Shown here: one piece after another, positions 1-64,000 of the stretch
Numbering within the stretch: position 1 is the stretch's first letter
How the letters are laid out: each line of letters starts with the position of its first letter
From: a phage
Length of the DNA stretch: 64,000 bases
Sequence record: PZ386965.1
Direction: 5' to 3' (one strand)
Program-made: the position numbers and the translations under genes
The notes under the pieces: generated by a model
Told to the model about the DNA's origin: nothing
Seen by the model: only the letters and a program-made list of their open reading frames with translations
Databases searched by the model: none

Positions 1-546
1 CATGACTAGAGCTTCAGAACCAGGATTTTTCTCAACGAATTCACGTGCTTGGTTATGGGCTTCAAGTTCACTTAGTAAACCACTTCGTTGGCATCCACGG
101 TCTTGAGTACCCTGTTCAGATAAAAAGACGACGATGTATTTTTCATCGTCATACGGTTTAGACGGTTGAGCAAATGTTCCTTTACTTCCAAAAGGAGAGT
201 TATGACGCCACATCACGCCGTGAGGAGTTTCAACCTTCGTATATTCGTGCGGGCCATTTTTCTTAATTTCTTGATGTGGAACTTCGTAGACCTTAGGGTT
301 AGGACATTCAATAAAATGCTCATCTAAATCAGTCGAGAATATTAAAGTGAAACAATTACTGAATTTACCGACACCTGCCTGATAAATTTTACCTTCAGAA
401 GTTCTAATTTCACAAACCGAGCCGGCATCAGTAACTTCTAAAACTTCAAAAGGCTCGATAAGGTCATATGAGAACATGTTTTTAAGGCGTGGAGTAATAT
501 CCCCATTTTTAAAATTCATTTTATAAAAAGTATTAACTTTAAACAT
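1..546 (-). CDS. hypothetical protein, 3' end truncated by window edge (30.x-like early ORF)
   Basis: Open minus-strand frame from ATG at 544-546 (GAGGA SD upstream) running off position 1; not in ORF track because it lacks an in-window stop. Confidence 0.4.
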   Translation of the reverse strand, partial: MFKVNTFYKMNFKNGDITPRLKNMFSYDLIEPFEVLEVTDAGSVCEIRTSEGKIYQAGVGKFSNCFTLIFSTDLDEHFIECPNPKVYEVPHQEIKKNGPHEYTKVETPHGVMWRHNSPFGSKGTFAQPSKPYDDEKYIVVFLSEQGTQDRGCQRSGLLSELEAHNQAREFVEKNPGSEALVM

Positions 547-581
547 AATTTCCTCAGTGGGAGCTTCGGCTCCCAGTTAAA

Positions 582-947
582 TTAGATATCGAATTCGTTA
601 AGAACTACATCAAAGATTGCTTCGAGATGTTCAGGTTTAGCTCGGTTACTCAAGATATGACGAATCCAAGTTTTAACCAGAAGTTTACGATTAACACCAT
701 TCCAGCAAGGATGAGTACCTAAATCGCGCTGACGGAAATCATCATCTAATGCAATTTTAAAATTTGAACCTTCCATCGTGATTGAAACCGTGATGCCATT
801 TTCAAATCGCATATAAACGTAATTAGGAGTCATGCACTGTTCGATTTCACAAACTGTACCGTTTTCGTGTTTCCATAAGCAAATAACTTCAGAAGAACCA
901 GCAATACCGTTAGAAACATATTTACGTTCGAAGTTGATGTAGTTCAT
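582..947 (-). CDS. hypothetical early protein (121 aa)
   Basis: ORF track; preceded by early-promoter motif at 984-1017. Confidence 0.5.
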   Translation of the reverse strand: MNYINFERKYVSNGIAGSSEVICLWKHENGTVCEIEQCMTPNYVYMRFENGITVSITMEGSNFKIALDDDFRQRDLGTHPCWNGVNRKLLVKTWIRHILSNRAKPEHLEAIFDVVLNEFDI

Positions 948-983
948 TTTATTCTCCAGATGTTTAAGTTGTTTGTTGGTACA

Positions 984-1017
984 GGTCTATAATAACATAA
1001 CCTGTACCAAAGTAAAC
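984..1017 (-). promoter_or_regulatory. sigma70-type early promoter
   Basis: Minus strand reads GTTTAC-17 nt-TATTAT; spacer lies inside a 10-bp perfect inverted repeat (TTGGTACAGG...CCTGTACCAA). Confidence 0.45.
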
Positions 1018-1021
1018 ATTT

Positions 1022-1393
1022 TTATTTGATTTTTGTCCACTTAGCTGAATCAATAACACCTTTTGCTTTAATCTTCTCAATTAATGACTCTGCGCGATTT
1101 CTGGCATTTTCGTACCATACAACATCTTCAGAGTAACCAGTTTCTTCATCTTCGTAAGTTTTAGAACGAATACAGCCATAAACTGTAGAATTCAGGCGGT
1201 AAATTTCACCAGTGAAAAAGTTTTCGATTTCGATATGATAACAAAAATCGTCTGAAGGGCCATCAGGAGTTGTACAATAAACCACATCACCTTGAACTGA
1301 ACGAACCATCCACTGTAACTCGTTAACAACTTGAGATTTATATCCATCATGGTCACGGCATTTAATTGTAGCATTTAAATTGATAGTGTTCAT
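1022..1393 (-). CDS. hypothetical early protein (123 aa)
   Basis: ORF track; preceded by early-promoter motif at 1431-1463; N-terminus resembles neighbour 582-947. Confidence 0.5.
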   Translation of the reverse strand: MNTINLNATIKCRDHDGYKSQVVNELQWMVRSVQGDVVYCTTPDGPSDDFCYHIEIENFFTGEIYRLNSTVYGCIRSKTYEDEETGYSEDVVWYENARNRAESLIEKIKAKGVIDSAKWTKIK

Positions 1394-1430
1394 TTTATTC
1401 TCCGGTTGTTTTATTGATTAGGTGGTACAA

Positions 1431-1463
1431 GTCTATAGTAACACATCCTACAGGAGAGTAAAC
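1431..1463 (-). promoter_or_regulatory. sigma70-type early promoter
   Basis: Minus strand GTTTAC ... TACTAT followed by AGAC. Confidence 0.45.
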
Positions 1464-1495
1464 ATCTTTTTAAACTTTTTCTGCCCTAAACGCAC

Positions 1496-1517
1496 AAAAG
1501 GGAGACCGAAGTCTCCC
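1496..1517 (-). terminator. UUCG-tetraloop hairpin, intrinsic terminator-like
   Basis: GGGAGAC-UUCG-GUCUCCC then U-run on minus strand, after the small basic ORF. Confidence 0.5.
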
Positions 1518-1522
1518 TAAAA

Positions 1523-1702
1523 TTATGCAACAACCTTTCCAAAACGAGAAGCATCATCTCGAAGAACTGCACGTGCTCTGCGCATGATCTTCTCAACTGT
1601 TTGATTAATACGAGAGTTCGACCCACGCTTGTATCCAGCGCGTTTAGAGGTACCATCAACTTTCTTTTCAACTGCTTTCTTTGCTTTAGCTTGTTTTGCC
1701 AT
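1523..1702 (-). CDS. small basic protein (MAKQAKAKKAVEKK..., about 59 aa)
   Basis: ORF 1523-1744 trimmed to internal ATG at 1702; Lys/Arg-rich; followed by UUCG hairpin. Confidence 0.4.
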   Translation of the reverse strand: MAKQAKAKKAVEKKVDGTSKRAGYKRGSNSRINQTVEKIMRRARAVLRDDASRFGKVVA

Positions 1703-1999
1703 TATAAATTCTCTTTTAAATGAAAATGCAGGACTTATTGGCATTGCCTGCGCAAGCCCTCAAGGGGAACATAGGTTTTGGATATTTAACGACAGGATAA
1801 CCATAAACCTCGTCATCATACCAACCACGACTTAGACAGATAACCTTTTTCTGACGCGTGATAGTACAAAATACATTCAAGAGGTACACCGTAAAACTGC
1901 CGGGGTCTTAAAACTATAATGATTCGCAAATCATTAATCATACAGTTCGACGGCTCCTCGATTTTCTAGCCGCACTTAAGGTAGCGAATCACCTAAAAC

Positions 2000-2248
2000 T
2001 TATTTAAGGGTAATAACAAAATGACGTACTGCTTTACGAGCTGCAGAAGCCAAAGGCTTAGCATATTTCAGTTCATCTTTTGCTTCCAGTTCAGAGGCCA
2101 AAGCTGCCTGTACCGGGTTCAGATGTTTGAAATAACGCAGGATTTCCAGTGCTTCGGCTTCAACATCAATCGACGCGCCGTAGTTTTCGTGACCGTTATT
2201 CCATGCGTTTCGTTGCAGTTCAAGAGCGTGTTGTAATTGTTTAATCAT
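2000..2248 (-). CDS. rIII: rIII lysis-inhibition accessory protein (82 aa)
   Basis: 82-aa ORF adjacent to gene 31 as in T4; sequence recognisable as rIII. Confidence 0.7.
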   Translation of the reverse strand: MIKQLQHALELQRNAWNNGHENYGASIDVEAEALEILRYFKHLNPVQAALASELEAKDELKYAKPLASAARKAVRHFVITLK

Positions 2249-2364
2249 TTTAAATTCTCAATTCGAGATAATATTTAGTAGCCACGTTCGTCTGAATTTC
2301 ACCTTCTTTCGACAAGTCTCTCAGTTGTAGGCTACCGCTTAGAAGAGTGTTCTCTTCATATAGT

Positions 2365-2372
2365 TATTTATA
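2365..2372 (-). promoter_or_regulatory. possible late promoter TATAAATA (rIII)
   Basis: TATAAATA on minus strand about 117 nt upstream of rIII. Confidence 0.35.
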
Positions 2373-2705
2373 TCACTTATAAAGACACGGAATAGCTTTA
2401 TAGTGGCATGTTACGAATTTCTGTTTAATTTCTTTAGGTTGTTTAAGTCCCAAAGCCACAAATGGATGTGGAACATTTCGAATTTGTCCAACTGGTAGTG
2501 AAGTCAAATCACCGACTTCAACAAAACCTTCAGGAACATCAGGACCTACAGAATGAACTACACATAGTTCAGGAACTTCACCTTGAACACGTTTACCAAT
2601 CACAAGTCCTGATTCGGTAACTTCTTCATCACCTGCTTGAGCGGGTTCAGAAACCAGAATGACATATTCACCAACAGCACGAATTGGGAGTTGTACTTCA
2701 GACAT
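2373..2705 (-). CDS. 31: gp31 co-chaperonin (GroES analogue)
   Basis: 110 aa, [28 protein letters not shown]... recognisable as T4 gp31. Confidence 0.85.
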
Positions 2706-2735
2706 CTTATTTCCTTGTTGTTTGACGATAGATTA

Positions 2736-2760
2736 ATAATACCATACTATTCGTAAAGCA
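2736..2760 (-). promoter_or_regulatory. possible MotA-dependent middle promoter for gene 31
   Basis: Minus strand ATGCTTTA (MotA-box-like) then 12 nt then TATTAT. Confidence 0.35.
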
Positions 2761-2762
2761 TA

Positions 2763-3071
2763 TTACATAAGAAGCAAACGTTCTACCGGAGTACCATCAA
2801 CAGAAATTACTTTATCAAGGCGGAAAGAACGCCACTGACCTAACTCGGTATCGAATGCTCGAACTGATTCACGAGGTTCATAACGAACTTCTGTTGCCGG
2901 ATTGTTATTTTCATATTTGACTTCAAGTTCATCGCGCGAAGCAAACATAGTGCGTACCTCGCCGTTAGCCTTTTCAAATACAACACAATGAACGCCTACA
3001 GACAGAATAGTTTTAATACGTTCACGAAGAACCATAGTTTCTTGTTCAGTTAAAATCATATTATTCACCAC
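2763..3071 (-). CDS. hypothetical protein (31.1-like by position)
   Basis: ORF track; lies between cd and gene 31. Confidence 0.45.
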   Translation of the reverse strand: MVNNMILTEQETMVLRERIKTILSVGVHCVVFEKANGEVRTMFASRDELEVKYENNNPATEVRYEPRESVRAFDTELGQWRSFRLDKVISVDGTPVERLLLM

Positions 3072-3642
3072 AAAAGTTTCGGATTTGTTCCCAATTCAGA
3101 GAACGAAGATTATTACGAGAGTACTGAATTACTTCAATACCGGCTTGTTTTAGAATGTCTGCCCAATTTTCAGGAGATCTGTCATATAATTCTGCATATA
3201 CAACCTTTTTAATACCTGACTGTGTAATAGCTTTAGTGCAATCAGGACATGGAGAAAGCGTCGTATACAACGTAGCACCTTCAATAGAATTACCTTTACG
3301 AGCTGCAAACAAAATTGCATTCAATTCCGCATGGATTTCATTATTAGCAGACCATGCACTATGAGCGGCCCGATGTTCTTTAGCCAAAACAAAATTATCC
3401 ACCCGTCCAAATGCTGTAGTGCCTTCTTTATGCCCAGCAACGATGACCGGGCTTGGTTTATTCTTCAACCAACCGTTTTCGGATGCATGTTCGCAACAGT
3501 TTGTACCACCTGAAGGAGAGCCATTATAACCTGTAGAAATAATGCGTCCATCTTTTTCAATGACGGCACCAACTTTCCATGAACAACATTTTGATTCTTG
3601 AGAAATCAGATAAGCAATCTGAAGATATGTGCTAGCTTTCAT
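3061..3642 (-). CDS. cd: dCMP deaminase
   Basis: 193 aa with zinc-dependent deaminase motifs HAELNAI and SPCPDC. Confidence 0.9.
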   Translation of the reverse strand: MKASTYLQIAYLISQESKCCSWKVGAVIEKDGRIISTGYNGSPSGGTNCCEHASENGWLKNKPSPVIVAGHKEGTTAFGRVDNFVLAKEHRAAHSAWSANNEIHAELNAILFAARKGNSIEGATLYTTLSPCPDCTKAITQSGIKKVVYAELYDRSPENWADILKQAGIEVIQYSRNNLRSLNWEQIRNFCGE

Positions 3643-4634
3643 TATTGAACCTTATTAATATGAGTTAACAGCTCTTTAGTTTGTTCCCAACTGATGCACG
3701 CATCGGTAACGGAAACGCCATAGGACATATTATCAGAAATTTTTTGATTTCCTTCATGTAGGAATGATTCTATCATAATTCCTTTGACCAAATCATTAGC
3801 TGCTAAATTTTTACCAATACCAATTTGATTGCTATAATGCCCAGCAGCGTTTGCATGGCTACAGTCAACCATTACATAATGATTCAGACCTACGGCCCTT
3901 GCTTTGTTAGAAGCTTCTTGAATATCAGAAGAATGATAGTTCGGGCCATTGGTCCCGCCACGCAATACGATATGCGTATTCTGATTACCTTCAGCTTCAA
4001 CAATGCCTACAGTACCATCGACGTCCATACCCATATACCGATGAGGCCAGGCGGCACTATACATCGCGTCTGTAGCTACTTTAATAGAACCATTGGTTGC
4101 GTTCTTGAAGCCTACGCACATCGGTAGACCTGAAGCAATTTCACGATGTGTCTGACTTTCAGTCGTACGGGCGCCAATAGCAACCCATGAGAAAATACCA
4201 GAAAGATACTTAATCGTGAATGGGTCTAATACTTCAGTTGCTAATGGAAGTCCCATACGTAGAAGTTTACGACACAATGTTCGTGCAACTATAAGACCGT
4301 GGTTCATATCAAAACTTCCGTCAAGATATGGATCATTTACAAGACCTTTCCAACCTACGGTAGTTCGAGGCTTTTCAAAATAAACGCGCATCACTAACAG
4401 AACATTAGGAAGACGAGTTTGAAGTTCAGCCAGACGTTTGCCGTATTCAACAGCAGCAATAGGGTCATGAATTGAACAAGGACCTACAACAATAAGTTTG
4501 CGTGGGTCTTCACCATTCATAATCGAATTAACTTGTTCGCGATGAGAAGCCACTTGTGATGCGTAAGCTTCCGACAAAGGAATAATCTCAGCCAGTTCTT
4601 TTGGAGAAATAAGTTTTCCGACGACAGGTAACAT
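3642..4634 (-). CDS. 3-deoxy-7-phosphoheptulonate (DAHP) synthase, class I (AroG/AroF-like)
   Basis: 330 aa with IVVGPCSIHD, MRVYFEKPRTTVGWKGL, GARTTESQTHRE motifs of AroG-type DAHP synthase; stop overlaps cd start (TAATG). Confidence 0.9.
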   Translation of the reverse strand: MLPVVGKLISPKELAEIIPLSEAYASQVASHREQVNSIMNGEDPRKLIVVGPCSIHDPIAAVEYGKRLAELQTRLPNVLLVMRVYFEKPRTTVGWKGLVNDPYLDGSFDMNHGLIVARTLCRKLLRMGLPLATEVLDPFTIKYLSGIFSWVAIGARTTESQTHREIASGLPMCVGFKNATNGSIKVATDAMYSAAWPHRYMGMDVDGTVGIVEAEGNQNTHIVLRGGTNGPNYHSSDIQEASNKARAVGLNHYVMVDCSHANAAGHYSNQIGIGKNLAANDLVKGIMIESFLHEGNQKISDNMSYGVSVTDACISWEQTKELLTHINKVQ

Positions 4635-4754
4635 AACAATCCTTAGGAGATATAAACAGATTCTGATTCAACAATACCTTTAACCGGATTAGACAGGCTA
4701 AGTTGGTAGTGCTCAGATTTATGACCATTCTCGATAGTAATGAGATAGCTCTCG

Positions 4755-4991
4755 TTATAGTGTTCCATATACTCGAGTTGCTTCAACAAGACCATCACTG
4801 CCTAATTTAAGATTAGTAATTTGGTCACCATCTTTAGGATTTACAATTATGAGAAAAGAACGTGGAGATTCTTGAATAACTCGTAATGTTGCATCCTGGA
4901 AACGTTCAGATACTTTATTAATCAAAGTCTGAGCGAACTCTTTTACTTTAACATGAAATTCTTGAAGCGTGATAGGTTTTTCACTTAACAT
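4755..4991 (-). CDS. hypothetical protein (78 aa)
   Basis: ORF track; same strand and spacing as flanking early genes. Confidence 0.45.
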   Translation of the reverse strand: MLSEKPITLQEFHVKVKEFAQTLINKVSERFQDATLRVIQESPRSFLIIVNPKDGDQITNLKLGSDGLVEATRVYGTL

Positions 4992-5052
4992 TCTGTTTTC
5001 CTCATTGTGTTGGTAGAGTCATAGTATCACAACTCCACCATGTTGTAAACCA

Positions 5053-5328
5053 TTAAATTGCTTTGCATTCAATTTTTTGTGTACCGAAATTGATATCACA
5101 TTGGATAACTAAATCGCCGTCAAGATCAAATACCACTATGACGTGTGCAGACCCAGGGAGAAGAGTAATAGCAATAGAATCTACTTGGTCCGGGAGCAAA
5201 GCATTGAGTACATGAGTTAGTTGAGCATGAACTCTGAGTTCGGCTGCATTATCAAGCACTTCAAACATATTATTAGCAATAATCTGACTGAAGACTACCT
5301 TTACAATTTCAGAATAAGTTGGGAACAT
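5053..5328 (-). CDS. hypothetical protein (91 aa)
   Basis: ORF track. Confidence 0.45.
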   Translation of the reverse strand: MFPTYSEIVKVVFSQIIANNMFEVLDNAAELRVHAQLTHVLNALLPDQVDSIAITLLPGSAHVIVVFDLDGDLVIQCDINFGTQKIECKAI

Positions 5329-5335
5329 AATTACC

Positions 5336-5560
5336 TCAGTGTACAGTATTTACTTTAACTCGAACAACAAATCGCTCGGTCGGTTCACCTACAGGAACAA
5401 ACTCTACATGATATTCGCCTTTGTAACGAGTATTCAGATCATTACGAATTCCTGCGAGTTTGTTGATTAATGTAGGACTCATATTAAGTCCCACTAGTTT
5501 ACGAAGCATTTTGTATGCTTCATCTTCGATTTCATGATGTTTATCGTACATAGTTTTCAT
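5336..5560 (-). CDS. hypothetical protein (74 aa)
   Basis: ORF track. Confidence 0.45.
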   Translation of the reverse strand: MKTMYDKHHEIEDEAYKMLRKLVGLNMSPTLINKLAGIRNDLNTRYKGEYHVEFVPVGEPTERFVVRVKVNTVH

Positions 5561-5731
5561 TTAACCATTCAATTGCCTGGTCGACGTTATCAAATATACC
5601 GCCGTCCAACCATTCTTCATGTTCATAGTCCAGCACATCAATACCGAACCGTCCATTTACTAAAGGCCATACTACAAACAAATATTCTTTATGCCGTTCA
5701 ATGGCCTCGATCACTTCGTATAATCGTTTCA

Positions 5732-5732
<1 letters not shown>
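5541..5732 (-). CDS. hypothetical protein (63 aa)
   Basis: ORF track; immediately downstream of pseT. Confidence 0.45.
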
Positions 5733-6818
<1,086 letters not shown>

Positions 6819-6819
<1 letters not shown>

Positions 6820-7118
6820 TATTTTATTCCTAAGAAAATTTCAAGAATACGAATGTTATGCTCGCGCCGGTCTTTATTAATTTCAGCAACGTTTTTATTA
6901 ATTGACGTACTTCTAACGTTTGAAGAAATAAATTTAATCATATGACTTTTGAGTTGTTGCAAATCCAACCCTTTTTCTTTAGCAGCTTTACGAAGAGCTT
7001 TACCTGCTTCATCTAGTGCCTTTGCTGCATCTTTGTCATAATTGCCAAGTGACATTCCACGACAGATATCAATATACTCATCAGACCGTTTGATGTAATT
7101 CTCTAGTAATGTTTTCAT
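6819..7118 (-). CDS. hypothetical protein (99 aa)
   Basis: ORF track; early promoter motif at 7147-7176. Confidence 0.45.
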
Positions 7119-7146
7119 TTAGATTTCCTCAATTATCCATAGGAGC

Positions 7147-7176
7147 ATTATACTCTGCTCCCGAGAGTTTGTAAAC
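7147..7176 (-). promoter_or_regulatory. sigma70-type early promoter
   Basis: Minus strand GTTTAC-18 nt-TATAAT; near-duplicate of motif at 35308-35336. Confidence 0.45.
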
Positions 7177-7400
7177 TATTTTACTAAAGATTCGATATAC
7201 TCATGAAGAGCTTTAGTCGCTACTGCCCACTTGTTCTGATATTCATTTTTCAGATTAGCACGAGACTGAACTAACAAGCGGTCATTAGTCGGAGGCAAAG
7301 ATTCTAATCGTTGAATCTGGCGCCCATAAATCATAGCCGCCATTTCAGATTCATAGATAAGCCCTTTAATGTATTCGTGCTGTTCTTTAGTCATTGGCAT
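7176..7400 (-). CDS. hypothetical protein (74 aa)
   Basis: ORF track. Confidence 0.45.
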   Translation of the reverse strand: MPMTKEQHEYIKGLIYESEMAAMIYGRQIQRLESLPPTNDRLLVQSRANLKNEYQNKWAVATKALHEYIESLVK

Positions 7401-7681
7401 TTTTCCTCTTTTAAACCACTACGATAATAACATAACATAGTCTTCTGGTCATGTACATATCTTTTTAAGTCGTTTAACCAGATACGAAATTCTTGAGAGT
7501 CTTCAAATGGCATTCCAACCCATGGATTACCATCAATAACCTTTACTTGCCATTTCTGGTTATATTCAATAATAGATTCAGGCCATGGTGGATGTAAAGT
7601 TTCTTTAGGGCTTAAGGGCACATCCTGGGCACATCCAGCCAAAATGCCAATAGATAATACAACTGCGGTTAATTTAATCAT
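7391..7681 (-). CDS. outer-membrane lipoprotein, o-spanin-like (pseT.2 position)
   Basis: Signal peptide with lipobox (LAGC) at N-terminus; immediately follows a membrane-anchored coiled-coil ORF. Confidence 0.5.
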   Translation of the reverse strand: MIKLTAVVLSIGILAGCAQDVPLSPKETLHPPWPESIIEYNQKWQVKVIDGNPWVGMPFEDSQEFRIWLNDLKRYVHDQKTMLCYYRSGLKEEKCQ

Positions 7682-8034
7682 TCTGAGAGCTTCCTGAGGT
7701 CTTCTGCAAAGGAATCGAAGGACCTGTTGATTTGTTTTTCGACCAATCCTGGCTTACTTGCCACCACGTTCTTCTTCTTCGAATCCTTACGGAGCTTTTC
7801 ATTTTCGGCCTTAAGTTGGTCAACTAAAACACGGTTCTTATAAGTCATTTCTTCGATTGACTGATATTGAATCTTGAAGTCGTCTAATACTTTAGCATTG
7901 TTTTTAGCAGTCTCTTTAACAGAAGCCAATTCAGTATTCAGCGAATCGACTTTATGGTTCAGAAATGCTATTGTTACAGTAGCAACAACCGCAAAAGCTG
8001 CCACTACAATATATGATGCATTTACTTTAAGCAT
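7678..8034 (-). CDS. membrane-anchored coiled-coil protein, i-spanin-like (pseT.3 position)
   Basis: N-terminal hydrophobic helix then long charged coiled-coil region; stop overlaps lipoprotein start. Confidence 0.5.
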   Translation of the reverse strand: MLKVNASYIVVAAFAVVATVTIAFLNHKVDSLNTELASVKETAKNNAKVLDDFKIQYQSIEEMTYKNRVLVDQLKAENEKLRKDSKKKNVVASKPGLVEKQINRSFDSFAEDLRKLSE

Positions 8035-8522
8035 GTTTGAATAATCTCAATGATTTCGTCTCGGGATAATCCATTGATAAGAACTGTTTTAGGCCCATCA
8101 GTTTGGATTTTGTAGGTCTCAAACATTACACACAACTCTTCTGCTGTATGATATGGACTTGAGATTCCGAGACGGTTGAATTTGTCGGTAAGAGGGTCGC
8201 AAATGATGTAGAATTTTATACCTGCGATATGTACGTTGGGTTGACTAATATTAACGAACACATTAGCGTCATATTTAGTCAAATTGTTTTGAAGAAATTC
8301 TACCATAGCATTAACTGCTTCCGGCATTGCTTCGCGTTTCTCTTCAGCGTATCGGGTGGAATATTCCTTTTGCTTTAACTTCTTTTTAGCATTTTTCGCT
8401 AGAGTAGTACGAAGGTCCGTAAGATAACCAACTGGACGGCCTTTCTTAAAGACTCGGATTCCATCTGTAGAATCACCAAATGCTGCCACAACCATATCGT
8501 TAGTAATCAATTGCATATTCAT
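8022..8522 (-). CDS. alc: Alc-like host transcription inhibitor (by size and position)
   Basis: 166 aa ORF between rnlA and the spanin-like pair, as alc is in T4. Confidence 0.5.
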   Translation of the reverse strand: MNMQLITNDMVVAAFGDSTDGIRVFKKGRPVGYLTDLRTTLAKNAKKKLKQKEYSTRYAEEKREAMPEAVNAMVEFLQNNLTKYDANVFVNISQPNVHIAGIKFYIICDPLTDKFNRLGISSPYHTAEELCVMFETYKIQTDGPKTVLINGLSRDEIIEIIQTCLK

Positions 8523-8553
8523 AATTTTCTCCTCGTGTTGTTGATAAAAACCA

Positions 8554-8582
8554 TAGTAACACCATCCTTGGTGTTTGTAAAC
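8554..8582 (-). promoter_or_regulatory. sigma70-type early promoter (alc)
   Basis: Minus strand GTTTAC-17 nt-TACTAT. Confidence 0.45.
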
Positions 8583-8584
8583 CG

Positions 8585-9718
<1,134 letters not shown>

Positions 9719-9735
9719 TCAGTTAGTTTTTTTAA

Positions 9736-9765
9736 ATTGTACCACAATCCTTGTGGTATGTAAAC
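9736..9765 (-). promoter_or_regulatory. sigma70-type early promoter (rnlA)
   Basis: Minus strand GTTTAC-18 nt-TACAAT; spacer holds inverted repeat ACCACAA-TCC-TTGTGGT. Confidence 0.4.
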
Positions 9766-10175
9766 TACTTTTTCTTATGTTGGATATTCCAAGGCGGGTT
9801 GAACTTTTTGATAAAAAGTGGTTCTTCAAGGTCCATTGTTGCGATGGTCATTGAACCAAGTTCGTTGGTGACTGAAAGGTCAAAACATTGGCGGGCCCAG
9901 AATTCAACCTTTTTGCCTTGCATTAAGGCATCCAAAATCATAAGTGATTTTCTTGAATCTGAAGTCTGGTCTTTTCGATTTATGGCTGTTCGATAATAGT
10001 TAATGCGTTTCTTTAAATTCTTGGTTTTACCAATATATACAAGTTCGTCATCTATAGCAATAGCGTATATGACATTTTTCTTATTAGGGACATCAACTGT
10101 TTTAATTGTTGCATCTTCTAATAGCTCCAATTCTGTATATTTAATAAAGGAATATTCGGCGGCAATATCTTTCAT
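9765..10175 (-). CDS. denA: endonuclease II (GIY-YIG family)
   Basis: 136 aa with IYAIAID...VYIGKT GIY-YIG motif; located between rnlA and nrdB. Confidence 0.75.
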   Translation of the reverse strand: MKDIAAEYSFIKYTELELLEDATIKTVDVPNKKNVIYAIAIDDELVYIGKTKNLKKRINYYRTAINRKDQTSDSRKSLMILDALMQGKKVEFWARQCFDLSVTNELGSMTIATMDLEEPLFIKKFNPPWNIQHKKK

Positions 10176-10201
10176 AATAAAGTGGGACCGAAGTCCCGTC
10201 C

Positions 10202-11380
10202 TTAGAAATATTTTTTGTATGAATTGATTACATTTTGGTCTACATCATTATCAATTTGTGCGACAAGATAAGAACTGATTTCAACTTCCTGAGGAGCTGC
10301 TTGAACTAAATCGGAGTTCAGATATTCACGAATCCAAGGATACGGATGCTTGGTCGGAGCATTAGTGATTGGGCATGGCAAACCACACTGCTTCATACGA
10401 GACACAGTCAAGTAATCAACAAAAGCACACATACTCTGCGTATTGATACCTGGACATGTACCGTCTTTAAAGAGGTGTGCAGCCCATTCCTTCTCTTGTC
10501 TATTTACTTCCATAAAAATATCAACTGCTTCTTGTTCACATTCTTTAGCAATTTGAACCCACTCATCACCATCAGTACCAGATTGAAGTTGACGGATAAT
10601 GTACTGAGTACCCTTGAGGTGGAGTTGCTCGTCACGAGCAATGAACTTCATAATCTTTGCATTACCTTCCATAATTTCCATATTTTTATGGAAGTTGAAA
10701 GTACATGCAAATGATACGTAAAAACGAATAGCTTCCAAGGCGTTGATAACATGCAAACAGAGATAAAGAGACTTCATTAGGTCATGTTTACATTCTTCCA
10801 TGTGCATAAGACTATTTGAATATGCATCTAAATCATATTCATTTTCAGAAAAACATTTAAAAATTTCTTTAGCATTTTCCCATTCACGGGTTTTAATCAG
10901 AACGTCATCATAATAACGTCCAATGGATTCAGCGCGTTTCATAATAGCTTCATCTAATACAATTTCATCAAATACCTTCGATGGATCGGTATAAAGATTT
11001 CGCATAATATGAGTATACGAACGAGAGTGAATAGTTTCACTGAATGTCCATGTTGCGACCCATGTATCTAATGAAGGGTCAGAAATCAGTGCCATAAGTA
11101 CCGCAGATGGGGCCCTGCCTTGGATAGAATCTAATAATGATTGATACTTAAGATTGTTTGTAAAGATGTCCTGTTGGAACTGAGGAAGCTTATTGAACTG
11201 CGCAGAGTCCAACATCAAGTTTACCTCTTCTGGGCGCCAGAAAAACGACAATTGCTTTTCAATAAGTTCTTCAAAAACTTTATGACGCTGAATATCATAC
11301 CGTGCGAGGCCAAGACCAGAACCAAAGAACATCGGTTCATTCAAAACATCGACTTGTTGCGTGTTAAAAACTGTACTCAT
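10202..11380 (-). CDS. nrdB: ribonucleotide reductase class Ia small (beta) subunit
   Basis: 392 aa; di-iron ferritin-like motifs (EAIRFYVSF..., ARDEQLH); uninterrupted, no intron. Confidence 0.9.
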   Translation of the reverse strand: MSTVFNTQQVDVLNEPMFFGSGLGLARYDIQRHKVFEELIEKQLSFFWRPEEVNLMLDSAQFNKLPQFQQDIFTNNLKYQSLLDSIQGRAPSAVLMALISDPSLDTWVATWTFSETIHSRSYTHIMRNLYTDPSKVFDEIVLDEAIMKRAESIGRYYDDVLIKTREWENAKEIFKCFSENEYDLDAYSNSLMHMEECKHDLMKSLYLCLHVINALEAIRFYVSFACTFNFHKNMEIMEGNAKIMKFIARDEQLHLKGTQYIIRQLQSGTDGDEWVQIAKECEQEAVDIFMEVNRQEKEWAAHLFKDGTCPGINTQSMCAFVDYLTVSRMKQCGLPCPITNAPTKHPYPWIREYLNSDLVQAAPQEVEISSYLVAQIDNDVDQNVINSYKKYF

Positions 11381-11434
11381 TATATTTTCTCACTTAGTTA
11401 TAACTCATCCATGAGTAAATTATAATCAAAAGTC

Positions 11435-13726
11435 TTAAAGCTTACAAGCAGAACAATCTTCAGCTTTAGGTGTTTCTAATTCATAGTCATCTGTACCTGA
11501 CCCATCACGAGTGTTATGATAGTAGAGATTTTTTCCGCCAAAGTACCAGAAGTAAAGCAGATCGTCAAGCATTACCGACATTGGCACTTTACCTTTCTCA
11601 AATACTGCAGGGTCATAGTAAGTATTAGCAGAAGCAGACTGGCACACCCATTTCAACATGATAGCAACTTGGGTCAAATAAGGTTTATTACCTTTCTTAG
11701 CAAGTTTCCACGCATAGTCGTAAAGACTCATGTTATGTTCGATATTAGGAACAACCTGTCGGAAGTTGCCTTCTTTAGATTCTTTAATACTTACTGGGCC
11801 GCGTGGTGGCTCAATCCCGTTTGTAGAGTTAGATACTTGACTGCTTGACTCACAAGGCATGAGTGCAGACAACGTTGAGTTACGAATTCCGTGTTCTTTG
11901 AGTTCAGCTCGAAGTTCTTCCCAGTCACAGACGTAGTTCGGGGCTGCGATTTGGTCAATCTTTTTATTGTACCAGTCGATAGGTAATTCGCCTCTAGACC
12001 ATTTAGTGTCTGAATAATACTCACAAGGTCCTTTTTCTTTGGCGAGTTTGATTGAAGCTTTGATAAGGCCATATTGCAATCTCTCAAACAATTCATGAGT
12101 CAAATCGTTAGCGTCTTCATATGAAGCAAAGTTAGAAGCTAACCATGCAGCATAGTTCGTAACACCAACACCGAGATTTCGACGTTTTTTAGCTTTTAAA
12201 GCTTCTGGAACCGGATAATCTTGATAGTCTAACAGGTTATCAAGTGCACGTACTTGTACTTCAGCAAGTTCATTAATTTTATCTTGGTCTTGCCAATCAA
12301 ATTTATCAAGAACAAAAGCGGATAACGTGCATAAACCAATTTCAGCATCATGGCCATTCACATCATTAGTTGGAATAGCGATTTCACAACATAAGTTACT
12401 CTGACGAATTGGAGCTTTTTCACGAATAAACGGAGTGTAGTTATTCGTGTTATCAACAAACTGTGGATAAATTCGAGCAGTACCAGAACGTTCAGTCATG
12501 AACAATTCAAAGAGTTCTAATGCTTTGATTCTTTTCTTTCTGATTGTTGGGTCTTTTTCAGCTTTCTCATAAAGCTCACGGAATTTATCTTGATCTTCAA
12601 AGAACGAGTAATATAGTTCGCCTGACATTTCGTGAGGGCTAAATAAAGTAATATAATCATTTTTACCAAGGCGTTCCATCATGAGGTCATTAATCTGAAT
12701 TCCGTAGTCCATATGTCGAATACGGTTTTCATCCACGCCTTTGTTATTTTTCAGAACTAATAGGTTCTCTACTTCTAAGTGCCACATCGGATAATACGCT
12801 GTAGCAGCACCACCACGAATACCACCTTGAGAACAAGATTTTACTGCAGTTTGGAAATGTTTCCAGAATGGAATAACACCTGTATGTCGAACTTCACCCA
12901 TACCGATCTTAGAACCTTCTGCACGAAGCATACCAACGTTGATACCGATACCAGCTCGTTTAGAAATATATTCAATAATTGATGCTGAAGTTTTGTTAAT
13001 AGATTTTAACGAATCACCGGCTTCAATAACTACACAACTAGAGAACTGGCGAGTTGGAGTACGAGCACCTGCCATAATTGGAGTAGGCAACGAAACTTGA
13101 TGAGTAGAAACGGCATCATAAAAACGAATAATATGTTTCAAACGGTCATGAGTTTCGTCTTGATGTAAGGCCATACCAATAGCCATGATAGCAAACTGGG
13201 GAGTTTCATAAATCTTACCAGTTGTTTTATCTTTAACCAAGTATTTTTCTTTAAGCTGCATAGCACCAGCATAAGTCAGGTCAAAATCTCGCTCGTGTTT
13301 AATCTGAGAATCAAGATAAATGATTTCTTCTGCAGAATATCTAGACAACAACTCGGGATCGTATTTGCCTTCATTAACACAATACGAGATATGGTCGATA
13401 AAAGCAGGAGGTTCAAACTGTCCATATACATCTTTACGAAGTGCAAACATTAATCCTTTAGCGGCGACATATTGATAATCAGGTTCTTCGACAGAAATCG
13501 AGTTAGCTGCAACTTTAATACAAATCTTCTGGATATCTTTGGTGCTCATCCCATCGACAAGATGGGTCTTAATTTCTTCATACAATTCATATGGGTCGAT
13601 TTGTGTTCCTTCACATTGCCAAGTTAAGACTTGAATAATTTTCTGTGCATCAAAATTTTGGGATACACCACTGCTCTTAGTTACTTGCATATATTCCTCA
13701 GTATAGGTTGATAGACAATACTCCAA
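11435..13726 (-). CDS. nrdA: ribonucleotide reductase class Ia large (alpha) subunit
   Basis: 763 aa; active-site region NLCCEI and C-terminal redox Cys pair (CSACKL). Confidence 0.9.
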   Translation of the reverse strand: MEYCLSTYTEEYMQVTKSSGVSQNFDAQKIIQVLTWQCEGTQIDPYELYEEIKTHLVDGMSTKDIQKICIKVAANSISVEEPDYQYVAAKGLMFALRKDVYGQFEPPAFIDHISYCVNEGKYDPELLSRYSAEEIIYLDSQIKHERDFDLTYAGAMQLKEKYLVKDKTTGKIYETPQFAIMAIGMALHQDETHDRLKHIIRFYDAVSTHQVSLPTPIMAGARTPTRQFSSCVVIEAGDSLKSINKTSASIIEYISKRAGIGINVGMLRAEGSKIGMGEVRHTGVIPFWKHFQTAVKSCSQGGIRGGAATAYYPMWHLEVENLLVLKNNKGVDENRIRHMDYGIQINDLMMERLGKNDYITLFSPHEMSGELYYSFFEDQDKFRELYEKAEKDPTIRKKRIKALELFELFMTERSGTARIYPQFVDNTNNYTPFIREKAPIRQSNLCCEIAIPTNDVNGHDAEIGLCTLSAFVLDKFDWQDQDKINELAEVQVRALDNLLDYQDYPVPEALKAKKRRNLGVGVTNYAAWLASNFASYEDANDLTHELFERLQYGLIKASIKLAKEKGPCEYYSDTKWSRGELPIDWYNKKIDQIAAPNYVCDWEELRAELKEHGIRNSTLSALMPCESSSQVSNSTNGIEPPRGPVSIKESKEGNFRQVVPNIEHNMSLYDYAWKLAKKGNKPYLTQVAIMLKWVCQSASANTYYDPAVFEKGKVPMSVMLDDLLYFWYFGGKNLYYHNTRDGSGTDDYELETPKAEDCSACKL

Positions 13727-13777
13727 ACGGGATAGTATTTATCCCGTTAATTTATTATACACTTTTAAACTGAAGCG

Positions 13778-14032
13778 TTAATTATCCTCAGCAATAATTT
13801 CTTCATATTCTTTAGGAGTCAAGACTGTAATATCGAAATAAACCAGAGGCTCTTTTTCCATACCGAATCCACCACAGAATTCACGATATTCATAAATTCG
13901 TTCATGTGAATGGCAAATGAATCGTTCACCTTTAACTGTGATTTCACTATTCGGTGAAGGGATATCCAGTTCACTTGGATTTTTCATTTCAAAAATTGTG
14001 GTGCCATATGAATTAATAAAACGTAAAATCAT
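13778..14032 (-). CDS. hypothetical protein (nrdA.1-like by position)
   Basis: ORF 13778-14095 trimmed to internal start so it abuts td stop. Confidence 0.4.
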   Translation of the reverse strand: MILRFINSYGTTIFEMKNPSELDIPSPNSEITVKGERFICHSHERIYEYREFCGGFGMEKEPLVYFDITVLTPKEYEEIIAEDN

Positions 14033-14033
14033 T

Positions 14034-15729
<1,696 letters not shown>

Positions 15730-15792
15730 TTTATTCTCCTCTTCACTTTTATTTTATAGGGCTACTATAACATAGCCCTATCTTGTTATAAA

Positions 15793-16185
15793 CTACTTTT
15801 TAAAAGTTTTTTGCAAAAGTTTGATGATTTCGTCGACGTTAGTTTCATCTACGATACAATGGATTTTTGTTACACCTAAAGTTATACCTTCGTTAGTAGG
15901 TTGAGGCTTTACTAAATCTACCTCAGTAAAGTATTTGAACTCGTCAGGATAAATCTCAAAATAAGTTTCAATTTCACCACCAGCAGAACATACAGTACCA
16001 TCTTCCATAGTTACACTTACTACGTTTGACGTATCGCTATCATAATCAGGTTCCATTCCGTTTACAACAAAACTGGGCCCATGGAGTTCAATCAGTTTTA
16101 ACATCTTAGCGTTATTATGTGGTGCTTCTTGAACAAAGTCGTCTTTAAATAAAGGGTTAATGATATAAGATTTTCCGATTTCCAT
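15793..16185 (-). CDS. hypothetical protein (130 aa)
   Basis: ORF track; promoter motif at 16215-16243. Confidence 0.45.
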   Translation of the reverse strand: MEIGKSYIINPLFKDDFVQEAPHNNAKMLKLIELHGPSFVVNGMEPDYDSDTSNVVSVTMEDGTVCSAGGEIETYFEIYPDEFKYFTEVDLVKPQPTNEGITLGVTKIHCIVDETNVDEIIKLLQKTFKK

Positions 16186-16214
16186 TTTGATTTCCTCGTG
16201 TTGTTGATAGATCT

Positions 16215-16243
16215 ATATTAACACATCCAGGGAAGAAGTAAAC
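16215..16243 (-). promoter_or_regulatory. sigma70-type early promoter
   Basis: Minus strand GTTTAC-17 nt-TAATAT then AGATC. Confidence 0.4.
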
Positions 16244-16270
16244 AACTTTTTCGGTAATTTATAGATACTC

Positions 16271-16292
16271 AAAAGGGAGACCGAAGTCTCCC
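16271..16292 (-). terminator. UUCG-tetraloop hairpin terminator after gene 32
   Basis: GGGAGAC-UUCG-GUCUCCC-UUUU on minus strand immediately past gene 32 stop. Confidence 0.55.
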
Positions 16293-16298
16293 GATTTA

Positions 16299-17201
16299 TT
16301 ATAGACCAGCTAACAGGTCATCGAGGTCGCCGTCATCAGAAGATGAGGTAGAGCTCATGAAGTCATCTTCAGTTTTTGCAGAACTAAAGGCTTCCATGTC
16401 TTTATCAAAATCGTCAAGGTCAGAAGCAACTTTATCTGCAACAGAAGCTGCTGCGGCTGCTGCACCACCAAGAGCGGCAGTACCAAGAACCTTAGCGAAA
16501 GATTCATTTAATTTTTCAAAGGATTTGAACTGGTCTTTAGCCGTCAAAGTAGTAAGGTCTACCATCTGGTCATATAGTTCTTTCTGGAATGCTTCGTCAT
16601 TAATACGAGGAATTTCAGATTGACCCAAGAATTTAGATTCGTCGTAGTTGCTAAAACCAGAAACCTGCTTAGCTTTCAGAACGAAGTTGGCACCTTCAAA
16701 CGGGCAAGTAACATCAACCGGAGTTTCACCCATTTCGGTATCAACTGCAATCATTGCATTGATTTTGTCCCAAATCTTTTTACCGAAACGATATTTAAAT
16801 ACTTTACCTTCGTTATCTGGAGCTTGAGGATCTTTAACAACCAGAATATTAGCCCAATAAGAAGTTTTACGTTTCAGTTGAGAATATTCAGCTTTGTTGG
16901 TATTGTACAGGTCATTTTTACTAATGTACTGACATACAGGACAAGAGTCATAATCACCATGTGTAGAAGAGCAATTTTCAATATACCATTTACCATTTTT
17001 CTTGAAACCATGGTTAACAAGAATTGCAAATGGTAGTGCATCATCAGTTTTTGCTGGCAGGAAACGAATTACCGCTTGACCATTACCGGATGCATCTAGC
17101 TTCAGCTTCCATTCGCCTTTATCTTCTGAAGAGAAACCTTTGTTACCATTCAGTTTAGCCATTTGAGCAGCGAGGTCAGCAGTAGATTTACGTTTAAACA
17201 T
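16299..17201 (-). CDS. 32: gp32 single-stranded DNA-binding protein
   Basis: 300 aa; [36 protein letters not shown]... and zinc site [14 protein letters not shown]; acidic C-terminus. Confidence 0.95.
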
Positions 17202-17273
17202 GGATTATTACCTTTTATTTAGATTATTTAATTTATTTACAGTTGGTTGCTACGACACTTATACCTCGTAGCT
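17202..17273 (-). promoter_or_regulatory. gene 32 5' leader: candidate autoregulatory translational operator
   Basis: A/U-rich leader with repeated AAATAA elements, preceded by a 7-bp stem hairpin (GCTACGA...TCGTAGC); assignment by analogy to T4. Confidence 0.4.
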
Positions 17274-17282
17274 GGTATGATT

Positions 17283-17290
17283 TATTTATA
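17283..17290 (-). promoter_or_regulatory. possible late promoter TATAAATA (gene 32)
   Basis: TATAAATA on minus strand about 80 nt upstream of gene 32. Confidence 0.35.
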
Positions 17291-17319
17291 AAGTAATTTT
17301 AACACACAAGAAATAAAGC

Positions 17320-17973
17320 TTAATACTTACATGATTTGATTGTTTCTATGAACAATTTCTTAGCAGCATTTCTGTCGATTTGAAGTATTTTTCGATATGC
17401 CTTTAATTTGGTAGAATAATTTTGCCAGACTAAGTTATCGGTGAGTTCGTCGTGCTTATCTATAATATTCAAAAATGAGTCCAACAATAAGAAAGTCTCA
17501 AATGAAATTATATTGCTTTGTAGCAATTTGAATATGTAGCTCGACTGAACTTTATTATTATAATCAAATATCTCTTGAAGCGCACTAACTTCCACTTTCT
17601 TACTGAAATAGTAGATGTTACGTACGTCTTCAGCAAACGTCTCCTTGGCTTGTTTGAGACGTCCAATATATTCCCTATAGAAAACTAATGCATCAGCGTC
17701 TGATATCTCACCAATCCATGCGTCTTGGTTAGCAACTAAGTTGCTTATGAATATCAAGGTGAGTTCCTTCAATTTATATTTCTCTGCTAGTTTTTCAAAG
17801 AAATATTTATCTCGGCGTTTTTGATACGCATTATCCGAAACACGCATGCACCAGTTATATTTGATTACGTCATACCGACCATTAAAATGTTGTTTGCACA
17901 TCAAGTATAGTTTGTATACCGATTTTCCGTTAATATAACGTTCTCCATCAGGAGGCATGCGTATTTTAATCAT
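17320..17973 (-). CDS. 59: gp59 helicase loader
   Basis: 217 aa; MIKIRMPPDGERYINGKSVYKLYLM... matches T4 gp59. Confidence 0.85.
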   Translation of the reverse strand: MIKIRMPPDGERYINGKSVYKLYLMCKQHFNGRYDVIKYNWCMRVSDNAYQKRRDKYFFEKLAEKYKLKELTLIFISNLVANQDAWIGEISDADALVFYREYIGRLKQAKETFAEDVRNIYYFSKKVEVSALQEIFDYNNKVQSSYIFKLLQSNIISFETFLLLDSFLNIIDKHDELTDNLVWQNYSTKLKAYRKILQIDRNAAKKLFIETIKSCKY

Positions 17974-18308
17974 AATAAGAAATCTAACGTATTAGTTTTT
18001 TCACCACGAGCAACTGATGGGCGAAGCATATTTTCGTCAATTGCTTCGCTTGTAATTTTTTCAACAATTCCTGTAGGAATAAATTTAGCAAATTGTGTTT
18101 CTGGGATAGAATTTTCTTCCAAGAAAGCAGTTGTTGCTTCTAAATAAGACATACCAAATTGTTCAACCATGGATTCGATAATGAATCCGTTTTCTTGTCG
18201 GTCAAGCAATTTAGCGATATCATCTTTATCGTGTTTTACTGCTAATTCTTGTTCAGATAAACCGGCCTCATCAACCGGTTTAATATCACTTAGTGAAAAC
18301 TGTGTCAT
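17970..18308 (-). CDS. 33: gp33 late transcription co-activator
   Basis: 112 aa acidic protein between 59 and dsbA. Confidence 0.75.
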   Translation of the reverse strand: MTQFSLSDIKPVDEAGLSEQELAVKHDKDDIAKLLDRQENGFIIESMVEQFGMSYLEATTAFLEENSIPETQFAKFIPTGIVEKITSEAIDENMLRPSVARGEKTNTLDFLL

Positions 18309-18555
18309 AAAGCTCGACTACCTCTTCGTTTTCAGCTTCAAATTGGTCACGAGCGTCTTTATGATAAAGAGCTAACAAACGATTAAACATTTTTCCATCG
18401 ACGCCAAGTTCTTCTTTAGCACGAGTACGAATGTCTTTAATCAGTTCATTATAACCAGAAATTTTAAGTTTGTTATCGGAAGCTTCCTTGACTAGTTTAG
18501 CCAGTTCTTCACCATGCACATCTTGATTAAATTCAACTGCTTCTTTCTTAGCCAT
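18286..18555 (-). CDS. dsbA: dsDNA-binding protein DsbA (late transcription enhancer)
   Basis: ORF 18286-18573 trimmed to MAKKEAVEF start (89 aa), abutting rnh stop. Confidence 0.7.
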   Translation of the reverse strand: MAKKEAVEFNQDVHGEELAKLVKEASDNKLKISGYNELIKDIRTRAKEELGVDGKMFNRLLALYHKDARDQFEAENEEVVELYDTVFTK

Positions 18556-18562
18556 GTTTACC

Positions 18563-19480
18563 TCAGAATTCATTAATTACACTTGTTAATTTAGAAAGAC
18601 CAGATTTTACAAAGTATGAATAAATCTTGCCTTTAGGTTGTTGTTTATACGAGTTATAATACTCTATAATGGTTGAAGCAATATTATCAGGGATATAATC
18701 AAAATCAATGAGAACCAAATTTTCTTGATACCGTTTATATTCTTCTGCACTTAATAATACTTCAGCTTGAGAACGGTCGTTAGCAATTGCTTCAATAATC
18801 GTTGTTTTCATGCTTGGAGTTCGTTCACCATCAACTCTGGTAAACCAGAAGTCACCACGAACTCGAACAGATGCAACACCATCCTTACGGTCGCCTTTAA
18901 GAATTTTAGTCATGCAATCAATTTCAGCAGAACCGTTCTTAATTTTAACCCATTTTTTCTGTGGTGGCGACCACTGTTTAACGTTAGGGTATTTGTGTAA
19001 TTGTGTAAAGTCACCATCTGATGCAACAATACATACTTTATGTCCAGCTAATGACAAATATTTAGTTAATACACCGATATGGTCATCCGCTTCATACTTG
19101 TCAATATCCATTACAACGTATGGCATGTATTTCTTAATCTCATCAACAACTTGATGGAGTGCAGTAAAATATCCTTCCCAATCCCACTTTGAAGCTTCAC
19201 GATCGGTTTTACGATTTTTCTTGTAATAGTAAGCAAAATCACGTCGCCAATAACCTGAAGTAGCATTATCCATACACAATACAAATTTTGTATAGCCTTG
19301 CTTACGGAACATCACTACGTTTTTACGAATTGAATTCAAGATTACATGTCGAACCATTGGAACAGTAATTTTATCGCCGTCTTCAAAGTTGTTTAATGCG
19401 GCTGCTAATGCAATGTTACTAAAGTCGGCAAGTGCAATACCTTCTTTGTAATCTTCATCCAACATCATTTCTAAATCCAT
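18563..19480 (-). CDS. rnh: RNase H (5'-3' exonuclease, FEN family)
   Basis: 305 aa; MDLEMMLDEDYKEG... and ...KYEADDHIG...SDGDFTQL acidic active-site motifs. Confidence 0.9.
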   Translation of the reverse strand: MDLEMMLDEDYKEGIALADFSNIALAAALNNFEDGDKITVPMVRHVILNSIRKNVVMFRKQGYTKFVLCMDNATSGYWRRDFAYYYKKNRKTDREASKWDWEGYFTALHQVVDEIKKYMPYVVMDIDKYEADDHIGVLTKYLSLAGHKVCIVASDGDFTQLHKYPNVKQWSPPQKKWVKIKNGSAEIDCMTKILKGDRKDGVASVRVRGDFWFTRVDGERTPSMKTTIIEAIANDRSQAEVLLSAEEYKRYQENLVLIDFDYIPDNIASTIIEYYNSYKQQPKGKIYSYFVKSGLSKLTSVINEF

Positions 19481-19512
19481 ATGAACCTCTTGTTCAGTTA
19501 GTCAACTTGACT

Positions 19513-19542
19513 ATAGTAACACACTCATTTGAAAGCGTAAAC
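19513..19542 (-). promoter_or_regulatory. sigma70-type early promoter (rnh), divergent from gene 34 late promoter
   Basis: Minus strand GTTTAC-18 nt-TACTAT. Confidence 0.4.
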
Positions 19543-19545
19543 TGG

Positions 19546-19553
19546 TATAAATA
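19546..19553 (+). promoter_or_regulatory. late promoter TATAAATA (gene 34)
   Basis: Exact TATAAATA about 30 nt upstream of gene 34 ATG. Confidence 0.55.
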
Positions 19554-19583
19554 AGTATTATTGAAACAATAAAGGAAAAACGA

Positions 19584-22500
19584 ATGGCCGACATCAAACG
19601 TAAGTTCAGAGCCGAAGACGGTCTGGACGCCGGTGGCGACAAGATTGTTAACGTAGCATTAGCCGACCGTACAGTAGGTACTGATGGCGTAAACGTTGAC
19701 TTCCTGGTACAAGAAAACACCGTTCAAGTATATGATTCTACGCGTGGATACAACAAAGGATTTGTTGTTCTTTATGACAACCGTTTATACCAAGCAATAA
19801 ATGATATCGTGTCTCCTTCCGGGGCATTTAACCTTTTACAATGGCGTGCAGTTCGTACAGATGCACAATGGATAACTGTCGCTTCTGGGACTTATCAACT
19901 TTCTTCAGGTGAATCGATTTCGGTTAACACTGGTGCCGGCAATGATATGGTTTTTACATTGCCAAATACTCCAGTTGATGGTGATACTGTTGTTTTGGCT
20001 GATATTGGTGGAAGAACCGGGACAGTTAAAGTACAGATTAACGCGTCTGTGCAAAGTATTTTAAACTTTAGAGGCGAACAAGTTCGTACAGTTTTAATGA
20101 CGCGCCCACGTTCACAACTATTGTTTGTGTTTAGTAATCGTTTGTGGCAGATGTATATTACCGATTATGGTAAAGAATCAATCACTGTTACACCTGCGTC
20201 ACCATATCAAGCACAAGCAAATGATTTTATCGTTCGTCGTTTTACTAGTGCAGCACCAATCAACATTACACTTCCACGTAATGCTAACAATGGTGATATA
20301 ATCAGCCTAGTCGATTTAGATAGATTAAACCCACTGTATCATACAATTGTTAAAACATTTGATGATACAACGTCTATTGGTGAAGTCGGGACTCATATTG
20401 CCGAAGGCAGAAATGACTCTGACGCGTTTTTTGTTTTTGATGCTGCAAATAGTTTATGGCGTATATGGGAAGGCGACCAGAAATCGCGTCTTCGTATTAT
20501 CCGTGCGGATTCAAATATTCGTCCAAATGAAGAAGTTCTTATTTTTGGCACAAATAACATTACTACAGGAACTATTAATCTTACGCTGCCTTCGGGAATT
20601 TTGAGTGGTGACACTGTTAAAATTTCAATGAACTACATGCGTAAAGGCCAAACAGTAAAAATTAAAGCTGCCGAAGGTGATACAATTGCTTCTTCTGTTG
20701 CATTGCTTCAGTTCCCTAAACGTTCTGAATATCCACCTGATGCTCAATGGGTCTCTGTTACTGAACTAGAATTCAATGGCACTACGTCATATGTTCCTGT
20801 ATTAGAATTAGCGTATATCGAAGACACCATTGCTGGTACACGTTATTGGGTTGTGCAACAGAATGTCCCTACGGTAGAACGTGTTGATGCTGGAACTGAT
20901 GCTACACGAGCTCGTTTAGGTGTTATTGCTCTTGCTACTCAAGAGCAAGCAAATGTTGATTTAGAGAATACTCCAGCTAAAGAAGTGGCTATTACTCCTG
21001 AAACGTTGGCAAATCGTACAGCAACTGAAGCTCGACGTGGTATCGCTAAAATTGCTACAACAGCACAAGTTAACCAGAATTCCACAGCAGCATTTGTGGA
21101 CGATACTATTGTTACGCCTAAAAAATTAAATGAGCGTACAGCAACTGAAACTCGTCGTGGTCTTGCTGAAATTGCTACTCAGGTTGAAACCGATGCTGGT
21201 CTTGATGACACAACGATTATTACACCTAAGAAATTACAGGCACGTCAGGGTTCTGAAACACTGTCTGGTATAGTTAAATATGTATCAACTACTTCTGCTA
21301 CTCCTGCTGAAACTCGTGGGGCTGCAGGCACTAACGTTTATAATAAAACCGTAAATAATTTAACTATTTCTCCTAAAGCCCTTGACCAATATAAAGCAAC
21401 TTATGCTCAACAAGGTGCAGTAATTTTAGCTGTTGATAGTGAAGTAATTGCTGGTCAATCACAAGCAGGTTATTCTCATGCTGTAGTAACTCCTGAAACA
21501 CTACATAAGAAAACTTCTACTGATGGACGTATTGGTTTAATTGAAATTGCTACGCAAGCAGAAACTAATGCTGGGACTGATTATACACGTGCAGTAACGC
21601 CTAAGACGTTAAATGATAGGAAAGCTACGGAAGGATTATCCGGCATAGCCGAAATTGCTACGCAAGTTGAATTTGATACTGGAACTGATGATACTCGTAT
21701 CTCGACTCCACTGAAAATTAAAACTCATTTTGATTCTTCTGACCGTACCAGTGTTAATTCTGATTCCGGACTTATTGAAGAAGGAACCTTGTGGAACCAT
21801 TATACTCTTGATATTTCTAAAGCAAATGAAACACAACGTGGTACACTTCGCGTAGCGACCCAGGCAGAATCTAATGCTGGGACTTTAGATGATGTTCTTA
21901 TTACTCCTAAAAAGCTTTTAGGGACTAAGTCCACTGAAACGTCTGAAGGCGTAATTAAGGTTGCTACTCAGGCTGAAACTGTAACAGGAACTTCTGCTAA
22001 TACTGCTGTATCTCCTAAGAATTTAAAATGGATTGTCCAGAACGAACCAACATGGGCTGCTACTACAGCAATTCGTGGATTCGTTAAAACTTCATCCGGT
22101 TCTATTACATTCGTTGGTAATGATACAGTTGGTTCAACACAACCTTTAGAATCATATGAAAAAAATAGCTATGCTATATCTCCATATGAATTAAACCGTG
22201 TACTTGCTAACTATTTGCCATTAAAAGCAAAAGCTGCTGACGCAAATTTATTAGATGGCCTAGATTCATCTCAGTTTATTCGTAGGGATATTGCACAGAC
22301 GGTTAATGGTTCACTAACCTTAACCCAACAAACGAATCTGAGTGCCCCTCTTGTATCATCTAGTACTGCTACGTTTGGTGGTTCGGTATCTGCTAATAGT
22401 ACATTAACTATTTCTAACTCTGGAACAGCTACTCGACTGATTTTTGAGAAAGGACCTCAAACTGGAACTAACCCAGCACAGACGATGACTATCAGAGTTT

Positions 22501-23459
22501 GGGGAAATGAATTTGGTGGTGGTTCAGATACAACACGTTCTACTGTATTTGAAGTTGGTGATGAAACGTCTAATCATTTTTATTCTCAACGTAATAAAGA
22601 TGGGAATATAGCGTTTAGCATTAATGGTACTGTAATGCCAATAAACATTAATGCTTCCGGCTTGATGAATGTGAATGGTGTTGCAACATTTGGTCGTTCA
22701 GTTACAGCCAATGGTGAATTCATTAGCAAGTCTGCAAATGCTTTCAGAGCAATTAGTGGTGATTACGGATTCTTTATTCGTAATGATGCTGCTAATACCT
22801 ATTTTATGCTCACTGCAGCTGGTGATCAGACCGGTGGATTTAATGGATTACGTCCTTTAGCTATTAATAATGCATCTGGTCAAGTAACGATTGGTGAAAG
22901 CTTAATCATTGCTAAAGGTGCTACTATAAATTCAGGTGGTTTAACTGTTAACTCGAGAATTCGTTCTCAGGGTTCTAAAACTGCTGATTTATACACTCGT
23001 GCTCCTACTGCTGATACAGTCGGATTCTGGTCAATCGATATTAACGATTCAGCCACTTATAATCAGTTCCCGGGTTATTTTAAAATGGTTGAAAAAACTA
23101 ATGAAGTGACTGGGCTTCCATACTTAGAACGTGGCGAAGAAGTTAAATCTCCTGGTACATTGACTCAGTTTGGTAATACACTTGATTCACTTTACCAAGA
23201 TTGGATTACTTATCCAACAACTCCAGAAGCACGTACAACCCGTTGGACACGTACATGGCAGAAAACCAAAAATTCTTGGTCAAGTTTTGTTCAAGTATTT
23301 GATGGTGGAAACCCTCCTCAACCTTCTGATATCGGTGCTTTACCTTCTGATAATGCAACAATCGGAAACTTGACAATAAGAGATTTCTTAAGGATTGGTA
23401 ATGTCCGCATTATTCCAGACCCTGTGAATAAATCTGTTAAATTCGAGTGGATTGAATAA
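19584..23459 (+). CDS. 34: gp34 long tail fiber proximal subunit
   Basis: 1291 aa; MADIKRKFRAEDGLDAGGDKIVNVALADR... and repeated ATExRRG(I/L)AxIAT motifs; TATAAATA late promoter upstream. Confidence 0.9.
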   Translation: MADIKRKFRAEDGLDAGGDKIVNVALADRTVGTDGVNVDFLVQENTVQVYDSTRGYNKGFVVLYDNRLYQAINDIVSPSGAFNLLQWRAVRTDAQWITVASGTYQLSSGESISVNTGAGNDMVFTLPNTPVDGDTVVLADIGGRTGTVKVQINASVQSILNFRGEQVRTVLMTRPRSQLLFVFSNRLWQMYITDYGKESITVTPASPYQAQANDFIVRRFTSAAPINITLPRNANNGDIISLVDLDRLNPLYHTIVKTFDDTTSIGEVGTHIAEGRNDSDAFFVFDAANSLWRIWEGDQKSRLRIIRADSNIRPNEEVLIFGTNNITTGTINLTLPSGILSGDTVKISMNYMRKGQTVKIKAAEGDTIASSVALLQFPKRSEYPPDAQWVSVTELEFNGTTSYVPVLELAYIEDTIAGTRYWVVQQNVPTVERVDAGTDATRARLGVIALATQEQANVDLENTPAKEVAITPETLANRTATEARRGIAKIATTAQVNQNSTAAFVDDTIVTPKKLNERTATETRRGLAEIATQVETDAGLDDTTIITPKKLQARQGSETLSGIVKYVSTTSATPAETRGAAGTNVYNKTVNNLTISPKALDQYKATYAQQGAVILAVDSEVIAGQSQAGYSHAVVTPETLHKKTSTDGRIGLIEIATQAETNAGTDYTRAVTPKTLNDRKATEGLSGIAEIATQVEFDTGTDDTRISTPLKIKTHFDSSDRTSVNSDSGLIEEGTLWNHYTLDISKANETQRGTLRVATQAESNAGTLDDVLITPKKLLGTKSTETSEGVIKVATQAETVTGTSANTAVSPKNLKWIVQNEPTWAATTAIRGFVKTSSGSITFVGNDTVGSTQPLESYEKNSYAISPYELNRVLANYLPLKAKAADANLLDGLDSSQFIRRDIAQTVNGSLTLTQQTNLSAPLVSSSTATFGGSVSANSTLTISNSGTATRLIFEKGPQTGTNPAQTMTIRVWGNEFGGGSDTTRSTVFEVGDETSNHFYSQRNKDGNIAFSINGTVMPININASGLMNVNGVATFGRSVTANGEFISKSANAFRAISGDYGFFIRNDAANTYFMLTAAGDQTGGFNGLRPLAINNASGQVTIGESLIIAKGATINSGGLTVNSRIRSQGSKTADLYTRAPTADTVGFWSIDINDSATYNQFPGYFKMVEKTNEVTGLPYLERGEEVKSPGTLTQFGNTLDSLYQDWITYPTTPEARTTRWTRTWQKTKNSWSSFVQVFDGGNPPQPSDIGALPSDNATIGNLTIRDFLRIGNVRIIPDPVNKSVKFEWIE

Positions 23460-23467
23460 GAGGTATT

Positions 23468-24595
23468 ATGGAAAAATTTATGGCTAAGTTTGGACAAGGA
23501 TACGTCCAAACGCCATTTTTATCGGAAAGCAATTCAGTACGATTTAAATTAAGCATAGCGGGCTCTTGTCCGCTATCAACATCTCCTGCTTATATTAAGT
23601 TCCAAGATAATCCACTTGGGTCCCAGGTTTTTTCCGTTGGATTAAACGTTCGTGTAATAAATCCTACAACAGGTGCAGTAGTTGAATCTAAGACATATAA
23701 TTTCTCTACTGAAAACGACGCCACGTCAAGTGCATTTGTTACTTTCATGGACGCGTATGCTTCAAATTTTATATTTGCTCTTGTTACTAACGCTAAAACA
23801 AACTTTCCACCTGAAGTTCTTGCATGGTTTACTAAAGCTGGGAGTTCTGCTATTCCATTAGCTCAACAAGTTTTAAATATAGTGGACATTTCTTATTCTG
23901 CATTTTATATTTCTGGTAAGAATGCTATAGCACTAGAACATATTAAGTATAGTAATAAGAAAACTTCAACCGACTATAGTACACCACTTGATGTTGTGTA
24001 CGACACGATCGATGATATTGGTGCTACCGGCTTCCCTAGACGTACGTACGAATCGACAGACACATTTTTATCTGCTGTTGGAGGTACTAATAATGAAATT
24101 AAAAGGATGCCTACAACATCCATTATTACGCCTCTCGCTGGGTATAAATTGAAGCCTGGAGATTTCCTTTATATGAAATTCCAACTAATGGCCGATGCTG
24201 ATTTGTTAGCACAAGGGACGACACGACTTTCTATTCGTTTCTTTAAATCTCCTTCTACTTCACCTATTTCATTTAAAGATATAAACTTTGATGGGAGCGC
24301 AGGTGAATGGAAGATATATGAAGACTACATAGAAATTCCTGCTGGTGCTGACGGGTTCACGATTTATTGTTATCGTACAGCTCCAGTCGGCCAAGGTGGA
24401 TTAAGAAACGTTATATTCACTGAAGTATCATGTAATGGAAGCGTTTCAAAACCGGCTGAGTTTGGTATAAATGGTATTCGTGTAAATTATGTTTCAGAAT
24501 CTTTAAGTACCCCAGACATAATGACATTACCTACTCAATCTTCAACTGATACTGGTAAGGTATTTGGTCAAGAATTTAAAGAAGCATCAGAATAA
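23468..24595 (+). CDS. 35: gp35 long tail fiber hinge connector
   Basis: 375 aa directly downstream of 34. Confidence 0.8.
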   Translation: MEKFMAKFGQGYVQTPFLSESNSVRFKLSIAGSCPLSTSPAYIKFQDNPLGSQVFSVGLNVRVINPTTGAVVESKTYNFSTENDATSSAFVTFMDAYASNFIFALVTNAKTNFPPEVLAWFTKAGSSAIPLAQQVLNIVDISYSAFYISGKNAIALEHIKYSNKKTSTDYSTPLDVVYDTIDDIGATGFPRRTYESTDTFLSAVGGTNNEIKRMPTTSIITPLAGYKLKPGDFLYMKFQLMADADLLAQGTTRLSIRFFKSPSTSPISFKDINFDGSAGEWKIYEDYIEIPAGADGFTIYCYRTAPVGQGGLRNVIFTEVSCNGSVSKPAEFGINGIRVNYVSESLSTPDIMTLPTQSSTDTGKVFGQEFKEASE

Positions 24596-24600
24596 ATTTA

Positions 24601-24625
24601 GGGAGACTTCGGTCTCCCATTTTTG
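24601..24625 (+). terminator. hairpin terminator after gene 35
   Basis: GGGAGAC-UUCG-GUCUCCC then AUUUUU on plus strand. Confidence 0.55.
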
Positions 24626-24633
24626 TATAAATA
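24626..24633 (+). promoter_or_regulatory. late promoter TATAAATA (gene 36)
   Basis: Exact TATAAATA 25 nt upstream of gene 36 ATG, just after the gene 35 hairpin. Confidence 0.55.
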
Positions 24634-24657
24634 TGGTATACATATAAGGAGACAACT

Positions 24658-25320
24658 ATGGCCGATTTAAAAGCTGGTAGTACAACTGGCGGTGCCGTTA
24701 TATGGCATCAAGGTAATTTCCCTTTAATGCCAGCAGGTGATGACGTCCTGTATAAAACGTTTAAACTCTATTCAGAATATAATAAACCACAAGCGGCTGA
24801 TAATGATTTCGTTTCTAAAGCTAACGGTGGTACTTATGCCGCGACCGTTCGATTTAATGGAGGAGTACATGTTCCTACTATAGGTAGTAGTCAACAGTGC
24901 GGTGTTTATCCAGGTAACGGTGATGCTGCTACTTTTGATACAGCAAATATTGATATTGTTTCATGGTATGGCATTGGTTTTAAATCATCACAAGGATCTG
25001 CAGGTAGAACTGTTGTTGTTAACACTCGTACTGGTGATATCAGCACTAAAGGTGGTATTTATGCAACTGGTCCTGTCCGTTCTAACGCTACTGCTCCGGT
25101 TGCAGCAAATGACCTTACTAGAAAGGACTATGTTGATGGACGAATAAATATTGTTACGGATAACGCAAATTCCCGTGTATTGCGTAAAGGCGATACCATG
25201 ACTGGTACTTTAACAGCACCAAACTTTTTCTCACAGAATCCGGCGTCTGAGGCTAATCATGTTCCTCGTTTCGACCAGATTGTAATTAAAGATTCTGTTC
25301 AAGATTTCGGCTATTATTAA
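24658..25320 (+). CDS. 36: gp36 long tail fiber distal connector subunit
   Basis: 220 aa; [23 protein letters not shown]...; own late promoter. Confidence 0.85.
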
Positions 25321-25328
25321 GAGGACTT

Positions 25329-28300
25329 ATGGCTACATTAAAACAGATACAATTTAAAAGAAGCAAAGTGGCAGGAGTTAATCCTACTGCAGCACAATTA
25401 GCCGAAGGCGAATTAGCGATAAACTTAAAAGATCGAACTCTTTTTACTAAAGATGACCTCGGTAATATTATTAGCCTAGGCTTTGCTAAGGGCGGGGATA
25501 TTAACGGTAATGTAACTCAAACTGGCGATTATTTACAAAACGGCACGTATAATCTCAATGGAAATCAGTTTGTTTATGCAGGAAAATACATTGAATTTTT
25601 ACCTAAAACCACTGGAAATGGCGCTTGGGCTAACCAACATTCGAATAAAGCCCCTATCTTTACAGATTTAAGTTCAACTACTTCTGTTTCAGAATACCAT
25701 CCACTGATTAAACAACGCTATAAAGATGGAACTTTTTCTGCTGGTACATTAGTAAACGAAGGTAGTTTTAAATTCCATTATATTGATGAAACCGGGTCTT
25801 CAAAATACTGGACTTTTAATCGAAACGGTAATTTTCAAGTTGATTCCGGAAGTTTATTAGTATCTAATGGATATTTAGTTACTCAAAGTAATATTGAAAC
25901 TAAAGCTGGTTCTTTAATTGGTCCTAAAGTTATTACCAAAAATATCAATGTGAGCACTAAATCTTGGGACACTAATATTGATACTGCATATGATTTAGTT
26001 TCATTACCGACTTGGCACTATACTCCAACCGAAACGGATTTGGATACTAATGGTGTAAACTACCTTCGTAAATTCCGCGGACATGTTTCTTCTGCTATTT
26101 TCCATGAAGTTGCCGATGCTCGTTCAGGTAAACCACAGAATATTTCGTATTGGACGGGACGTAATGCTGAAGTTTATCAATGGTCTTATACCACAGATGG
26201 GCGTATGTCTGTTGCTAATTCGATAGGTATAGGTCTTGCTGATGTTGGTAACCAAGGACGTTATCCATTGGTTTCGTTTGGTAAAGGTATTGCAATTGGT
26301 GACAATGATACTGGTATTAAATGGGTTCGTGACGGGGTTATCGATTTAGTTGCGAATGGTATTTCTGCCGGCACTATTCTTAATAACGGTATTAACAGTA
26401 CTAAAAAATTGATGGTTGGTTATAGTCGAGATTCTGGTTCTACTTGGGATTACCCAAATAACAACCAAGCAATGTTTACTGCGCGTACCGATGTTGATGG
26501 TAATAATAGCGGTGACGGTCAGACTCATATTGGTTATAGCAGCAATGCCAAGATGTATCACTATTTCCGTGGCACTGGTCGTATGACCGTTAGTATGGGT
26601 GATGGGCTTCTTGTTGAGCCTGGCATTTTAGATATTAAAACTGGTTCAAATTCGTTAAATTTGCGTGCTGATGGTACCATCGCTTCTGTTCAAACGTTAA
26701 AACTTAATAATGGATTATATTTTAATGGTGATGGAACTAATGCTTCTCTAGTTTTTAAAGCGGCTTCAGGTATTGATGGCACCAAACAAATCCTTTGGGA
26801 AGGCGGCACTCGAGCAGGCCAGAATAAGAGTTATGTAACTGTTAAAGCATGGGGTAATGCCTTTAACGCATCTGGCGATAAATCTCGTGAAACCGTATTT
26901 GAAGTCTCTGATGGACAAGGTTGGTATTTCTACACTCAACGCCTGGCTCCAACTGATTCTGGAACCATAGGTCGTGTTACAACTTACTTCAATGGTGAGC
27001 TTCGTTCTAAAGGAAACCTAATAAGCGAAGGAATTCTTGAAGTTGATGGAACAAGCACACTAGCCGGTAATGTTACTATGTCTAACGGTTTGTTTGTTCA
27101 AGGTGGTTCTTCTATTACTGGACAAGTTAAAATCGGCGGAACGTTCGATGCATTAAGAATTTGGAACGCTGAATATGGTGCTATTTTCCGTCGTTCAGAG
27201 GCGGCATTGCATATTATCCCGACTCCTAAAGATGCTGGAGAATCAGGTGGAATAAGCAATCTCCGTCCATTAAGTATTAGTCTTAATAATGGTATGGTAC
27301 AAATGCGCCATTCTGTCACGTTAGGCGATGATGGCGCTGGCGGTAATATGATTACTGTGGACAATGATAACAAACTTGTTGTTGTTACTAGTCATAGTCG
27401 TATTTCTCCTAATTACCGTATGCAGGTAGGACAAGCAGCTTATATTGATGCTGAATGTACTGACACCGTTCGCCCGGCTGGTGCAGGGTCTTTTGCTTCA
27501 CAAAATAATGAAAACGTTCGTGCTCCGTTCTATATGAATATTAATCGCACAGATACAAGTACTTACGTTCCTATTTTAAAACAACGTTATGTTCAAGGAA
27601 ATAGCTGTTATTCTTTAGGTACTTTAATAAATGGCGGTAACTTCAGAGTTCATTATCATGAAGGTGGAGACGGAAGTTCAACAGGCGCAACTATAAAAGA
27701 TTTAGGATGGGAATTTACACGTTCTGGTGATTTTATATCTCCTAAGCGCATTTCTGCTGGGGGTTCAGTTTATTTAGGTACAGACGGTAACATTACTGGT
27801 GGTTCTGGTAATTTTGCCAACTTAAATAGTACAATTGAATCACTTAAAACTGATATTGTCTCAAGTTATCCAATTGGTGCTCCGATTCCTTGGCCTACTG
27901 ATACACCTCCTGAAGGCTATGCCATAATGGAAGGTCAAACATTTGATGCTGACTTGTATCCTAAGTTAGCTGCAGTGTATCCTTCCGGCGCTCTGCCTGA
28001 TATGCGTGGTCAGACGATTAAAGGTAAACCATCTGGGCGTGCTGTATTAAGTACAGAAGCAGACGGTGTTAAGTCACATAGCCATAGTGCAAGTGCATCA
28101 AGCACAGATTTGGGTACTAAGACCACTTCTAGTTTTGATTACGGTAGCAAAACGACTTCAAGCTTTGATTATGGTACTAAGACCAGTAATACCACTGGCA
28201 ACCATAACCATACAGTGAGTGGTAATACTAGTTCCGCTGGTGCGCACCAACACGCGCGTTCAGGTCCTCAGGTACAAGGCGGCATACCCACTAGCGTATT

Positions 28301-28622
28301 CTATGATGGATACAATAGTGCGGGTCCAAACGGTAACGCTAAATTCACTGCAACCGTGAGTGGTGCTACCGCATCGTCGAATATGGCCAAAACTTCTTCA
28401 GACGGTGCCCACACCCATAGTTGGTCAGGAACTACTAGCGCTACGGGTAACCATGCTCATACTGTCGGTATTGGTGCTCACACCCATTCGGTAGGTATTG
28501 GTGCTCATTCTCATACTGTTGCAATTGGTTCCCACGGACATACAATAACTGTAAATGCCACAGGAAATACAGAAAACACAGTTAAAAACGTTGCTTTTAA
28601 CTATATCGTTCGTTTAGCATAA
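25329..28622 (+). CDS. 37: gp37 long tail fiber distal subunit (receptor-binding)
   Basis: 1097 aa; C-terminal His-x-His repeats ([24 protein letters not shown]) typical of the T4-type fiber tip. Confidence 0.9.
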
Positions 28623-28626
28623 GGAG

Positions 28627-28647
28627 AAGGGACTTCGGTCCCTTTTT
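28627..28647 (+). terminator. hairpin after gene 37 (terminator or RNA-stability element)
   Basis: AAGGGAC-UUCG-GUCCCUU-UUUA on plus strand between 37 and 38. Confidence 0.45.
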
Positions 28648-28652
28648 ATAAT

Positions 28653-29204
28653 ATGAAACTCTATCACTATTATTTTGACACTAAAGAATTTTACAAAGAA
28701 GAAAATTATAAACCATTAAAAGGCGTAGGATTTCCGGCTCATTCGACACCAAAAAAACCTTTAGACCCTAAAGAAGGCTATGCTGTTATATTTGACGAAC
28801 GCGAGCAAGAATGGGTATATGTTGAAGACCATCGCGGAAAAACAGTATGGACATATGATAAGCAAAAAATTGTTATTGACACTCCAGGTGCTCTTCAAAA
28901 TGTCACTACAGAAGAACCAGGTGAATTTGACCTTTGGACTGACGACGGGTGGAAGGAAGATGAAGCGTATAAGCGGGTAGTTCAACGTGATAAGAAAATT
29001 CATGAACTCTATAAATTATTCAGTGTTTTAAGTTCTCTTATTGATGCAGAGGTTGCTAATAGAGAAGAAAAACGAAAATTTAAAGAGCTCAAAAAATTCT
29101 TTGCCCTTTTAGAAAAACATGAACATCTTGGCGGCGAATTCCCTAAATTCCCTGACCTTGAAAACAAATCTATTATCAAAGCGATTATAAATATCTTTAA
29201 GTAA
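28653..29204 (+). CDS. 38: gp38 distal tail-fiber assembly chaperone (T4 type)
   Basis: 183 aa; MKLYHYYFDTKEFYKEENYKP... matches T4-type gp38, not the T2-type adhesin. Confidence 0.85.
   Translation: MKLYHYYFDTKEFYKEENYKPLKGVGFPAHSTPKKPLDPKEGYAVIFDEREQEWVYVEDHRGKTVWTYDKQKIVIDTPGALQNVTTEEPGEFDLWTDDGWKEDEAYKRVVQRDKKIHELYKLFSVLSSLIDAEVANREEKRKFKELKKFFALLEKHEHLGGEFPKFPDLENKSIIKAIINIFK
29186..29193 (+). promoter_or_regulatory. late promoter TATAAATA (holin t)
   Basis: Exact TATAAATA 21 nt upstream of t ATG, inside the 3' end of gene 38. Confidence 0.5.
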
Positions 29205-29213
29205 GGAGGTATT

Positions 29214-29873
29214 ATGGCAACACCAAAAGTATCATTTTCGCTTAGTGATATTCTATTTGGGTTGCTAGATCGTATTTTCAAAGATAACGCTACTGGAAAG
29301 GTTTTAATGTCCCGAGTAGCGGTAATTATTCTTTTGTTCCTAATGGCACTAATATGGTACAAAGGAAGTATTTTGCTGGATTATTATGTAAGAGCTAAGT
29401 ATGATACTTATACTGAAATAATCCAAAAAGAACGAGCTTTACGTTTTGAATCTGCGGCTCTAGAACAACTGCAAATAGTTCATATCTCATCTGGTGCAGA
29501 TTTTAGTGCTGTGTATTCTTTCAGACCTAAAAACTTAAATTATTTTGTCGACCTTATAGCTTATGAAGGCAAACTACCTAGCACAATTTCTGAAAAGTCC
29601 CTTGGCGGATTCCCAGTGGATAAAACGGCCAATGAATATATAATTCATTTAAGTGGCCGTCATTTCTCATCTAAATCAGAATTTGCATTTTTGCCTACAA
29701 AATCTAAGACTGCCGAACTTTCTTATATGTATAGTTGTCCATACTTTAATTTGGATAACATCTACGCTGGAACTGTGACGATGTATTGGTATAAGGGGAG
29801 TAATATACTTGAGGAAGATCGCTTAGCAGCTATATGCAACCAAGCGGTCCGAATACTAGGAAGGGCTAAATAA
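29214..29873 (+). CDS. t: holin
   Basis: 219 aa; single N-terminal TMD then large periplasmic domain; late promoter at 29186-29193. Confidence 0.85.
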   Translation: MATPKVSFSLSDILFGLLDRIFKDNATGKVLMSRVAVIILLFLMALIWYKGSILLDYYVRAKYDTYTEIIQKERALRFESAALEQLQIVHISSGADFSAVYSFRPKNLNYFVDLIAYEGKLPSTISEKSLGGFPVDKTANEYIIHLSGRHFSSKSEFAFLPTKSKTAELSYMYSCPYFNLDNIYAGTVTMYWYKGSNILEEDRLAAICNQAVRILGRAK

Positions 29874-30146
29874 TTAGTTGTTAGAATACATCGCTAAATG
29901 ACGATAAATATTTTCAAAACCTTCATTGAATTCACTAATCAGTGTTTTCTTTTCTTCGGCAGTTAAATTTGTAATTAGTTTTCTGAACGAATTCTGATTT
30001 AGCTGCCGACCATCTTTTTTAATTCCAATCTCATTCAAGAATCCGATGAAACTTGCTCGGTCTTCAACAATATCTTCCCTAGAGAATTTAATCAAAATAG
30101 AAGCAATAGTAATAATTTCACGTACGATTTCAATGTCTTTATTCAT
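29874..30146 (-). CDS. asiA: anti-sigma70 factor AsiA
   Basis: 90 aa; MNKDIEIVREIITIASILIKFSREDIVE... matches AsiA. Confidence 0.85.
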   Translation of the reverse strand: MNKDIEIVREIITIASILIKFSREDIVEDRASFIGFLNEIGIKKDGRQLNQNSFRKLITNLTAEEKKTLISEFNEGFENIYRHLAMYSNN

Positions 30147-30192
30147 AACGTTTTATTCATTCCACTTGGTTGATATGGATATAGTACCATTA

Positions 30193-30357
30193 TCAGTGTT
30201 GATTGTAAACGGCTTTTTCTACGCTTTTAACATAATCAATGTAGTCTTCCTGTTCGTACGAGTGTAAGGCTAAGAACGGAGCTAATAGTTCATTATAGAC
30301 TAAAGCCTCACGCTCACGTTCGGCCTCTACTACGTTCTGAAGATTATGACTCATATT
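30193..30357 (-). CDS. small hypothetical protein
   Basis: ORF 30193-30408 trimmed to internal Met to avoid overlap with upstream gene. Confidence 0.3.
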   Translation of the reverse strand, partial: NMSHNLQNVVEAEREREALVYNELLAPFLALHSYEQEDYIDYVKSVEKAVYNQH

Positions 30358-30643
30358 GTTCCTTATAACTATCAATGTAGTCCTGTATGTCGAAGAATGA
30401 CATTTCATATTCTAGGGCATTAAGAGCCCGTTCTTCAGTATAGTCAGAACCAAAGACGATAGTGATTTCACCAGGCTTCATGTGATTGAAATCGACACTA
30501 AAAGGAATACGAGAACATACTTCGTCTTCCATATCTACGATAACACTACGACACACTTCTCGGTTAACCTGATAAAGCTCTGCAAGTTCTTCACAACGAA
30601 TAACAAGTTCAGTGGCAGGATTTTCTTTGATTTTAGTAAGCAT
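30344..30643 (-). CDS. arn: Arn-like protein (by position next to asiA)
   Basis: 99-aa acidic ORF at the T4 arn position. Confidence 0.45.
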   Translation of the reverse strand: MLTKIKENPATELVIRCEELAELYQVNREVCRSVIVDMEDEVCSRIPFSVDFNHMKPGEITIVFGSDYTEERALNALEYEMSFFDIQDYIDSYKEQYES

Positions 30644-30717
30644 AGTCTTTACCCTTATGTTTTTGTTTGCGTTTAGATTGAAGTTCTGATTTCTTCTTGT
30701 CCTTATGGACAGAAGCC

Positions 30718-30945
30718 TTATTGAAATCGTGTTTTGCTACAAGATTGTTCATAATGATTTATAACCTCATTTAAACATTTGTCTGTGAAAGAAAACTTTT
30801 TAGCCACAGAACATTCTATAATGTGCTCTTTCAAATCTTTAGAGTCAGTATATCCCATCTCAGTAATAAAATGGCGAATTAAAGCTTTATTCTTATCATT
30901 AACCGAATTAAAATAATCTGCTTTAGAATCAATTATTCTCATCAT
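30718..30945 (-). CDS. hypothetical protein (75 aa)
   Basis: ORF track. Confidence 0.4.
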   Translation of the reverse strand: MMRIIDSKADYFNSVNDKNKALIRHFITEMGYTDSKDLKEHIIECSVAKKFSFTDKCLNEVINHYEQSCSKTRFQ

Positions 30946-31210
30946 CTAATTTCCTTAATTGATATTGCAACGAGCTAATAATTTCTTCGTTCATTTTAAT
31001 ATACATGTCGCGCAAGAAAGGTTTTAACCCATCACGAATAATTGCTAACGTATCACCTTTACATAAATTAACCAAATAAGGATGGTCTAAAGCATCCCAA
31101 CCAGGCTGATTAGCATACATACCATAATTTTCTTCCATCATAACATTCAGGCGTTTGATATGATTAATGTGGGCTTCAATAGCATCAATCTGGAGTTGTT
31201 TAAGATTCAT
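30929..31210 (-). CDS. hypothetical protein (93 aa)
   Basis: ORF track. Confidence 0.4.
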   Translation of the reverse strand: MNLKQLQIDAIEAHINHIKRLNVMMEENYGMYANQPGWDALDHPYLVNLCKGDTLAIIRDGLKPFLRDMYIKMNEEIISSLQYQLRKLDDENN

Positions 31211-31671
31211 TAGTAAAGGTCCTCAGAGTAAAGTTCTTTTTCATTACCACCACGTTCAATACGTACTTGTCCAGCGTAAGTTGCAATAATCATTGCTTCT
31301 TCACGTGTCCAATAATTACTATATTGGTCAATAAACCCTTGGTCATCATCACAAACTTGTTGAGTAACTAATTGAGGTTTAACTACATCTAAAACTTCTG
31401 CCATATCTTTAGAATAATGACGAGCACCTGGAATAATAAGAGTTCGTCCATCTTTTAATTTAAAACGGTTGGCTGCGCAGACAATTCGTCGTTGATACTT
31501 TTGGTTTTCATCCCAATACAGAGTCTGCCAACAGATTTCAGGAACTTCGTCTAAAACATTTTGTTCTGTATATTCACCACCGTAAGAAGCTAATTTAGCA
31601 GCCAGACTTTCCGGAGTCTCACGCGACAAAGCTTTATCTAACAGAGCTAAACGTTCTTTAAAAGTTTTCAT
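31210..31671 (-). CDS. hypothetical protein (153 aa)
   Basis: ORF track; stop-start overlaps with neighbours. Confidence 0.45.
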
Positions 31672-31997
31672 TTAAACCATCCTTTAATACGTTGCCAAAT
31701 AGATTTTTGTGCTTGTTTATTTACACCAATCGAACGAATAACCGGTTGTGACTGCTGATATTCTTTATAATCTTCTTTATAGATTTCGTAAGCTGCATCA
31801 ACAAATGAACTGATCGCTGCCATGTAGTTTTTACGAAGGCCAAATGGCGCGTCATTATTTTCACGAATAACCGTATATTGGCCTGCTTTAATCTTTACAA
31901 TTGTCCCTAAATAAGCCCCGTGGTACCAAATATCCCATCCTTCCTGAGTAGGTTCTGCACATTTACGAAGTTCGTTAATAATATTCAGCTTATTCAT
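31668..31997 (-). CDS. hypothetical protein (109 aa)
   Basis: ORF track. Confidence 0.45.
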
Positions 31998-32007
31998 TAT
32001 GTATTCC

Positions 32008-32640
32008 TCACAGTACGTTAGTTACAAGGGTAATGATTTCTTTAGACACATTAGGGAAGTCAATGTAAGTATATTTACCACCGATCTTAATCTTAACATC
32101 ATTTTCAAGAGAAGTAAACAGCTTTGATTCAGTTTCTGACATGTTGTATGCAAAGATTCTAAGAGCGCCATCTCGTCGAATTTCAATTTGGCGAATGCCT
32201 AGAACTCGTTTAGCGAATCGAACTTCTAAGTTACTACGGTTTTCACCAATTTCTTTAACTTCAACTTTATCTTTAATATTTTCAAAAACAAAGTTTGCTA
32301 ATTCATGCATTTCAGGAGTAACTCCACGTGCTTTTCTGGTGTTACGTTTCTGAAGAAGTTCTGGAGCATTTTCTTGGGCAAAGAGGTCTGCAGCTTTTTG
32401 GATAATATCCATTGCTTCGCCTGTTGCTACAAGTCCATCACCGGATTTTTCGACTAAACCTTTCTTAATCAATACACCAATGTTAGAGTTAACAACTGAT
32501 GCACTGTATTCTGCTTCCAGAGCTTCACGGACATTGGCAGCAGTGGTGAAGTTGTTCTTAATGATATAAACCATTATTGCAGCAGTTTTTTCATTCAGAG
32601 CGTTTTCAGAAGCTTTGATGATGTAAGTAACTTTAGACAT
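32008..32640 (-). CDS. motA: MotA middle-transcription activator
   Basis: 210 aa; MSKVTYIIKASENALNEKTAAI...SNIGVLIKKGLVEKSGDGL matches MotA. Confidence 0.8.
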   Translation of the reverse strand: MSKVTYIIKASENALNEKTAAIMVYIIKNNFTTAANVREALEAEYSASVVNSNIGVLIKKGLVEKSGDGLVATGEAMDIIQKAADLFAQENAPELLQKRNTRKARGVTPEMHELANFVFENIKDKVEVKEIGENRSNLEVRFAKRVLGIRQIEIRRDGALRIFAYNMSETESKLFTSLENDVKIKIGGKYTYIDFPNVSKEIITLVTNVL

Positions 32641-32706
32641 TTTATTTCTCCAAATTAGTATTTGTTTTGATAGGTCTATAATATCATGTTTGAAGCAAAA
32701 GTAAAC
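32632..32706 (-). repeat. duplicated promoter/leader/start-codon module, copy 1 (motA)
   Basis: About 75 bp near-identical to 32951-33027, including ATGTCTAAA start and early promoter. Confidence 0.6.
32678..32706 (-). promoter_or_regulatory. sigma70-type early promoter (motA), copy 1 of duplicated module
   Basis: Minus strand GTTTAC-17 nt-TATTAT then AGACCTATCAA. Confidence 0.45.
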
Positions 32707-32743
32707 TTTATTTTGGGCTCTTTTTCAAAAGCCCTGGTAAAAT

Positions 32744-32959
32744 TTACAAACTCATTTCTTTAATAAGGCTAATAAGTTTTGCCTTTTTAGAACGAAGCTT
32801 TTCTAAATGATGTCCATTTGAACCGCGAACCACTAAAGAATTGATTTCAACTTCTAAGAAATTTAATTCTTCAACAAGTGCTTTACGAGGAGCATTCATA
32901 CCAGGTTTAACTTTACCGAAACGAGTAGTTGTGTTTTGGGTTAATTTCATTTTAGACAT
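32744..32959 (-). CDS. hypothetical protein (71 aa)
   Basis: ORF track; shares duplicated promoter/leader/start module with motA. Confidence 0.45.
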   Translation of the reverse strand: MSKMKLTQNTTTRFGKVKPGMNAPRKALVEELNFLEVEINSLVVRGSNGHHLEKLRSKKAKLISLIKEMSL

Positions 32960-33027
32960 TTTATTTCTCCAATTTGGTTGTTTTGTTTTGATAGGTCTAT
33001 AATATCACGTTTGAAGCACATGTAAAC
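32951..33027 (-). repeat. duplicated promoter/leader/start-codon module, copy 2
   Basis: Near-identical to 32632-32706; heads the 71-aa ORF 32744-32959. Confidence 0.6.
32998..33027 (-). promoter_or_regulatory. sigma70-type early promoter, copy 2 of duplicated module
   Basis: Near-identical to 32678-32706. Confidence 0.45.
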
Positions 33028-33038
33028 TGTTTTGTGAG

Positions 33039-33070
33039 AAAAAAAAGCACAAAAGGGAGCCGAAGCTCCC
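33039..33070 (-). terminator. UUCG-tetraloop hairpin terminator
   Basis: GGGAGC-UUCG-GCUCCC then UUUUGUGCUUUUUUUU on minus strand. Confidence 0.55.
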
Positions 33071-33146
33071 TAATCATGTTTGTCCAACCAATACAGCCAA
33101 ATCACTAGTGCAGCTATTGCACCGAGAAATCCTAAGGCTAGGGCAC

Positions 33147-34472
33147 TCAAAGTGCCTCCAAGTCTTTAGTGTACTCTGTCACAACATCAGTAGACTTCCA
33201 ATACTCATTTTCTTCTTTCTTAGCTTTAGCTTCTTCTGCTAGTTTACGTGCTTCGTCGGAAGTGATATGGAAGATGTTAAGACCCACCAGTTTATCGACA
33301 TGTTCTTTGTACATTTCGATTTGTGCTAGCTCTTCAGTCAAAGCTTTACGAGTCTTGCCCTGAATCACGATTTCACCGTTGATAACTTTTTTGATGAAGT
33401 GTGCCTTAGCAAAAGCCAGTTTAAATGCTTTTTCAGATTCAAGGATTTTGTTGTCAATACGTTTCTGAACGTAAGTCTTACGGACTTCAACAAAATCTTT
33501 GATTAAGTCCACTACGTTATCGTAGACTGCTAATTTACCCTTTTCATTAATCACTGTGATGTTTTGTGAACGACGTTCGATGAGACTAAAATCTTTCATG
33601 ATTTTTTCATGACGTAGCTCTTCATCATCAGGAAGCGAGTACTCTTTACGGAACTTCACCTTAAACCCAAAGCCGTGTTCACCACAATCATCTTCCCATG
33701 AGATTAGACCTTTGTCTTCCAACGGGTCAAGAACCTTACTCACATACGTTTCACGGTCGAATTTATACGGGATTTCAGTTATCTGCATTTGAGTGCGAGA
33801 TGTGAACTTATATGTTCCGTGAATCTCATAACGCCCATCAACTTCATGTACTTCACCATGGAATTCCGGGAATTCAACTTTTGGCTTAGTGACATTTTTA
33901 CCTTGAAGAGCTTGTAATACAGCCTTTTTTACCGATTTAAAACTATGAGGCAGAATACTTGTTGCGTAACCGGTTGCAATACCAGATACACCATTCAAAA
34001 GAACTGTCGGAATAATAGGAAGATAGAATTTTGGTGGAACGTGTTCTTTATCTTCATGAGCTGGAGCATATTCAGTATCTTTATATACGTTATAGAAATT
34101 TTTACTTACACGAGCAAAAATATAACGAGATGCTGCAGCTTTTTGGACTGTTCGAGAACCAAAGTTGCCTTGACCATCTAATAGTGGATAGTTGTTATTC
34201 CATGTGTTAGCCATCAATGCACCTGCATCTTGTGCAGAAGATTCACCATGGTGATAACCTAAATCTGCAACACCGCCTGCAATTGACGCAAGTTTATGAA
34301 ATTTTTCTTTATTACCACGAGCCAAATCTAACGCACGATGGACCACAAAACGTTGAACCGGCTTAAATCCATCAATCATGTTTGGGATTGCACGGTTTTC
34401 AACGGTGTACATCGCATATGCTAAGGCTTCGTTATCAATAATACTTTTTAGATTACGAGAATTCAATTGCAT
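33147..34472 (-). CDS. 52: gp52 topoisomerase II medium subunit (GyrA-like)
   Basis: 441 aa; ...AMYTVENRAIPNMIDGFKPVQRF... DNA breakage-reunion domain. Confidence 0.9.
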   Translation of the reverse strand: MQLNSRNLKSIIDNEALAYAMYTVENRAIPNMIDGFKPVQRFVVHRALDLARGNKEKFHKLASIAGGVADLGYHHGESSAQDAGALMANTWNNNYPLLDGQGNFGSRTVQKAAASRYIFARVSKNFYNVYKDTEYAPAHEDKEHVPPKFYLPIIPTVLLNGVSGIATGYATSILPHSFKSVKKAVLQALQGKNVTKPKVEFPEFHGEVHEVDGRYEIHGTYKFTSRTQMQITEIPYKFDRETYVSKVLDPLEDKGLISWEDDCGEHGFGFKVKFRKEYSLPDDEELRHEKIMKDFSLIERRSQNITVINEKGKLAVYDNVVDLIKDFVEVRKTYVQKRIDNKILESEKAFKLAFAKAHFIKKVINGEIVIQGKTRKALTEELAQIEMYKEHVDKLVGLNIFHITSDEARKLAEEAKAKKEENEYWKSTDVVTEYTKDLEAL

Positions 34473-34476
34473 ATTT

Positions 34477-34617
34477 TCACCATATTAATGAACGAATATC
34501 CATTATAACATCTGAAATGAAAAGCACTACTTGGATTAGTCCAAACATCACACCATAGTACAGAACCGTAAGCAACAACAAGAGCCCGAAGGCTCCTGCT
34601 AAGATTTTCTTAATCAT
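34477..34617 (-). CDS. small hydrophobic peptide (46 aa)
   Basis: Hand-translated minus-strand ORF MIKKILAGAFGLLLLLTV...; ATG overlaps upstream stop (TAATG). Confidence 0.35.
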   Translation of the reverse strand: MIKKILAGAFGLLLLLTVLYYGVMFGLIQVVLFISDVIMDIRSLIW

Positions 34618-34763
34618 TACTCGCCTTTTAACACGTTAAAAAGAGCTAAGACCGCTAAGGTGCCTTGTGATACGGCCTGTTGAAATACTGTTGTTTCGCC
34701 TGTAACTAAAGTGTTAACGAATAAAAACGACCAACACAACAATGCAATAATCCATGATACCAT
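34617..34763 (-). CDS. small hydrophobic peptide (48 aa; ac-like by position)
   Basis: Hand-translated ORF MVSWIIALLCWSFLFVNTLV...; between ndd and gene 52. Confidence 0.35.
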   Translation of the reverse strand: MVSWIIALLCWSFLFVNTLVTGETTVFQQAVSQGTLAVLALFNVLKGE

Positions 34764-34815
34764 TTTAATTACCTCAAAAATAAATTAAAGGCCTAACTTA
34801 ATAGGCCTGTATAAA

Positions 34816-35262
34816 TTAGTAACTCTGCAGAATGAATTTGAAATTATCGGCCAGAAGACGGTTCATTTCAGTGAGTGTTTGATATTCTGATGTATGGTTG
34901 CGAGTGAATGCCAGAGCCAATTGACCTTTACCATAACCAGTGGTCAGTGGTTTCATGTTCTTGGCTGAAACAAAGATTACGTCATATTCAATATTATTAG
35001 TACCCATGGTACGGGCTAGTTGCGAACGGCCTTGACGAATGTGAGAAAGAATTGCATCCAACCCTTGTTTAGAACGTTGACGTCCTACAAAGAATCGTGC
35101 TGCTACTTGTCGCCAATCAGATGAACCTTTAACAAAGAAGTAAAAACCTTCACGAGAACGAAACTCTTTAGAAACTTCAGAACCGTATTCGCCGTTACGA
35201 ACCACTGCAACAACTTCACCGCCAACTGCCAGAAGGTCTTTACGAGTTAAATATTTGGACAT
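34816..35262 (-). CDS. ndd: nucleoid disruption protein
   Basis: 148 aa; ...[12 protein letters not shown]...[14 protein letters not shown]...[20 protein letters not shown] matches Ndd. Confidence 0.75.
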
Positions 35263-35307
35263 GCTAATTTCCTCAATTGATTAATGTTTTTTGTAATCCA
35301 TGAGAGC

Positions 35308-35336
35308 ATTATACTCTGCTCTCAAGAGTTTGTACA
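35308..35336 (-). promoter_or_regulatory. sigma70-type early promoter (ndd)
   Basis: Minus strand TTGTAC(AAAC)...TATAAT. Confidence 0.4.
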
Positions 35337-35339
35337 ATT

Positions 35340-35540
35340 TTATTCGGCTATATCAGAACGTTCAAAAAGCTCTTCAACAGTTAAACATTCAGTGTCATCT
35401 TCAATAAAGAATCGAGTCCAACACGTTGGGGCGATACAGTTATGAGTTTGTCCGGCGATAGAAGCTACACGAATAAGCTGCTGACCATTATTCAGAACAA
35501 ATTTTTCACCAATTTCAACATCTTTAAAAAGCTTAGCCAT
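35340..35540 (-). CDS. hypothetical protein (66 aa)
   Basis: ORF track; promoter motif at 35569-35598. Confidence 0.4.
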   Translation of the reverse strand: MAKLFKDVEIGEKFVLNNGQQLIRVASIAGQTHNCIAPTCWTRFFIEDDTECLTVEELFERSDIAE

Positions 35541-35790
35541 TTTGTGTTCCTCATGTTTCAGTAGGACTACTATACCATAATCCTACCTTGTTGTAAACAA
35601 TTAAATTACATTAAAATATGTTAAAGCCAACCATGTTCCAGTGAACGAACATGCGATGTAAAACCACGCATCACAAATTGTTCTTAGTACAATAAGAAGT
35701 GCATTTTTCATAAGTACCTCAACACAATTGAAAATATTATACAAATCATTGGGATACTAAGCAACCATATTCCTATCCACATTTTAGAGC

Positions 35791-36054
35791 TCATATCTCA
35801 ACTTCCGCAAGTTCCATATATCCTTTGTTGATAACCTCTTTAAGGTCTTTAGAAAGAATAACATTAAAATGGTCGTTCATATGCCCGTTAACCAGACGAG
35901 TTATTTCGGCTTCAGATGACATATAAGGCACGTCCGAGTCCCAATGAGATAGACCTAAATGAGTATAAATCATCCCTTCGTCATCTGCGGTGTTGTACAT
36001 TGAAACAAACTCACCAGTCACTTTATGTTTTGCGTAGAAAAATTTAAATTTCAT
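35791..36054 (-). CDS. hypothetical protein (87 aa)
   Basis: ORF track; promoter motif at 36081-36110. Confidence 0.4.
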   Translation of the reverse strand: MKFKFFYAKHKVTGEFVSMYNTADDEGMIYTHLGLSHWDSDVPYMSSEAEITRLVNGHMNDHFNVILSKDLKEVINKGYMELAEVEI

Positions 36055-36080
36055 GATGTTATCCTCTTTTAGATAGGACT

Positions 36081-36110
36081 ACTATATCATAGTCCTACTT
36101 AGTTGTAAAC
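36081..36110 (-). promoter_or_regulatory. sigma70-type early promoter
   Basis: Minus strand GTTTAC-18 nt-TATAGT; 8-bp inverted repeat TAGGACTA/TAGTCCTA spans the -10. Confidence 0.4.
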
Positions 36111-36122
36111 ACTTTTATGAAA

Positions 36123-36680
36123 TTAAAGATGAAGATACCAGCCGTTGTAGTTGCTCTTGCGGACGATTTTCTTTAGGTCTTCATGGTCTCCCACGAACTT
36201 TATAGAATAAGAGAAGACGTCAGGTGAGGTTTCTTTGACATTCAATATAATAATACAGTCAGCGACTCGATGATTAAGGAAGGGCCCTATGTTGATTCCG
36301 TTGCCGCCTGGATAATCACCACTGTATCCTGTGGTAACAGAAATCCATTTAGAATCCATCTGATGTGTCTTGACTTCTACACGAATTCCACAATATTTGG
36401 GATGGGCCAACACGTCCCATGCATACGTGTATGGGTCTTCTACATCTTCAATACCTTTATTAACATATCCGTCTAGCCAATTTGCTACTACATACTCTGC
36501 AAAGACTGCAACCTTACAACGTCGAACTACATCTTCTTTGTTTTGGTCTGGATTTTGGCTCAACGAATATCGAGCAGTGTCAGCAATCTTCACCTTCATT
36601 TCACTAGTCAAAAACTCATTCGACAGAATAAATGTCGGAAGACTCTTCAGTCTCAACAATCCCAAGTTCGTCTTTACCAT
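36123..36680 (-). CDS. denB: putative PD-(D/E)xK nuclease, endonuclease IV-like by position
   Basis: ORF 36123-36743 trimmed to second Met (185 aa); WDVLAHPK...IRVEVK resembles D...E-x-K nuclease motif; between ndd and rIIB. Confidence 0.4.
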   Translation of the reverse strand: MVKTNLGLLRLKSLPTFILSNEFLTSEMKVKIADTARYSLSQNPDQNKEDVVRRCKVAVFAEYVVANWLDGYVNKGIEDVEDPYTYAWDVLAHPKYCGIRVEVKTHQMDSKWISVTTGYSGDYPGGNGINIGPFLNHRVADCIIILNVKETSPDVFSYSIKFVGDHEDLKKIVRKSNYNGWYLHL

Positions 36681-36903
36681 AGATACCTCTGATGTGTAGT
36701 TCGCCAAAATAAATGCGGTCACCTTCTTCAAGATATTCAGCATCTACAGGTGGAATTTCATTAACAACTTCGTCGCATTCTAACCAGCCATAGTGTGCAT
36801 CACCTGGGTGTTTTACCAATTTAGCACAATAAACCGATTTACACTTATGATGACCACGAAGATTAGCAATTTTGGATTCTGATACGTCAAATGGATGAAT
36901 CAT
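36616..36903 (-). CDS. hypothetical protein (95 aa)
   Basis: ORF track; Cys/His-containing; immediately downstream of rIIB terminator hairpin. Confidence 0.4.
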   Translation of the reverse strand: MIHPFDVSESKIANLRGHHKCKSVYCAKLVKHPGDAHYGWLECDEVVNEIPPVDAEYLEEGDRIYFGELHIRGIYGKDELGIVETEESSDIYSVE

Positions 36904-36916
36904 AATTACCCCTAAA

Positions 36917-36939
36917 GAAAAAAGGGGACCGAAGTCCCC
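36917..36939 (-). terminator. UUCG-tetraloop hairpin terminator after rIIB
   Basis: GGGGAC-UUCG-GUCCCC-UUUUUUC on minus strand. Confidence 0.55.
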
Positions 36940-36944
36940 AATTA

Positions 36945-37892
36945 TTATTCTGCAAATAATTCAGTAACGTCTGAAATTACTTCATAACGACAAGTACGCA
37001 TCTTAGCATCACCATAGTCAACCGGGATGGATACAACATCACGTGGATGAACTTTAACCTTAACAACTTTATCTGAGCTTGAACCAAAGTGGCGAATATA
37101 AGATTTAGCACAAACGTGGAGACCGCGAGAACAGGTTTGAGTATCATCGTCGTTAACTCGAGTACGAGGCATTGAAACAACTTTACCTGGGGAGTTATCA
37201 AATGTGCCACTATAGCAGTCTAAATAGTCCTTACGAACTACTTTCCACGCATAGAAATACCCATCTTCAGTGATTTCAATATCATTTGCAACCAAGAAGT
37301 CGAATAAACGTTGTACAGCTTTTTCGCTTGGGTTTTCTAACAGGTTTTCAAGGAACGGCAGATAGAATTTAAAGTCTTCGCCTTTTTCCATGGAATCAAT
37401 AATACGATTAACCAGGCCAGAACGAATCTCTATACCTTGATAAAATAAACTACCACCTTCAATAACAACATTACCGTCAACAAACTTACTAATAGCTTTC
37501 TTGATGTTAATAAGTTCGACAGCTTTACTAAGGTTTCCTGCGACCAGATTAGCTTTAATTTCTTCAAAATTTGCATGACTTGATGGGGTCGCATTGTATG
37601 CTACGCGTCCTTCAATAATTGAAATAAATTTAGATGACGCGTTCCATACGATTTCAGGACGATGTCCGCCGATAATAGGTTCATCATTTTCTGGAACTTC
37701 TTCGATTACATAAGAGGCATCGTTTGCTTCAGGGACAACGCCTTCTGCTTTAAAATTCTTAACAATCTTACGAAGAGTATCTGTTGAAATGTCGAAGTAA
37801 TCGGCAATTTCTTTACGAGTCCATTTGCCTGATTCAACCAGGCCGTAAGCTTCTAACTGTTCTTCTTGGGACAAGCATTTGATATTGTACAT
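36945..37892 (-). CDS. rIIB: rIIB protein
   Basis: 315 aa; MYNIKCLSQEEQLEAYGL... and C-terminal ...CSRGLHVCAKSYIRHFGSS... match rIIB. Confidence 0.85.
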   Translation of the reverse strand: MYNIKCLSQEEQLEAYGLVESGKWTRKEIADYFDISTDTLRKIVKNFKAEGVVPEANDASYVIEEVPENDEPIIGGHRPEIVWNASSKFISIIEGRVAYNATPSSHANFEEIKANLVAGNLSKAVELINIKKAISKFVDGNVVIEGGSLFYQGIEIRSGLVNRIIDSMEKGEDFKFYLPFLENLLENPSEKAVQRLFDFLVANDIEITEDGYFYAWKVVRKDYLDCYSGTFDNSPGKVVSMPRTRVNDDDTQTCSRGLHVCAKSYIRHFGSSSDKVVKVKVHPRDVVSIPVDYGDAKMRTCRYEVISDVTELFAE

Positions 37893-37901
37893 AATGTTTC
37901 C

Positions 37902-40115
37902 TTATTTGGCCGCTTCCACGGCCTTCATGAATTTAACGATTTGAGCGACCTGTTCTTTGGAAAGAGTACCACGTCGTCCCATGTATTCTGACACAATATG
38001 ATAATTGGTTTCGAATTCAATAACCATTTTATCATCATTATCGTAAGCATTATCTTTAAGCTTATTGAAAATTTTAGCACACAGTTCTAACTTCTTATTC
38101 AGGTCTGTATTAGTAGCACCTGCGAATCGATTCCATCCCCAACGATTATTTACTGTTGAGAGTTTTGCAAAGTCTTTACTGATTTCTTTGTTCTTAGAGC
38201 TAAAATACTTACTAAGGAAGTTAAGCTCTTCATTACGAGTAATATGATTCAAATAAGGCTGTGCTCTACGACTTGGTGATACATACTCATCATAATCCAC
38301 TTTATCGATTAGCGTAATATAGTCATTAATTGATTTTTCGAACAAACATTCTACTTCACCAAGTTTACGAACTTTCTTAGCAATCTGTGGACGAACTACA
38401 GTGAACTCTTTAATACCTGACAAATCAGCAATACGGGTCAAGAAATTGGAGTCATAGTTCAACCAACCTTTATCTGCGTCAAGACATTCAGCATTAGAAC
38501 GATTACGAACTATAGCATAACCTTGGATTTCATCTGCTTCACTTGCCGGAATAAAGAGGTCTTCTGATACCCAAACATCGTTTTCATTCTTAAAGAATCG
38601 ATGAGCACTTGGCGATTTAGGACGAGGCTCATTAGTCCGTTTCCTGACTTCAATCCATGGCTTAACGATTTGTAAAAGCTCTGAAGTCTTGTACATGTTA
38701 ATGTTGTCGCCATCAAAGATAACTTTAAGGCGTTCCAGAAGTTTCATTGCATCTTCGTCTGTAGGGTCAACGAATAGTACGCTTTTACCAAAACCTCGTG
38801 GAACTTTACCAGTTAATTTAACCTCGTCTTTAGACATTTCAATTGAATTAAGAGCTCGCATTAATGGAACGCGTCCCTTAACGTCGTCAATAACAATTTC
38901 AACGTTTTTAATGTTAATGCCAATCAGACTGTTAATTGAAATGGTTGCCGTTGAGCTACCACTTTCACGAATACGACGAAGACGAGGGGATTCAACGATA
39001 TCATATACGACGCCAAGATTACACCACTCAGGCCCCATTTTAAAACGTTTGTACAACTCAGAATAAGTTAGTTGTTCTTTAGAGTATTTCAGTGATTCAA
39101 TATTAGACCCAGCCTTTTCCATGTATTTACGAGCGGTATATCCAAGAGAATCAATTTCACGGAACACATGACGTGGGTATTTACAATCAATCCATTTCTT
39201 AGAATCTTCAGCGAACAATTTAGCATCGATTTCTGCAACGCGTTTATGGATATTTGCTACTGTACGTTTATCAAATGACAATGCTTCACGAGACGGAGCT
39301 ACATCTAGTTCACCCATAGGGAATTTAATATAAGCTGTAGTGCATCGCGTCATCATCCACGTTTGTTCTTTAATAACACTTCCGATTGGATATACAATAC
39401 CGCCATAAACAGCCATGATATTACCGCGTTCACCCCATGGAGCTTCCTTGGCCAAATATACATCATCAAATTCAGGGAAGTATTTAATATCTTTAACACC
39501 ACGAACTTCTGCAATATCACCTAGAGGACGCATAACATACGCAATTTCGGATGCAAACTTTTCAAAATCTTCCGGGTTAACCGGTACGACTACTTCTACA
39601 CCAGTACGGTCATCAGGACCCATCTTATCTACAAAAGTCGGCTTAATTTGTGGACCCGTGTCATCTTGGTAGATTACGTAACCACGAACTTCACCATTGT
39701 GATAAGACGTAAGGTTAAACGTATCGGTATATGCTAGTGGAGCTTTAGAGCCGAGTCCGAATCCACCAATGAAATCGTTGCTCGATGTTTTAGTTGAAGC
39801 AAAATATGAGTTATAGATTCCTGGCTCTTCGTCATTACCTCGAATGGTGAAATCGCTCATACCAGGACCAAAGTCTCGAACTACAAAGCGTGGGTCTAAA
39901 CGACCTGGAGCCTGAACAATAAACTTATCAGTGCAACCGTTAAGAATTTGTCCATCGATACAGTTTGTAATTAATTCACGTACACAAGCCAATTCTTTGT
40001 TTGTATAAAGGTCATTAGACAAAATCTTATAAACTTTGCTATTGCCTTGAATAGTGAATGCTGTGCTCTTACCGCCTGAACCAATAATCGTTTCTTTAGC
40101 CGTTTCAATAATCAT
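37902..40115 (-). CDS. rIIA: rIIA protein
   Basis: 737 aa; MIIETAKETIIGSGGKSTAFTIQ... with GHKL-type ATPase-like N-terminus. Confidence 0.9.
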   Translation of the reverse strand: MIIETAKETIIGSGGKSTAFTIQGNSKVYKILSNDLYTNKELACVRELITNCIDGQILNGCTDKFIVQAPGRLDPRFVVRDFGPGMSDFTIRGNDEEPGIYNSYFASTKTSSNDFIGGFGLGSKAPLAYTDTFNLTSYHNGEVRGYVIYQDDTGPQIKPTFVDKMGPDDRTGVEVVVPVNPEDFEKFASEIAYVMRPLGDIAEVRGVKDIKYFPEFDDVYLAKEAPWGERGNIMAVYGGIVYPIGSVIKEQTWMMTRCTTAYIKFPMGELDVAPSREALSFDKRTVANIHKRVAEIDAKLFAEDSKKWIDCKYPRHVFREIDSLGYTARKYMEKAGSNIESLKYSKEQLTYSELYKRFKMGPEWCNLGVVYDIVESPRLRRIRESGSSTATISINSLIGINIKNVEIVIDDVKGRVPLMRALNSIEMSKDEVKLTGKVPRGFGKSVLFVDPTDEDAMKLLERLKVIFDGDNINMYKTSELLQIVKPWIEVRKRTNEPRPKSPSAHRFFKNENDVWVSEDLFIPASEADEIQGYAIVRNRSNAECLDADKGWLNYDSNFLTRIADLSGIKEFTVVRPQIAKKVRKLGEVECLFEKSINDYITLIDKVDYDEYVSPSRRAQPYLNHITRNEELNFLSKYFSSKNKEISKDFAKLSTVNNRWGWNRFAGATNTDLNKKLELCAKIFNKLKDNAYDNDDKMVIEFETNYHIVSEYMGRRGTLSKEQVAQIVKFMKAVEAAK

Positions 40116-40127
40116 ATTTTTCTCTCA

Positions 40128-40328
40128 TCACAAGTTACGTTTAAAAATTTCTGCTACTTCAAGAAGTTCTTCTTTAGTAGCTGTATCGGTTTGTATTTTA
40201 TATCGAATTTCTTTAAAGCGTTCTTTAAAGGACTCTGCTGATTCGATATCAAAAAATCTTTGGATAAGCCGGAATTCCCGGAGCACTGCTTTATCAAAAA
40301 GTTCCAAGTCCACGTTATATGTTCTCAT
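40128..40328 (-). CDS. rIIA.1-like small protein
   Basis: 66 aa ORF directly upstream of rIIA. Confidence 0.45.
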   Translation of the reverse strand: MRTYNVDLELFDKAVLREFRLIQRFFDIESAESFKERFKEIRYKIQTDTATKEELLEVAEIFKRNL

Positions 40329-40420
40329 AATATTCTCTTCAGTAGATTCCTAGGGCACTATTACTAAAGACCATATAATCTATCATCTTATGTGTAATAG
40401 TGCCTCAGGCTATTCAGGAT

Positions 40421-41521
40421 TTACGCTGTGAAGATTTTATCCCACATCGCAACAACTGCATCTCGATTATACTTCTTCCATACTGCTTCAGCACGTTTAA
40501 CTCGAGCTTCGTATGTGTCAGTGAATTCTAATACAGCTTTTGTGTAAAGCGCAACTACTTCTTTCTTAGGAGTAGAGGAATCAATTTCTACACGCACAGT
40601 ATCTGGGTCGTATTCAAATGACGCATGAGGATAATCCTTAAAAACTAACTGGATTACAGGGACACCTTTAGAGATGGCTTCAATAGAACTATTCTCTACC
40701 GTACCTGTGTCAGGACACGTATTAATAAGTGCTTTAGCTGTTTTAAGACGTTCCATAATTTCACTGTGTGGAGCATCAATAATAACAGGATATTTAGCTG
40801 GTGGTGCCCATTTACTAGGACAGTATCCTGCACCATTTTCGCCTAGTGCTTTAATCGCTTCAAGAGCAACATCAGTACGACGCATTTTAGTGTCATAACG
40901 TTGTGCACTAATAATCAGATCAGTCGCCGGAAGAACTTCAGGTTTCTCATTCAAACAAATAACCGGATAATCTTCGGCTTCAAACAACGGATTTGCTCGC
41001 CAATAATCATAATCAATTTTGTCAGTCAGACCTGAAGTCATATAACAATATTTACGTTCAAATTCACGGAAGGCTTTAGTAGGAGCATAACTCTTACCAC
41101 CGTTCTTATGAATTTGAATAGTCTGGTCCCAAATTTGAACAATGCCACGAGATACCGGTTCAAATGGTGTTGCCATAAAATTCTTATGAACTTTAGAGAG
41201 ACCTGCGTCTTTAATTGCCTGAACGGTTAGTTTAGTCGGTTCCATAGTAACAACGAAATCGTATTCATGGATGCCGGCTAGTTCAACAATCTTACGAGCC
41301 ATAGTATAACTCATACCTAGACTGAATTTAGTCAGATGACCAACAGGATGATGATTAACCTTCCAATCACCAAATGTGTCATTATCAAAACCAATATAAT
41401 CAATATCGGCACCGATAGAAACTAAATATTTCAACACATTTAAATGTACTGCTTCAAGACCACCTTGTACACGGTCAGGATTAAATGGGACTGCACGAGA
41501 TGGGATAAACATAACTTTCAT
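40421..41521 (-). CDS. GT-B fold glycosyltransferase (GT4-like)
   Basis: 366 aa; N-terminal ...FNPDRVQGGLEAVHLNVLKYL (GG-E motif) and C-terminal TVENSSIEAISKGVPVI (E-x7-E-like); ATG at 41519-41521. Confidence 0.65.
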   Translation of the reverse strand: MKVMFIPSRAVPFNPDRVQGGLEAVHLNVLKYLVSIGADIDYIGFDNDTFGDWKVNHHPVGHLTKFSLGMSYTMARKIVELAGIHEYDFVVTMEPTKLTVQAIKDAGLSKVHKNFMATPFEPVSRGIVQIWDQTIQIHKNGGKSYAPTKAFREFERKYCYMTSGLTDKIDYDYWRANPLFEAEDYPVICLNEKPEVLPATDLIISAQRYDTKMRRTDVALEAIKALGENGAGYCPSKWAPPAKYPVIIDAPHSEIMERLKTAKALINTCPDTGTVENSSIEAISKGVPVIQLVFKDYPHASFEYDPDTVRVEIDSSTPKKEVVALYTKAVLEFTDTYEARVKRAEAVWKKYNRDAVVAMWDKIFTA

Positions 41522-41539
41522 AATTAAGCCTTATTAAAA

Positions 41540-41565
41540 TTAAAATGAAGCTCCCGAAGGAGCTT
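41540..41565 (-). terminator. UUCG-tetraloop hairpin after gene 39
   Basis: AAGCUCC-UUCG-GGAGCUU then U-rich tail on minus strand, between gene 39 and the glycosyltransferase gene. Confidence 0.45.
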
Positions 41566-43381
41566 AGGACATCCATTCTTTACGAAGTTCTGAATCATCA
41601 CCCATCAACATTTCAAAGAGTTCTTTCCAATTTTCAGGAAGTTTAACTACGTCGTACACAGGGTTCTGAATCATTTCACGATATTCTGACTTTTCAAGGG
41701 AGCCTAATCCCTTGATGTATCGAATACTATGCTTAGGCAGTGTATCTTTAACTTCTTCATACTCAGCTACAGTATAAAACCATTTTTGAGTTTTGCCAAT
41801 TTGTGCAATAATTACAGGTGTTTTAACAAAGCGAATACGTCCTTGTTCAAACAATTCAGGCCAATTACTAAAGAAAGCAAGCAAAGCCGGATAGATACTT
41901 CCAAGACCGTCATGATCTGCATCAGTCATAATTGCAATATTACGATAGTTCGTATTCTCTGCCTTTTCACCAAGAATAAGACCTGTGATAGCACAGATAT
42001 CAAAGAGCTCTTTGTTCTTCATCATATCAGCATATGACATACCCCAGCTATTCATCACCTTACCACGTAACGGGAATCCGCCGTGTAGTTCACGGTCACG
42101 AACATCAATGAGATAACCAATTGCAGAATCACCTTCTGTTAAGAACAATGTCGTATCTGCATCTTTACCACATTGGTTAGCTTTAATATGCTTATGAACC
42201 TTAGCTTTAGTTGCCTTTTTAGCTGCTTTAGTTTCTGCAGCCTTTTCTGCCGCCAATTTACGAGCTAATGCTGCTTCAACAATAGGCATAATCAAGGCTT
42301 CGTTTTTAAGAAGTGCCTGAGCAATTTTCTTAGCATCTAATTGGATATGATTACGAATATCGCCATACGTTGACGTTAAACGTTCTTTAGTCTGAGAATC
42401 AAAACGCATGTTGCTCATGTCTCTAATAAACATCAACATTGTGAGGCATTCTTTAACACGAGCTTTAGTGACTTCAATACCCTTATATTTCTTTTTAATA
42501 CCCGGCAAAAGATGTTCGCAGATATCGTCCATTACACATTCAACATGATGTCCACCATTTTTAGTATGGATGTTATTCACATAAGTTAAATGACGGAAGC
42601 CATCTGGTGATGTTGTGAATGCTATAGAGACTTTATCATTTTCTTGAATGATGTTATCTTCACCAAATTGTTTAGCAAATCGTTTAAAATTACCATCAAC
42701 CTTTTTACCGTTAAATGTGAACTTGATATCAGGATAAACGACTGCCAATGTTTGAAGTCGGTCTAAAGTAATATCTAAATAAATTTGAGATAAATTATGC
42801 TCTTCAAATGAAGTGAAATCAGGAGTGAAGATTACTTTAGTGCCTTTACCTTTAGATTTCTTAGAAGACCATGATTTGTTTTCCATTCCGTTTGAACAGT
42901 TAACAGTGATTTCATTTTCGCCATCTGACGTAATGCCTGTAAACAACGTAGAGAAGATATTAGTTAAACTACTCCCTACACCGTTCATACCACCGGTCTT
43001 GCGTTCAGAGTCATCACCAAAGTTACCACCAGCCTTTGGAATAGTCCAGGCTGCTACAGGCCCAGGAATTTGTTCACCTGTTTGGTCGGTAACTAAACCT
43101 TGAGGAATACCACGTCCGTTATCTTCTACAGAAACTTGATTATTTTTAATTTGCACATCAATTTTATTTGCAAACTTAAATGATGTACGAATAGCTTCAT
43201 CAACCGAGTTGTCAATAATCTCATCGATTAATTTAACCAGGCCAGGAACATATTCAACTTGTTGATATTTACCAAACAAAAAACGCTCATGTGCTTCTTT
43301 GGCCGAAGAACCAATATACATACCACTACGTTTCTTAATATGTTCTACATCTGACAATACCTTAATTTCATTTTTAATCAT
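41564..43381 (-). CDS. 39: topoisomerase II large subunit (GyrB-like), unsplit
   Basis: 605 aa; GHKL ATPase motifs (IDNSVDEA, NGRGIP, GGMNGVGSS) and Toprim region in one ORF. Confidence 0.9.
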   Translation of the reverse strand: MIKNEIKVLSDVEHIKKRSGMYIGSSAKEAHERFLFGKYQQVEYVPGLVKLIDEIIDNSVDEAIRTSFKFANKIDVQIKNNQVSVEDNGRGIPQGLVTDQTGEQIPGPVAAWTIPKAGGNFGDDSERKTGGMNGVGSSLTNIFSTLFTGITSDGENEITVNCSNGMENKSWSSKKSKGKGTKVIFTPDFTSFEEHNLSQIYLDITLDRLQTLAVVYPDIKFTFNGKKVDGNFKRFAKQFGEDNIIQENDKVSIAFTTSPDGFRHLTYVNNIHTKNGGHHVECVMDDICEHLLPGIKKKYKGIEVTKARVKECLTMLMFIRDMSNMRFDSQTKERLTSTYGDIRNHIQLDAKKIAQALLKNEALIMPIVEAALARKLAAEKAAETKAAKKATKAKVHKHIKANQCGKDADTTLFLTEGDSAIGYLIDVRDRELHGGFPLRGKVMNSWGMSYADMMKNKELFDICAITGLILGEKAENTNYRNIAIMTDADHDGLGSIYPALLAFFSNWPELFEQGRIRFVKTPVIIAQIGKTQKWFYTVAEYEEVKDTLPKHSIRYIKGLGSLEKSEYREMIQNPVYDVVKLPENWKELFEMLMGDDSELRKEWMS

Positions 43382-43424
43382 GTTGTCTCCTCGTTATGAA
43401 GGTATTCTATCATCCGAAATCTAA

Positions 43425-43445
43425 AGCAAAAAGGGCCGAAGCCCT
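43425..43445 (-). terminator. UUCG-tetraloop hairpin terminator
   Basis: AGGGC-UUCG-GCCCU-UUUUGC on minus strand. Confidence 0.5.
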
Positions 43446-43891
43446 TATTTAAATTTAATTTTCTGAAGTGCATCAATTGCAGCCAAACGCCCTTGTTCAC
43501 TTTTAACTGTAATGACCACATCGCCTGATACGATCACCGAACCATCAACAAATTCTATAGAGCCTTTTTTGAAATCGACAGCTGTATCTGGTTCCGGAAC
43601 TTCTTCAAAGAATTTAAATTCTGCACCGTAAATCAGAATATCACCTTGCATACTATGAATAGTTCGGCCATAATCGCCTACGGCTTCTACAGCAATCACT
43701 GAAACACCATAGCCAATCATCTCTTCCACAATAAAATCTTTGGACAATAAAGTAGTATGCAGATTAGTATTAAGACGTTTACCAGTCGTATTAAGAATTC
43801 TCAAGAAATTATCTTCCTGTCCTTTGATAATACGATATTTCTTACCAACTTCAAAACCTTTAAAACCTTTAAAAGCCGTATTAAAAGCCAT
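43445..43891 (-). CDS. hypothetical protein (148 aa)
   Basis: ORF track; followed by UUCG hairpin terminator. Confidence 0.45.
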   Translation of the reverse strand: MAFNTAFKGFKGFEVGKKYRIIKGQEDNFLRILNTTGKRLNTNLHTTLLSKDFIVEEMIGYGVSVIAVEAVGDYGRTIHSMQGDILIYGAEFKFFEEVPEPDTAVDFKKGSIEFVDGSVIVSGDVVITVKSEQGRLAAIDALQKIKFK

Positions 43892-43893
43892 AA

Positions 43894-44073
43894 TTAACCC
43901 TTCTTAAGTAAGTCGTAAAAACCACCATTCACATGTTTAGGAGCAGAAACCCGACGAGTAGACAGACGATGACATTCAGGGCAAACATCGTTTTCTCGTT
44001 CAGAAATCCTTTTAATTTTTTCATATTCATGGCCACAATCTTCAGATTGACATTTATAGTCGTATAACGGCAT
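43894..44073 (-). CDS. zinc-ribbon small protein (FmdB-like, 59 aa)
   Basis: Hand-translated MPLYDYKCQSEDCGHEYEK...CPECH...; below the 60-aa track threshold. Confidence 0.45.
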   Translation of the reverse strand: MPLYDYKCQSEDCGHEYEKIKRISERENDVCPECHRLSTRRVSAPKHVNGGFYDLLKKG

Positions 44074-44075
44074 TA

Positions 44076-44480
44076 TTATTCCTTAAAATGTGCTTTCAAC
44101 ATTTGATACAAAGACCATGCCTGGTCGTTATTTTCGATAGTAACTTTCATTACTGGGAATTCTGTGAAATCTTCTATCTGTTCTTGCTCTTCAGATGCTT
44201 GATATGGATTTCCAACTTCATCAAAAAACTCTGCTTCACTAGTAGAGAGCCAGATAAAGTTTTCATCAAGGATATCACCGCCTGTTGCGTATCCAACCAT
44301 GCCAGTAGATGTCACAATTTTAGTAGGACGTCCAAGATGGTCAACATCTAATACTTTAAATGGTTCCATGCCAAGACGTCGTGCATAAATCCCATTATCA
44401 GTATGGTCTTTAATAAACTCTTCTTGGGCACGTTTATCTTTAAATTGGTACCATGAGTTAACGCGGAATTTATTAGCCAT
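44076..44480 (-). CDS. hypothetical protein (134 aa)
   Basis: ORF 44076-44498 begins on a TTG; likely true start is ATG at 44480 overlapping upstream stop. Confidence 0.45.
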
Positions 44481-44707
44481 TAGTAAGTTTCCTTCCAATA
44501 AGTTGTACCGTTTTCAGTGATTTCACGGAAGATACCATAGATAGGCATTTCATCACCGAGTTTTTCGTAAACGTAAACCACTTCAGTGTAGCATAAAAAT
44601 TCAGTCCAGTTTTTCTGTACAACAACTAAATCAGGATTAAACAGAACATCTTCAAACTCATCGATGTTTGAATCAGTAGTTACGTTTTTAATGATTTGAC
44701 GTTTCAT
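44480..44707 (-). CDS. hypothetical protein (75 aa)
   Basis: ORF 44480-44752 trimmed to Met with GAGGAG SD; promoter motif lies in the untrimmed N-terminus. Confidence 0.4.
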
Positions 44708-44764
44708 AATATTCTCCTCTTGTTTTGATATGACTATAGTATCATAGGCCATAGTTGTTGTACA

Positions 44765-45289
44765 TCATTTTAGCAAAATAAAATCAACTTGTTCTGCCAA
44801 TGAACGTCTAAACATTAATTGACAACTTCCGAGGATGAAATCAGGTGCTTCATAGACAGCGATGTAGTATCCTTTAGCTTTCAAGAGTTCAACATCCACT
44901 TGGTCATCAAACCATGCATAAACCGCGTCAACACTTTCAAATCCAAAATAGAACCCTTGAGCCCAATCTTCACTCAATTCAAATGTGTACTCAATTCTAT
45001 GGTATCTTAAGATATTTTGTTCAAGGAGTTTGTCTTCATTTACTGTAGGACGATTAGGGACATTATAGTTGTCGCCGTGATGGTAGAAGTTACCTGAGAT
45101 TATTCCATGTTTATCAAGGAACTCCCATGTTTCTTCGGAGTTGTCAGTGCCAGACCAACCGTAAGGTGAGCGAGGTTCTTTATTCCAAGAGGTTTCCCAA
45201 ATTCTGACGGCTTTACCGTCTTCGATAACAATTCCTGGTAATGATTCACGTTGAGTACAAAAACTACGTTCTACGCGATAAACTAACAT
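44765..45289 (-). CDS. hypothetical protein (174 aa)
   Basis: ORF track; promoter motif at 45316-45344. Confidence 0.45.
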   Translation of the reverse strand: MLVYRVERSFCTQRESLPGIVIEDGKAVRIWETSWNKEPRSPYGWSGTDNSEETWEFLDKHGIISGNFYHHGDNYNVPNRPTVNEDKLLEQNILRYHRIEYTFELSEDWAQGFYFGFESVDAVYAWFDDQVDVELLKAKGYYIAVYEAPDFILGSCQLMFRRSLAEQVDFILLK

Positions 45290-45315
45290 ATTATTCTCCT
45301 CTGGTTGATATGGTT

Positions 45316-45344
45316 ATAATATCAAAACCAGAGGAGAAGTAAAC
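45316..45344 (-). promoter_or_regulatory. sigma70-type early promoter
   Basis: Minus strand GTTTAC-17 nt-TATTAT. Confidence 0.4.
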
Positions 45345-45348
45345 AACT

Positions 45349-45768
45349 TTATGCGAAAGCAGCTGGGCTATATTTTTTAATTTGGAATTCAGGAACTACC
45401 ATGAACTGCCCGGCAAAAACAATGTTATAAAGCTTGACACCATCTTCTACCCAACGGTCGCTAATAAATCCAGCGATTTGCTTAGTTTTCCATGGTGTTC
45501 CATCAGTTGCCGCAGCAATAGTGAATTCATGGTCTTTTTCAACAGAAACTGATCTGCATAGTCCCCATTTGAACGCTTTTTCTTCTGGCTCAATGAACTG
45601 GCTTTTAACGTAACCAATGTTGCCATCAGCATCACGAACTTTAACTTCATTGCGACCAAAAACAGGATCACTTACATAAAGAACTTCAACCAACTTACCA
45701 GCAACTTTAGAGCGAGAAGCATCCGATACGTGTACGTAATCACCAATAGAGAGATTTGCAATATTCAT
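45349..45768 (-). CDS. hypothetical protein, paralog family member 1
   Basis: Shares C-terminal GFISDRWVEDGVKLYNIVFAGQF with two upstream ORFs. Confidence 0.5.
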   Translation of the reverse strand: MNIANLSIGDYVHVSDASRSKVAGKLVEVLYVSDPVFGRNEVKVRDADGNIGYVKSQFIEPEEKAFKWGLCRSVSVEKDHEFTIAAATDGTPWKTKQIAGFISDRWVEDGVKLYNIVFAGQFMVVPEFQIKKYSPAAFA

Positions 45769-45777
45769 AATAATTCC

Positions 45778-46233
45778 TTAAGCTTTACGAGGAGATACAT
45801 AGCGAGTGATTTCAGATTCTTTAACAACTCTGAAGTCACCTAAGAATACGATATTGTATAACTTTTCACCATCTTCTACCCATTGGTCACTAATGAAGCC
45901 ACACATGATATCAGTTTTGTTTGGATAACCATATTCGTCGATGAAATCAAATTCTTTATCAGTCCGGAATTCAACGCCTTTGCAAAGGGCCCATTTGAAC
46001 TGTACATTAGGTTCAGTAGAAGCAAAATGAGCGCTCACATGAGTTTCCAAGAATTTAGGACTTACGTAAGCGTACTGAGTTTCAGTTTTTCCAGAACTAG
46101 GAATGATTCGAACTTTAACTTCTTTAACACGACCAGTACCATTAGTACGAAGTCCTACCACTTCAACTAGACGACCTGCAGCTTTAGAACGAGATGCAGA
46201 CGATACACGCTTAATTTCACCAATAGTAATCAT
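45778..46233 (-). CDS. hypothetical protein, paralog family member 2
   Basis: ORF 45778-46296 trimmed to Met downstream of promoter; C-terminal GFISDQWVEDGEKLYNIVFLGDF. Confidence 0.5.
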   Translation of the reverse strand: MITIGEIKRVSSASRSKAAGRLVEVVGLRTNGTGRVKEVKVRIIPSSGKTETQYAYVSPKFLETHVSAHFASTEPNVQFKWALCKGVEFRTDKEFDFIDEYGYPNKTDIMCGFISDQWVEDGEKLYNIVFLGDFRVVKESEITRYVSPRKA

Positions 46234-46263
46234 AATTTCTCTCTCTTTGTTTAAGTTGAATTC

Positions 46264-46293
46264 ATTATACTCCATCCATCCTTGGATGTACAA
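46264..46293 (-). promoter_or_regulatory. sigma70-type early promoter (paralog 2)
   Basis: Minus strand TTGTAC-18 nt-TATAAT; spacer contains CATCCAAGGATGGATG palindrome. Confidence 0.4.
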
Positions 46294-46295
46294 CA

Positions 46296-46790
46296 TTAAT
46301 TTAGAATATTAACTACTGCACTACGTGGAACCACACTAAAATCACCAGCATGAACAACGTTCAGAAGTTCAACACCGTCTTCAATCCACTGATCAGTTAC
46401 CCATCCATTTACTGGACCAGCGAATGGGCGTCGAATTGAAACATATTTACACAACAAATCAGTAGGCTCAATAGGCTTAATCAGAGTACCGTACATACAA
46501 GCGATATCCATATCAATACAGATGTCTTTAACGGGTTCTACTTCTTCAATCAACAGTTCAAAGTCGGTGCTTGGAAGGGCGGTGGTAGAAATTGTACCGT
46601 ATGAATTTTTAATTTCTAAGAATAACCAAGGGCCTTCAGCTTGTTTGATGAAGTTAACAATAGTGAAACTATTACCTTGAGTGGCACCTAAAATTTCACA
46701 AAACTTTTCATAAGCTCGCATTGAAGCACCGTACCAGTTAATTTGTTTTTCGTCTTTCAGGATGTAAGTAGCCGTGGTATTGATATTCAT
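46296..46790 (-). CDS. hypothetical protein, paralog family member 3 (divergent)
   Basis: C-terminal GWVTDQWIEDGVELLNVVHAGDF related to members 1 and 2. Confidence 0.5.
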   Translation of the reverse strand: MNINTTATYILKDEKQINWYGASMRAYEKFCEILGATQGNSFTIVNFIKQAEGPWLFLEIKNSYGTISTTALPSTDFELLIEEVEPVKDICIDMDIACMYGTLIKPIEPTDLLCKYVSIRRPFAGPVNGWVTDQWIEDGVELLNVVHAGDFSVVPRSAVVNILN

Positions 46791-46822
46791 AATGTTTTTT
46801 CCTGTTTGGTTAAGATAGAAAT

Positions 46823-46852
46823 ATTATACTCCAACCATCCTTGGTTGTAAAC
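46823..46852 (-). promoter_or_regulatory. sigma70-type early promoter (paralog 3)
   Basis: Minus strand GTTTAC-18 nt-TATAAT; spacer contains CAACCAAGGATGGTTG palindrome. Confidence 0.4.
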
Positions 46853-46857
46853 TGTTT

Positions 46858-47535
46858 TTATCGCTGTTTTACACTTAACGGGTCAGGATTCTCAGGGACA
46901 TCTTCAAGGCCAAGCGCATAACGCTGAGCATATTTTAACATCAAAATATCTTTAGCACAATCGTGAATACTATCATGGGCAACGAATCCTTTTAGCGTAC
47001 CCATCGGTAATGGACACATACTTAATCCTCGTGTCAACGAGTAAGCTTCGATTGCCGTACGAATATCACGTTGAGCCCAGAATTTAACAGGTTCTAATTT
47101 ATCGGTATCAATATCTGGTTCAAGAACACCTTCATCACGATAGAGGTCACGAATCAAATCGACCAAGATCGGGAAGTCAAAGCTCATACCACGGCACCAC
47201 ATCTGTGATTTCCATTGGTCAACTTTATTAGCTCGACAATAATCTAAAAAGATTTTAATGCCTTCAAGCGTAGTGACATCGTCTTCAGACGGGGCCAGGT
47301 TTTTACGTGCTTCTGCTGATTGTTCTTTCCACCATTTCATAGTGGATTTAGCGAAAACTCGCTTCCCTTTTTGAGAAGCTAAATTAAATTTAATTCGCTT
47401 ACCTCGTTGAACAAGTTCTTCAAATGTTTCAACAACTTCAGGGTCCGAATTATATGCAATAACCGCAAGGTCAATAACAGCCGCTTTTGATGTATTGCCG
47501 AATGTTTCAAAGTCTATAATAACATCAGTGCTCAT
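46858..47535 (-). CDS. dexA: exonuclease A (DnaQ-like 3'-5' exonuclease)
   Basis: 225 aa; MSTDVIIDFETFG... DEDD exonuclease motif I; position upstream of dda. Confidence 0.8.
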   Translation of the reverse strand: MSTDVIIDFETFGNTSKAAVIDLAVIAYNSDPEVVETFEELVQRGKRIKFNLASQKGKRVFAKSTMKWWKEQSAEARKNLAPSEDDVTTLEGIKIFLDYCRANKVDQWKSQMWCRGMSFDFPILVDLIRDLYRDEGVLEPDIDTDKLEPVKFWAQRDIRTAIEAYSLTRGLSMCPLPMGTLKGFVAHDSIHDCAKDILMLKYAQRYALGLEDVPENPDPLSVKQR

Positions 47536-47544
47536 AATTTTCTC

Positions 47545-48858
47545 TCAAATAAAATGGACGTCAAAACGACCACGAGTTGTGCCGACATACAATAACTGTT
47601 TAGCTAATTCTGAATCGGCGTAATGGATACACGGTGTATAAACAAAGGCCGTGTCAACAGACATACCCTGGGCCTTATGGAAGGTTGATACTGGTAGTGC
47701 CTTTACCTTAGTGAACATACGTTTAGCATCCCAGAATTCACTCCATGGAGCTTTACCACCTTTATTCCAGAATTTGTATGTTTCTGCGGTCTTAGCCAAA
47801 AACAAATTGAATTTATAAAGCTCTTCTTCGGAAGAAATAACCTTTATATCTTCGCGGATGTATTCTTCATCATCCCCATATGTTTCTACTGTAAGATTCC
47901 AGTATCGTATCATATATTCGCCTGAAACACCGCGTGCTTTAACGAATGTAGACGTTTCTACAGCGTCTCGAATACGAACGAATTGCCCGTTATTGAAAAG
48001 CATTTCGGTCATATTTTTGCCATCTAGCTTATATGTCTTAGTAAATGGCTCTTGTAGAACAATGACTTCGTCTTTAATAAATGGCTTTTCTGTTTCAAAA
48101 AGTTTTCGGCGAATAATTGAATTCAACTTATCTACTGACTTATTTGTGAATGCCATCATTCGATTTTCGAAAAGGTCTTCAGGAGTTTTAACGACATTAA
48201 AATAATTCATCATATACGATTTAAGGTCTGTATATCCATGAACACCATGCCCATCAACTACTTTATCATAAATCCATTTGCCATTACGAATATCAGTCGC
48301 AACATCAATAATTGGCGCATTGCTACGTTTAACTTCTGTAAGGTCGCATTGCACGAAGTCTTTGTGAGTGAAGAAAGGACTTAGATACGCAGTTGATTCG
48401 CCTGGGTCCACCGGTCGAATCTGACATCGGTCACCAATTCCAATTACTGTACACCATTTAGGGATACTAGCTAACATTATTTTAAACAGAGAACGGTCGC
48501 ACATTGACGCTTCATCAAATAACAGTACACGGCACAAGGCTAAGTCGGGAACCTTTTTCTGTTCAAATAATACGTTTTCTTCGTATGTGGTTGGGTTGAT
48601 TTTAAGAATGCTATGAATGGTTGATGCTTCTTGACCAGCAAGTTTGCTTAGAACCTTTTTAGCAGCATGTGTAGGGGCTGCTAAAATAATACCTGATTCT
48701 CCGGCAGAAATAAGAGCTTCAACAATAAATCTAGTAAGGGTTGTTTTACCTGTACCAGCAGGCCCATTAATAGTTACGTGATGTTTCTTTTCTTTAATAG
48801 CTTTCATAACAACGTTGAAGGCGTTTTTCTGGCCTTCAGTCAAATCATCAAATGTCAT
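47545..48858 (-). CDS. dda: Dda DNA helicase (SF1B)
   Basis: 437 aa; Walker A GPAGTGKTT and SF1 helicase motifs. Confidence 0.9.
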   Translation of the reverse strand: MTFDDLTEGQKNAFNVVMKAIKEKKHHVTINGPAGTGKTTLTRFIVEALISAGESGIILAAPTHAAKKVLSKLAGQEASTIHSILKINPTTYEENVLFEQKKVPDLALCRVLLFDEASMCDRSLFKIMLASIPKWCTVIGIGDRCQIRPVDPGESTAYLSPFFTHKDFVQCDLTEVKRSNAPIIDVATDIRNGKWIYDKVVDGHGVHGYTDLKSYMMNYFNVVKTPEDLFENRMMAFTNKSVDKLNSIIRRKLFETEKPFIKDEVIVLQEPFTKTYKLDGKNMTEMLFNNGQFVRIRDAVETSTFVKARGVSGEYMIRYWNLTVETYGDDEEYIREDIKVISSEEELYKFNLFLAKTAETYKFWNKGGKAPWSEFWDAKRMFTKVKALPVSTFHKAQGMSVDTAFVYTPCIHYADSELAKQLLYVGTTRGRFDVHFI

Positions 48859-49166
48859 CGTAAAGTCCCTGCAATTGGAATACTAACAATACGGCCTGTG
48901 TCCAGGATTCGTTGATATAATCTTTGCGTCTCCGCATCTAGTTTAACGTGTTTCATTTCAAGCTTATTAAACCAGAACTTACGCGGAGTTTCGACCATTC
49001 TTAGAACTCCCATTTTTAAATCTGTTTTATACTGTGTTTTCAAAGTATTGAAAACTTTATCTGCAATATCCTTTCTAAAAAATACTGCAGGACGATGCTC
49101 ATCAAGTGGAACCGGGACAGTAAATCCTTCCATATCTCGATAAACTATTGCATATACATAAACCAT
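48855..49166 (-). CDS. hypothetical protein (dda.1-like)
   Basis: 103 aa; stop-start overlap with dda. Confidence 0.45.
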   Translation of the reverse strand: MVYVYAIVYRDMEGFTVPVPLDEHRPAVFFRKDIADKVFNTLKTQYKTDLKMGVLRMVETPRKFWFNKLEMKHVKLDAETQRLYQRILDTGRIVSIPIAGTLR

Positions 49167-49168
49167 AA

Positions 49169-49915
49169 TTAACCTTTAATCAGTTGGAATAATGATGCGC
49201 TAAGTGGTAAGCCACGTTTCAATTTTAATTTACCAATGAAACCAATCTTTTCAAAACGTTGCAGACCTTGGATAACTTTATCATATGTATCGAAAAGCGA
49301 TTCAGCGTCAGTTAATTTAGTTTTAGTTTTCCAGTCAGAGCCTTTAAGAAGAACGTTGAGTTTAGTAAGTTCATGGCCTTCTGCTTGATGTGAGCCATTA
49401 ATGCGTGCTTTCAAAGCAACAATTCTAAGTTTAGATTCGTTAGATAAAGGTTGATTTTTCATCATGTTAGCCATATGCTTAACACGATTTTCACGTTTTG
49501 CTCGGATTTTTAAAATAGTATCATAAACCTTTTTAATTTGGGCCCATTTCTTCTCGTCGAGATTAAGTTTCTCTACTTTACGGGCAGAAGGATTAGCAAT
49601 ACGTCTTGCAACAGCGTCACGTTTCTCAATAAGCTCTTCTAATGTTAAATCAGAACGAGCCGTGTTATATTTTTTCTTAACTGGGATAACATTACCTTTA
49701 ATGTAGCCTATATCATTATTAAAACGTTCTAAGGATAATTTCTCACCTTCAACAGAGTTATTAAAAGATTCACCTGAGTAAGCGCAGACCTTTTGATCAA
49801 GAATGTTTTTAAGGTAATTAAAGTCTAAGTTAAAATCCTTAGAGCGTCTCTTCGCAGAAGCTCTGGTGTGGTCAAGACGACGATTGATTTTGTTAATTTT
49901 ATTATTTGATAACAT
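49169..49915 (-). CDS. srd: Srd-like protein (by size and position)
   Basis: 248 aa basic protein between dda.1 and modA. Confidence 0.4.
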   Translation of the reverse strand: MLSNNKINKINRRLDHTRASAKRRSKDFNLDFNYLKNILDQKVCAYSGESFNNSVEGEKLSLERFNNDIGYIKGNVIPVKKKYNTARSDLTLEELIEKRDAVARRIANPSARKVEKLNLDEKKWAQIKKVYDTILKIRAKRENRVKHMANMMKNQPLSNESKLRIVALKARINGSHQAEGHELTKLNVLLKGSDWKTKTKLTDAESLFDTYDKVIQGLQRFEKIGFIGKLKLKRGLPLSASLFQLIKG

Positions 49916-50066
49916 AATATTTTCCTCGGTCTTACGGACGTTTGGTCATTTAGCTGATGAGTCTATAGTATCATGTTCTCAGGATATGTACACTCTTTTT
50001 CGTAAAATGCTTTAAATTTTTGTGTGTTATAATGGTTCTGAGTTCCATCCGGTTATTCCAATCCAG

Positions 50067-50675
50067 TCAGTAACCGACAATAGACAGATTCCAGATTGTA
50101 TAACGTCCATCTTGAATAATAGAATCTACACGCAGTGTAGTCCCTATAGGGAGCATAAATTCACATTCGTCAGATATAAGTCTAGCATTAGACCGTCTTG
50201 TCGCTTCAGGGAAAGCTCCATTGAACTCACAAGATGGCGCAGCCAGAATCATGTTAAGCATATGTTCACGGAAGTTGAAAGCAAATGGTGCATCTTTGAT
50301 GCAGAACATATTAAATGTTCCATAAAAATTATATGAAGCGAAGTTACGTGCTACACCGAACACTGGGCTGAAGCTCATTACTCTGTCAAATTTAATAATA
50401 CTACCAATGCCTTTATCATCGAGTGTGGCCATAGTTTTCTTAGAGATTCCACGATACATTGTCTCAGGAACAGAAGACGTCCAATTTCTACGAACGATTG
50501 AACTTAACTCCTGTTGAATACAGTCTGGCTTGTTTTCCATACACTGCCACAGTACACTTTGTTCAATGTCGCTGAATTGACTATCAATTTCGTACTGCAA
50601 TTCATCTTGATATTCAGGGCATTGAGCACGGCGAACCATTTCCTCAATTTCACATTCATTATACGGCATAAACAT
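50067..50675 (-). CDS. modA: ADP-ribosyltransferase ModA-like
   Basis: 202 aa; paralogous to next ORF; YRGIS...S...E pattern of R-S-E type ARTs. Confidence 0.65.
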   Translation of the reverse strand: MFMPYNECEIEEMVRRAQCPEYQDELQYEIDSQFSDIEQSVLWQCMENKPDCIQQELSSIVRRNWTSSVPETMYRGISKKTMATLDDKGIGSIIKFDRVMSFSPVFGVARNFASYNFYGTFNMFCIKDAPFAFNFREHMLNMILAAPSCEFNGAFPEATRRSNARLISDECEFMLPIGTTLRVDSIIQDGRYTIWNLSIVGY

Positions 50676-50732
50676 TTAGGTTTCTCCTGTGGTTGATAAA
50701 GGTATAGTATCATCGTCGGTAGAGTTTGTACA

Positions 50733-51314
50733 CTAAAAATTCAACATTTTTAAATGAATGATTTTGTATAGTCGAGATAAAGGGTCATATTCTAAGTCTT
50801 CAATTTCCACAATCTCAAATCTAGAGATACCTGAGACCATGTATTCTTGTTCAGATTCAATCATATCTAGGACGTCAACACGCGTTTCTTCCATAACATG
50901 CTTAGGATTCTTTCCGGCAAGTACAATGTTAACCATGTTTTGGTAGTAATCAAAAATGAATGGAGCATTCCTGAGACTAAGAATAGTGTACGTCTGATAT
51001 TCCCATCTCCCAGAGAATTGACGAGCCGTACTGAAATCAGTTGTGAACGATGTTACTCGTCCAGGAGACCAATGGCATCCAACAGAAAGAAGGGAAAGAC
51101 GTTCTACTTCTTCTGGAGTTACACCACGGTAGAGTTCTACTGGTACTGTAGAAGTCATATGCTTACGAACAAGACGGTCTAATTCATAGTGGAAATCTGG
51201 GTCTTCCTTAGAATCGGTGCAAGCCCAGAGAATGTTTTGTTCTTGGCGGGTGAATTTGCTATCAATCAGATTTGTTAGGTATTCGCGTTCTTGAAGTTCA
51301 GATTGACATGTCAT
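50733..51314 (-). CDS. modB: ADP-ribosyltransferase ModB-like
   Basis: 193 aa; paralog of preceding ORF (LYRGVTPEE..., NILWAC vs SVLWQC). Confidence 0.6.
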   Translation of the reverse strand: MTCQSELQEREYLTNLIDSKFTRQEQNILWACTDSKEDPDFHYELDRLVRKHMTSTVPVELYRGVTPEEVERLSLLSVGCHWSPGRVTSFTTDFSTARQFSGRWEYQTYTILSLRNAPFIFDYYQNMVNIVLAGKNPKHVMEETRVDVLDMIESEQEYMVSGISRFEIVEIEDLEYDPLSRLYKIIHLKMLNF

Positions 51315-51530
51315 GATAGACCTCCATTTAAAGATAAGCCTATCATAACACGAGAGGAGGGAATGTAAACTACTTTTTAAGCTTTCCTACTAAAGGTCCA
51401 TCAGGACCAGGTTGTTCTAACATGAATAACGATGCTTTAAAAAGCAATGTCAACCCTTTCACCATTCGATACCATATCTCAAAGTCTTTTTCCTTGATTT
51501 CTAGTAAGAATTTCTCTTTAAATTTCTCTT

Positions 51531-51719
51531 TCATTTCCAAGGACTCCATGGTGGAGGGTCGTCATAATAAGAGGCAAGGTCTTTCAGGGCTTCGACAGGT
51601 AAACTAAAGCCGTGTCGTTGTATAATACTATCTAGTTCATCAACAAGTTCACTACGATGCACTTTAGGAGCCTCAACTTCAGGCTCGTCAAACATACTCA
51701 TAAGGTCCATATTATTCAC
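51531..51719 (-). CDS. hypothetical protein (62 aa)
   Basis: ORF track. Confidence 0.4.
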   Translation of the reverse strand: MNNMDLMSMFDEPEVEAPKVHRSELVDELDSIIQRHGFSLPVEALKDLASYYDDPPPWSPWK

Positions 51720-52179
51720 CGAGATAAAAACTAGCAGGTTCAGAGAATGTTTCTAGCGCTACACCTTTTGTCTTAAAAAAATTCCAAATAGCTCGTTGCA
51801 AATGGACTAAATCTGCTAATGATGTAATAAAGTATTTTTTGGCAAAATACTTATGGTCTCGCTTTTCAAACAGGTCTAAACGCTTTTCTGGATTCACATA
51901 AACGGCATTTTCCGTAGATTCATAACCTAAGTCCTTTATGCCTTCTTCAAGACTAAACGGAGAATTTTTAGAACGAGTAATAGCTCCAACTCGCTCTACA
52001 CGAATTTTGTAACCTTTAGGAATCTGCAATATATTGCAGAATTCTTCTACAATATATTGCGGATTATTTAGACTTTTGTTAATGAGAATAGCTATTTCTA
52101 GTGGAGTCTTATCTTCCACTGGTATATGTTTAAATGACTTGGCTTCAAGCAAATACATTTTAAATAGCATAGCATCCAT
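51712..52179 (-). CDS. hypothetical protein (155 aa)
   Basis: ORF track. Confidence 0.45.
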   Translation of the reverse strand: MDAMLFKMYLLEAKSFKHIPVEDKTPLEIAILINKSLNNPQYIVEEFCNILQIPKGYKIRVERVGAITRSKNSPFSLEEGIKDLGYESTENAVYVNPEKRLDLFEKRDHKYFAKKYFITSLADLVHLQRAIWNFFKTKGVALETFSEPASFYLGE

Positions 52180-52385
52180 TATAATTTCCTCGATGGTTCA
52201 CCCATATAAAGTTTTACAATACGTTCGCCTTCATCTTCGACGAGCTTTTCTTCATGTTTCTGGAATTCTTTAGCCATATTCTCTTCAAGAACATCCAGCC
52301 AATCTTCTGGACCGACACCATCGTCCCAGCTTTTAAACCATTTAACTATCTTGTTCATTCGCAGCTCCCTGAGCTTGAACCACAA
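52179..52385 (-). CDS. hypothetical protein (68 aa)
   Basis: ORF track. Confidence 0.4.
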   Translation of the reverse strand: MWFKLRELRMNKIVKWFKSWDDGVGPEDWLDVLEENMAKEFQKHEEKLVEDEGERIVKLYMGEPSRKL

Positions 52386-52555
52386 TCAGAATAACTTGAC
52401 CCGGAATCACCAGACCAAGATGATACGTATGAATGATTATAATCTGAAGAGCCTGAAGCATTAACCTGTTTTGTTTTTTGACGAACAACTTCTTCCATCA
52501 TTCCATCACCAATGTATTCCCAACTTTTTTCGTGTGTATCAGGAATAGGCAACAT
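52355..52555 (-). CDS. small protein with Ser/Gly/Cys-rich C-terminal tail
   Basis: ORF 52355-52678 trimmed to Met clear of upstream gene; tail ...SGSSDYNHSYVSSWSGDSGSSYSDCGSSSGSCE. Confidence 0.35.
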   Translation of the reverse strand: MLPIPDTHEKSWEYIGDGMMEEVVRQKTKQVNASGSSDYNHSYVSSWSGDSGSSYSDCGSSSGSCE

Positions 52556-52568
52556 ACCTTCGCCTGGT

Positions 52569-52865
52569 TTAACAGCAAATAACTTCTTCAGTATCGTAAG
52601 CATTAATTGTTCCTCGAACAAAACGAACGCCACCGTCGTCCCAGCGGATTTCGGCATTAAATTTGACGTCTTCACCATCCATCATGAATGAGTGTATGAC
52701 TACATCATCGTAATATCCAAGACCGTATTTCAACGAAACTTCTTGAGCAATCAAAGCACCTAATGTGTTATTAGGTTTAATCCAACGATTTAACATATTG
52801 TTCTCCTCTTGAGTAAGTAAGAATATCTTAACACAGTTTTTAGTGGTTGTAAACTGTATAAACAA
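52569..52865 (-). CDS. hypothetical protein (98 aa)
   Basis: ORF track. Confidence 0.4.
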   Translation of the reverse strand: MFIQFTTTKNCVKIFLLTQEENNMLNRWIKPNNTLGALIAQEVSLKYGLGYYDDVVIHSFMMDGEDVKFNAEIRWDDGGVRFVRGTINAYDTEEVICC

Positions 52866-52890
52866 AAAAAAGGAATCCCGAAGGATTCCT
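52861..52890 (-). terminator. UUCG-tetraloop hairpin terminator after soc
   Basis: AGGAAUCC-UUCG-GGAUUCCU then UUUUUUUU on minus strand. Confidence 0.6.
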
Positions 52891-52898
52891 TAAATTAT

Positions 52899-53135
52899 TT
52901 AACCACTTACTGGTGTAGGGGTAAACATTGCAGCGTTCTTAGTTTTCCAAGTTGCTGCATCAGAAACGACATCAGAATAAGCTGCCTTTTCTGACGGAAA
53001 GATTTGGTAATGAGAATCTGCAATCCGATGTTCGTTTGAATAAATCTCAAACGGAACAGAAACTTCCATACCTTTAACTTCTTTACCTTCACCAGCAGGA
53101 TGCGTAAAGGTTTTGATGTTTACATAACCACCCAT
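52899..53135 (-). CDS. soc: small outer capsid protein Soc
   Basis: 78 aa; ...YVNIKTF...YQIFPSEKAAYS... matches Soc; TATAAATA late promoter upstream. Confidence 0.75.
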   Translation of the reverse strand: MGGYVNIKTFTHPAGEGKEVKGMEVSVPFEIYSNEHRIADSHYQIFPSEKAAYSDVVSDAATWKTKNAAMFTPTPVSG

Positions 53136-53166
53136 AATTAACTCCTTTGTTGTTTAATTACAGGTG

Positions 53167-53174
53167 TATTTATA
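53167..53174 (-). promoter_or_regulatory. late promoter TATAAATA (soc)
   Basis: Plus-strand TATTTATA, i.e. TATAAATA on minus strand, about 32 nt upstream of soc. Confidence 0.5.
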
Positions 53175-53180
53175 ACTTAA

Positions 53181-53717
53181 TTAGTAACCATTATCCTGAC
53201 GTTCAAAGTTGTGTTGGTTTTTCAAGTAGTAAAGTTTAAAGATTTCTTCAGCCGAAAGACCTAGACCTTGGAACATATTTAGAACGAAATGCAGAATATC
53301 AATCATTTCAAATTTAATTTCAAGCTGGTCTTCAGGAGACAGTTCATCGATACGACGATTTCGATATTCAGCATGTTGTGCTTTCCATGGCTTCCATACA
53401 CTGCTGGCGGCTTTTTCACCATTGCTCATACCACCAAGTGAAGTCAACAGTTCACGGAATTCATCATCAATATAATCTTTCTGATTACGCAGCCAATCAA
53501 CAACATCACCAGCAGTGGCCAATTCATCAGGATGTTTGTTATGTTCAGGCTTGTCATTTGCCAGACGAACCTGTAAAGATTTCTGCATATCAAGCATTAC
53601 CTGCAGTGGGTCTTTATCTTCGTGAATCAGAGCATTAAAATAAGCTTCTTCTGCTTTATCAACACCAGAAATAAGTTGTGAACATTCATTAAAGTGTGCC
53701 ATTATTTTTCCTTTCAA
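53181..53717 (-). CDS. 56: gp56 dCTPase/dUTPase (MazG-like)
   Basis: 178 aa; ...FNECSQLISGVDKAEE...DPLQVMLDMQKSLQVRLAN... matches gp56. Confidence 0.85.
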   Translation of the reverse strand: MKGKIMAHFNECSQLISGVDKAEEAYFNALIHEDKDPLQVMLDMQKSLQVRLANDKPEHNKHPDELATAGDVVDWLRNQKDYIDDEFRELLTSLGGMSNGEKAASSVWKPWKAQHAEYRNRRIDELSPEDQLEIKFEMIDILHFVLNMFQGLGLSAEEIFKLYYLKNQHNFERQDNGY

Positions 53718-53790
53718 TTCAGTATAAGAGAGTTAATTCTAACATTAATTTTATAAAGCGTAATAAATAATAGGTAACCAAGGAGATATT

Positions 53791-53988
53791 ATGTTTAAAC
53801 TTCCATCGTTAATCAACGCTATTAAAGGCAATAAAAAGAAAACTGCTATCGCCGCAATAGTTGTAGGTGGCATTATTTCATGGAACTTCGGGATTGCACC
53901 GTTGTTAGTTGCCCATGGTATTATAGTTCCTTCTGTTCCATTGGATACTGTAGTTGATTTGGCCTTTGCTATTATAGGGCTTGTTTAA
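53791..53988 (+). CDS. small membrane protein (65 aa), plus strand
   Basis: Strong SD AAGGAG 6 nt before ATG; two hydrophobic segments; stop shares TTTAAA with the convergent gene 61 stop. Confidence 0.4.
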   Translation: MFKLPSLINAIKGNKKKTAIAAIVVGGIISWNFGIAPLLVAHGIIVPSVPLDTVVDLAFAIIGLV

Positions 53989-55007
53989 ATCTTCGAATAA
54001 CGAGATAATCTCATTTTAGCATGCAACCCACTTGAAATATTCTGTTTCATATATTCTAAAATTTCTTGTGGTGTTGCATTTTCTTTCATTACCATATCAT
54101 TCACATCCTTTGATCTCCATGGAGCTCGATCCCAGAACATGACACGTTCGCCTGAATCAACTAATCGCTTCATGCGAGCTATAGTATCCGGATGCCTAGG
54201 TTCATTATCCATTACCCATACCCGACGTTCTTTAAATGGTACCACATCTAAATCTATCGAGCCGCCTGTAATAGCGATTGCATTGGGTATGAATAAACTA
54301 TCAATAGGGCCTTCCATTACCCAGACGTCTCCTTCCTTAACACGTTCAACACCATAAATTTTTGTTGCAGACTCAAACGCTTTAATAGTGATATATTTCT
54401 GAGGAGCATCTTTACGAAGTGCACGTCCTTGGAATGACTCGGCCTTCCCATCTTTATTAAAAATAGGAATCACTAAACGCGGTTCAGGAATCTCTTTCTT
54501 ATACGTACCAGGTTGAATCTTGTTGACCAATTTGGGCCATTCTAATGTGAACCATAATCTGTTCCATGATTCTTTAGGAATACACCGAGACTTAACATAT
54601 TTCACAATAGGATGCTCTTCAGGCAACTTGTCCAGACGAGAACAAGACGGCAAAGAATTTATAGTCTTTTTCTCTGGCTCTGGCTTAGCTTCAGGAACCT
54701 TTTCAATCTTTGGTTCCATTCTAGCTTTTTCTTTACGAACTTCCATTAGATACTCGCGATAAAGCTCTTCATCGTACTCTTTTAAGTATCCGGAAATTGT
54801 ATTGTGGTATTGACAGTTATAGCAATGTACATTACCAGGAGTACCACCGTAATACCATCCGCGGGCTTTCATTGCATCTGTCTGAGAGTCGCCACAAACT
54901 GGACAACGAAATGTTAATTTAAATGTGCTTGAATTATTGATTTGTCTAAAACGAGGGAGGTGAGAAAACGCACGATAAGCAAATTCATTATCTATCCATT
55001 CAGCCAT
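53985..55007 (-). CDS. 61: gp61 DNA primase
   Basis: 340 aa; N-terminal zinc ribbon CPVCGDS...CYNC and Toprim-like core. Confidence 0.85.
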   Translation of the reverse strand: MAEWIDNEFAYRAFSHLPRFRQINNSSTFKLTFRCPVCGDSQTDAMKARGWYYGGTPGNVHCYNCQYHNTISGYLKEYDEELYREYLMEVRKEKARMEPKIEKVPEAKPEPEKKTINSLPSCSRLDKLPEEHPIVKYVKSRCIPKESWNRLWFTLEWPKLVNKIQPGTYKKEIPEPRLVIPIFNKDGKAESFQGRALRKDAPQKYITIKAFESATKIYGVERVKEGDVWVMEGPIDSLFIPNAIAITGGSIDLDVVPFKERRVWVMDNEPRHPDTIARMKRLVDSGERVMFWDRAPWRSKDVNDMVMKENATPQEILEYMKQNISSGLHAKMRLSRYSKI

Positions 55008-55046
55008 AGTATTCTCCAGAGGCCTTAAATTAATAAGGCCATCTTA

Positions 55047-55541
55047 TCACAACTTATTAATATTTACTTTAATTCGCTTTCTTTTCTTGGAAGGAATTTG
55101 TTCTGGACCTTTATTTACAATTGCACCTGTAGTAGTTCCTGATGCAATAGCTTGAGGACTGCCACCTGAATCACCAGCCACCATATCCTCAAATAAAGGG
55201 AGTTCTTTAAATATTTCTTTCTGTTGTTCTTCTGTAATGTTATAGCGGGATGCTACGACACTCCAGGCAGACATCATTGAGGCCATTCCATTAAGTCCTG
55301 GAACAGTACTCATCATTCGCTTCATTGAACGAACTGAAGCATGAAAAGGTGTATAAGCCGCTTTCTCTTCGGGAGTAGAAGGACGTTTAAGAACACTTCC
55401 ACGTTCGTCGATTATTTTGGCTTCGTACGCTTTCCATTCGGTAAAAGGTTTTTGCATTAGTCGAATAAACTTATATGCGTAAACAGAATCTATTGCAGTG
55501 TTAATAATACCCATAGGTACCTCCTGAGTATATTTAATCAA
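55047..55541 (-). CDS. hypothetical protein (164 aa)
   Basis: ORF track. Confidence 0.45.
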   Translation of the reverse strand: MIKYTQEVPMGIINTAIDSVYAYKFIRLMQKPFTEWKAYEAKIIDERGSVLKRPSTPEEKAAYTPFHASVRSMKRMMSTVPGLNGMASMMSAWSVVASRYNITEEQQKEIFKELPLFEDMVAGDSGGSPQAIASGTTTGAIVNKGPEQIPSKKRKRIKVNINKL

Positions 55542-55731
55542 TCACAAAGATCGCTTTATCACCGTTCGCATCTGTGACTTCATATGTAGTGTCTTCATAG
55601 TGTGGAATATTCCAAATTACACCATCATTAGCTTTTACGCTAATATTGTATTGGTGTTTTGAAACAACTTCATAATCTTCAAAACTTGTAAAAACACTAA
55701 TTTTAGAACCAGTGCAAATTGCAGTAGTCAT
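55534..55731 (-). CDS. hypothetical protein (65 aa)
   Basis: ORF track. Confidence 0.4.
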   Translation of the reverse strand: MTTAICTGSKISVFTSFEDYEVVSKHQYNISVKANDGVIWNIPHYEDTTYEVTDANGDKAIFVID

Positions 55732-55732
55732 T

Positions 55733-56392
55733 TTAACCTCGATTCATAAATGCATTAAATATTTGGTCATCAACAGAAATTTCTAATTCGACTTCAATTG
55801 CTTCAACCTTTTCTTCAGGTGGTAATTCGTATCCACACACTACAATTTTTTCATCGATATCAAAATATACAGAAGCAATACGATTAATGTTACTTTCAGT
55901 TAAGTCTAAATCAACATCAACATCTTTTTGACCTACACTTAAAGGATAACTAATACGGGTTATTTTATTATCTTTAACAAAGAGTCCACCAACATACTCT
56001 GTACTACGTTTGAAGTTTACACGTTTCCGAATTGAAAGATATGATACATCTTTACCGTGAGCTCGGCTCATAGGACATAATGAATAGCTAGAATAAGAGA
56101 TGTCAAATCCTACGCCTTCAACATGTGCTAGAGTATCATGAGTAAACCAATTATAGTCGTATGCTAAATCCATTAAATTATAATATGTGAAAGGCACTGG
56201 ATTAACATCATATGTTGTACCTTTAAAATCTGCCCAGGCAACGATTTCGTTATCTTTAACAATTACAAAAATTATACCAATATGGTATCCGTTATTATTT
56301 TCATTCGGTGTTATATTATAACATTGTGCATTAGGAAATTTACCATATTTAAATGGCGCGTTTTTGTGCATATAATAAATCATATTATTCAC
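55733..56392 (-). CDS. hypothetical protein (219 aa)
   Basis: ORF track. Confidence 0.45.
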   Translation of the reverse strand: MNNMIYYMHKNAPFKYGKFPNAQCYNITPNENNNGYHIGIIFVIVKDNEIVAWADFKGTTYDVNPVPFTYYNLMDLAYDYNWFTHDTLAHVEGVGFDISYSSYSLCPMSRAHGKDVSYLSIRKRVNFKRSTEYVGGLFVKDNKITRISYPLSVGQKDVDVDLDLTESNINRIASVYFDIDEKIVVCGYELPPEEKVEAIEVELEISVDDQIFNAFMNRG

Positions 56393-56678
56393 CTGTGATT
56401 TCGGTTACGATATCTTTGTTATCGAAATTAGGGTCACAATACAAAACATAGTTGTACTGCATGATACCGCCAGACTTAAGTTGTTCAACAACTTTATTAA
56501 CCATATTAGGACGGTCTCGTTTAGTGATGTTCATGATATCAGAGAAGATTTGTTGTTCAACATCTTCTTGATTTGCAGTCATTGACCACTCACAGAGGTC
56601 TTTATCATAACCTGCCGTAACTGGAGCCGGTGCACATGATACTGCAAGTAGGATTGCTGCCAATGATAACTTTTTCAT
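56385..56678 (-). CDS. sp: Spackle-like periplasmic protein
   Basis: 97 aa with signal peptide MKKLSLAAILLAVSCAPAPVTA; size and position match sp. Confidence 0.65.
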   Translation of the reverse strand: MKKLSLAAILLAVSCAPAPVTAGYDKDLCEWSMTANQEDVEQQIFSDIMNITKRDRPNMVNKVVEQLKSGGIMQYNYVLYCDPNFDNKDIVTEITGE

Positions 56679-56708
56679 TTTAACTCCTTAGTTGATTTGA
56701 TAGGACTA

Positions 56709-56738
56709 CTATACTATAGTCCATCTATAATGTAAACA
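56709..56738 (-). promoter_or_regulatory. sigma70-type early promoter (sp)
   Basis: Minus strand GTTTAC-18 nt-TATAGT. Confidence 0.4.
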
Positions 56739-56741
56739 AGT

Positions 56742-56990
56742 TTATTCTTTTTCGCGAATAATAATTACTTGTTGAGGCTGCTGAGCCGATTTCTTTTCGG
56801 CAACGATAGACCAAATTAAAGTTCCAATCCAACCAACCATCGTCCAGTTAAAGAGTAAAGATACAAAGAAGATTGCTGTTGTGCTTTTTGTGCCACGAAT
56901 AAGTGCGATTACCCAAGGCAACATGTAAATGATGATTGAACCAATACCTGCGATTAAAACTGCTACTGAACTAGCCACGAATAATTCCAT
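56742..56990 (-). CDS. small integral membrane protein (82 aa)
   Basis: Two or three predicted TM helices by eye. Confidence 0.45.
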   Translation of the reverse strand: MELFVASSVAVLIAGIGSIIIYMLPWVIALIRGTKSTTAIFFVSLLFNWTMVGWIGTLIWSIVAEKKSAQQPQQVIIIREKE

Positions 56991-57051
56991 GTTAATTTCC
57001 TCTTGATTTGTTATGTTTATAGTATCTTGGTTTAACTTTGGTGTAAACCAA

Positions 57052-57420
57052 TTAATTAAATTTGTTTAAACGTTCAATACACTGGACGTAGTTATTCGCG
57101 ATTTGTTTCTGGGTAGGCTCTTTACCAGTTGTTTCAACATAGCGAATAAATGCGATTTCAGTAGCCTGTAGACAATGTTCTTTAACGCGTTGTTCTTTTG
57201 ACATAGCTACAGTATCAGAGTCACGATAACGTTGAGCATGAGCATCAGCTTGAATCATTCGATTACCTACAGTAACCGGGTCTTCCACTTCAACTTTAGG
57301 TTGGTTGTACTGTTTAACATTCGGATTGTAAATCAGTTGGCCAACGTTATTAGGGATAAAGCCATGAGCACCACATCCGGTTAATCCAAATACCATTGCT
57401 AAAGCGATTAATTTTTTCAT
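57052..57420 (-). CDS. lipoprotein (122 aa)
   Basis: ORF 57052-57480 trimmed to MKKLIALAMVFGLTGC lipobox start with AGGAAA SD; promoter motif lies in the untrimmed N-terminus. Confidence 0.5.
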   Translation of the reverse strand: MKKLIALAMVFGLTGCGAHGFIPNNVGQLIYNPNVKQYNQPKVEVEDPVTVGNRMIQADAHAQRYRDSDTVAMSKEQRVKEHCLQATEIAFIRYVETTGKEPTQKQIANNYVQCIERLNKFN

Positions 57421-57448
57421 TTCAATTTCCTCTATAGTTGATAGGTCT

Positions 57449-57478
57449 ATAGTATCACTACCATAGACCCCTGTAAAC
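57449..57478 (-). promoter_or_regulatory. sigma70-type early promoter (lipoprotein gene)
   Basis: Minus strand GTTTAC-18 nt-TACTAT; inverted repeat GGTCTAT/ATAGACC. Confidence 0.4.
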
Positions 57479-57490
57479 AATTATTTTATT

Positions 57491-57631
57491 TTATTCCTCG
57501 TCTTCATGCTCGTAAGCATGTTCTTCAGATTCACGGTCGCAGTCTAAACAAGTCGCATTATCATATGCATCGAAAACAGCTTCGTCTTCATAGACGCTAC
57601 AACCACACACTACACATTCTACTTCTTCCAT
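57491..57631 (-). CDS. small acidic CxxC...CxxC zinc-ribbon protein (46 aa)
   Basis: ORF 57491-57694 trimmed to MEEVECVVCGC... start (AGGAAA SD) just downstream of dmd stop. Confidence 0.4.
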   Translation of the reverse strand: MEEVECVVCGCSVYEDEAVFDAYDNATCLDCDRESEEHAYEHEDEE

Positions 57632-57632
57632 T

Positions 57633-57836
57633 TTAGATTTCCTCTTTACGCCAATCGGATTCAAAAACTTTCTTATCATCAACAAATGCTTCAACTAAAG
57701 CTTTATTTACTTCAGCAAATTGAGAAGTGGCCCGTAGGATTTGGTCTTTATCAGACACGTCCATGGTAACTTCTTTGGTAAACATATTCCCATTTTCAAA
57801 CCAACCAATAAACAACACTTTAGCCATATTTTCCAT
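57633..57836 (-). CDS. dmd: Dmd antitoxin (discriminator of mRNA degradation)
   Basis: ORF 57633-57896 trimmed to MENMAKVLFIGWFENGNMFTKE...; matches Dmd core. Confidence 0.65.
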   Translation of the reverse strand: MENMAKVLFIGWFENGNMFTKEVTMDVSDKDQILRATSQFAEVNKALVEAFVDDKKVFESDWRKEEI

Positions 57837-57837
57837 T

Positions 57838-58155
57838 TTAGATTTCCTCACAGAAGGCCCATTCAGCGTGATAAACTGTAGCACCTTTAGTATCATTCAT
57901 TTGAACTACGTCTACCGGAGAAATTACTCGATAGAGACGTGGTTCACCTCCATAAGAGTGTGCTGCTCGTCCTGCATAAATCTTTGCTAAACCGATATCT
58001 TCAGTAAAGAATACACGATCCAAGTTTTTCTTACGTCCAGTTTCAGACAGAACTCCTGTTTCTTCAGGAGGACAAAGCATGTTTTCGATGTTAGCTGAAC
58101 TACTTGAACCGTGATAAAAAATCTTAAATTCTGCTTTACAATCGATGGTTTTCAT
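57838..58155 (-). CDS. small protein with possible minimal ADP-ribosyltransferase (Arr-like) fold
   Basis: 105 aa; FYHGSSS near N-terminus, VFFTED and LYRVISPVD segments; resemblance judged by eye only. Confidence 0.35.
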   Translation of the reverse strand: MKTIDCKAEFKIFYHGSSSSANIENMLCPPEETGVLSETGRKKNLDRVFFTEDIGLAKIYAGRAAHSYGGEPRLYRVISPVDVVQMNDTKGATVYHAEWAFCEEI

Positions 58156-58181
58156 TTTGTTCTCCAGTAGTTGATAGGTCT

Positions 58182-58210
58182 ATAATAACACAACTACCGG
58201 AGAAGTAAAC
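58182..58210 (-). promoter_or_regulatory. sigma70-type early promoter (Arr-like ORF)
   Basis: Minus strand GTTTAC-17 nt-TATTAT then AGACCTATCAA. Confidence 0.4.
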
Positions 58211-58585
58211 TTAAAAATGTAATTTAGATATATCTGCGTTGATTTCGTTTTGGTTTGCGTCGTATGCAATTAAACGAACCGCTTTAGATGGGTCATTCAA
58301 TGCATAGAAATGATGGAACATTGCTCGAACGATATCACCATTTACGAGTTCTACCTGGATAGGAGAACCTTTTTCGAGTTGGAAATGTTCATAAGCTTTG
58401 ATGGTTCGCAGATAATCAAGTTTTTGATTTCCGGCTCCGACAATTTGTACGATACGTTTGCCCATGTTTTCCATACGAGATACAATAGTTTTAGGGGCAA
58501 GAATAACGTAGGTTGCCAGTGGAGAAACTACTTCAACAGTTGTGTTTTCTGTGATTGCAGTAAAAATTGCTTGAGACATATTCAT
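58211..58585 (-). CDS. hypothetical protein (124 aa)
   Basis: ORF track; own SD and early promoter motif at 58616-58645. Confidence 0.45.
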   Translation of the reverse strand: MNMSQAIFTAITENTTVEVVSPLATYVILAPKTIVSRMENMGKRIVQIVGAGNQKLDYLRTIKAYEHFQLEKGSPIQVELVNGDIVRAMFHHFYALNDPSKAVRLIAYDANQNEINADISKLHF

Positions 58586-58615
58586 AATGTTTTCCTCTTG
58601 GTTGGTGTAAGTACA

Positions 58616-58645
58616 TCATATCATGCCTAGAGGAAGATGTAAACC
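58616..58645 (-). promoter_or_regulatory. sigma70-type early promoter (124-aa ORF)
   Basis: Minus strand GTTTAC-18 nt-TATGAT. Confidence 0.35.
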
Positions 58646-58650
58646 CCGAA

Positions 58651-58668
58651 AGGAGACCGAAGTCTCCT
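58651..58668 (-). terminator. UUCG-tetraloop hairpin after gene 41
   Basis: AGGAGAC-UUCG-GUCUCCU on minus strand; downstream U-run imperfect. Confidence 0.4.
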
Positions 58669-58673
58669 TTTTA

Positions 58674-60116
58674 TTAAAATTTTAACTCGTTGGCTAAGCT
58701 ATCTAGGTCAGCACGTGTTGCTTTGGCTTTACCTACGCGTTCCGTACGATTCACCTCTGCCTGACGCATCTGAGCACCTGCGTTTTCATTTACTGTGTTA
58801 GGTGTGTTCATGCCTTCTTGCTCAATCTCAACCCATTTCTGATTGCCTTTACGTACACCCATCAAGAACTTGTTCCACTTATTCTTATCACCGTATCGTG
58901 ATTTGATTTGTTTGATAAGTTGTTGTTCAGCTTGTGCAAGTTCTTCGGTTTCAATTACGGCCAACATGAAATCTGCCGTTGCTGGTAAACCTGCTGATTC
59001 TGCGATATCACTCATGTTCATGTCTGAAGCATCCCATGCTGCACGTCCTACTTGAGCTGCAGTCCATAGAACTGTTTCAGATTCTACTGCTAATGCACGA
59101 AGTTCTTCTGCGATAGCTTTAACTAATGTGTAGCTATTTTCAGTGTAAACTCTGATACGACAAGACCCACAAATACCTAAGTAATCAACCATGATTACAG
59201 ATGGCACAAAGTTCTTCTTAAGTTTTAACTCATTAAGCAATGCACGAAATGTATTAGCATTAGCTCCACCAGTAGGATACTGTTTAACTACTAAACGTCC
59301 TAATGTGGATTTTGAACGCCATTTTTCCATCTTGGCTTTATATTCAGCATAAGATACGTTACCGTCATCAATATCATCAAGTGATACGTCAAGCATGTTT
59401 GCATCTATACGCTTAGCGCAAACTTCTTCAGCCATTTCCATTGAAATATAAAGAACATTATGGCCTGTTTGAAGATAATCTGCAGCAAGTGAACAAAGGC
59501 CTAAAGATTTACCAACGTTAACACCAGCCATTAAAACATTCAGTGTACCGGTTTCAGCACCACCTTTAGTGATTTTATTCAGAATGTTTAATTTGAACGG
59601 GACCTTACGTGCTTTGTTCAGATAAGAAAGCCAGCGTGCTTCATAGTCTTCCATCCAGTCATGCCCAACATAACTATCAAACGAAATTGAAAGTGCTTGA
59701 CGCATAATATCAGGAATAGCTCCTACGTCAGGCATTTTCTTGTTACGTTGTTCTGGAGGTAGTTCAGCATTAGACTGAATCTCAATGATTTTGGACGTAG
59801 CATTATACATCGCTTTTTGCTGGACATATTTCTCAGTTTCTTTAACCAACCATTCGTGGTCTTCAGGAGTATCAGCCAATTTTTCAATTAGGTCTGAAGT
59901 TCCTTTATATTCGGCTTCAGTTAAAGAACTGTTATCTAAAGCCACCTTTAATGCATTGATAGATGGCATTGCATTATATTCGTTAACGTGGCTCTTTATA
60001 ATTTTAAAGACGTTTTTTGCCGGTCCACGCTCAAAATACTCAGAATCCATATAAGGCCAGACCTTAGAAAAATAAGCCTGGTCATATACTAGATGAGACA
60101 AAATAATTTCTACCAC
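58674..60116 (-). CDS. 41: gp41 replicative DNA helicase (DnaB-like)
   Basis: 480 aa; Walker A ...GVNVGKSLGL... and RecA-like core. Confidence 0.9.
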   Translation of the reverse strand: MVEIILSHLVYDQAYFSKVWPYMDSEYFERGPAKNVFKIIKSHVNEYNAMPSINALKVALDNSSLTEAEYKGTSDLIEKLADTPEDHEWLVKETEKYVQQKAMYNATSKIIEIQSNAELPPEQRNKKMPDVGAIPDIMRQALSISFDSYVGHDWMEDYEARWLSYLNKARKVPFKLNILNKITKGGAETGTLNVLMAGVNVGKSLGLCSLAADYLQTGHNVLYISMEMAEEVCAKRIDANMLDVSLDDIDDGNVSYAEYKAKMEKWRSKSTLGRLVVKQYPTGGANANTFRALLNELKLKKNFVPSVIMVDYLGICGSCRIRVYTENSYTLVKAIAEELRALAVESETVLWTAAQVGRAAWDASDMNMSDIAESAGLPATADFMLAVIETEELAQAEQQLIKQIKSRYGDKNKWNKFLMGVRKGNQKWVEIEQEGMNTPNTVNENAGAQMRQAEVNRTERVGKAKATRADLDSLANELKF

Positions 60117-60125
60117 GATAACTCC

Positions 60126-60488
60126 TTAAAAGAATTTAAATTTTTTCTTGGCCCGTTCATTAAAAGCTTGTTGTACTTGCATTGTAACACATTTTTCAAC
60201 ATGCGGTGCAAGTTCTGCTTTTCTGTCCTGGTCAAGAACTGCAAAGTCCATTACGATTTTACCATCAACCCAGTCTAGTTTTGTAATATAGACTATATGA
60301 TGAGAACCGTCTTCAAGTGTAATCAGAATCTCTTGAATGACATTTTCCATTGCTGAACGGATAATTTTAAGAGATTCATTAAACACTCGTTCTTTGCGAA
60401 TGTCTTCCCCTTCCGAAGAAGGGGATTCATCAACGATTTCTAGATTTAAATCATCGAGATTATTCATCGAAATCTTCCATTTCGTCAA
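60126..60488 (-). CDS. 40: gp40-like protein (by position between 41 and uvsX)
   Basis: 120 aa ORF. Confidence 0.45.
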   Translation of the reverse strand: MTKWKISMNNLDDLNLEIVDESPSSEGEDIRKERVFNESLKIIRSAMENVIQEILITLEDGSHHIVYITKLDWVDGKIVMDFAVLDQDRKAELAPHVEKCVTMQVQQAFNERAKKKFKFF

Positions 60489-61632
60489 GGTCGTTTTCTA
60501 TATCTGCTGCAGACGGAGCATCAGAAGCTTTAACCGGAACTTTAGTTGTTGCTTTGCAATTAATAAGGTCGTTAACAGCGTCATCAACTTCTTTAATAGA
60601 AGAGATAGCACCTAGTTTATATTTAGTTTCAATTGCATCTCGGAAAGGTTTGTGTTTAAACAAAGGTCCCCAGAATTCTACACAATCAGTAGCTTTAGCA
60701 CGCCACGATTTCTCTTCACGAATCATTTCGCCTGTTTCTTCGTCAAGGAATTCACGAGCATACCAACCGGCTTTAGGCTTAACAACAAATCCAATTTCAG
60801 TTGCCATTTCTAACAAGCCACTGAATGGGTCGATACCACCATCAAAATTAACTGTGATTGGGAAAGTAGATTTTTCTTTAACTGTACGAGATTTTTCTGC
60901 TTTCAACGTGAAGTCATAACCGGTCAATTCTGTACCTTCTTTAACCTGACGTTTAGAGATAAAGAATACAGTGTTAGCAGAGTAAAGAATACCTGTACCA
61001 CCACCCATAATCTCTTTAGGATATAGTCCGCCGATTTCCATTGCTGTATGGTTGATTGCAACACACGGAATATCTTTAATAGTCAGATACGGGGTCACAA
61101 TACGGAACAGAGATTTAAGTGCCTTAGCACGAGACATATCACCTACGACTTTCTCATTCAATGCATCTTCGGTTTCTTTCTTAGATGCAGTATTACCGAT
61201 TGAATCGATAAAGATAATAACTTTATCACCGCGTTCAATCGCGTCAAGCTGATTAGTCATATCAACTTTAAGTTGTTCGACGGACTGAATTGGTGTATGA
61301 ACTACACGGTCTAAATCAACACCCATTGAACGAAAATAAGATTCTGAAGCACCAAATTCTGAGTCATAGAACAAACAGATTGCATCTTTATATTTCTTCA
61401 TATACGCTGCAACCATAGTTAGTCCAAACAGCGTTTTAAAGTGTTTAGAAGGTGCAGCAAAAATAGTCAAGCCTGATTGCAATCCTGCATTCAGAGCACC
61501 ACCTAGTGCAATATTCAACATCGGAATACGAGTAGGGACTTCATCACGATTATTAAACAGCTTAGACTTAGTCAAGTCTGCAGTCATTTTAGAAGTAGAA
61601 GCTTTAATCAGACGAGATTTTAAATCAGACAT
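60460..61632 (-). CDS. uvsX: UvsX recombinase (RecA-like)
   Basis: 390 aa; RecA-fold with Walker A-like ...FAAPSKHFKTLFGL... and acidic C-terminus. Confidence 0.9.
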   Translation of the reverse strand: MSDLKSRLIKASTSKMTADLTKSKLFNNRDEVPTRIPMLNIALGGALNAGLQSGLTIFAAPSKHFKTLFGLTMVAAYMKKYKDAICLFYDSEFGASESYFRSMGVDLDRVVHTPIQSVEQLKVDMTNQLDAIERGDKVIIFIDSIGNTASKKETEDALNEKVVGDMSRAKALKSLFRIVTPYLTIKDIPCVAINHTAMEIGGLYPKEIMGGGTGILYSANTVFFISKRQVKEGTELTGYDFTLKAEKSRTVKEKSTFPITVNFDGGIDPFSGLLEMATEIGFVVKPKAGWYAREFLDEETGEMIREEKSWRAKATDCVEFWGPLFKHKPFRDAIETKYKLGAISSIKEVDDAVNDLINCKATTKVPVKASDAPSAADIENDLDEMEDFDE

Positions 61633-61731
61633 TGTATTTTTCCATAGGCATCATTATATTTTACTCATGTTTAAAAGATAAAACGATTATATACTAAGGG
61701 TTATACAGCATTTAAAACTTTAAACAGGCTC

Positions 61732-62280
61732 TTAACGAGCCCATTTGATGATTTCTGTAATCAAACCATTACGTTCGCTTGCATTAAATCCTATAACTTT
61801 GTTAGCACCATCATGATTAAGTAATTGATATGTTTGGATTTTGTTATGAATTGCAAACTCTTCAAAATGTGAAATGACTGTATTAAAACCGAATGAAGAC
61901 AAAGTAATAAGGTCGTCTTCAAAACTTTCAGTCATTTCGTTACGTGTTAAAATAATTGTGAACACATCATGGTTTTGGCAAAGACGAACATAGTCCTGTT
62001 CATAAACGTCAAGAATCGAGTCCGCATCTTGTCGAATACGTCCATAAACCCAGTTACTAATATATCCACGGTCTAACAGATAAATCTTAGTAGGGTCTAA
62101 ATAATTCAACATCGTTTCGAAACAACCAACTTCATTTCGAGACTTAACATCGAAACGTCCATCAACTGTTCGTTTAGGGAAATCAATCTTTACATATCTT
62201 TCACTAATTTCCATTATGTCATTAATGAAAGTTGTTTTACCGGCATTATCCGGGCCATCTACTAAAATAATTTTAGCCAT
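61732..62280 (-). CDS. P-loop NTPase, nucleotide or sugar kinase-like (182 aa)
   Basis: N-terminal Walker A VDGPDNAGKTT; small kinase-like size. Confidence 0.5.
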   Translation of the reverse strand: MAKIILVDGPDNAGKTTFINDIMEISERYVKIDFPKRTVDGRFDVKSRNEVGCFETMLNYLDPTKIYLLDRGYISNWVYGRIRQDADSILDVYEQDYVRLCQNHDVFTIILTRNEMTESFEDDLITLSSFGFNTVISHFEEFAIHNKIQTYQLLNHDGANKVIGFNASERNGLITEIIKWAR

Positions 62281-62281
62281 T

Positions 62282-63181
62282 TTATTCCTCGATTACGACA
62301 TCTTCGTATTTAGGTATATTATACGGCGAAGAAATTAAAGCATTAAAGTAGATGAACTCACCAAGACCTGGATGGAATACTTCTTCAGGATTTTCGAAAT
62401 ATTGAATTTTCGGACGTCCTTTAAGAATTTGATAGTACTCAGTTTTAGTTGGTTTAAAAATTCGAATCAGCGCTTCTTCAGGATACTTATTTCTGTCGAA
62501 GCTATTATTTGGATCGGTTATATAAAGCGCTTGGCCTAATTGAATTGCACATTCAACCACTTGTTCAAAACGATAGCACGGGTCACTAATTCGAAATGGA
62601 TGAAAAATACCATCTAGATGAATAGGAGCCAAATCACCTACAAGACGCTGCATGATGGAAGGACGTATAACTTTCTGCGTTACGATAATCTTATTACCAT
62701 CTGCACCTGCGTTAACCAGCACTTCTTTTTGACGTTCATTCAACACAGTAGTTTGAAGTGAACGATTAACAGACAACATGTCGGTTTTTAAGAATTCATC
62801 AATATAAAAACGTGGTTTATTAGGGTCTGCAGTGATATTGAAATTGAATTCCACATCAAAAGCGCCGCCATAACCAGTGATATCTGTGATTAGAAAATCA
62901 CAATCATAATAATCAATTAATGAATCAACCACAAATTCATTTTCAGTCCAGAAATATTTACGAGTGTTATACGCGTTATCTTTATACCATAATGGAACAA
63001 ACTTAAATTCTGGGAAAAGACGTTCACATTCTTTAATATCAGATGCATTACGTGGATATGTAATCACATCACCCGGATTAGCACGGTGCAAATGAAGTTG
63101 GAAGTTGCCATCCTTAAGGATAGCATACTGTCCAGTTTCATAAGACCGCATACTCAAGATTGGTACGCGGAAAATAGCCAT
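62282..63181 (-). CDS. hypothetical protein (299 aa), candidate modification enzyme
   Basis: ORF track; occupies the uvsX-42 interval where T4 has beta-glucosyltransferase but has no recognisable bgt motifs. Confidence 0.45.
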   Translation of the reverse strand: MAIFRVPILSMRSYETGQYAILKDGNFQLHLHRANPGDVITYPRNASDIKECERLFPEFKFVPLWYKDNAYNTRKYFWTENEFVVDSLIDYYDCDFLITDITGYGGAFDVEFNFNITADPNKPRFYIDEFLKTDMLSVNRSLQTTVLNERQKEVLVNAGADGNKIIVTQKVIRPSIMQRLVGDLAPIHLDGIFHPFRISDPCYRFEQVVECAIQLGQALYITDPNNSFDRNKYPEEALIRIFKPTKTEYYQILKGRPKIQYFENPEEVFHPGLGEFIYFNALISSPYNIPKYEDVVIEE

Positions 63182-63897
63182 TAGTCAAGGAATCCTTTAA
63201 CATAATCAAAATCACGTTCAAACACATGGGCACTTACCATGGTATGAGTATAATCACCAACTTCTACACCGCATTCGTTAGCGATATAATGAAGTAATTT
63301 TCCTTGGAGATAAAAATCCAACTGCATAACAACAGCACAGTTCTGAGAACGCATATGACAGTGGGTATAAAGCTTACCATCACGAATATAATAAGTTACT
63401 GAGTCAGTACATGGATATTCAAGTGTTTCGTCCGAATCAAGCAAAGCCTGATCAGAACTTTCTAGAATTTGGAACACAACTCTTCGAGAGTTAGGTTTTT
63501 CTTTAAGTTCTTTTAGAAGAGTTGGTAATTGGGCCGCAATGCGAGGACCATAGAAAGTGTTGAAGTTCGCCGGCAAAACATCTGATTTTGGTTTAGAAAT
63601 AAATTTAGCGACATTAGGATATGCCTTAAACGCTTCTTCTGCGTTGGTACCACCAGAAATCATAAACTTCCAGAAGTCTTCGGCATATTCATAAGAGATG
63701 CGGTTAATACGTGGGTCGGTCATTTTGAATGATGATGGAGTGTCAACAACTACTGTCATAGACCCAATTTCATTACAACGTCCAATACGAGAATCAGTTA
63801 CGAATTCCGGGTTTTCTAAAATTTCACGATTGACTGCTTTAAACGCGGTTTGAAAATCTGCGGCTTTGATATATTTCATTGTGTTATGTTTTCCCAT
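63181..63897 (-). CDS. 42: thymidylate synthase-family pyrimidine hydroxymethylase (probable dCMP hydroxymethylase)
   Basis: 238 aa; ...SRRVVFQI...YPCTDSVTYYIRDG...MRSQN... parallels the TS active-site architecture seen in td in this window. Confidence 0.6.
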   Translation of the reverse strand: MGKHNTMKYIKAADFQTAFKAVNREILENPEFVTDSRIGRCNEIGSMTVVVDTPSSFKMTDPRINRISYEYAEDFWKFMISGGTNAEEAFKAYPNVAKFISKPKSDVLPANFNTFYGPRIAAQLPTLLKELKEKPNSRRVVFQILESSDQALLDSDETLEYPCTDSVTYYIRDGKLYTHCHMRSQNCAVVMQLDFYLQGKLLHYIANECGVEVGDYTHTMVSAHVFERDFDYVKGFLD

Positions 63898-64000
63898 GTT
63901 TACCTCAATACAATTTATTATATACTCAATTCGTAAAGCTTATTTGAATTTCTTGACAATGTTGATATAACGTAAAGCTTCAGAATCTATACTTCCAAGA

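Follow-up and report, generated by a model that had tools for sequence, protein, structure and literature searches.

The dam-less soc-56-61 interval of an RB69-like phage is a standard Mosigvirus module with a conserved convergent small ORF that T4 shares

The interval between soc and gene 61 in the phage genome analyzed here is very likely to be a standard RB69-type module, from which T4 differs by its optional inserts segF and dam, with a small plus-strand gene for a 65-aa product that is probably a late inner-membrane protein. This reading is built on gene identities, the absence of dam and segF, conservation of the small open reading frame (ORF), synteny and purifying selection, all of which were observed directly. 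The analysis covers a 64,000 nt stretch of phage DNA (record PZ386965.1; referred to as "the window"), in which we focused on the interval from 53,136 to 53,988 and on its flanking genes. Over 150 records of Mosigvirus (RB69-like) aligned with the 2.3 kb interval, in each case as one uninterrupted alignment, with identities of 95-99% (mostly given as 97-98% over its whole length); ATK47 and JK36 were approx. 98% identical. Judged by its sequence, the window belongs to Mosigvirus, i.e., to the RB69-like T-even phages.

On the minus strand, the interval and its flanks contain soc, encoding the small outer capsid protein (78 aa; 52899-53135; Pfam Soc, E = 1.7e-18; PHROG 1715, E = 2.8e-41; named soc in the JK36 and RB69 annotations), gene 56, encoding a dCTPase/dUTPase (173 aa; 53181-53702; Pfam dUTPase_2; PHROG 173, E = 1.8e-45), and gene 61, encoding the DNA primase (340 aa; 53985-55007; PHROG 47, E = 1.6e-101; annotated as primase in relatives). 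The mechanically called ORF for gene 56 begins at a TTG (53717); its homologs in JK36, ATK47 and RB69 are annotated from the ATG at 53702. The first-pass annotation, made from the sequence of the window, had described soc, 56 and 61 as nearly contiguous, and the spacers of 45 nt (soc-56) and 282 nt (56-61) that we obtained from the ORF list and the sequence agree with this description. The same annotation had pointed to a hydrophobic 65-aa ORF on the plus strand with a strong AAGGAG, which we also found (53791-53988, with AAGGAG at 53780-53785 and a Kyte-Doolittle hydropathy of approx. 1.9), and it had correctly placed the stop codons of this ORF and of gene 61 in a common TTTAAA hexamer (53984-53989, read on both strands). 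The TAA of the ORF occupies 53986-53988 on the plus strand and the stop of gene 61 occupies 53985-53987 on the minus strand; the two convergent ORFs thus overlap by 4 nt (53985-53988).

The same arrangement is found in RB69 (NC_004928), the Mosigvirus type genome, where the order soc-56-RB69ORF029w(+)-61 is accompanied by the same strands and spacing as in the window. The encoded proteins are 98% (small ORF), 99% (gp61) and 97% (gp56) identical between the two phages, and RB69 differs from the window only by point changes and by a slightly longer soc-56 spacer. Gene order in JK36 is also that of the window, with the plus-strand ORF annotated as hypothetical protein JK36_00027; in the RefSeq record of ATK47 this ORF carries no annotation. 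The soc-56-61 arrangement is therefore already known, as it became public with the genome record of RB69, in which the small ORF is RB69ORF029w. The compact layout is the standard Mosigvirus module and is probably the ground state of the T-even phages as well.

In T4 (NC_000866), the gene order is soc - segF - 56 (with oriA) - dam - 309 nt of unannotated sequence - 61. T4 shares with the window soc, 56, 61, the small plus-strand ORF and the 4-nt overlap of its stop with that of gene 61 (identities between T4 and the window of 46% for soc, 72% for gp56, 73% for gp61 and 54% for the small ORF), and it carries in addition segF (675 nt) between soc and 56 and dam (780 nt) between 56 and the small ORF. 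T4 hence departs from the compact layout because it carries two optional inserts, segF and dam. The first-pass annotation had named gene 69 and dam as T4 genes of this neighborhood; dam is indeed located between 56 and 61 in T4, but gene 69 is not a separate gene of the present map. In a 1984 record (X01416; "gene 69 spanning an origin of replication"), gene 69 covers the present gene 56 together with segF, and 69* covers segF, which indicates that the reading as "gene 69" is obsolete. The free-standing homing endonuclease SegF is inserted between soc and 56 and targets gene 56 (PMC2988022). As SegF, of the GIY-YIG type, is a mobile element, its absence from a relative is to be expected; among the loci compared here, segF was present in T4 and VR26. 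No SegF homolog was found in the 45-nt soc-56 spacer or in the 64-kb window (best tblastn E = 1.9 in a search extended to E = 10; phmmer was also run). The statement that the inserts dam and "69" are missing from the soc-56-61 interval was thus confirmed, as neither a Dam nor a SegF homolog occurs in it. Conversely, the plus-strand ORF had been presented as extra relative to T4, which is incorrect, since T4 carries a homolog (17738-17938) alongside dam. These absences represent known genus-level differences in genes known to be mobile or optional and, as originally stated, they carry little weight.

Searches for Dam used the T4 protein as query (PF02086, D12-class N6-adenine DNA methyltransferase; E = 6.7e-51), and a positive control, BCH953P4, was recovered with E = 1.8e-174. 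The 56-61 interval, in which the 65-aa ORF is the sole ORF, gave no tblastn match with T4 Dam. In the whole 64-kb window no Dam homolog was detected either (best tblastn E = 0.58 in a search extended to E = 10; phmmer likewise negative). JK36 (168,893 bp) was the one Mosigvirus genome searched end to end; its complete sequence yielded no tblastn match at E ≤ 1, phmmer reached E = 1.2 at best, and its annotation lists no methyltransferase. Scanning JK36 and the window for methyltransferase motif IV, (D/N/S)PP(Y/F/W), revealed no occurrence in an ORF of methyltransferase size; three distinct chance matches were present in JK36, one of them also in the window, in ORFs of 69-159 aa of which none is methyltransferase-like. 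A dam gene at another site, which would have contradicted the first-pass annotation, was therefore absent by tblastn, phmmer, motif scan and annotation from the window and from the complete genome of its 98%-identical relative JK36.

T4 Dam was found in 182 phage records at ≥90% identity, and the small ORF was found by tblastn in 693 phage records. Among Tequatrovirus loci from IMG/VR and GenBank, the order 56-dam-ORF-61 was observed in T4 and in three further loci (L010, L017 and L018), and the compact order 56-ORF-61 was observed in three IMG/VR loci (L016, L019 and L020) and in NIC06P2, the complete genome of which contains no Dam homolog. A Dam-like gene has been reported in only some Tequatrovirus (PMC13390438). 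Overall, dam is an optional cassette, and the small ORF is not a replacement for it, as T4 has both a homolog of the ORF and dam. Since the compact dam-less layout is common to Mosigvirus, Dhakavirus and many Tequatrovirus, it represents a common state and not a peculiarity of the genome in the window. Moreover, dam-less Tequatrovirus, Mosigvirus and Dhakavirus have a spacer motif, 'ccattatttttcctt.tcaattca', in common, which makes the compact state look ancestral and dam look inserted. As far as the sequences allow polarity to be judged, dam looks like an insertion in T4-type phages as opposed to a gene repeatedly and precisely lost, with parsimony over a few lineages favoring insertion.

An alternative explanation is that this lineage deleted dam and "gene 69", that the deletion is a functionally important trait peculiar to this genome, and that N6-adenine methylation at GATC is consequently missing, with effects on restriction or repair. 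The lack of a Dam homolog in the window and in JK36 would fit a deletion, as would the location of T4 dam at exactly this site. Such a deletion could also be seen in the GATC content, as GATC is by far the most depleted tetranucleotide of the window, with 42 observed as compared to approx. 207 expected occurrences (ratio 0.20, i.e., five-fold depletion; the next lowest tetranucleotide has a ratio of 0.62), and the complete JK36 genome shows the same ratio (113 observed, 557 expected). However, GATC was depleted to nearly the same extent in one Dam-positive (ratio 0.36) and one Dam-negative (ratio 0.35) Tequatrovirus, and we thus rejected loss of Dam as the cause of the depletion. As phages with and without Dam are depleted alike, GATC avoidance is common to T-even phages in general, is more pronounced in Mosigvirus and does not result from the absence of Dam. 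That T-even genomes avoid GATC independently of the phage's own Dam is a modestly useful by-product of this comparison. The sharing of the dam-less layout and of a homologous spacer by Mosigvirus, Dhakavirus and many Tequatrovirus also speaks against a deletion private to this genome, and predictions about methylation are complicated by the host's own Dam and by the cytosines of Mosigvirus DNA, which are arabinosylated (PMC13390438). While an effect of Dam absence on GATC methylation, as had been predicted, is plausible, a lineage-specific deletion is rather unlikely, and we favor the reading of dam as an optional cassette.

The 65-aa ORF matches PHROG 2024 (function unknown) over its full length (residues 1-65 of the 65-position profile; E = 1.9e-27), with no difference from the family found, and it is classified here as a member of the RB69ORF029w family of small membrane proteins. 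The T4 homolog (66 aa, 54% identity) is located at 17738-17938 (4239-4439 of our T4 locus, L003), in the gap between dam and 61, and is not annotated in NC_000866. Family members were found in Tequatrovirus, Mosigvirus, Dhakavirus, Jiaodavirus and the Klebsiella phage HMGUkp2, and in all of these the ORF is convergent with gene 61. Dhakavirus genomes (VR26; VR7, where it is annotated as VR7ORF033w) have a second, tandem paralog, and it is this second copy that overlaps the gene 61 stop. The 4-nt overlap of stops also occurs in T4, in other Tequatrovirus and in HMGUkp2. A Krischvirus and Acinetobacter phage Acj9 showed no homolog after gene 61. A word-indexed search for distant homologs returned only seven close relatives, and an HMM search run exhaustively against 1.84 billion representative proteins returned only two clusters, which indicates that the family does not extend beyond this group of phages. 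Pfam, NCBIfam and PADLOC gave no match to the ORF, and nothing relevant to it was found in the literature, including work on T4 ribosome profiling and on unannotated small proteins.

The use of promoters, the late timing, the topology in the membrane and a possible role in the cell are predicted components of the overall reading. The soc-56 spacer contains, upstream of soc on the minus strand, an exact match to the T4-type late promoter motif TATAAATA (53167-53174). In JK36 this motif is located 31 nt before the soc ATG, and P(L) 15.32 is annotated ahead of soc in the T4 record X01416; in T4, segF occupies the spacer that holds this motif in the window. A middle promoter for gene 56 is predicted on the minus strand at 53736-53759, with a MotA-box-like cGCTTTA (53754-53759) and a -10 element TAGAAT (53736-53741) 12 nt apart. 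Its position is that of Pm:16038, a middle promoter predicted for RB69 (RB69 15998-16038, equivalent to window positions 53728-53768; Nolan et al., PMC1524935 supplement), and in T4 the corresponding position is occupied by P(M) 16.53 and oriA. T4 and the window both have a late promoter before soc and a middle promoter, predicted in the window, upstream of 56.

On the plus strand, a late-promoter-like element, AATAAATA (53762-53769), is located 21 nt before the ATG of the 65-aa ORF. T4-type late promoters are dependent on gp55, gp33 and gp45; the element before the ORF matches their motif (TATAAATA, -13 to -6) in 7 of 8 positions and is spaced like those of soc, e, rI and inh. T4-type late promoters start with T, whereas the element at the ORF starts with A and its counterparts in other genera start with G or C. 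The -13 T is, however, poorly conserved in T4-like phages, being A or T, and the published list of RB69 late promoters has no entry at the AATAAATA site (Nolan et al., PMC1524935). In JK36, the AATAAATA variant is found 24-27 nt before three late genes (e, rI and inh), and TATAAATA is found before soc and structural genes. Moreover, NATAAATA is present 16-22 nt upstream of the ATG of the small ORF in Mosigvirus, in Tequatrovirus with and without dam and in Dhakavirus, although the flanking sequences have diverged. From these patterns we infer that AATAAATA may serve as a late promoter of the 65-aa ORF. The Shine-Dalgarno sequence AAGGAG (53780-53785, plus strand) precedes the ATG by 5 nt and is kept as AAGGAG(G) in all groups. 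No sigma-70-type promoter was found for the plus-strand ORF, an Rfam scan of the spacer gave sub-threshold chance matches only, and neither a terminator nor a stable hairpin was found at the convergent junction (folding z-scores of +0.6 and +1.3). As there is no terminator at the junction, plus- and minus-strand transcripts must overlap.

Taken together, the 282-nt spacer between 56 and 61 could act as a back-to-back regulatory node. A MotA-type middle promoter would drive gene 56 on the minus strand, and the late-type variant AATAAATA, together with a strong ribosome-binding site, would drive the 65-aa gene on the plus strand. Transcription of the latter gene would run head-on against the primase gene at its 3' end, where the two stops overlap.

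The 65-aa protein has a net charge of +5 in residues 1-17 and Kyte-Doolittle hydropathy of approx. 1.9 over residues 20-41 and 44-62. An AlphaFold2 model computed from the family alignment (mean pLDDT of 80) has helices at residues 3-11, 15-41 and 51-62. In this model, residues 18-41 (approximate boundaries) would form a clear transmembrane helix, with the basic N-terminus predicted to be cytoplasmic. The segment comprising residues 44-62 is as hydrophobic as the first, carries D52 and D56 and is poorly conserved in paralogs; as its score is as high as that of the first segment, the protein may instead adopt a two-span hairpin topology. A core motif, W-N-x4-P-x4-(H/Q)-G-x3-P (W31, N32, P37, H42, G43 and P47), is kept across eight family members and is predicted to lie where the helix reaches its outer end and in the loop behind it. 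The product would thus resemble an N-in, late-expressed inner-membrane protein that works at the periplasmic face and has a short hydrophobic or acidic C-terminal helix. A late-expressed inner-membrane protein is the most likely description of the 65-aa product.

It could be argued that the 65-aa ORF does not represent a gene, but a frame that is open by chance in AT-rich spacer sequence or the antisense counterpart of an element on the minus strand (e.g. of read-through from 61 to 56), in particular as neither the T4 reference nor the ATK47 RefSeq record annotates the ORF and as it has no match in Pfam, NCBIfam or PADLOC. This explanation is highly improbable given the patterns of conservation. 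The frame is open over 63-66 aa in five virus groups that share 27-55% amino acid identity, with the ATG and the strong ribosome-binding site conserved across groups, and in Dhakavirus it has a tandem paralog. Pairwise dN/dS in the annotated frame was 0.09 within Mosigvirus and 0.13 within Tequatrovirus, the lowest values of all six frames; antisense frame rc1 also showed lowish values (0.17-0.23). Variable sites were concentrated at third codon positions (6, 0 and 13 at first, second and third positions in Mosigvirus; 6, 2 and 11 in Tequatrovirus). There is no minus-strand ORF at this location, and Rfam gave nothing credible. Overall, these data indicate that the ORF is very probably a real protein-coding gene. 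The strong purifying selection on the peptide sequence itself also bears on a second explanation, i.e., that the plus-strand unit acts mainly at the RNA level and the peptide is secondary, either because late antisense transcription shuts down primase or because early read-through from 61 to 56 silences the ORF in a manner similar to type I toxin-antitoxin systems. Overlapping convergent stops at a junction without a terminator or stable hairpin, in an arrangement conserved in several genera, would be consistent with such regulation. On the other hand, 18 nt lie between the ORF and gene 61 in Jiaodavirus, and approx. 200 nt lie between the first paralog and gene 61 in Dhakavirus, which shows that the exact overlap of stops is not obligatory, and a mainly RNA-level function is very unlikely as compared to a function of the encoded protein.

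A function of the protein as a holin, an antiholin or another lysis-timing or envelope protein would be in agreement with its small size, its transmembrane helix and its probable late-type promoter. A fold search against viral models recovered family members only, one of which (phage OE5505, UniProt/BFVD) is labelled "Holin". This label appears to be automatic, and the ORF showed no match to holin families in Pfam, NCBIfam or PHROG. In addition, Tevenvirinae already possess a holin, T (160532-161191 in JK36), and the ORF is not part of a lysis cassette, with 56 and 61 as its neighbors in JK36 and the endolysin gene e at 66008-66496. The ORF resembles holins and type I toxins (Hok, TisB) in its size, its hydrophobic helix and its potentially antisense-overlapped transcript, but it has no sequence or profile similarity to them. 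We therefore regard a role of this kind as distinctly doubtful. As to a more general role, the protein might be a late Tevenvirinae inner-membrane protein that is timed by head-on transcription against primase and acts at the periplasmic face, e.g. in lysis timing, exclusion or envelope integrity; this proposal is tentative and, in our judgment, unlikely to hold in full. A second modestly useful by-product is that T4 itself holds, at the end of its primase gene, a gene for a small membrane protein that is conserved and under selective constraint but lacks annotation, and its reference record could be extended accordingly.

A homolog of the window's small membrane protein, 66 aa in length, is encoded on the plus strand of T4 (NC_000866, 17738-17938; positions 4239-4439 of the T4 locus L003), inside the 309-nt gap between dam and gene 61, where the reference genome carries no annotated CDS. 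This ORF is preceded by GATAAATA and AAGGAGG, and its stop overlaps that of gene 61 by 4 nt. In the Dhakavirus phage VR26 (locus L015), the small membrane protein is represented by two tandem paralogs (2501-2698 and 2707-2907; 38% identity to each other across 42 aa, E = 4e-8), the second of which overlaps the gene 61 stop; the single copy found in Klebsiella phage HMGUkp2 is the ortholog of this second paralog.

Other inserts in the interval between genes 56 and 61 were found at 2740-4011 of the HMGUkp2 locus (L029), where gene 56 is annotated as two pieces with a 762-nt ORF in between, and at 2795-3445 of a Jiaodavirus locus (L030), where a homing endonuclease separates the small ORF from gene 56. 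This interval is apparently an insertion hot spot for mobile elements. In Tequatrovirus BCH953P4 (L010), an ORF of 186 aa lies immediately upstream of dam on the minus strand (41019-41579) and abuts the dam start; apparently the same ORF is found next to dam in another dam-positive Tequatrovirus locus (L018). The BCH953P4 ORF showed a weak, sub-threshold Pfam match to DpnII, a GATC-specific restriction endonuclease (E = 0.0045; bit score 16.8, below the cut-off of 23), and, on the basis of this sequence match, dam may have been acquired within a restriction-modification-like cassette. The ORF may also be what PMC13390438 refers to as a "restriction enzyme-like gene".

GATC was the most depleted tetranucleotide in the window by a wide margin, with an observed to expected ratio of 0.20 (42 versus approx. 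207 sites; the second-lowest tetranucleotide ratio was 0.62), and the same ratio was obtained for the JK36 genome. As the ratio is approx. 0.35 in Tequatrovirus both with and without Dam, GATC depletion does not follow the presence of Dam. Three of the 42 window sites (54112, 54128 and 55549) are close to the soc-56-61 interval.

Immediately downstream of soc, a GC-rich 9-bp hairpin with T-runs on either side (52870-52891) looks like a terminator by prediction; ARNold likewise called the hairpin downstream of soc in ATK47. JK36 carries the Mosigvirus cytosine-arabinosylation neighbourhood, in which a thymidylate-synthase-family "dCMP hydroxymethylase" homolog precedes genes for U32 peptidase-like and GlmU-like proteins and for an arabinose-5-phosphate isomerase. 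Judged from the corresponding JK36 region (25332-30433), its counterpart should occupy approx. 63200-64000 of the window and continue past the window end, with only the first gene expected within the window.

Follow-up and report, generated by a model that had tools for sequence, protein, structure and literature searches.

Results

A small gene between dmd and imm.1

The window analysed here is a 64-kb stretch of DNA from a Mosigvirus (T4-like, RB69 group), in which positions 57000-58700 share 99.6-99.7% identity with the corresponding regions of Escherichia phages LF82-4 and LF82-9 and Shigella phage Shf125875. On the minus strand of this region, the genes follow in the order gene 41 (helicase), orf041c, orf040c, dmd, a mini-ORF (hereafter the mini gene), imm.1, imm and sp, and the mini gene is located between the helicase gene 41 and the primase gene 61 (Table 1). 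Its ATG lies at 57631 and its TAA stop at 57493-57491, and its translation, MEEVECVVCGCSVYEDEAVFDAYDNATCLDCDRESEEHAYEHEDEE, is exactly the 46-residue product that an earlier sequence-only reading of this DNA had written down. That reading had also credited the ORF with its own Shine-Dalgarno (SD) sequence and with a start 2 nt past the dmd stop, and both details were borne out: a GAGG motif is positioned 9 nt 5' of the ATG, and the dmd stop (TAA, 57635-57633) is followed by a single A and then by the mini ATG (TAA-A-ATG), such that the start is the second base past the stop.

Table 1. Coordinates of the features discussed, in the window unless another record or the protein is named. L-numbers are our handles for compared loci; AF2, AlphaFold2; SD, Shine-Dalgarno sequence.
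Feature	Position	Strand	Details
orf040c	57838..58155	minus	105 aa; phrog_2110; first gene of the predicted unit; AF2 pLDDT 86
dmd	57633..57836	minus	67 aa; Pfam PF17587, E 6.4e-23; phrog_2102, E 3e-32
Mini-protein CDS	57491..57631	minus	46 aa; 138 nt coding plus TAA
Junction repeat, copy 1	57831..57849	minus	End of orf040c (..CEEI*), SD, dmd start
Junction repeat, copy 2	57626..57644	minus	GAGGAAATCTAAAATGGAA; dmd ..EEI* and stop, mini SD, ATG-GAA
Early-promoter-like site	58182..58209	minus	TTTACT-16-TATTAT with TG; upstream of orf040c
Early-promoter-like site	57449..57477	minus	TTTACA-17-TACTAT; 14 nt past the mini stop
Swapped module	Window 57491-57836; JS09 (L017) 982-1387		
orf041c, orf040c, imm.1 and imm, window versus JS09			97-99% nt identity
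dmd, window versus JS09			68% nt identity, 51% aa
Gene after dmd, window versus JS09			Mini gene in the window; tifA (61.4) in JS09
Mini paralogue, Kanagawavirus-type phages	L006 2093-2236; L012 3135-3278; L016 3138-3281		
GEEE dual-coded end	L004 ~2090-2110; L005 ~2080-2095; L006 ~2225-2240		SD and overlapping ATG of sp
C4 treble-clef-like finger (predicted)	Residues 1-32 of the mini-protein		AF2
Acidic C-terminal helix/tail	Residues 29-46 of the mini-protein		AF2, lower confidence

Conservation and distribution of the mini gene

Residues 1-46 of the mini-protein aligned with profile positions 1-46 of phrog_13952 (E 2.5e-29, 102 bits). A 100% identical protein, YP_009100579.1, is encoded at the same genomic position in Shigella phage Shf125875, where it is annotated as a "hypothetical protein", and the gene is also annotated as encoding a hypothetical protein in phage 55. 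In a tblastn search, the mini gene was matched in 70 phage records distributed over several Tevenvirinae genera, with carriers in a subset of Mosigvirus, in Dhakavirus (JS98), in Mosugukvirus (PM2) and in Kanagawavirus (Kosakonia phage 305 and Enterobacter phage Q7622); further carriers are phages of Escherichia, Enterobacter (including CIP9), Salmonella and Yersinia, and the hosts of the mini-carrying phages are exclusively Enterobacterales. Only ~70 of the ~610 phage records that bear orf040c contain the gene.

Across the carriers, the protein is 39-47 aa long; residues M1, C6, C9, E15, C28, D30, C31 and E34 are invariant, and E2, E3, F20, D21 and A26 are nearly so. Nei-Gojobori counts, taken on the first 34 codons, gave pS values of 0.6-0.99 (saturated) versus pN values of 0.1-0.3, with a dN/dS of ~0.05-0.2 where it was computable, and the finger core described below is ~80% identical between genera whose gp41 helicases are only 65-68% identical. 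The sequence-only reading had named loss of the frame in relatives as an outcome that would overturn it, whereas the frame is kept in every relative with the low dN/dS just given. By this pattern of substitution, the mini-ORF is a real coding gene under strong purifying selection, and we regard it as a genuine early accessory gene of Mosigvirus, a T4-like phage, whose product is a 5.3-kDa protein.

Kanagawavirus-type genomes carry a diverged paralogue in tandem (MRQFTCDDCGVKIPENEV...GEEE). This paralogue, MRQFTCDDCGVKIPENEVHRNETCFGDDGDYCQDCFYENHYDFGEEE, is located directly 3' of the mini gene and keeps both the four cysteines and the GEEE end.

A predicted zinc finger in a highly acidic protein

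The mini-protein has five cysteines (6, 9, 11, 28 and 31); the whole family, paralogue included, keeps Cys 6, 9, 28 and 31 without exception, whereas Cys 11 varies. Its two CxxC pairs provide four conserved candidate metal ligands. When all six frames of the 64-kb window were considered, the pattern CxxC-x(8-30)-CxxC was found only in the mini-ORF and in the gp61 primase; because the pattern is so rare in the window and the ORF is conserved under purifying selection in relatives, the mini-ORF is more than a product of chance.

An AlphaFold2 (AF2) model of the mini-protein, built on an 11-sequence alignment, had a mean pLDDT of 81, with values of ~90 for residues 1-30 and of 53-71 for the tail. 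In the model, strands at residues 3-5, 12-14, 18-20 and 26-28 precede a helix at residues 29-43, and C28 closes a strand while C31 sits in the first helical turn, which is a treble-clef arrangement. On the basis of this model, the N-terminal part can be predicted with confidence to be a C4 treble-clef-like zinc finger, and the acidic helix that follows it is predicted with less confidence. The earlier proposal of a four-Cys zinc site is well supported by the invariant cysteines and the high pLDDT of the core; the very acidic tail proposed with it proved to be part of a broader property, as 18 D/E residues stand against a single K/R (an Arg), giving a net charge of ~ -17, and the acidity is spread over the whole protein and not confined to the tail. 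The net charge across the family is -8 to -15.

The GEEE codons (GGAGAAGAAGAATGA) that end the mini gene in PM2 and Kanagawavirus-type phages also serve the next gene, as its SD and overlapping start. With this dual coding, the acidity of the C-terminus may in part be imposed at the nucleotide level, by the translation signals of that gene, and not by what the protein does.

Searches for relatives of the mini-protein

Pfam and PADLOC returned no match for the mini-protein and only weak matches for the paralogue, and in the combined Pfam, NCBIfam and PADLOC search of both proteins nothing rose above threshold, the weak matches being to ZZ, UBZ, Zn_ribbon_3 and ECs_2282. The last of these, NCBIfam NF047912 (ECs_2282 family, ECs_2282_CxxC), weakly matched residues 4-36 in 5 of the 11 members, with a best E of 0.0038 and a best score of 17 bits against a curated cut-off of 37 bits. 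NF047912 is a putative zinc-binding family (E. coli O157 Sakai locus tag ECs_2282) that is itself uncharacterised, and its likeness to the mini-protein is sub-threshold.

A profile search of the PDB with the mini-protein gave eS27 (E 0.057) and Rad14 (E 0.099) as the best matches, neither of which was significant. Foldseek against the PDB likewise returned nothing significant (best E 0.21), the top matches being treble-clef structures (PHD-like, RING, the ClpX zinc-binding domain (ZBD), eL24 and HPV E6); against BFVD, the mini-protein's own family alone was significant, and it was followed by many small uncharacterised phage zinc-ribbon proteins at E ~0.01-0.1. When the HMMER profile was searched against 1.84 billion representative proteins, only about five clusters were retrieved, together with a borderline 88-aa tandem-finger protein and a low-complexity match, and no cellular homologue was found among these 1.84 billion proteins. 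The 88-aa protein (P0014, E 7e-4) has two tandem similar fingers (MSEYACDRCG..VP.GSGHYPD.DS.DRICADCA). The family is already catalogued, in PHROG and among GenBank hypothetical proteins, and is uncharacterised; it is a tiny, phage-restricted orphan family.

Several specific assignments were rejected. For the DksA/TraR finger (PF01258), the mini-protein had no match and an hhalign probability of 3.6%, and only 5 residues precede its finger, where DksA/TraR proteins have a coiled coil with an acidic tip; the paralogue matched PF01258 over 11 residues only (E 0.13). The mini-protein did not match the Dmd family (PF17587), to which the neighbouring ORF clearly belongs, and a Dmd-mini frameshift fusion was discarded because the mini gene stands alone in phages without dmd. 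Membership in the TifA (gp61.4) family was rejected as well, since tblastn detected no similarity and the mini-protein, with 1 K/R to 18 D/E, lacks the central cluster of basic residues expected of TifA. Full-text searches of the searchable published literature found no mention of mini-protein peptides, ORF040c or the PHROG identifiers, and nothing on Tevenvirinae zinc proteins in counter-defence.

Duplicated junctions and the insertion of dmd

An exact 19-mer, GAGGAAATCTAAAATGGAA, occurs twice in the window, 205 nt apart and bracketing dmd, against 0 occurrences expected in shuffles, and through this 19-nt repeat the SD/start string of the mini gene is the same as that of dmd. In every locus, the mini ATG is preceded by GAGGAAATCT(A/G)A or something close to it; GAGGAAATCT(A/G)A constitutes the last codons of orf040c (..CEEI*), and the mini gene is stop/start-coupled to its upstream gene in all relatives. 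In Pectobacterium phage PM2, Kosakonia phage 305 and Enterobacter phages Q7622 and CIP9, dmd is absent and the mini gene directly follows orf040c, and the same is true of the metagenomic contigs L012, L016 and L022. One further metagenomic contig (L023) has the order orf040c-dmd-dmd-mini-sp, with three copies of the junction (1562, 1760 and 1970).

Taken together, the dmd-less loci, the 19-nt duplication and the contig with tandem dmd genes indicate that dmd cassettes have entered a pre-existing junction between orf040c and the mini gene, with the SD for the next gene re-formed each time. The junction repeats look like a mechanism for the insertion or amplification of dmd cassettes. In mini-carrying phages, Dmd has the C-terminus ..EEI, which it inherited from this junction as a copy of the end of orf040c.

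In the RefSeq record of Shf125875 (NC_025437.1), orf040c is annotated as a 149-aa protein that overlaps dmd (PI26_gp039, L001 3208-3657). This stretch has 1 nt more in the record than in the window, and one junction copy alone matches the pattern, which suggests a 1-nt indel or a sequencing error at the orf040c/dmd junction.

Predicted transcription unit

The early-promoter-like site upstream of orf040c is the likely promoter of an orf040c-dmd-mini unit, whose three genes are separated by TAA-A-ATG junctions, and the second such site, past the mini stop, appears to mark both the end of this unit and the right-hand border of the exchanged module described below. The promoter-like sites and the coupled junctions support the placement of the mini gene and dmd in one predicted transcription unit. 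In T4, one early promoter drives dmd and the next gene, tifA (PMC9391042). The idea that the ORF encodes a second small inhibitor co-expressed with dmd survives in part: co-expression is upheld at the level of the shared predicted unit, and the mini-protein retains its standing as a candidate inhibitor, but a functional partnership with dmd is not upheld, as the mini gene is kept in genomes without dmd. From the gene content of the compared loci, the link between the mini gene and dmd is secondary.

Promoter/leader blocks (..TATAGACCTATCAACTA.., minus strand) recur at 57435-57461, where the -10/leader sequence of the orf040c site is repeated, and at 58168-58194, before imm.1 and orf040c, and a related leader/start block is found before imm (56973-57026 and 57403-57456). 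These repeated blocks resemble PeSLs, the early-promoter cassettes that mediate modular shuffling in T4-type phages.

Exchange with tifA in the proposed anti-TA island

Comparison of the window with the near-identical Mosigvirus JS09 revealed a sharp difference at the dmd+mini module only (Table 1). The exchanged segment is bordered by the junction on one side and by the early-promoter-like element past the mini stop on the other. The replacement of dmd/mini by dmd/tifA resembles the modular shuffling via conserved regulatory cassettes that has been described in T4-type phages (PMC2839356, PMC4122927). No tifA was found in the window by tblastn; JS98 and PM2 carry both the mini gene and tifA.

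An anti-TA island has been proposed around dmd, tifA and adfA, and the authors of that proposal regarded the other genes there as candidate anti-toxins (PMC9391042). The mini gene adjoins dmd, occupies the tifA slot and is variable among close relatives with flanks that are 97-99% identical. Near the dmd module, at 56385-57420 on the minus strand, imm (Pfam Imm_superinfect), sp (T4_Spackle) and the lipoprotein-like imm.1 (DUF5481) lie together, which gives, beside dmd in the 41-61 interval, a combined exclusion and counter-defence cluster.

The upstream neighbour orf040c

orf040c always lies next upstream of the mini gene, and only dmd cassettes ever come between the two. The best Foldseek PDB matches of its product are all ADP-ribosyltransferases (ARTs), namely Arr (E 6e-3, TM 0.60), Tpt1/KptA, pertussis toxin S1 and ParT; its residues H15, Y60 and E103 do not vary, and the protein is labelled a putative ART in a few GenBank records, although neither Pfam nor NCBIfam gave an assignment above threshold. 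As modelled, the orf040c product appears to be a minimal Arr-like ART-fold protein. The gene is present in ~610 phage records, most of which lack the mini gene and have unrelated genes downstream of orf040c, and its product retains 63-88% identity even in Aeromonas and Acinetobacter phages. In those Enterobacterales phages in which both were compared, its conservation exceeds that of the gp41 helicase (65-68%).

Discussion

The reading that we prefer, with a probability of roughly 40%, is that the mini-protein acts as a zinc-stabilised acidic decoy and thereby inhibits a protein of the host or of a defence system. The mini-protein would be translated from an orf040c-dmd-mini transcript via the same 19-nt initiation region that serves dmd, and C6, C9, C28 and C31 would together coordinate a single metal ion, presumably zinc, within a treble-clef-like finger followed by a flexible and extremely acidic helix or tail. 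The rigid, conserved finger could provide specific docking, the acidic surface and tail could fill a basic nucleic-acid- or peptide-binding site on the host protein, and the mini-protein would work stoichiometrically, as a decoy or inhibitor whose target is most likely a defence or host factor of Enterobacterales. Because the mini gene is kept in phages without dmd, RnlA/LsoA is probably not its target. Its partial presence, the swap with tifA, the tandem copies and the island location point to an accessory gene with an arms-race character; as an argument for a counter-defence role, the island location is circumstantial, because the superinfection-exclusion genes imm and sp lie in the same region.

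Against the decoy reading, none of the searches connected the mini-protein significantly with a characterised inhibitor, a Pfam family, a PADLOC model or a structure in the PDB, and its gene's constant place after orf040c would be explained equally well by a role tied to that enzyme. We tentatively suggest that the mini-protein might found a new counter-defence class, as a decoy that replaces TifA in the dmd operon and neutralises a different toxin or defence nuclease of Enterobacterales, or that it might be the dedicated modulator of the ART-fold orf040c product. As the founder of such a class, it may, for example, mimic an RNA antitoxin or the substrate, RNA or DNA, of its target.

The main rival, in which the orf040c product has the mini-protein as its partner or regulator (an inhibitor, chaperone or specificity subunit), we consider unlikely. 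ParT, DarT and other ART toxins are known to be under the control of small neighbouring partners, the orf040c product has a predicted ART fold, both genes are more conserved than gp41, and, dmd cassettes aside, the mini gene comes directly after orf040c in every locus examined, with stop and start adjacent or overlapping. However, the difference in distribution (~610 records with orf040c, ~70 with the mini gene) argues against a partnership, as do the RB69/JS09-type phages, in which orf040c is 98% identical but the mini gene is missing, and the Klebsiella, Cronobacter, Acinetobacter and Aeromonas phages, in which unrelated small membrane proteins or other genes occupy the slot after orf040c. 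The constant gene order itself can stem from descent alone in T4-like phages.

It is less probable still that the mini-protein is a replication or recombination accessory whose acidic tail binds gp32, gp41/gp61 or partners of the host SSB. The acidic tails of SSB, gp32 and T7 gp2.5 bind DNA-handling proteins, and the mini-protein has an acidic, probably flexible C-terminal tail and a gene located between gene 41 and gene 61; in addition, its best, non-significant sequence likeness is to the XPA/Rad14 finger, which is an RPA-binding module. Nevertheless, T4, RB69 and most T4-like phages lack the mini gene and replicate normally, and the genes that intervene in the cluster are known host-interaction genes rather than replication genes. 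The hhalign probability against XPA was only 12%, and with this value and the Rad14 profile match reported above, membership in the XPA/Rad14 finger family was rejected.

We regard as very improbable the suggestion that the mini-protein mimics the N-terminal ZBD of ClpX and, as a decoy, disturbs the delivery of substrates or adaptors to ClpXP. The two have in common a C-x2-C-x18-C-x2-C spacing followed by a helix, the ClpX ZBD structures 2ds5, 2ds6 and 2ds8 are among the top Foldseek matches (TM 0.57-0.65), and one of the BFVD matches is a small phage protein that carries the annotation of a Clp ATP-binding subunit. The mini-protein model and the ClpX ZBD (2ds5/2ds6), which superimpose with a TM of ~0.6, are both built of a zinc knuckle, a beta-hairpin and a helix that supplies the last ligands from its N-terminus. 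However, the Foldseek E values of these matches are 0.7-1.1 and many unrelated treble clefs score equally, the hhalign probability is 8%, and zf-C4_ClpX is not matched in Pfam, so that membership in this family was rejected; the mini-protein further differs from the ClpX ZBD in that its 46 residues form a protein of their own, which ends in an acidic tail, and in showing no significant sequence or profile similarity to it.

Finally, that the ORF is spurious or untranslated (a chance frame, a regulatory spacer or an RNA element), as its mere 46 codons and its lack of annotation in the GenBank records of JS98, JS10 and IME08 could suggest, is effectively refuted by the conservation analysis, in which frame, length and the four cysteines are kept across genera with saturated synonymous change and a low dN/dS, and it also disagrees with the strong SD that is the same as that of dmd, with the confident AF2 fold and with an Rfam scan of the region, which gave no match to any RNA element.

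The preferred reading, an acidic decoy, concerns the 41-61 interval of T4-like phages, where three genes, dmd, tifA and adfA, have already been validated as anti-toxins. Its position in the tifA slot, the swap and the strong purifying selection make the mini gene a cheap and well-defined counter-defence candidate; if it has no host-specific phenotype, the mini-protein is one more small phage zinc-finger protein. The analysis also clarifies how dmd cassettes come into the locus, by way of a duplicated 19-nt stop/SD/start junction, and flags the upstream orf040c, whose product, a minimal protein with a predicted ART fold, is more conserved than the replicative helicase.

Among known systems, T7 Ocr, T7 Gp5.9, T4 Arn and phi29 p56 are small acidic phage inhibitors that mimic DNA, and they are not metal-binding fingers. 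They and the mini-protein are all very small, very acidic, early and accessory; homology to these inhibitors was not detected in the PDB profile, Foldseek PDB or BFVD searches. The nucleic-acid mimicry suggested in the sequence-only reading would call for surface carboxylates spaced like a nucleic-acid backbone and for binding to a nucleic-acid-binding protein; the mini-protein has a net charge of ~ -17, and its tail is modelled with low confidence. Dmd (gp61.5), the antitoxin to RnlA/LsoA, is likewise small, early and co-transcribed, and its gene has an initiation string in common with the mini gene; in sequence and fold, however, the two proteins are unrelated, and the mini gene exists without dmd. 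TifA (gp61.4), the ToxN inhibitor of T4 and RB69, resembles the mini-protein in being small, in belonging to an early unit and in being encoded in the slot directly after dmd. TifA is a basic, RNA-binding protein (PMC10853763), whereas the mini-protein is extremely acidic with a Cys4 site and has no sequence similarity to it. In its combination of fold and charge, a treble-clef finger with a polyacidic tail, the mini-protein matches none of the characterised inhibitors compared here; in its setting, it fits a known kind, the small accessory phage protein encoded in a counter-defence island, and it is reasonable to regard it as a candidate inhibitor.

Follow-up and report, generated by a model that had tools for sequence, protein, structure and literature searches.

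A minimal Arr/KptA-like protein with a predicted ADP-ribosyltransferase fold, encoded beside dmd in an RB69-like T-even phage

T-even phages are the classic model of host takeover by ADP-ribosylation, in which the T4 transferases Alt, ModA, and ModB act, at or just after injection, on host RNA polymerase, on translation factors, and on further proteins. In Arr, the C-terminal third of the protein helps enclose rifampicin, and the roles of the Arr-ms residues H19, Y49, and D84 have reportedly been described. In KptA/Tpt1, an N-terminal RNA-binding lobe bears most of the catalytic Arg-His-Arg-Arg tetrad. Closest to the present locus, phages of Escherichia, Shigella, and Salmonella have a p0068-family ADP-ribosyltransferase (ART) next to Dmd, and the two have been proposed to form a toxin–antitoxin pair (Iyer et al. 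2022, PMC9503650). The ART assignment of the 105-residue protein analyzed here (ORF105) had been made before: it appears as "(rifampin) ADP-ribosyl transferase" in some GenBank records, and an ART beside Dmd is described in PMC9503650. No experimental work on the ORF105 protein was found in the literature on RB69ORF040c/041c, Arr-like phage ARTs, p0068, and counter-defence ARTs; HIDEN-SEQ covers T4, Bas37, and Bas54, and the word "Mosigvirus" is absent from its text.

The window, by which is meant the whole 64,000-nucleotide stretch of record PZ386965.1, comes from a Mosigvirus, an RB69-like T-even phage. In T4, which has no ORF105 at this locus, dmd adjoins gene 41 directly, with 58 bp and no gene between the two, as a sequence-only reading of this DNA had noted. 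The window carries two minus-strand ORFs between dmd and the gp41 helicase gene, where that reading had placed them, and RB69 carries the same two (RB69ORF040c and RB69ORF041c). The features of the locus are as follows.

57633 to 57836, minus strand: dmd, 67 aa, directly 3' of ORF105 (Pfam Dmd, E 7e-23)
57831 to 57849: 19-nt junction sequence TTCCATTTTAGATTTCCTC, with the minus-strand reading GAGGAAATCTAAAATGGAA, that is, SD, ..EEI stop, ATG GAA (repeat search)
57838 to 58155, minus strand: ORF105, RB69ORF040c homologue, 105 aa, predicted minimal stand-alone ART-fold protein, Arr/KptA-like
58160 to 58165, minus strand: SD GGAGAA of ORF105 (from sequence)
58182 to 58209, minus strand: early-type promoter-like site of ORF105/dmd, TTTACT-16-TATTAT with extended TG before the -10 (consensus scan)
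58211 to 58585, minus strand: ORF124, RB69ORF041c homologue, 124 aa, early-type gene separate from ORF105
58590 to 58597, minus strand: SD GAGGAAAA of ORF124 (from sequence)
58615 to 58643, minus strand: early-type promoter-like site of ORF124, TTTACA-17-TATGAT with extended TG before the -10 (consensus scan)
58649 to 58670, minus strand: hairpin with a 9-bp stem and UUCG loop, between the gene 41 stop and the ORF124 promoter-like site and close to both
58674 to 60116: gene 41, helicase (gp41)

Both ORFs are true genes rather than chance ORFs, with homologues in 610 (ORF105) and 135 (ORF124) phage records. Each has its own SD and early-type promoter-like site, as had been noted from the letters; both sites are predicted, as matches to the sigma-70/T4-early consensus. 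The proposal that the two form a cassette did not survive, given the separate promoter-like sites, the difference in record counts, and the fact that most phages with the ART lack ORF124. They are neighbours within a hyperplastic region and not a functional cassette.

The consensus scan gave dmd no promoter-like site of its own here, leaving only the one in front of ORF105. The final codons of ORF105 contain the dmd SD, and a single nucleotide separates the ORF105 stop from the dmd ATG; in RB69 the ORF105 homologue and dmd overlap by 4 nt. ORF105 and dmd are thus predicted to be co-transcribed and translationally coupled. The 19-nt sequence at their junction is repeated exactly at 57626–57644, the junction of dmd with the next gene, and in the identity profile it coincides with a drop in identity to RB69. 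Copies of the promoter/leader region at 57435–57461 and 58168–58194 are 89% alike in the repeat search. No hairpin was found upstream of ORF105. Folding of the RNA of 58586–58680, the region that includes the hairpin upstream of ORF124, gave a minimum free energy of -22.8 kcal/mol (z -2.0). T4-type phages reportedly contain mobile PeSL (promoter-early stem-loop) cassettes, in which a stem-loop and then an early promoter flank a variable ORF and neighbouring ORFs have similar copies; the hairpin at 58649–58670 with the promoter-like site at 58615–58643 resembles this order of stem-loop and promoter.

ORF124 belongs to phrog_10668 (E 5e-86), which is annotated as of unknown function. It is restricted to Mosigvirus and Dhakavirus and forms only 6 clusters among 5.8 billion proteins; a profile search for relatives contributed just four clusters. 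Its structure model, built from a 3-sequence alignment, has a pLDDT of 35.8 and gives no usable fold. A HIT fold was considered, a histidine-triad protein being the top profile match in the PDB (E 0.7) with VILAP and FHH falling on HIT motifs, and was dropped: an hhalign comparison with human HINT1 gave a probability of 0.4%, and Pfam gave no HIT match. ORF124 is best described as a predicted independent, lineage-restricted early-type gene, one more orphan in the variable stretch that follows gene 41.

The AlphaFold2 model of ORF105 is confident (pLDDT 87.9), and in Foldseek its top PDB match is Arr, in agreement with the ART fold that had been suspected by eye. A direct PDB search with the ORF105 sequence gave no match at E values up to 10. 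To reach Arr, a profile widened to include distant relatives of the ORF105 family was needed; Arr was then its sole PDB match (E 0.013). SH2-domain matches of the close-family profile in the PDB were chance only, and NCBIfam and PADLOC held no match for ORF105 or ORF124. Against the Pfam Arr-ms model (PF12120), ORF105 itself scores 12.2 bits (E 0.22), below the gathering cut-off of 25 bits; homologous domains in its relatives score 26.9–31.5 bits, above that threshold. These matches span model positions 1–61 in ORF105, and to 67 in the relatives, of 99. In KptA, 75 of 179 residues align with ORF105, and they correspond to the NAD lobe. Together, these comparisons support an ADP-ribosyltransferase fold for the modeled protein, with Arr as its nearest sequence family.

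The 610 records with an ORF105 homologue include 116 of Klebsiella, 68 of Acinetobacter, and 62 of Aeromonas phages, and the ART is 84–85% identical where the replicative helicase is 66–68% identical. ORF105 is under unusually strong constraint. Homologous domains of Arr-ms type, matched by the ORF105 profile at E 1e-18 to 1e-27, also occur in polyvalent proteins of phages and conjugative elements, which in addition carry portal, ART-PolyVal, NUDIX, 2H, GNAT, Toprim, and LPD23 domains.

The codons of the key residues are as follows.

58111 to 58113, minus strand: H15
58042 to 58044, minus strand: E38
58033 to 58035, minus strand: R41
58009 to 58011, minus strand: F49
58003 to 58005, minus strand: T51
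57976 to 57978, minus strand: Y60

In the profile alignment to Arr, H15 corresponds to H19, E38 to E40, and F49 to Y49. H15 and G16 never vary and S17 hardly does; all three belong to a strand (residues 13–18) aligned with Arr H19-G20-T21, and ORF105 thus has the beta1 His (Arg in other ARTs) followed by Gly-Ser/Thr, the feature by which ARTs contact NAD+. On beta2, ARTs stack a Tyr (H-Y-E clade) or S-T-S (R-S-E clade) on nicotinamide; at the aligned position ORF105 has an invariant Phe (F49, strand 48–51), aromatic but no Tyr, and T51 is also invariant. The sequence-only reading had compared the segments FYHGSSS, VFFTED, and LYRVISPVD, all of which occur in the translation (the first as FYHGSSSS), to the strands of an H-Y-D type ART. 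That comparison holds for FYHG and VFFT, which form the beta1 and beta2 strands of the predicted NAD pocket, and fails for the H-Y-D class, with Phe for Tyr and a variable D82. This Asp, in LYRVISPVD, is not conserved, being Asn in some Acinetobacter phages and variable in distant relatives; D88 varies, and E103 is invariant within the T-even clade only. ARTs have their catalytic Glu, Asp, or Gln on the fifth strand. E38, in the loop before beta2, is the sole acid invariant across the wider family; at the positions of Arr D84 and of the catalytic Glu of other ARTs, as mapped by sequence, none was found that is conserved. Of the Arr triad H19-Y49-D84, then, ORF105 keeps the His, replaces the Tyr with Phe, and has no conserved counterpart of the Asp in the alignment. 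As aligned, and with the C-terminal part missing, ORF105 is not a typical Arr.

Based on the structural model and the pattern of conservation, we consider it fairly probable that ORF105 is a minimal Arr/KptA-like, NAD+-binding ART, an early effector that would ADP-ribosylate a conserved host macromolecule. Its own early-type promoter would drive its expression at an early stage of infection, on one transcript with dmd, and the protein would transfer ADP-ribose from NAD+ to a protein or nucleic acid of the host; that the target is a macromolecule is a guess. H15-G16-S17 of beta1 and F49-x-T51 of beta2 would form the NAD pocket, and substrate binding or catalysis is most plausibly assigned to the flexible, invariant loop E38-x-G-R41-K-K-N44. 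Such a role, in host takeover or possibly counter-defence, would parallel those of T4 Alt, ModA, and ModB and of the ART domains of injected phage polyvalent proteins. A bolder version, speculative and rather unlikely, makes ORF105 a fourth early ART of T-even-type phages with a mechanism of its own, a minimal enzyme of H-F type with its functional acid relocated to the E38-x-G-R-K-K-N loop. The ADP-ribose would go to a host nucleic acid, or to a part of the host's RNA-handling machinery, that is universally conserved, and in Mosigvirus-like phages the activity of ORF105 would be tied to Dmd, either as a regulated partner or so that the two strike at RnlA/LsoA-type RNase defences from two sides. 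Were this so, the universal conservation of the target would account for ORF105 being more conserved than the replicative helicase.

The relationship of the ART to Dmd bears on the published alternative, in which the two are a phage type II toxin–antitoxin system, the ART (perhaps RNA-modifying) being the toxin and Dmd its dedicated antitoxin. Besides the proposal of Iyer et al. (PMC9503650), this reading draws on the shared promoter-like site, the dmd SD in the end of ORF105 with its 1-nt spacer, and the adjacency of the two genes in Mosigvirus, Gaprivervirus, and Dhakavirus. These three genera are also the limit of that adjacency, and in the nine loci sampled from other genera the ART lies elsewhere. 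A place beside dmd, which blocks RnlA/LsoA toxins, was what had made anti-defence functions seem plausible to the sequence-only reading. The rnlA-rnlB operon has a toxin-first gene order, which the order of ORF105 and dmd mirrors. Against this stands the distribution of the two proteins. With the window Dmd as tblastn query (E limit 0.01), a search that very divergent homologues could escape, Dmd was found in 799 records, as compared to 610 for the ART, with overlap solely in Escherichia, Shigella, and Salmonella phages. Klebsiella, Acinetobacter, and Aeromonas phages, all host groups of the ART, are missing from the ten commonest organism names among the Dmd records, six minor names making up the rest of the tally. 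Several hundred Dmd-bearing phage records, T4 included, have no detectable ART homologue, and no Dmd lies within 2–3.5 kb of the ART at any of the nine loci sampled outside the three genera. The expectation that a Dmd-like small ORF always lies 3' of the ART was likewise rejected, as other genera have spackle, hydrophobic or small membrane peptides, or unrelated proteins there. The pairing is thus not conserved across the ART family.

Nor do the two proteins appear to have evolved together. Compared with its RB69 counterpart, the window ART is 98.1% identical but Dmd just 52.4%, and the breakpoint falls where the two genes meet, which indicates that the Dmd partner was exchanged while the ART remained unchanged. 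Distribution and allele exchange weaken the published toxin–antitoxin idea, which we regard as unlikely, and argue that the ART–Dmd linkage is local and loose. A functional link is nonetheless possible, as the tight coupling predicted in the window leaves room for it.

Two further readings retain the ART fold and change what it acts on. In the first, ORF105 is a small-molecule ART like Arr that inactivates either a compound of the rifamycin type or a second messenger of immunity. Arr is the sole PDB family found by sequence profile as well as the top Foldseek match, the GenBank annotation "rifampin ADP-ribosyl transferase" points the same way, and small-molecule targets have been raised for viral Arr-family ARTs (Iyer et al. 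2022, PMC9503650). However, the match covers only the stated 61 (67 in relatives) of the 99 Arr-ms positions, the 105 residues compare with 143 in Arr, whose C-terminal part is missing, and both the basic RKK loop and the occurrence in polyvalent proteins hint at a macromolecule as target. The enterobacterial, Aeromonas, and Acinetobacter hosts of these phages are not known to produce rifamycins. Inactivation of rifampicin is unlikely, and so is a role in antibiotic resistance, because this is a lytic-phage gene under an early-type promoter; small-molecule targets as a whole are quite improbable. In the second reading, ORF105 is a non-catalytic ART fold that binds NAD+, ADP-ribose, or an immune signal derived from ADP-ribose as a sponge or decoy, or binds a host protein stoichiometrically. 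Since the Tyr is a Phe and no conserved third acid was found at the canonical position, ORF105 may bind NAD or ADP-ribose without transfer; the protein is also very small and probably abundant early, and phages are known to use sponge proteins against host defences. However, His-Gly-Ser/Thr, F-x-T, E38, and R41 are invariant, as they would be in an enzyme, a Phe could still stack on nicotinamide, and related domains occur beside NUDIX and 2H domains, which process ADP-ribose products, so that loss of catalysis seems doubtful, indeed improbable. A KptA/Tpt1-type RNA 2'-phosphotransferase or RNA-end ADP-ribosylating enzyme in phage RNA repair is highly improbable, as the alignment covers the NAD lobe alone, 105 residues leave no room for the N-terminal RNA-binding lobe, and polyvalent-protein domains usually act independently of one another.

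The favored reading, an early macromolecule-modifying ART, would mean that 610 sequenced T4-type phages, T4 itself not among them, carry an extra ART of a different clade. ORF105 is small and easy to express, and because its relatives occur in injected polyvalent proteins, finding its target would be likely to expose a conserved weak point of the host or step in counter-defence. If Dmd were the antitoxin of the ART, Dmd biology would need rethinking, which the distribution and recombination data make less likely.

Among known systems, the AcrIF11 anti-CRISPR ART of phages and plasmids (PDB 6kyf) has no significant sequence similarity to ORF105 that could be found, and nothing evident connects RB69-like phages with its target, Csy1 of type I-F CRISPR. 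The C-terminal NAD+ lobe of KptA/Tpt1 (PDB 9ld3, 7kw9) is close to ORF105, but the His of its second strand is a Phe in ORF105, and the entire N-terminal lobe is absent. Arr (PDB 2hw2, 9iaf) is the nearest family, with ORF105 matching the first two thirds of the Arr-ms model; the C-terminal third is absent and Y49 is replaced by Phe. The p0068-family ART with Dmd fits the locus exactly, as matched by its verbal description, but where that paper (PMC9503650) reads toxin and antitoxin, the distribution and allele exchange seen here point to loose linkage. Alt, ModA, and ModB share with ORF105 the same timing logic and a T-even origin, but they are much larger members of the R-S-E clade, whereas ORF105 has an H-type beta1 and an unrelated sequence. 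The ART domains of polyvalent proteins are direct homologues of ORF105, and differ in that they sit inside giant, probably injected proteins, whereas ORF105 is a free protein of 105 residues.

The window is a segment of a Mosigvirus genome. The 1.3 kb around ORF124 and ORF105, two genes between gene 41 and dmd, share 99.6% identity with Escherichia phages LF82-4 and LF82-9 and 99.5% with Shigella phage Shf125875. Every gene from uvsX to sp is carried on the minus strand, listed here in transcription order.

60460-61632, minus strand, uvsX
60126-60488, minus strand, gene 40
58674-60116, minus strand, gene 41 helicase
58211-58585, minus strand, ORF124
57838-58155, minus strand, ORF105
57633-57836, minus strand, dmd
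57491-57631, minus strand, 46-aa Cys-rich acidic ORF (phrog_13952, unknown function)
after the 46-aa ORF, minus strand, imm.1-like lipoprotein gene (DUF5481)
after the imm.1-like gene, minus strand, imm
after imm, minus strand, sp, last of the series

The gap from gene 41 to dmd in T4 measures 58 bp and contains no gene, and RB69 has both extra genes, annotated RB69ORF041c and RB69ORF040c; the sequence-only reading was therefore correct both on the T4 adjacency and on the coordinates of the two additional ORFs. The very acidic 46-aa product (MEEVECVVCGCSVYEDEAVFDAYDNATCLDCDRESEEHAYEHEDEE), encoded directly after dmd in the place of RB69 gp61.4, contains a CxxC...CxxC pattern and may be a small zinc-binding protein.

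ORF105 is an ADP-ribosyltransferase (ART)-fold protein of the Arr/KptA type. Its sole Pfam match was the rifampin ADP-ribosyltransferase family Arr-ms (E 0.22; its 12.2 bits fall short of the 25-bit cut-off), spanning residues 13-80 and positions 1-61 of the 99-position model. An AlphaFold2 model based on 41 homologues reached a pLDDT of 87.9 and a pTM of 0.79, with strands at residues 13-18, 48-51, 72-81, 84-87, 94-97, and 99-104 and a helix at 54-68. Foldseek ranked Arr first in the PDB, ahead of Tpt1 and KptA entries. Another comparison listed, behind its best matches, Rhs ART toxins, OspC3, PARPs, DarT, pertussis-like toxins, and RES toxins. Among predicted viral structures, 'Ms Rifampin ADP-ribosyl transferase' was the third hit (E 1e-7), behind ORF105 itself and a Proteus phage orthologue. 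The family profile retrieved 215 proteins from 1.84 billion representatives, many carrying the domain (~95 residues) inside proteins of 300-3900 aa, and in the proteins P0129, P0135, P0149, P0151, and P0172 it exceeds the Pfam Arr-ms gathering score. Once widened with distant relatives, the profile drew only Arr proteins from the whole PDB (E 0.013) and no non-ART family, aligning ORF105 H15-G16-S17, E38, G40-R41, F49, and T51 with Arr-ms H19-G20-T21, E40, G42-R43, Y49, and T51, respectively. The agreement of several independent lines indicates that the likeness to Arr, previously seen by eye, reflects true homology rather than chance; fold and homology are established.

A near-identical orthologue from Shigella phage Shf125875 (A0A088FVK8, BFVD/UniProt) has 149 aa in the database, probably because its N-terminus was called too long or its sequence differs, since the ORF here is stop-bounded at 105 aa with a good Shine–Dalgarno (SD) sequence.

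Homologues of ORF105 were detected by tblastn in 610 phage records, a few of which carry the annotation 'putative ADP-ribosyl transferase' or 'rifampin ADP-ribosyl transferase'. By organism name, the largest groups are Escherichia (216 records), Klebsiella (116), Acinetobacter (68), Aeromonas (62), Enterobacter (29), Shigella (17), Cronobacter (14), and Vibrio (14) phages. Between the window and members of Tegunavirus, Kanagawavirus, and Gaprivervirus, identity is 84-85% for ORF105 versus 66-68% for the neighbouring, essential gp41 helicase, which the accessory ART thus exceeds in intergenus conservation, and Aeromonas and Acinetobacter phage homologues are still 63-70% identical. Such conservation, unusually strong for an accessory gene, argues that the protein is functional and its substrate conserved, although horizontal spread could contribute.

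In Gaprivervirus, Tegunavirus, and Kanagawavirus the ART gene comes immediately after gene 41; in Mosigvirus and Dhakavirus ORF124 stands between the two. In a Klebsiella phage it is found close to srd and an RNA ligase gene, in Aeromonas phages close to tk or inh/30.6/srd, and in a Proteus phage close to tRNA genes. Of three Acinetobacter phages examined, two carry it one to three genes downstream of a pair of genes, one PRPP-synthetase-like and one nicotinate/nicotinamide phosphoribosyltransferase-like (NAPRT-like) (AB1I1M-1 locus L005, 1-2800; Acj61 locus L015, 1-3797). This pair looks like a phage module for NAD+ reconstitution or salvage, a possible NAD+-supply context for the ART. In one Klebsiella phage and in two from Acinetobacter, a tiny hydrophobic ORF begins with a 4-nt overlap of the ART stop (L004, 2815-2991, 58 aa; L005, 2797-2895, 32 aa; L014, 3788-3904, 38 aa); the products look like membrane peptides and not Dmd.

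ORF124 and ORF105 had been read as a two-gene cassette, each gene with its own SD and early promoter. The signals were found, the promoters as predictions.

58649-58670, minus strand, hairpin with a 9-bp GC-rich stem and UUCG tetraloop, between the gene 41 stop and the ORF124 promoter
58643-58615, minus strand, ORF124 promoter-like site, TTTACA-17-TATGAT, T4-early kind, TG-extended -10
58209-58182, minus strand, ORF105 promoter-like site, TTTACT-16-TATTAT, T4-early kind, TG-extended -10

The SD of ORF105 is GGAGAA, 4 nt ahead of its ATG, and that of ORF124 is GAGGAAAA. The region holds 15 promoter-like sites compared with 8.1 +/- 2.8 in shuffles, and the two early-type sites are plausible promoters. 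A simple terminator scan did not call the hairpin, because only three U follow the stem; it is probably an mRNA 3' stabiliser or a weak terminator. The cassette itself did not hold. The hairpin, predicted promoter, and SD of ORF124 are separate from the signals of ORF105, its homologues occur in 135 phage records compared with 610 for the ART, and the three genera in which the ART directly follows gene 41 carry it without ORF124. All but two of the 135 are at least 95% identical; the others fall below 60%, one being a Dhakavirus homologue at 36%, and 5.8 billion proteins yielded only six clusters. The two genes lie side by side but have separate histories. As had been stated, ORF124 received no assignment in Pfam, NCBIfam, PADLOC, or PDB searches; structure prediction yielded no fold for it (pLDDT 35.8), and a weak lead to histidine-triad proteins was unsupported when tested.

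A promoter scan of the region found no promoter-like site for dmd itself, its SD (GAGGAA) is made by the final codons of ORF105 (..C-E-E-I-stop), and its ATG lies one base past the stop, so that ORF105 and dmd are predicted to form a single early operon in this phage. The shared predicted promoter, tight coupling in three genera, and a toxin-first order like that of rnlA-rnlB would suit a toxin–antitoxin pair of ORF105 with Dmd, the RnlA/LsoA antitoxin, as proposed by Iyer et al. (2022), but distribution and recombination weaken this reading, which we consider unlikely. Dmd was found by tblastn in 799 phage records, all but a handful of them from phages of Escherichia, Shigella, 'Enterobacteria', Yersinia, Salmonella, or Citrobacter, whereas at least 300 ART records come from Klebsiella, Acinetobacter, Aeromonas, Enterobacter, Cronobacter, and Vibrio phages, which are not among the commonest Dmd-bearing groups, although a very divergent Dmd could escape the search. 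Nine sampled loci of other genera had no Dmd within 2-3.5 kb of the ART, which is followed there by spackle, by a gene for a small hydrophobic peptide, or by an unrelated gene, and several hundred Dmd-bearing records, including T4, show no detectable ART homologue.

Moreover, comparison with RB69 shows the dmd module exchanged beside an unchanged ART. DNA identity is ~98-100% in ORF124 and ORF105, 62-68% from 57850 (the ORF105/dmd junction) across dmd, and 98% again after an unaligned stretch at 57459-57652, where RB69 gp61.4 is replaced; 57459-57850 is a mosaic replacement. This drop, together with protein identities of 98.1% for the ART and 52.4% for Dmd (99.2% for ORF124), indicates a swap by recombination. 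The Dmd here is 65% identical to that of T4, and its allele occurs at 95% identity or more in only 10 phage records. An exact 19-nt direct repeat (57626-57644 and 57831-57849; TTCCATTTTAGATTTCCTC, coding strand GAGGAAATCTAAAATGGAA) sits at the ORF105/dmd and dmd/next-gene junctions, coincides with the RB69 breakpoint, and may be where modules are exchanged by recombination. Its coding strand comprises the SD GAGGAA, the ..EEI stop, and ATG GAA; hence ORF105 and Dmd share a C-terminal EEI, and the product of each following gene begins with ME. In Salmonella phage vB_SalM_ABTNLsp5 (Dhakavirus), two tandem Dmd paralogues (locus L012, 2319-2513 and 2514-2717) follow the ART. The first of these, a 64-aa protein with the annotation 'translational repressor protein', also ends in ..EEI and matches a Dmd profile at E 3.6e-24.

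Promoter/leader segments that resemble one another precede ORF105, the imm.1-like gene, and imm (57435-57461 versus 58168-58194, 27 nt at 89%; 56973-57026 versus 57403-57456, 54 nt at 74%). Such recurrent regulatory units resemble the PeSL elements that are reported to drive ORF shuffling in T4-type phages.

The proposal of an H-Y-D type ART survives in part: ART homology stands and the His is kept, but an invariant Phe replaces the Tyr of Arr, and the Asp of LYRVISPVD (D82) gives way to Asn in some Acinetobacter-phage orthologues and varies among distant relatives. H15, G16, E38, F49, T51, A57, Y60, G69, and G70 are invariant across distant relatives, P30, R41, N44, V48, I59, A61, A64, and G91 nearly so, and E103 only within the T-even clade. 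The sole family-wide acid, E38, lies in an S-E-x-G-R-K-K-N-L-D loop before beta2, modelled with lower confidence (mean block pLDDT 73-82). ORF105 is accordingly assigned to the ART superfamily and regarded as related to Arr-ms-type domains.

ORF105 is probably a catalytically active mono-ADP-ribosyltransferase, which would be expressed early and modify a conserved host macromolecule. This is suggested by the invariant NAD-pocket residues, the basic, invariant E38-x-G-R-K-K-N stretch as candidate substrate loop, the predicted early-type promoter, the precedent of Alt, ModA, ModB, and AcrIF11, and the occurrence of homologous domains in polyvalent proteins. Their neighbours there include portal, ART-PolyVal, NUDIX, 2H/Acb1-like, GNAT, Toprim, and LPD23 domains, architectures read as injected effector arrays (Iyer et al.). 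ORF105 may also serve in counter-defence. At 105 aa compared with 143 aa, it lacks the last third of the Arr domain; with the Phe and the variable D82, this led to its rejection as a rifampicin ART. An Arr-like small-molecule transferase seems improbable, as does, equally, a non-catalytic NAD/ADPr binder. A KptA-like RNA enzyme is very improbable, and ORF105 is not classed as KptA/Tpt1, because the RNA-binding lobe is absent.

A literature search found no experimental work on ORF105, and the putative macromolecule-modifying ART is a good experimental target. Its ART nature and adjacency to dmd have already been noted computationally: the ART-Dmd description of Iyer et al. (2022; PMC9503650) matches this locus, so that the assignment was anticipated in print. 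The new findings are that ORF124, the ART, and dmd form modules separable from one another, the recombination breakpoint being mapped; that ORF105 is more conserved than the replicative helicase; and that ORF105 maps residue by residue onto Arr, with a Tyr-to-Phe change and a family-wide invariant Glu at an unusual place.
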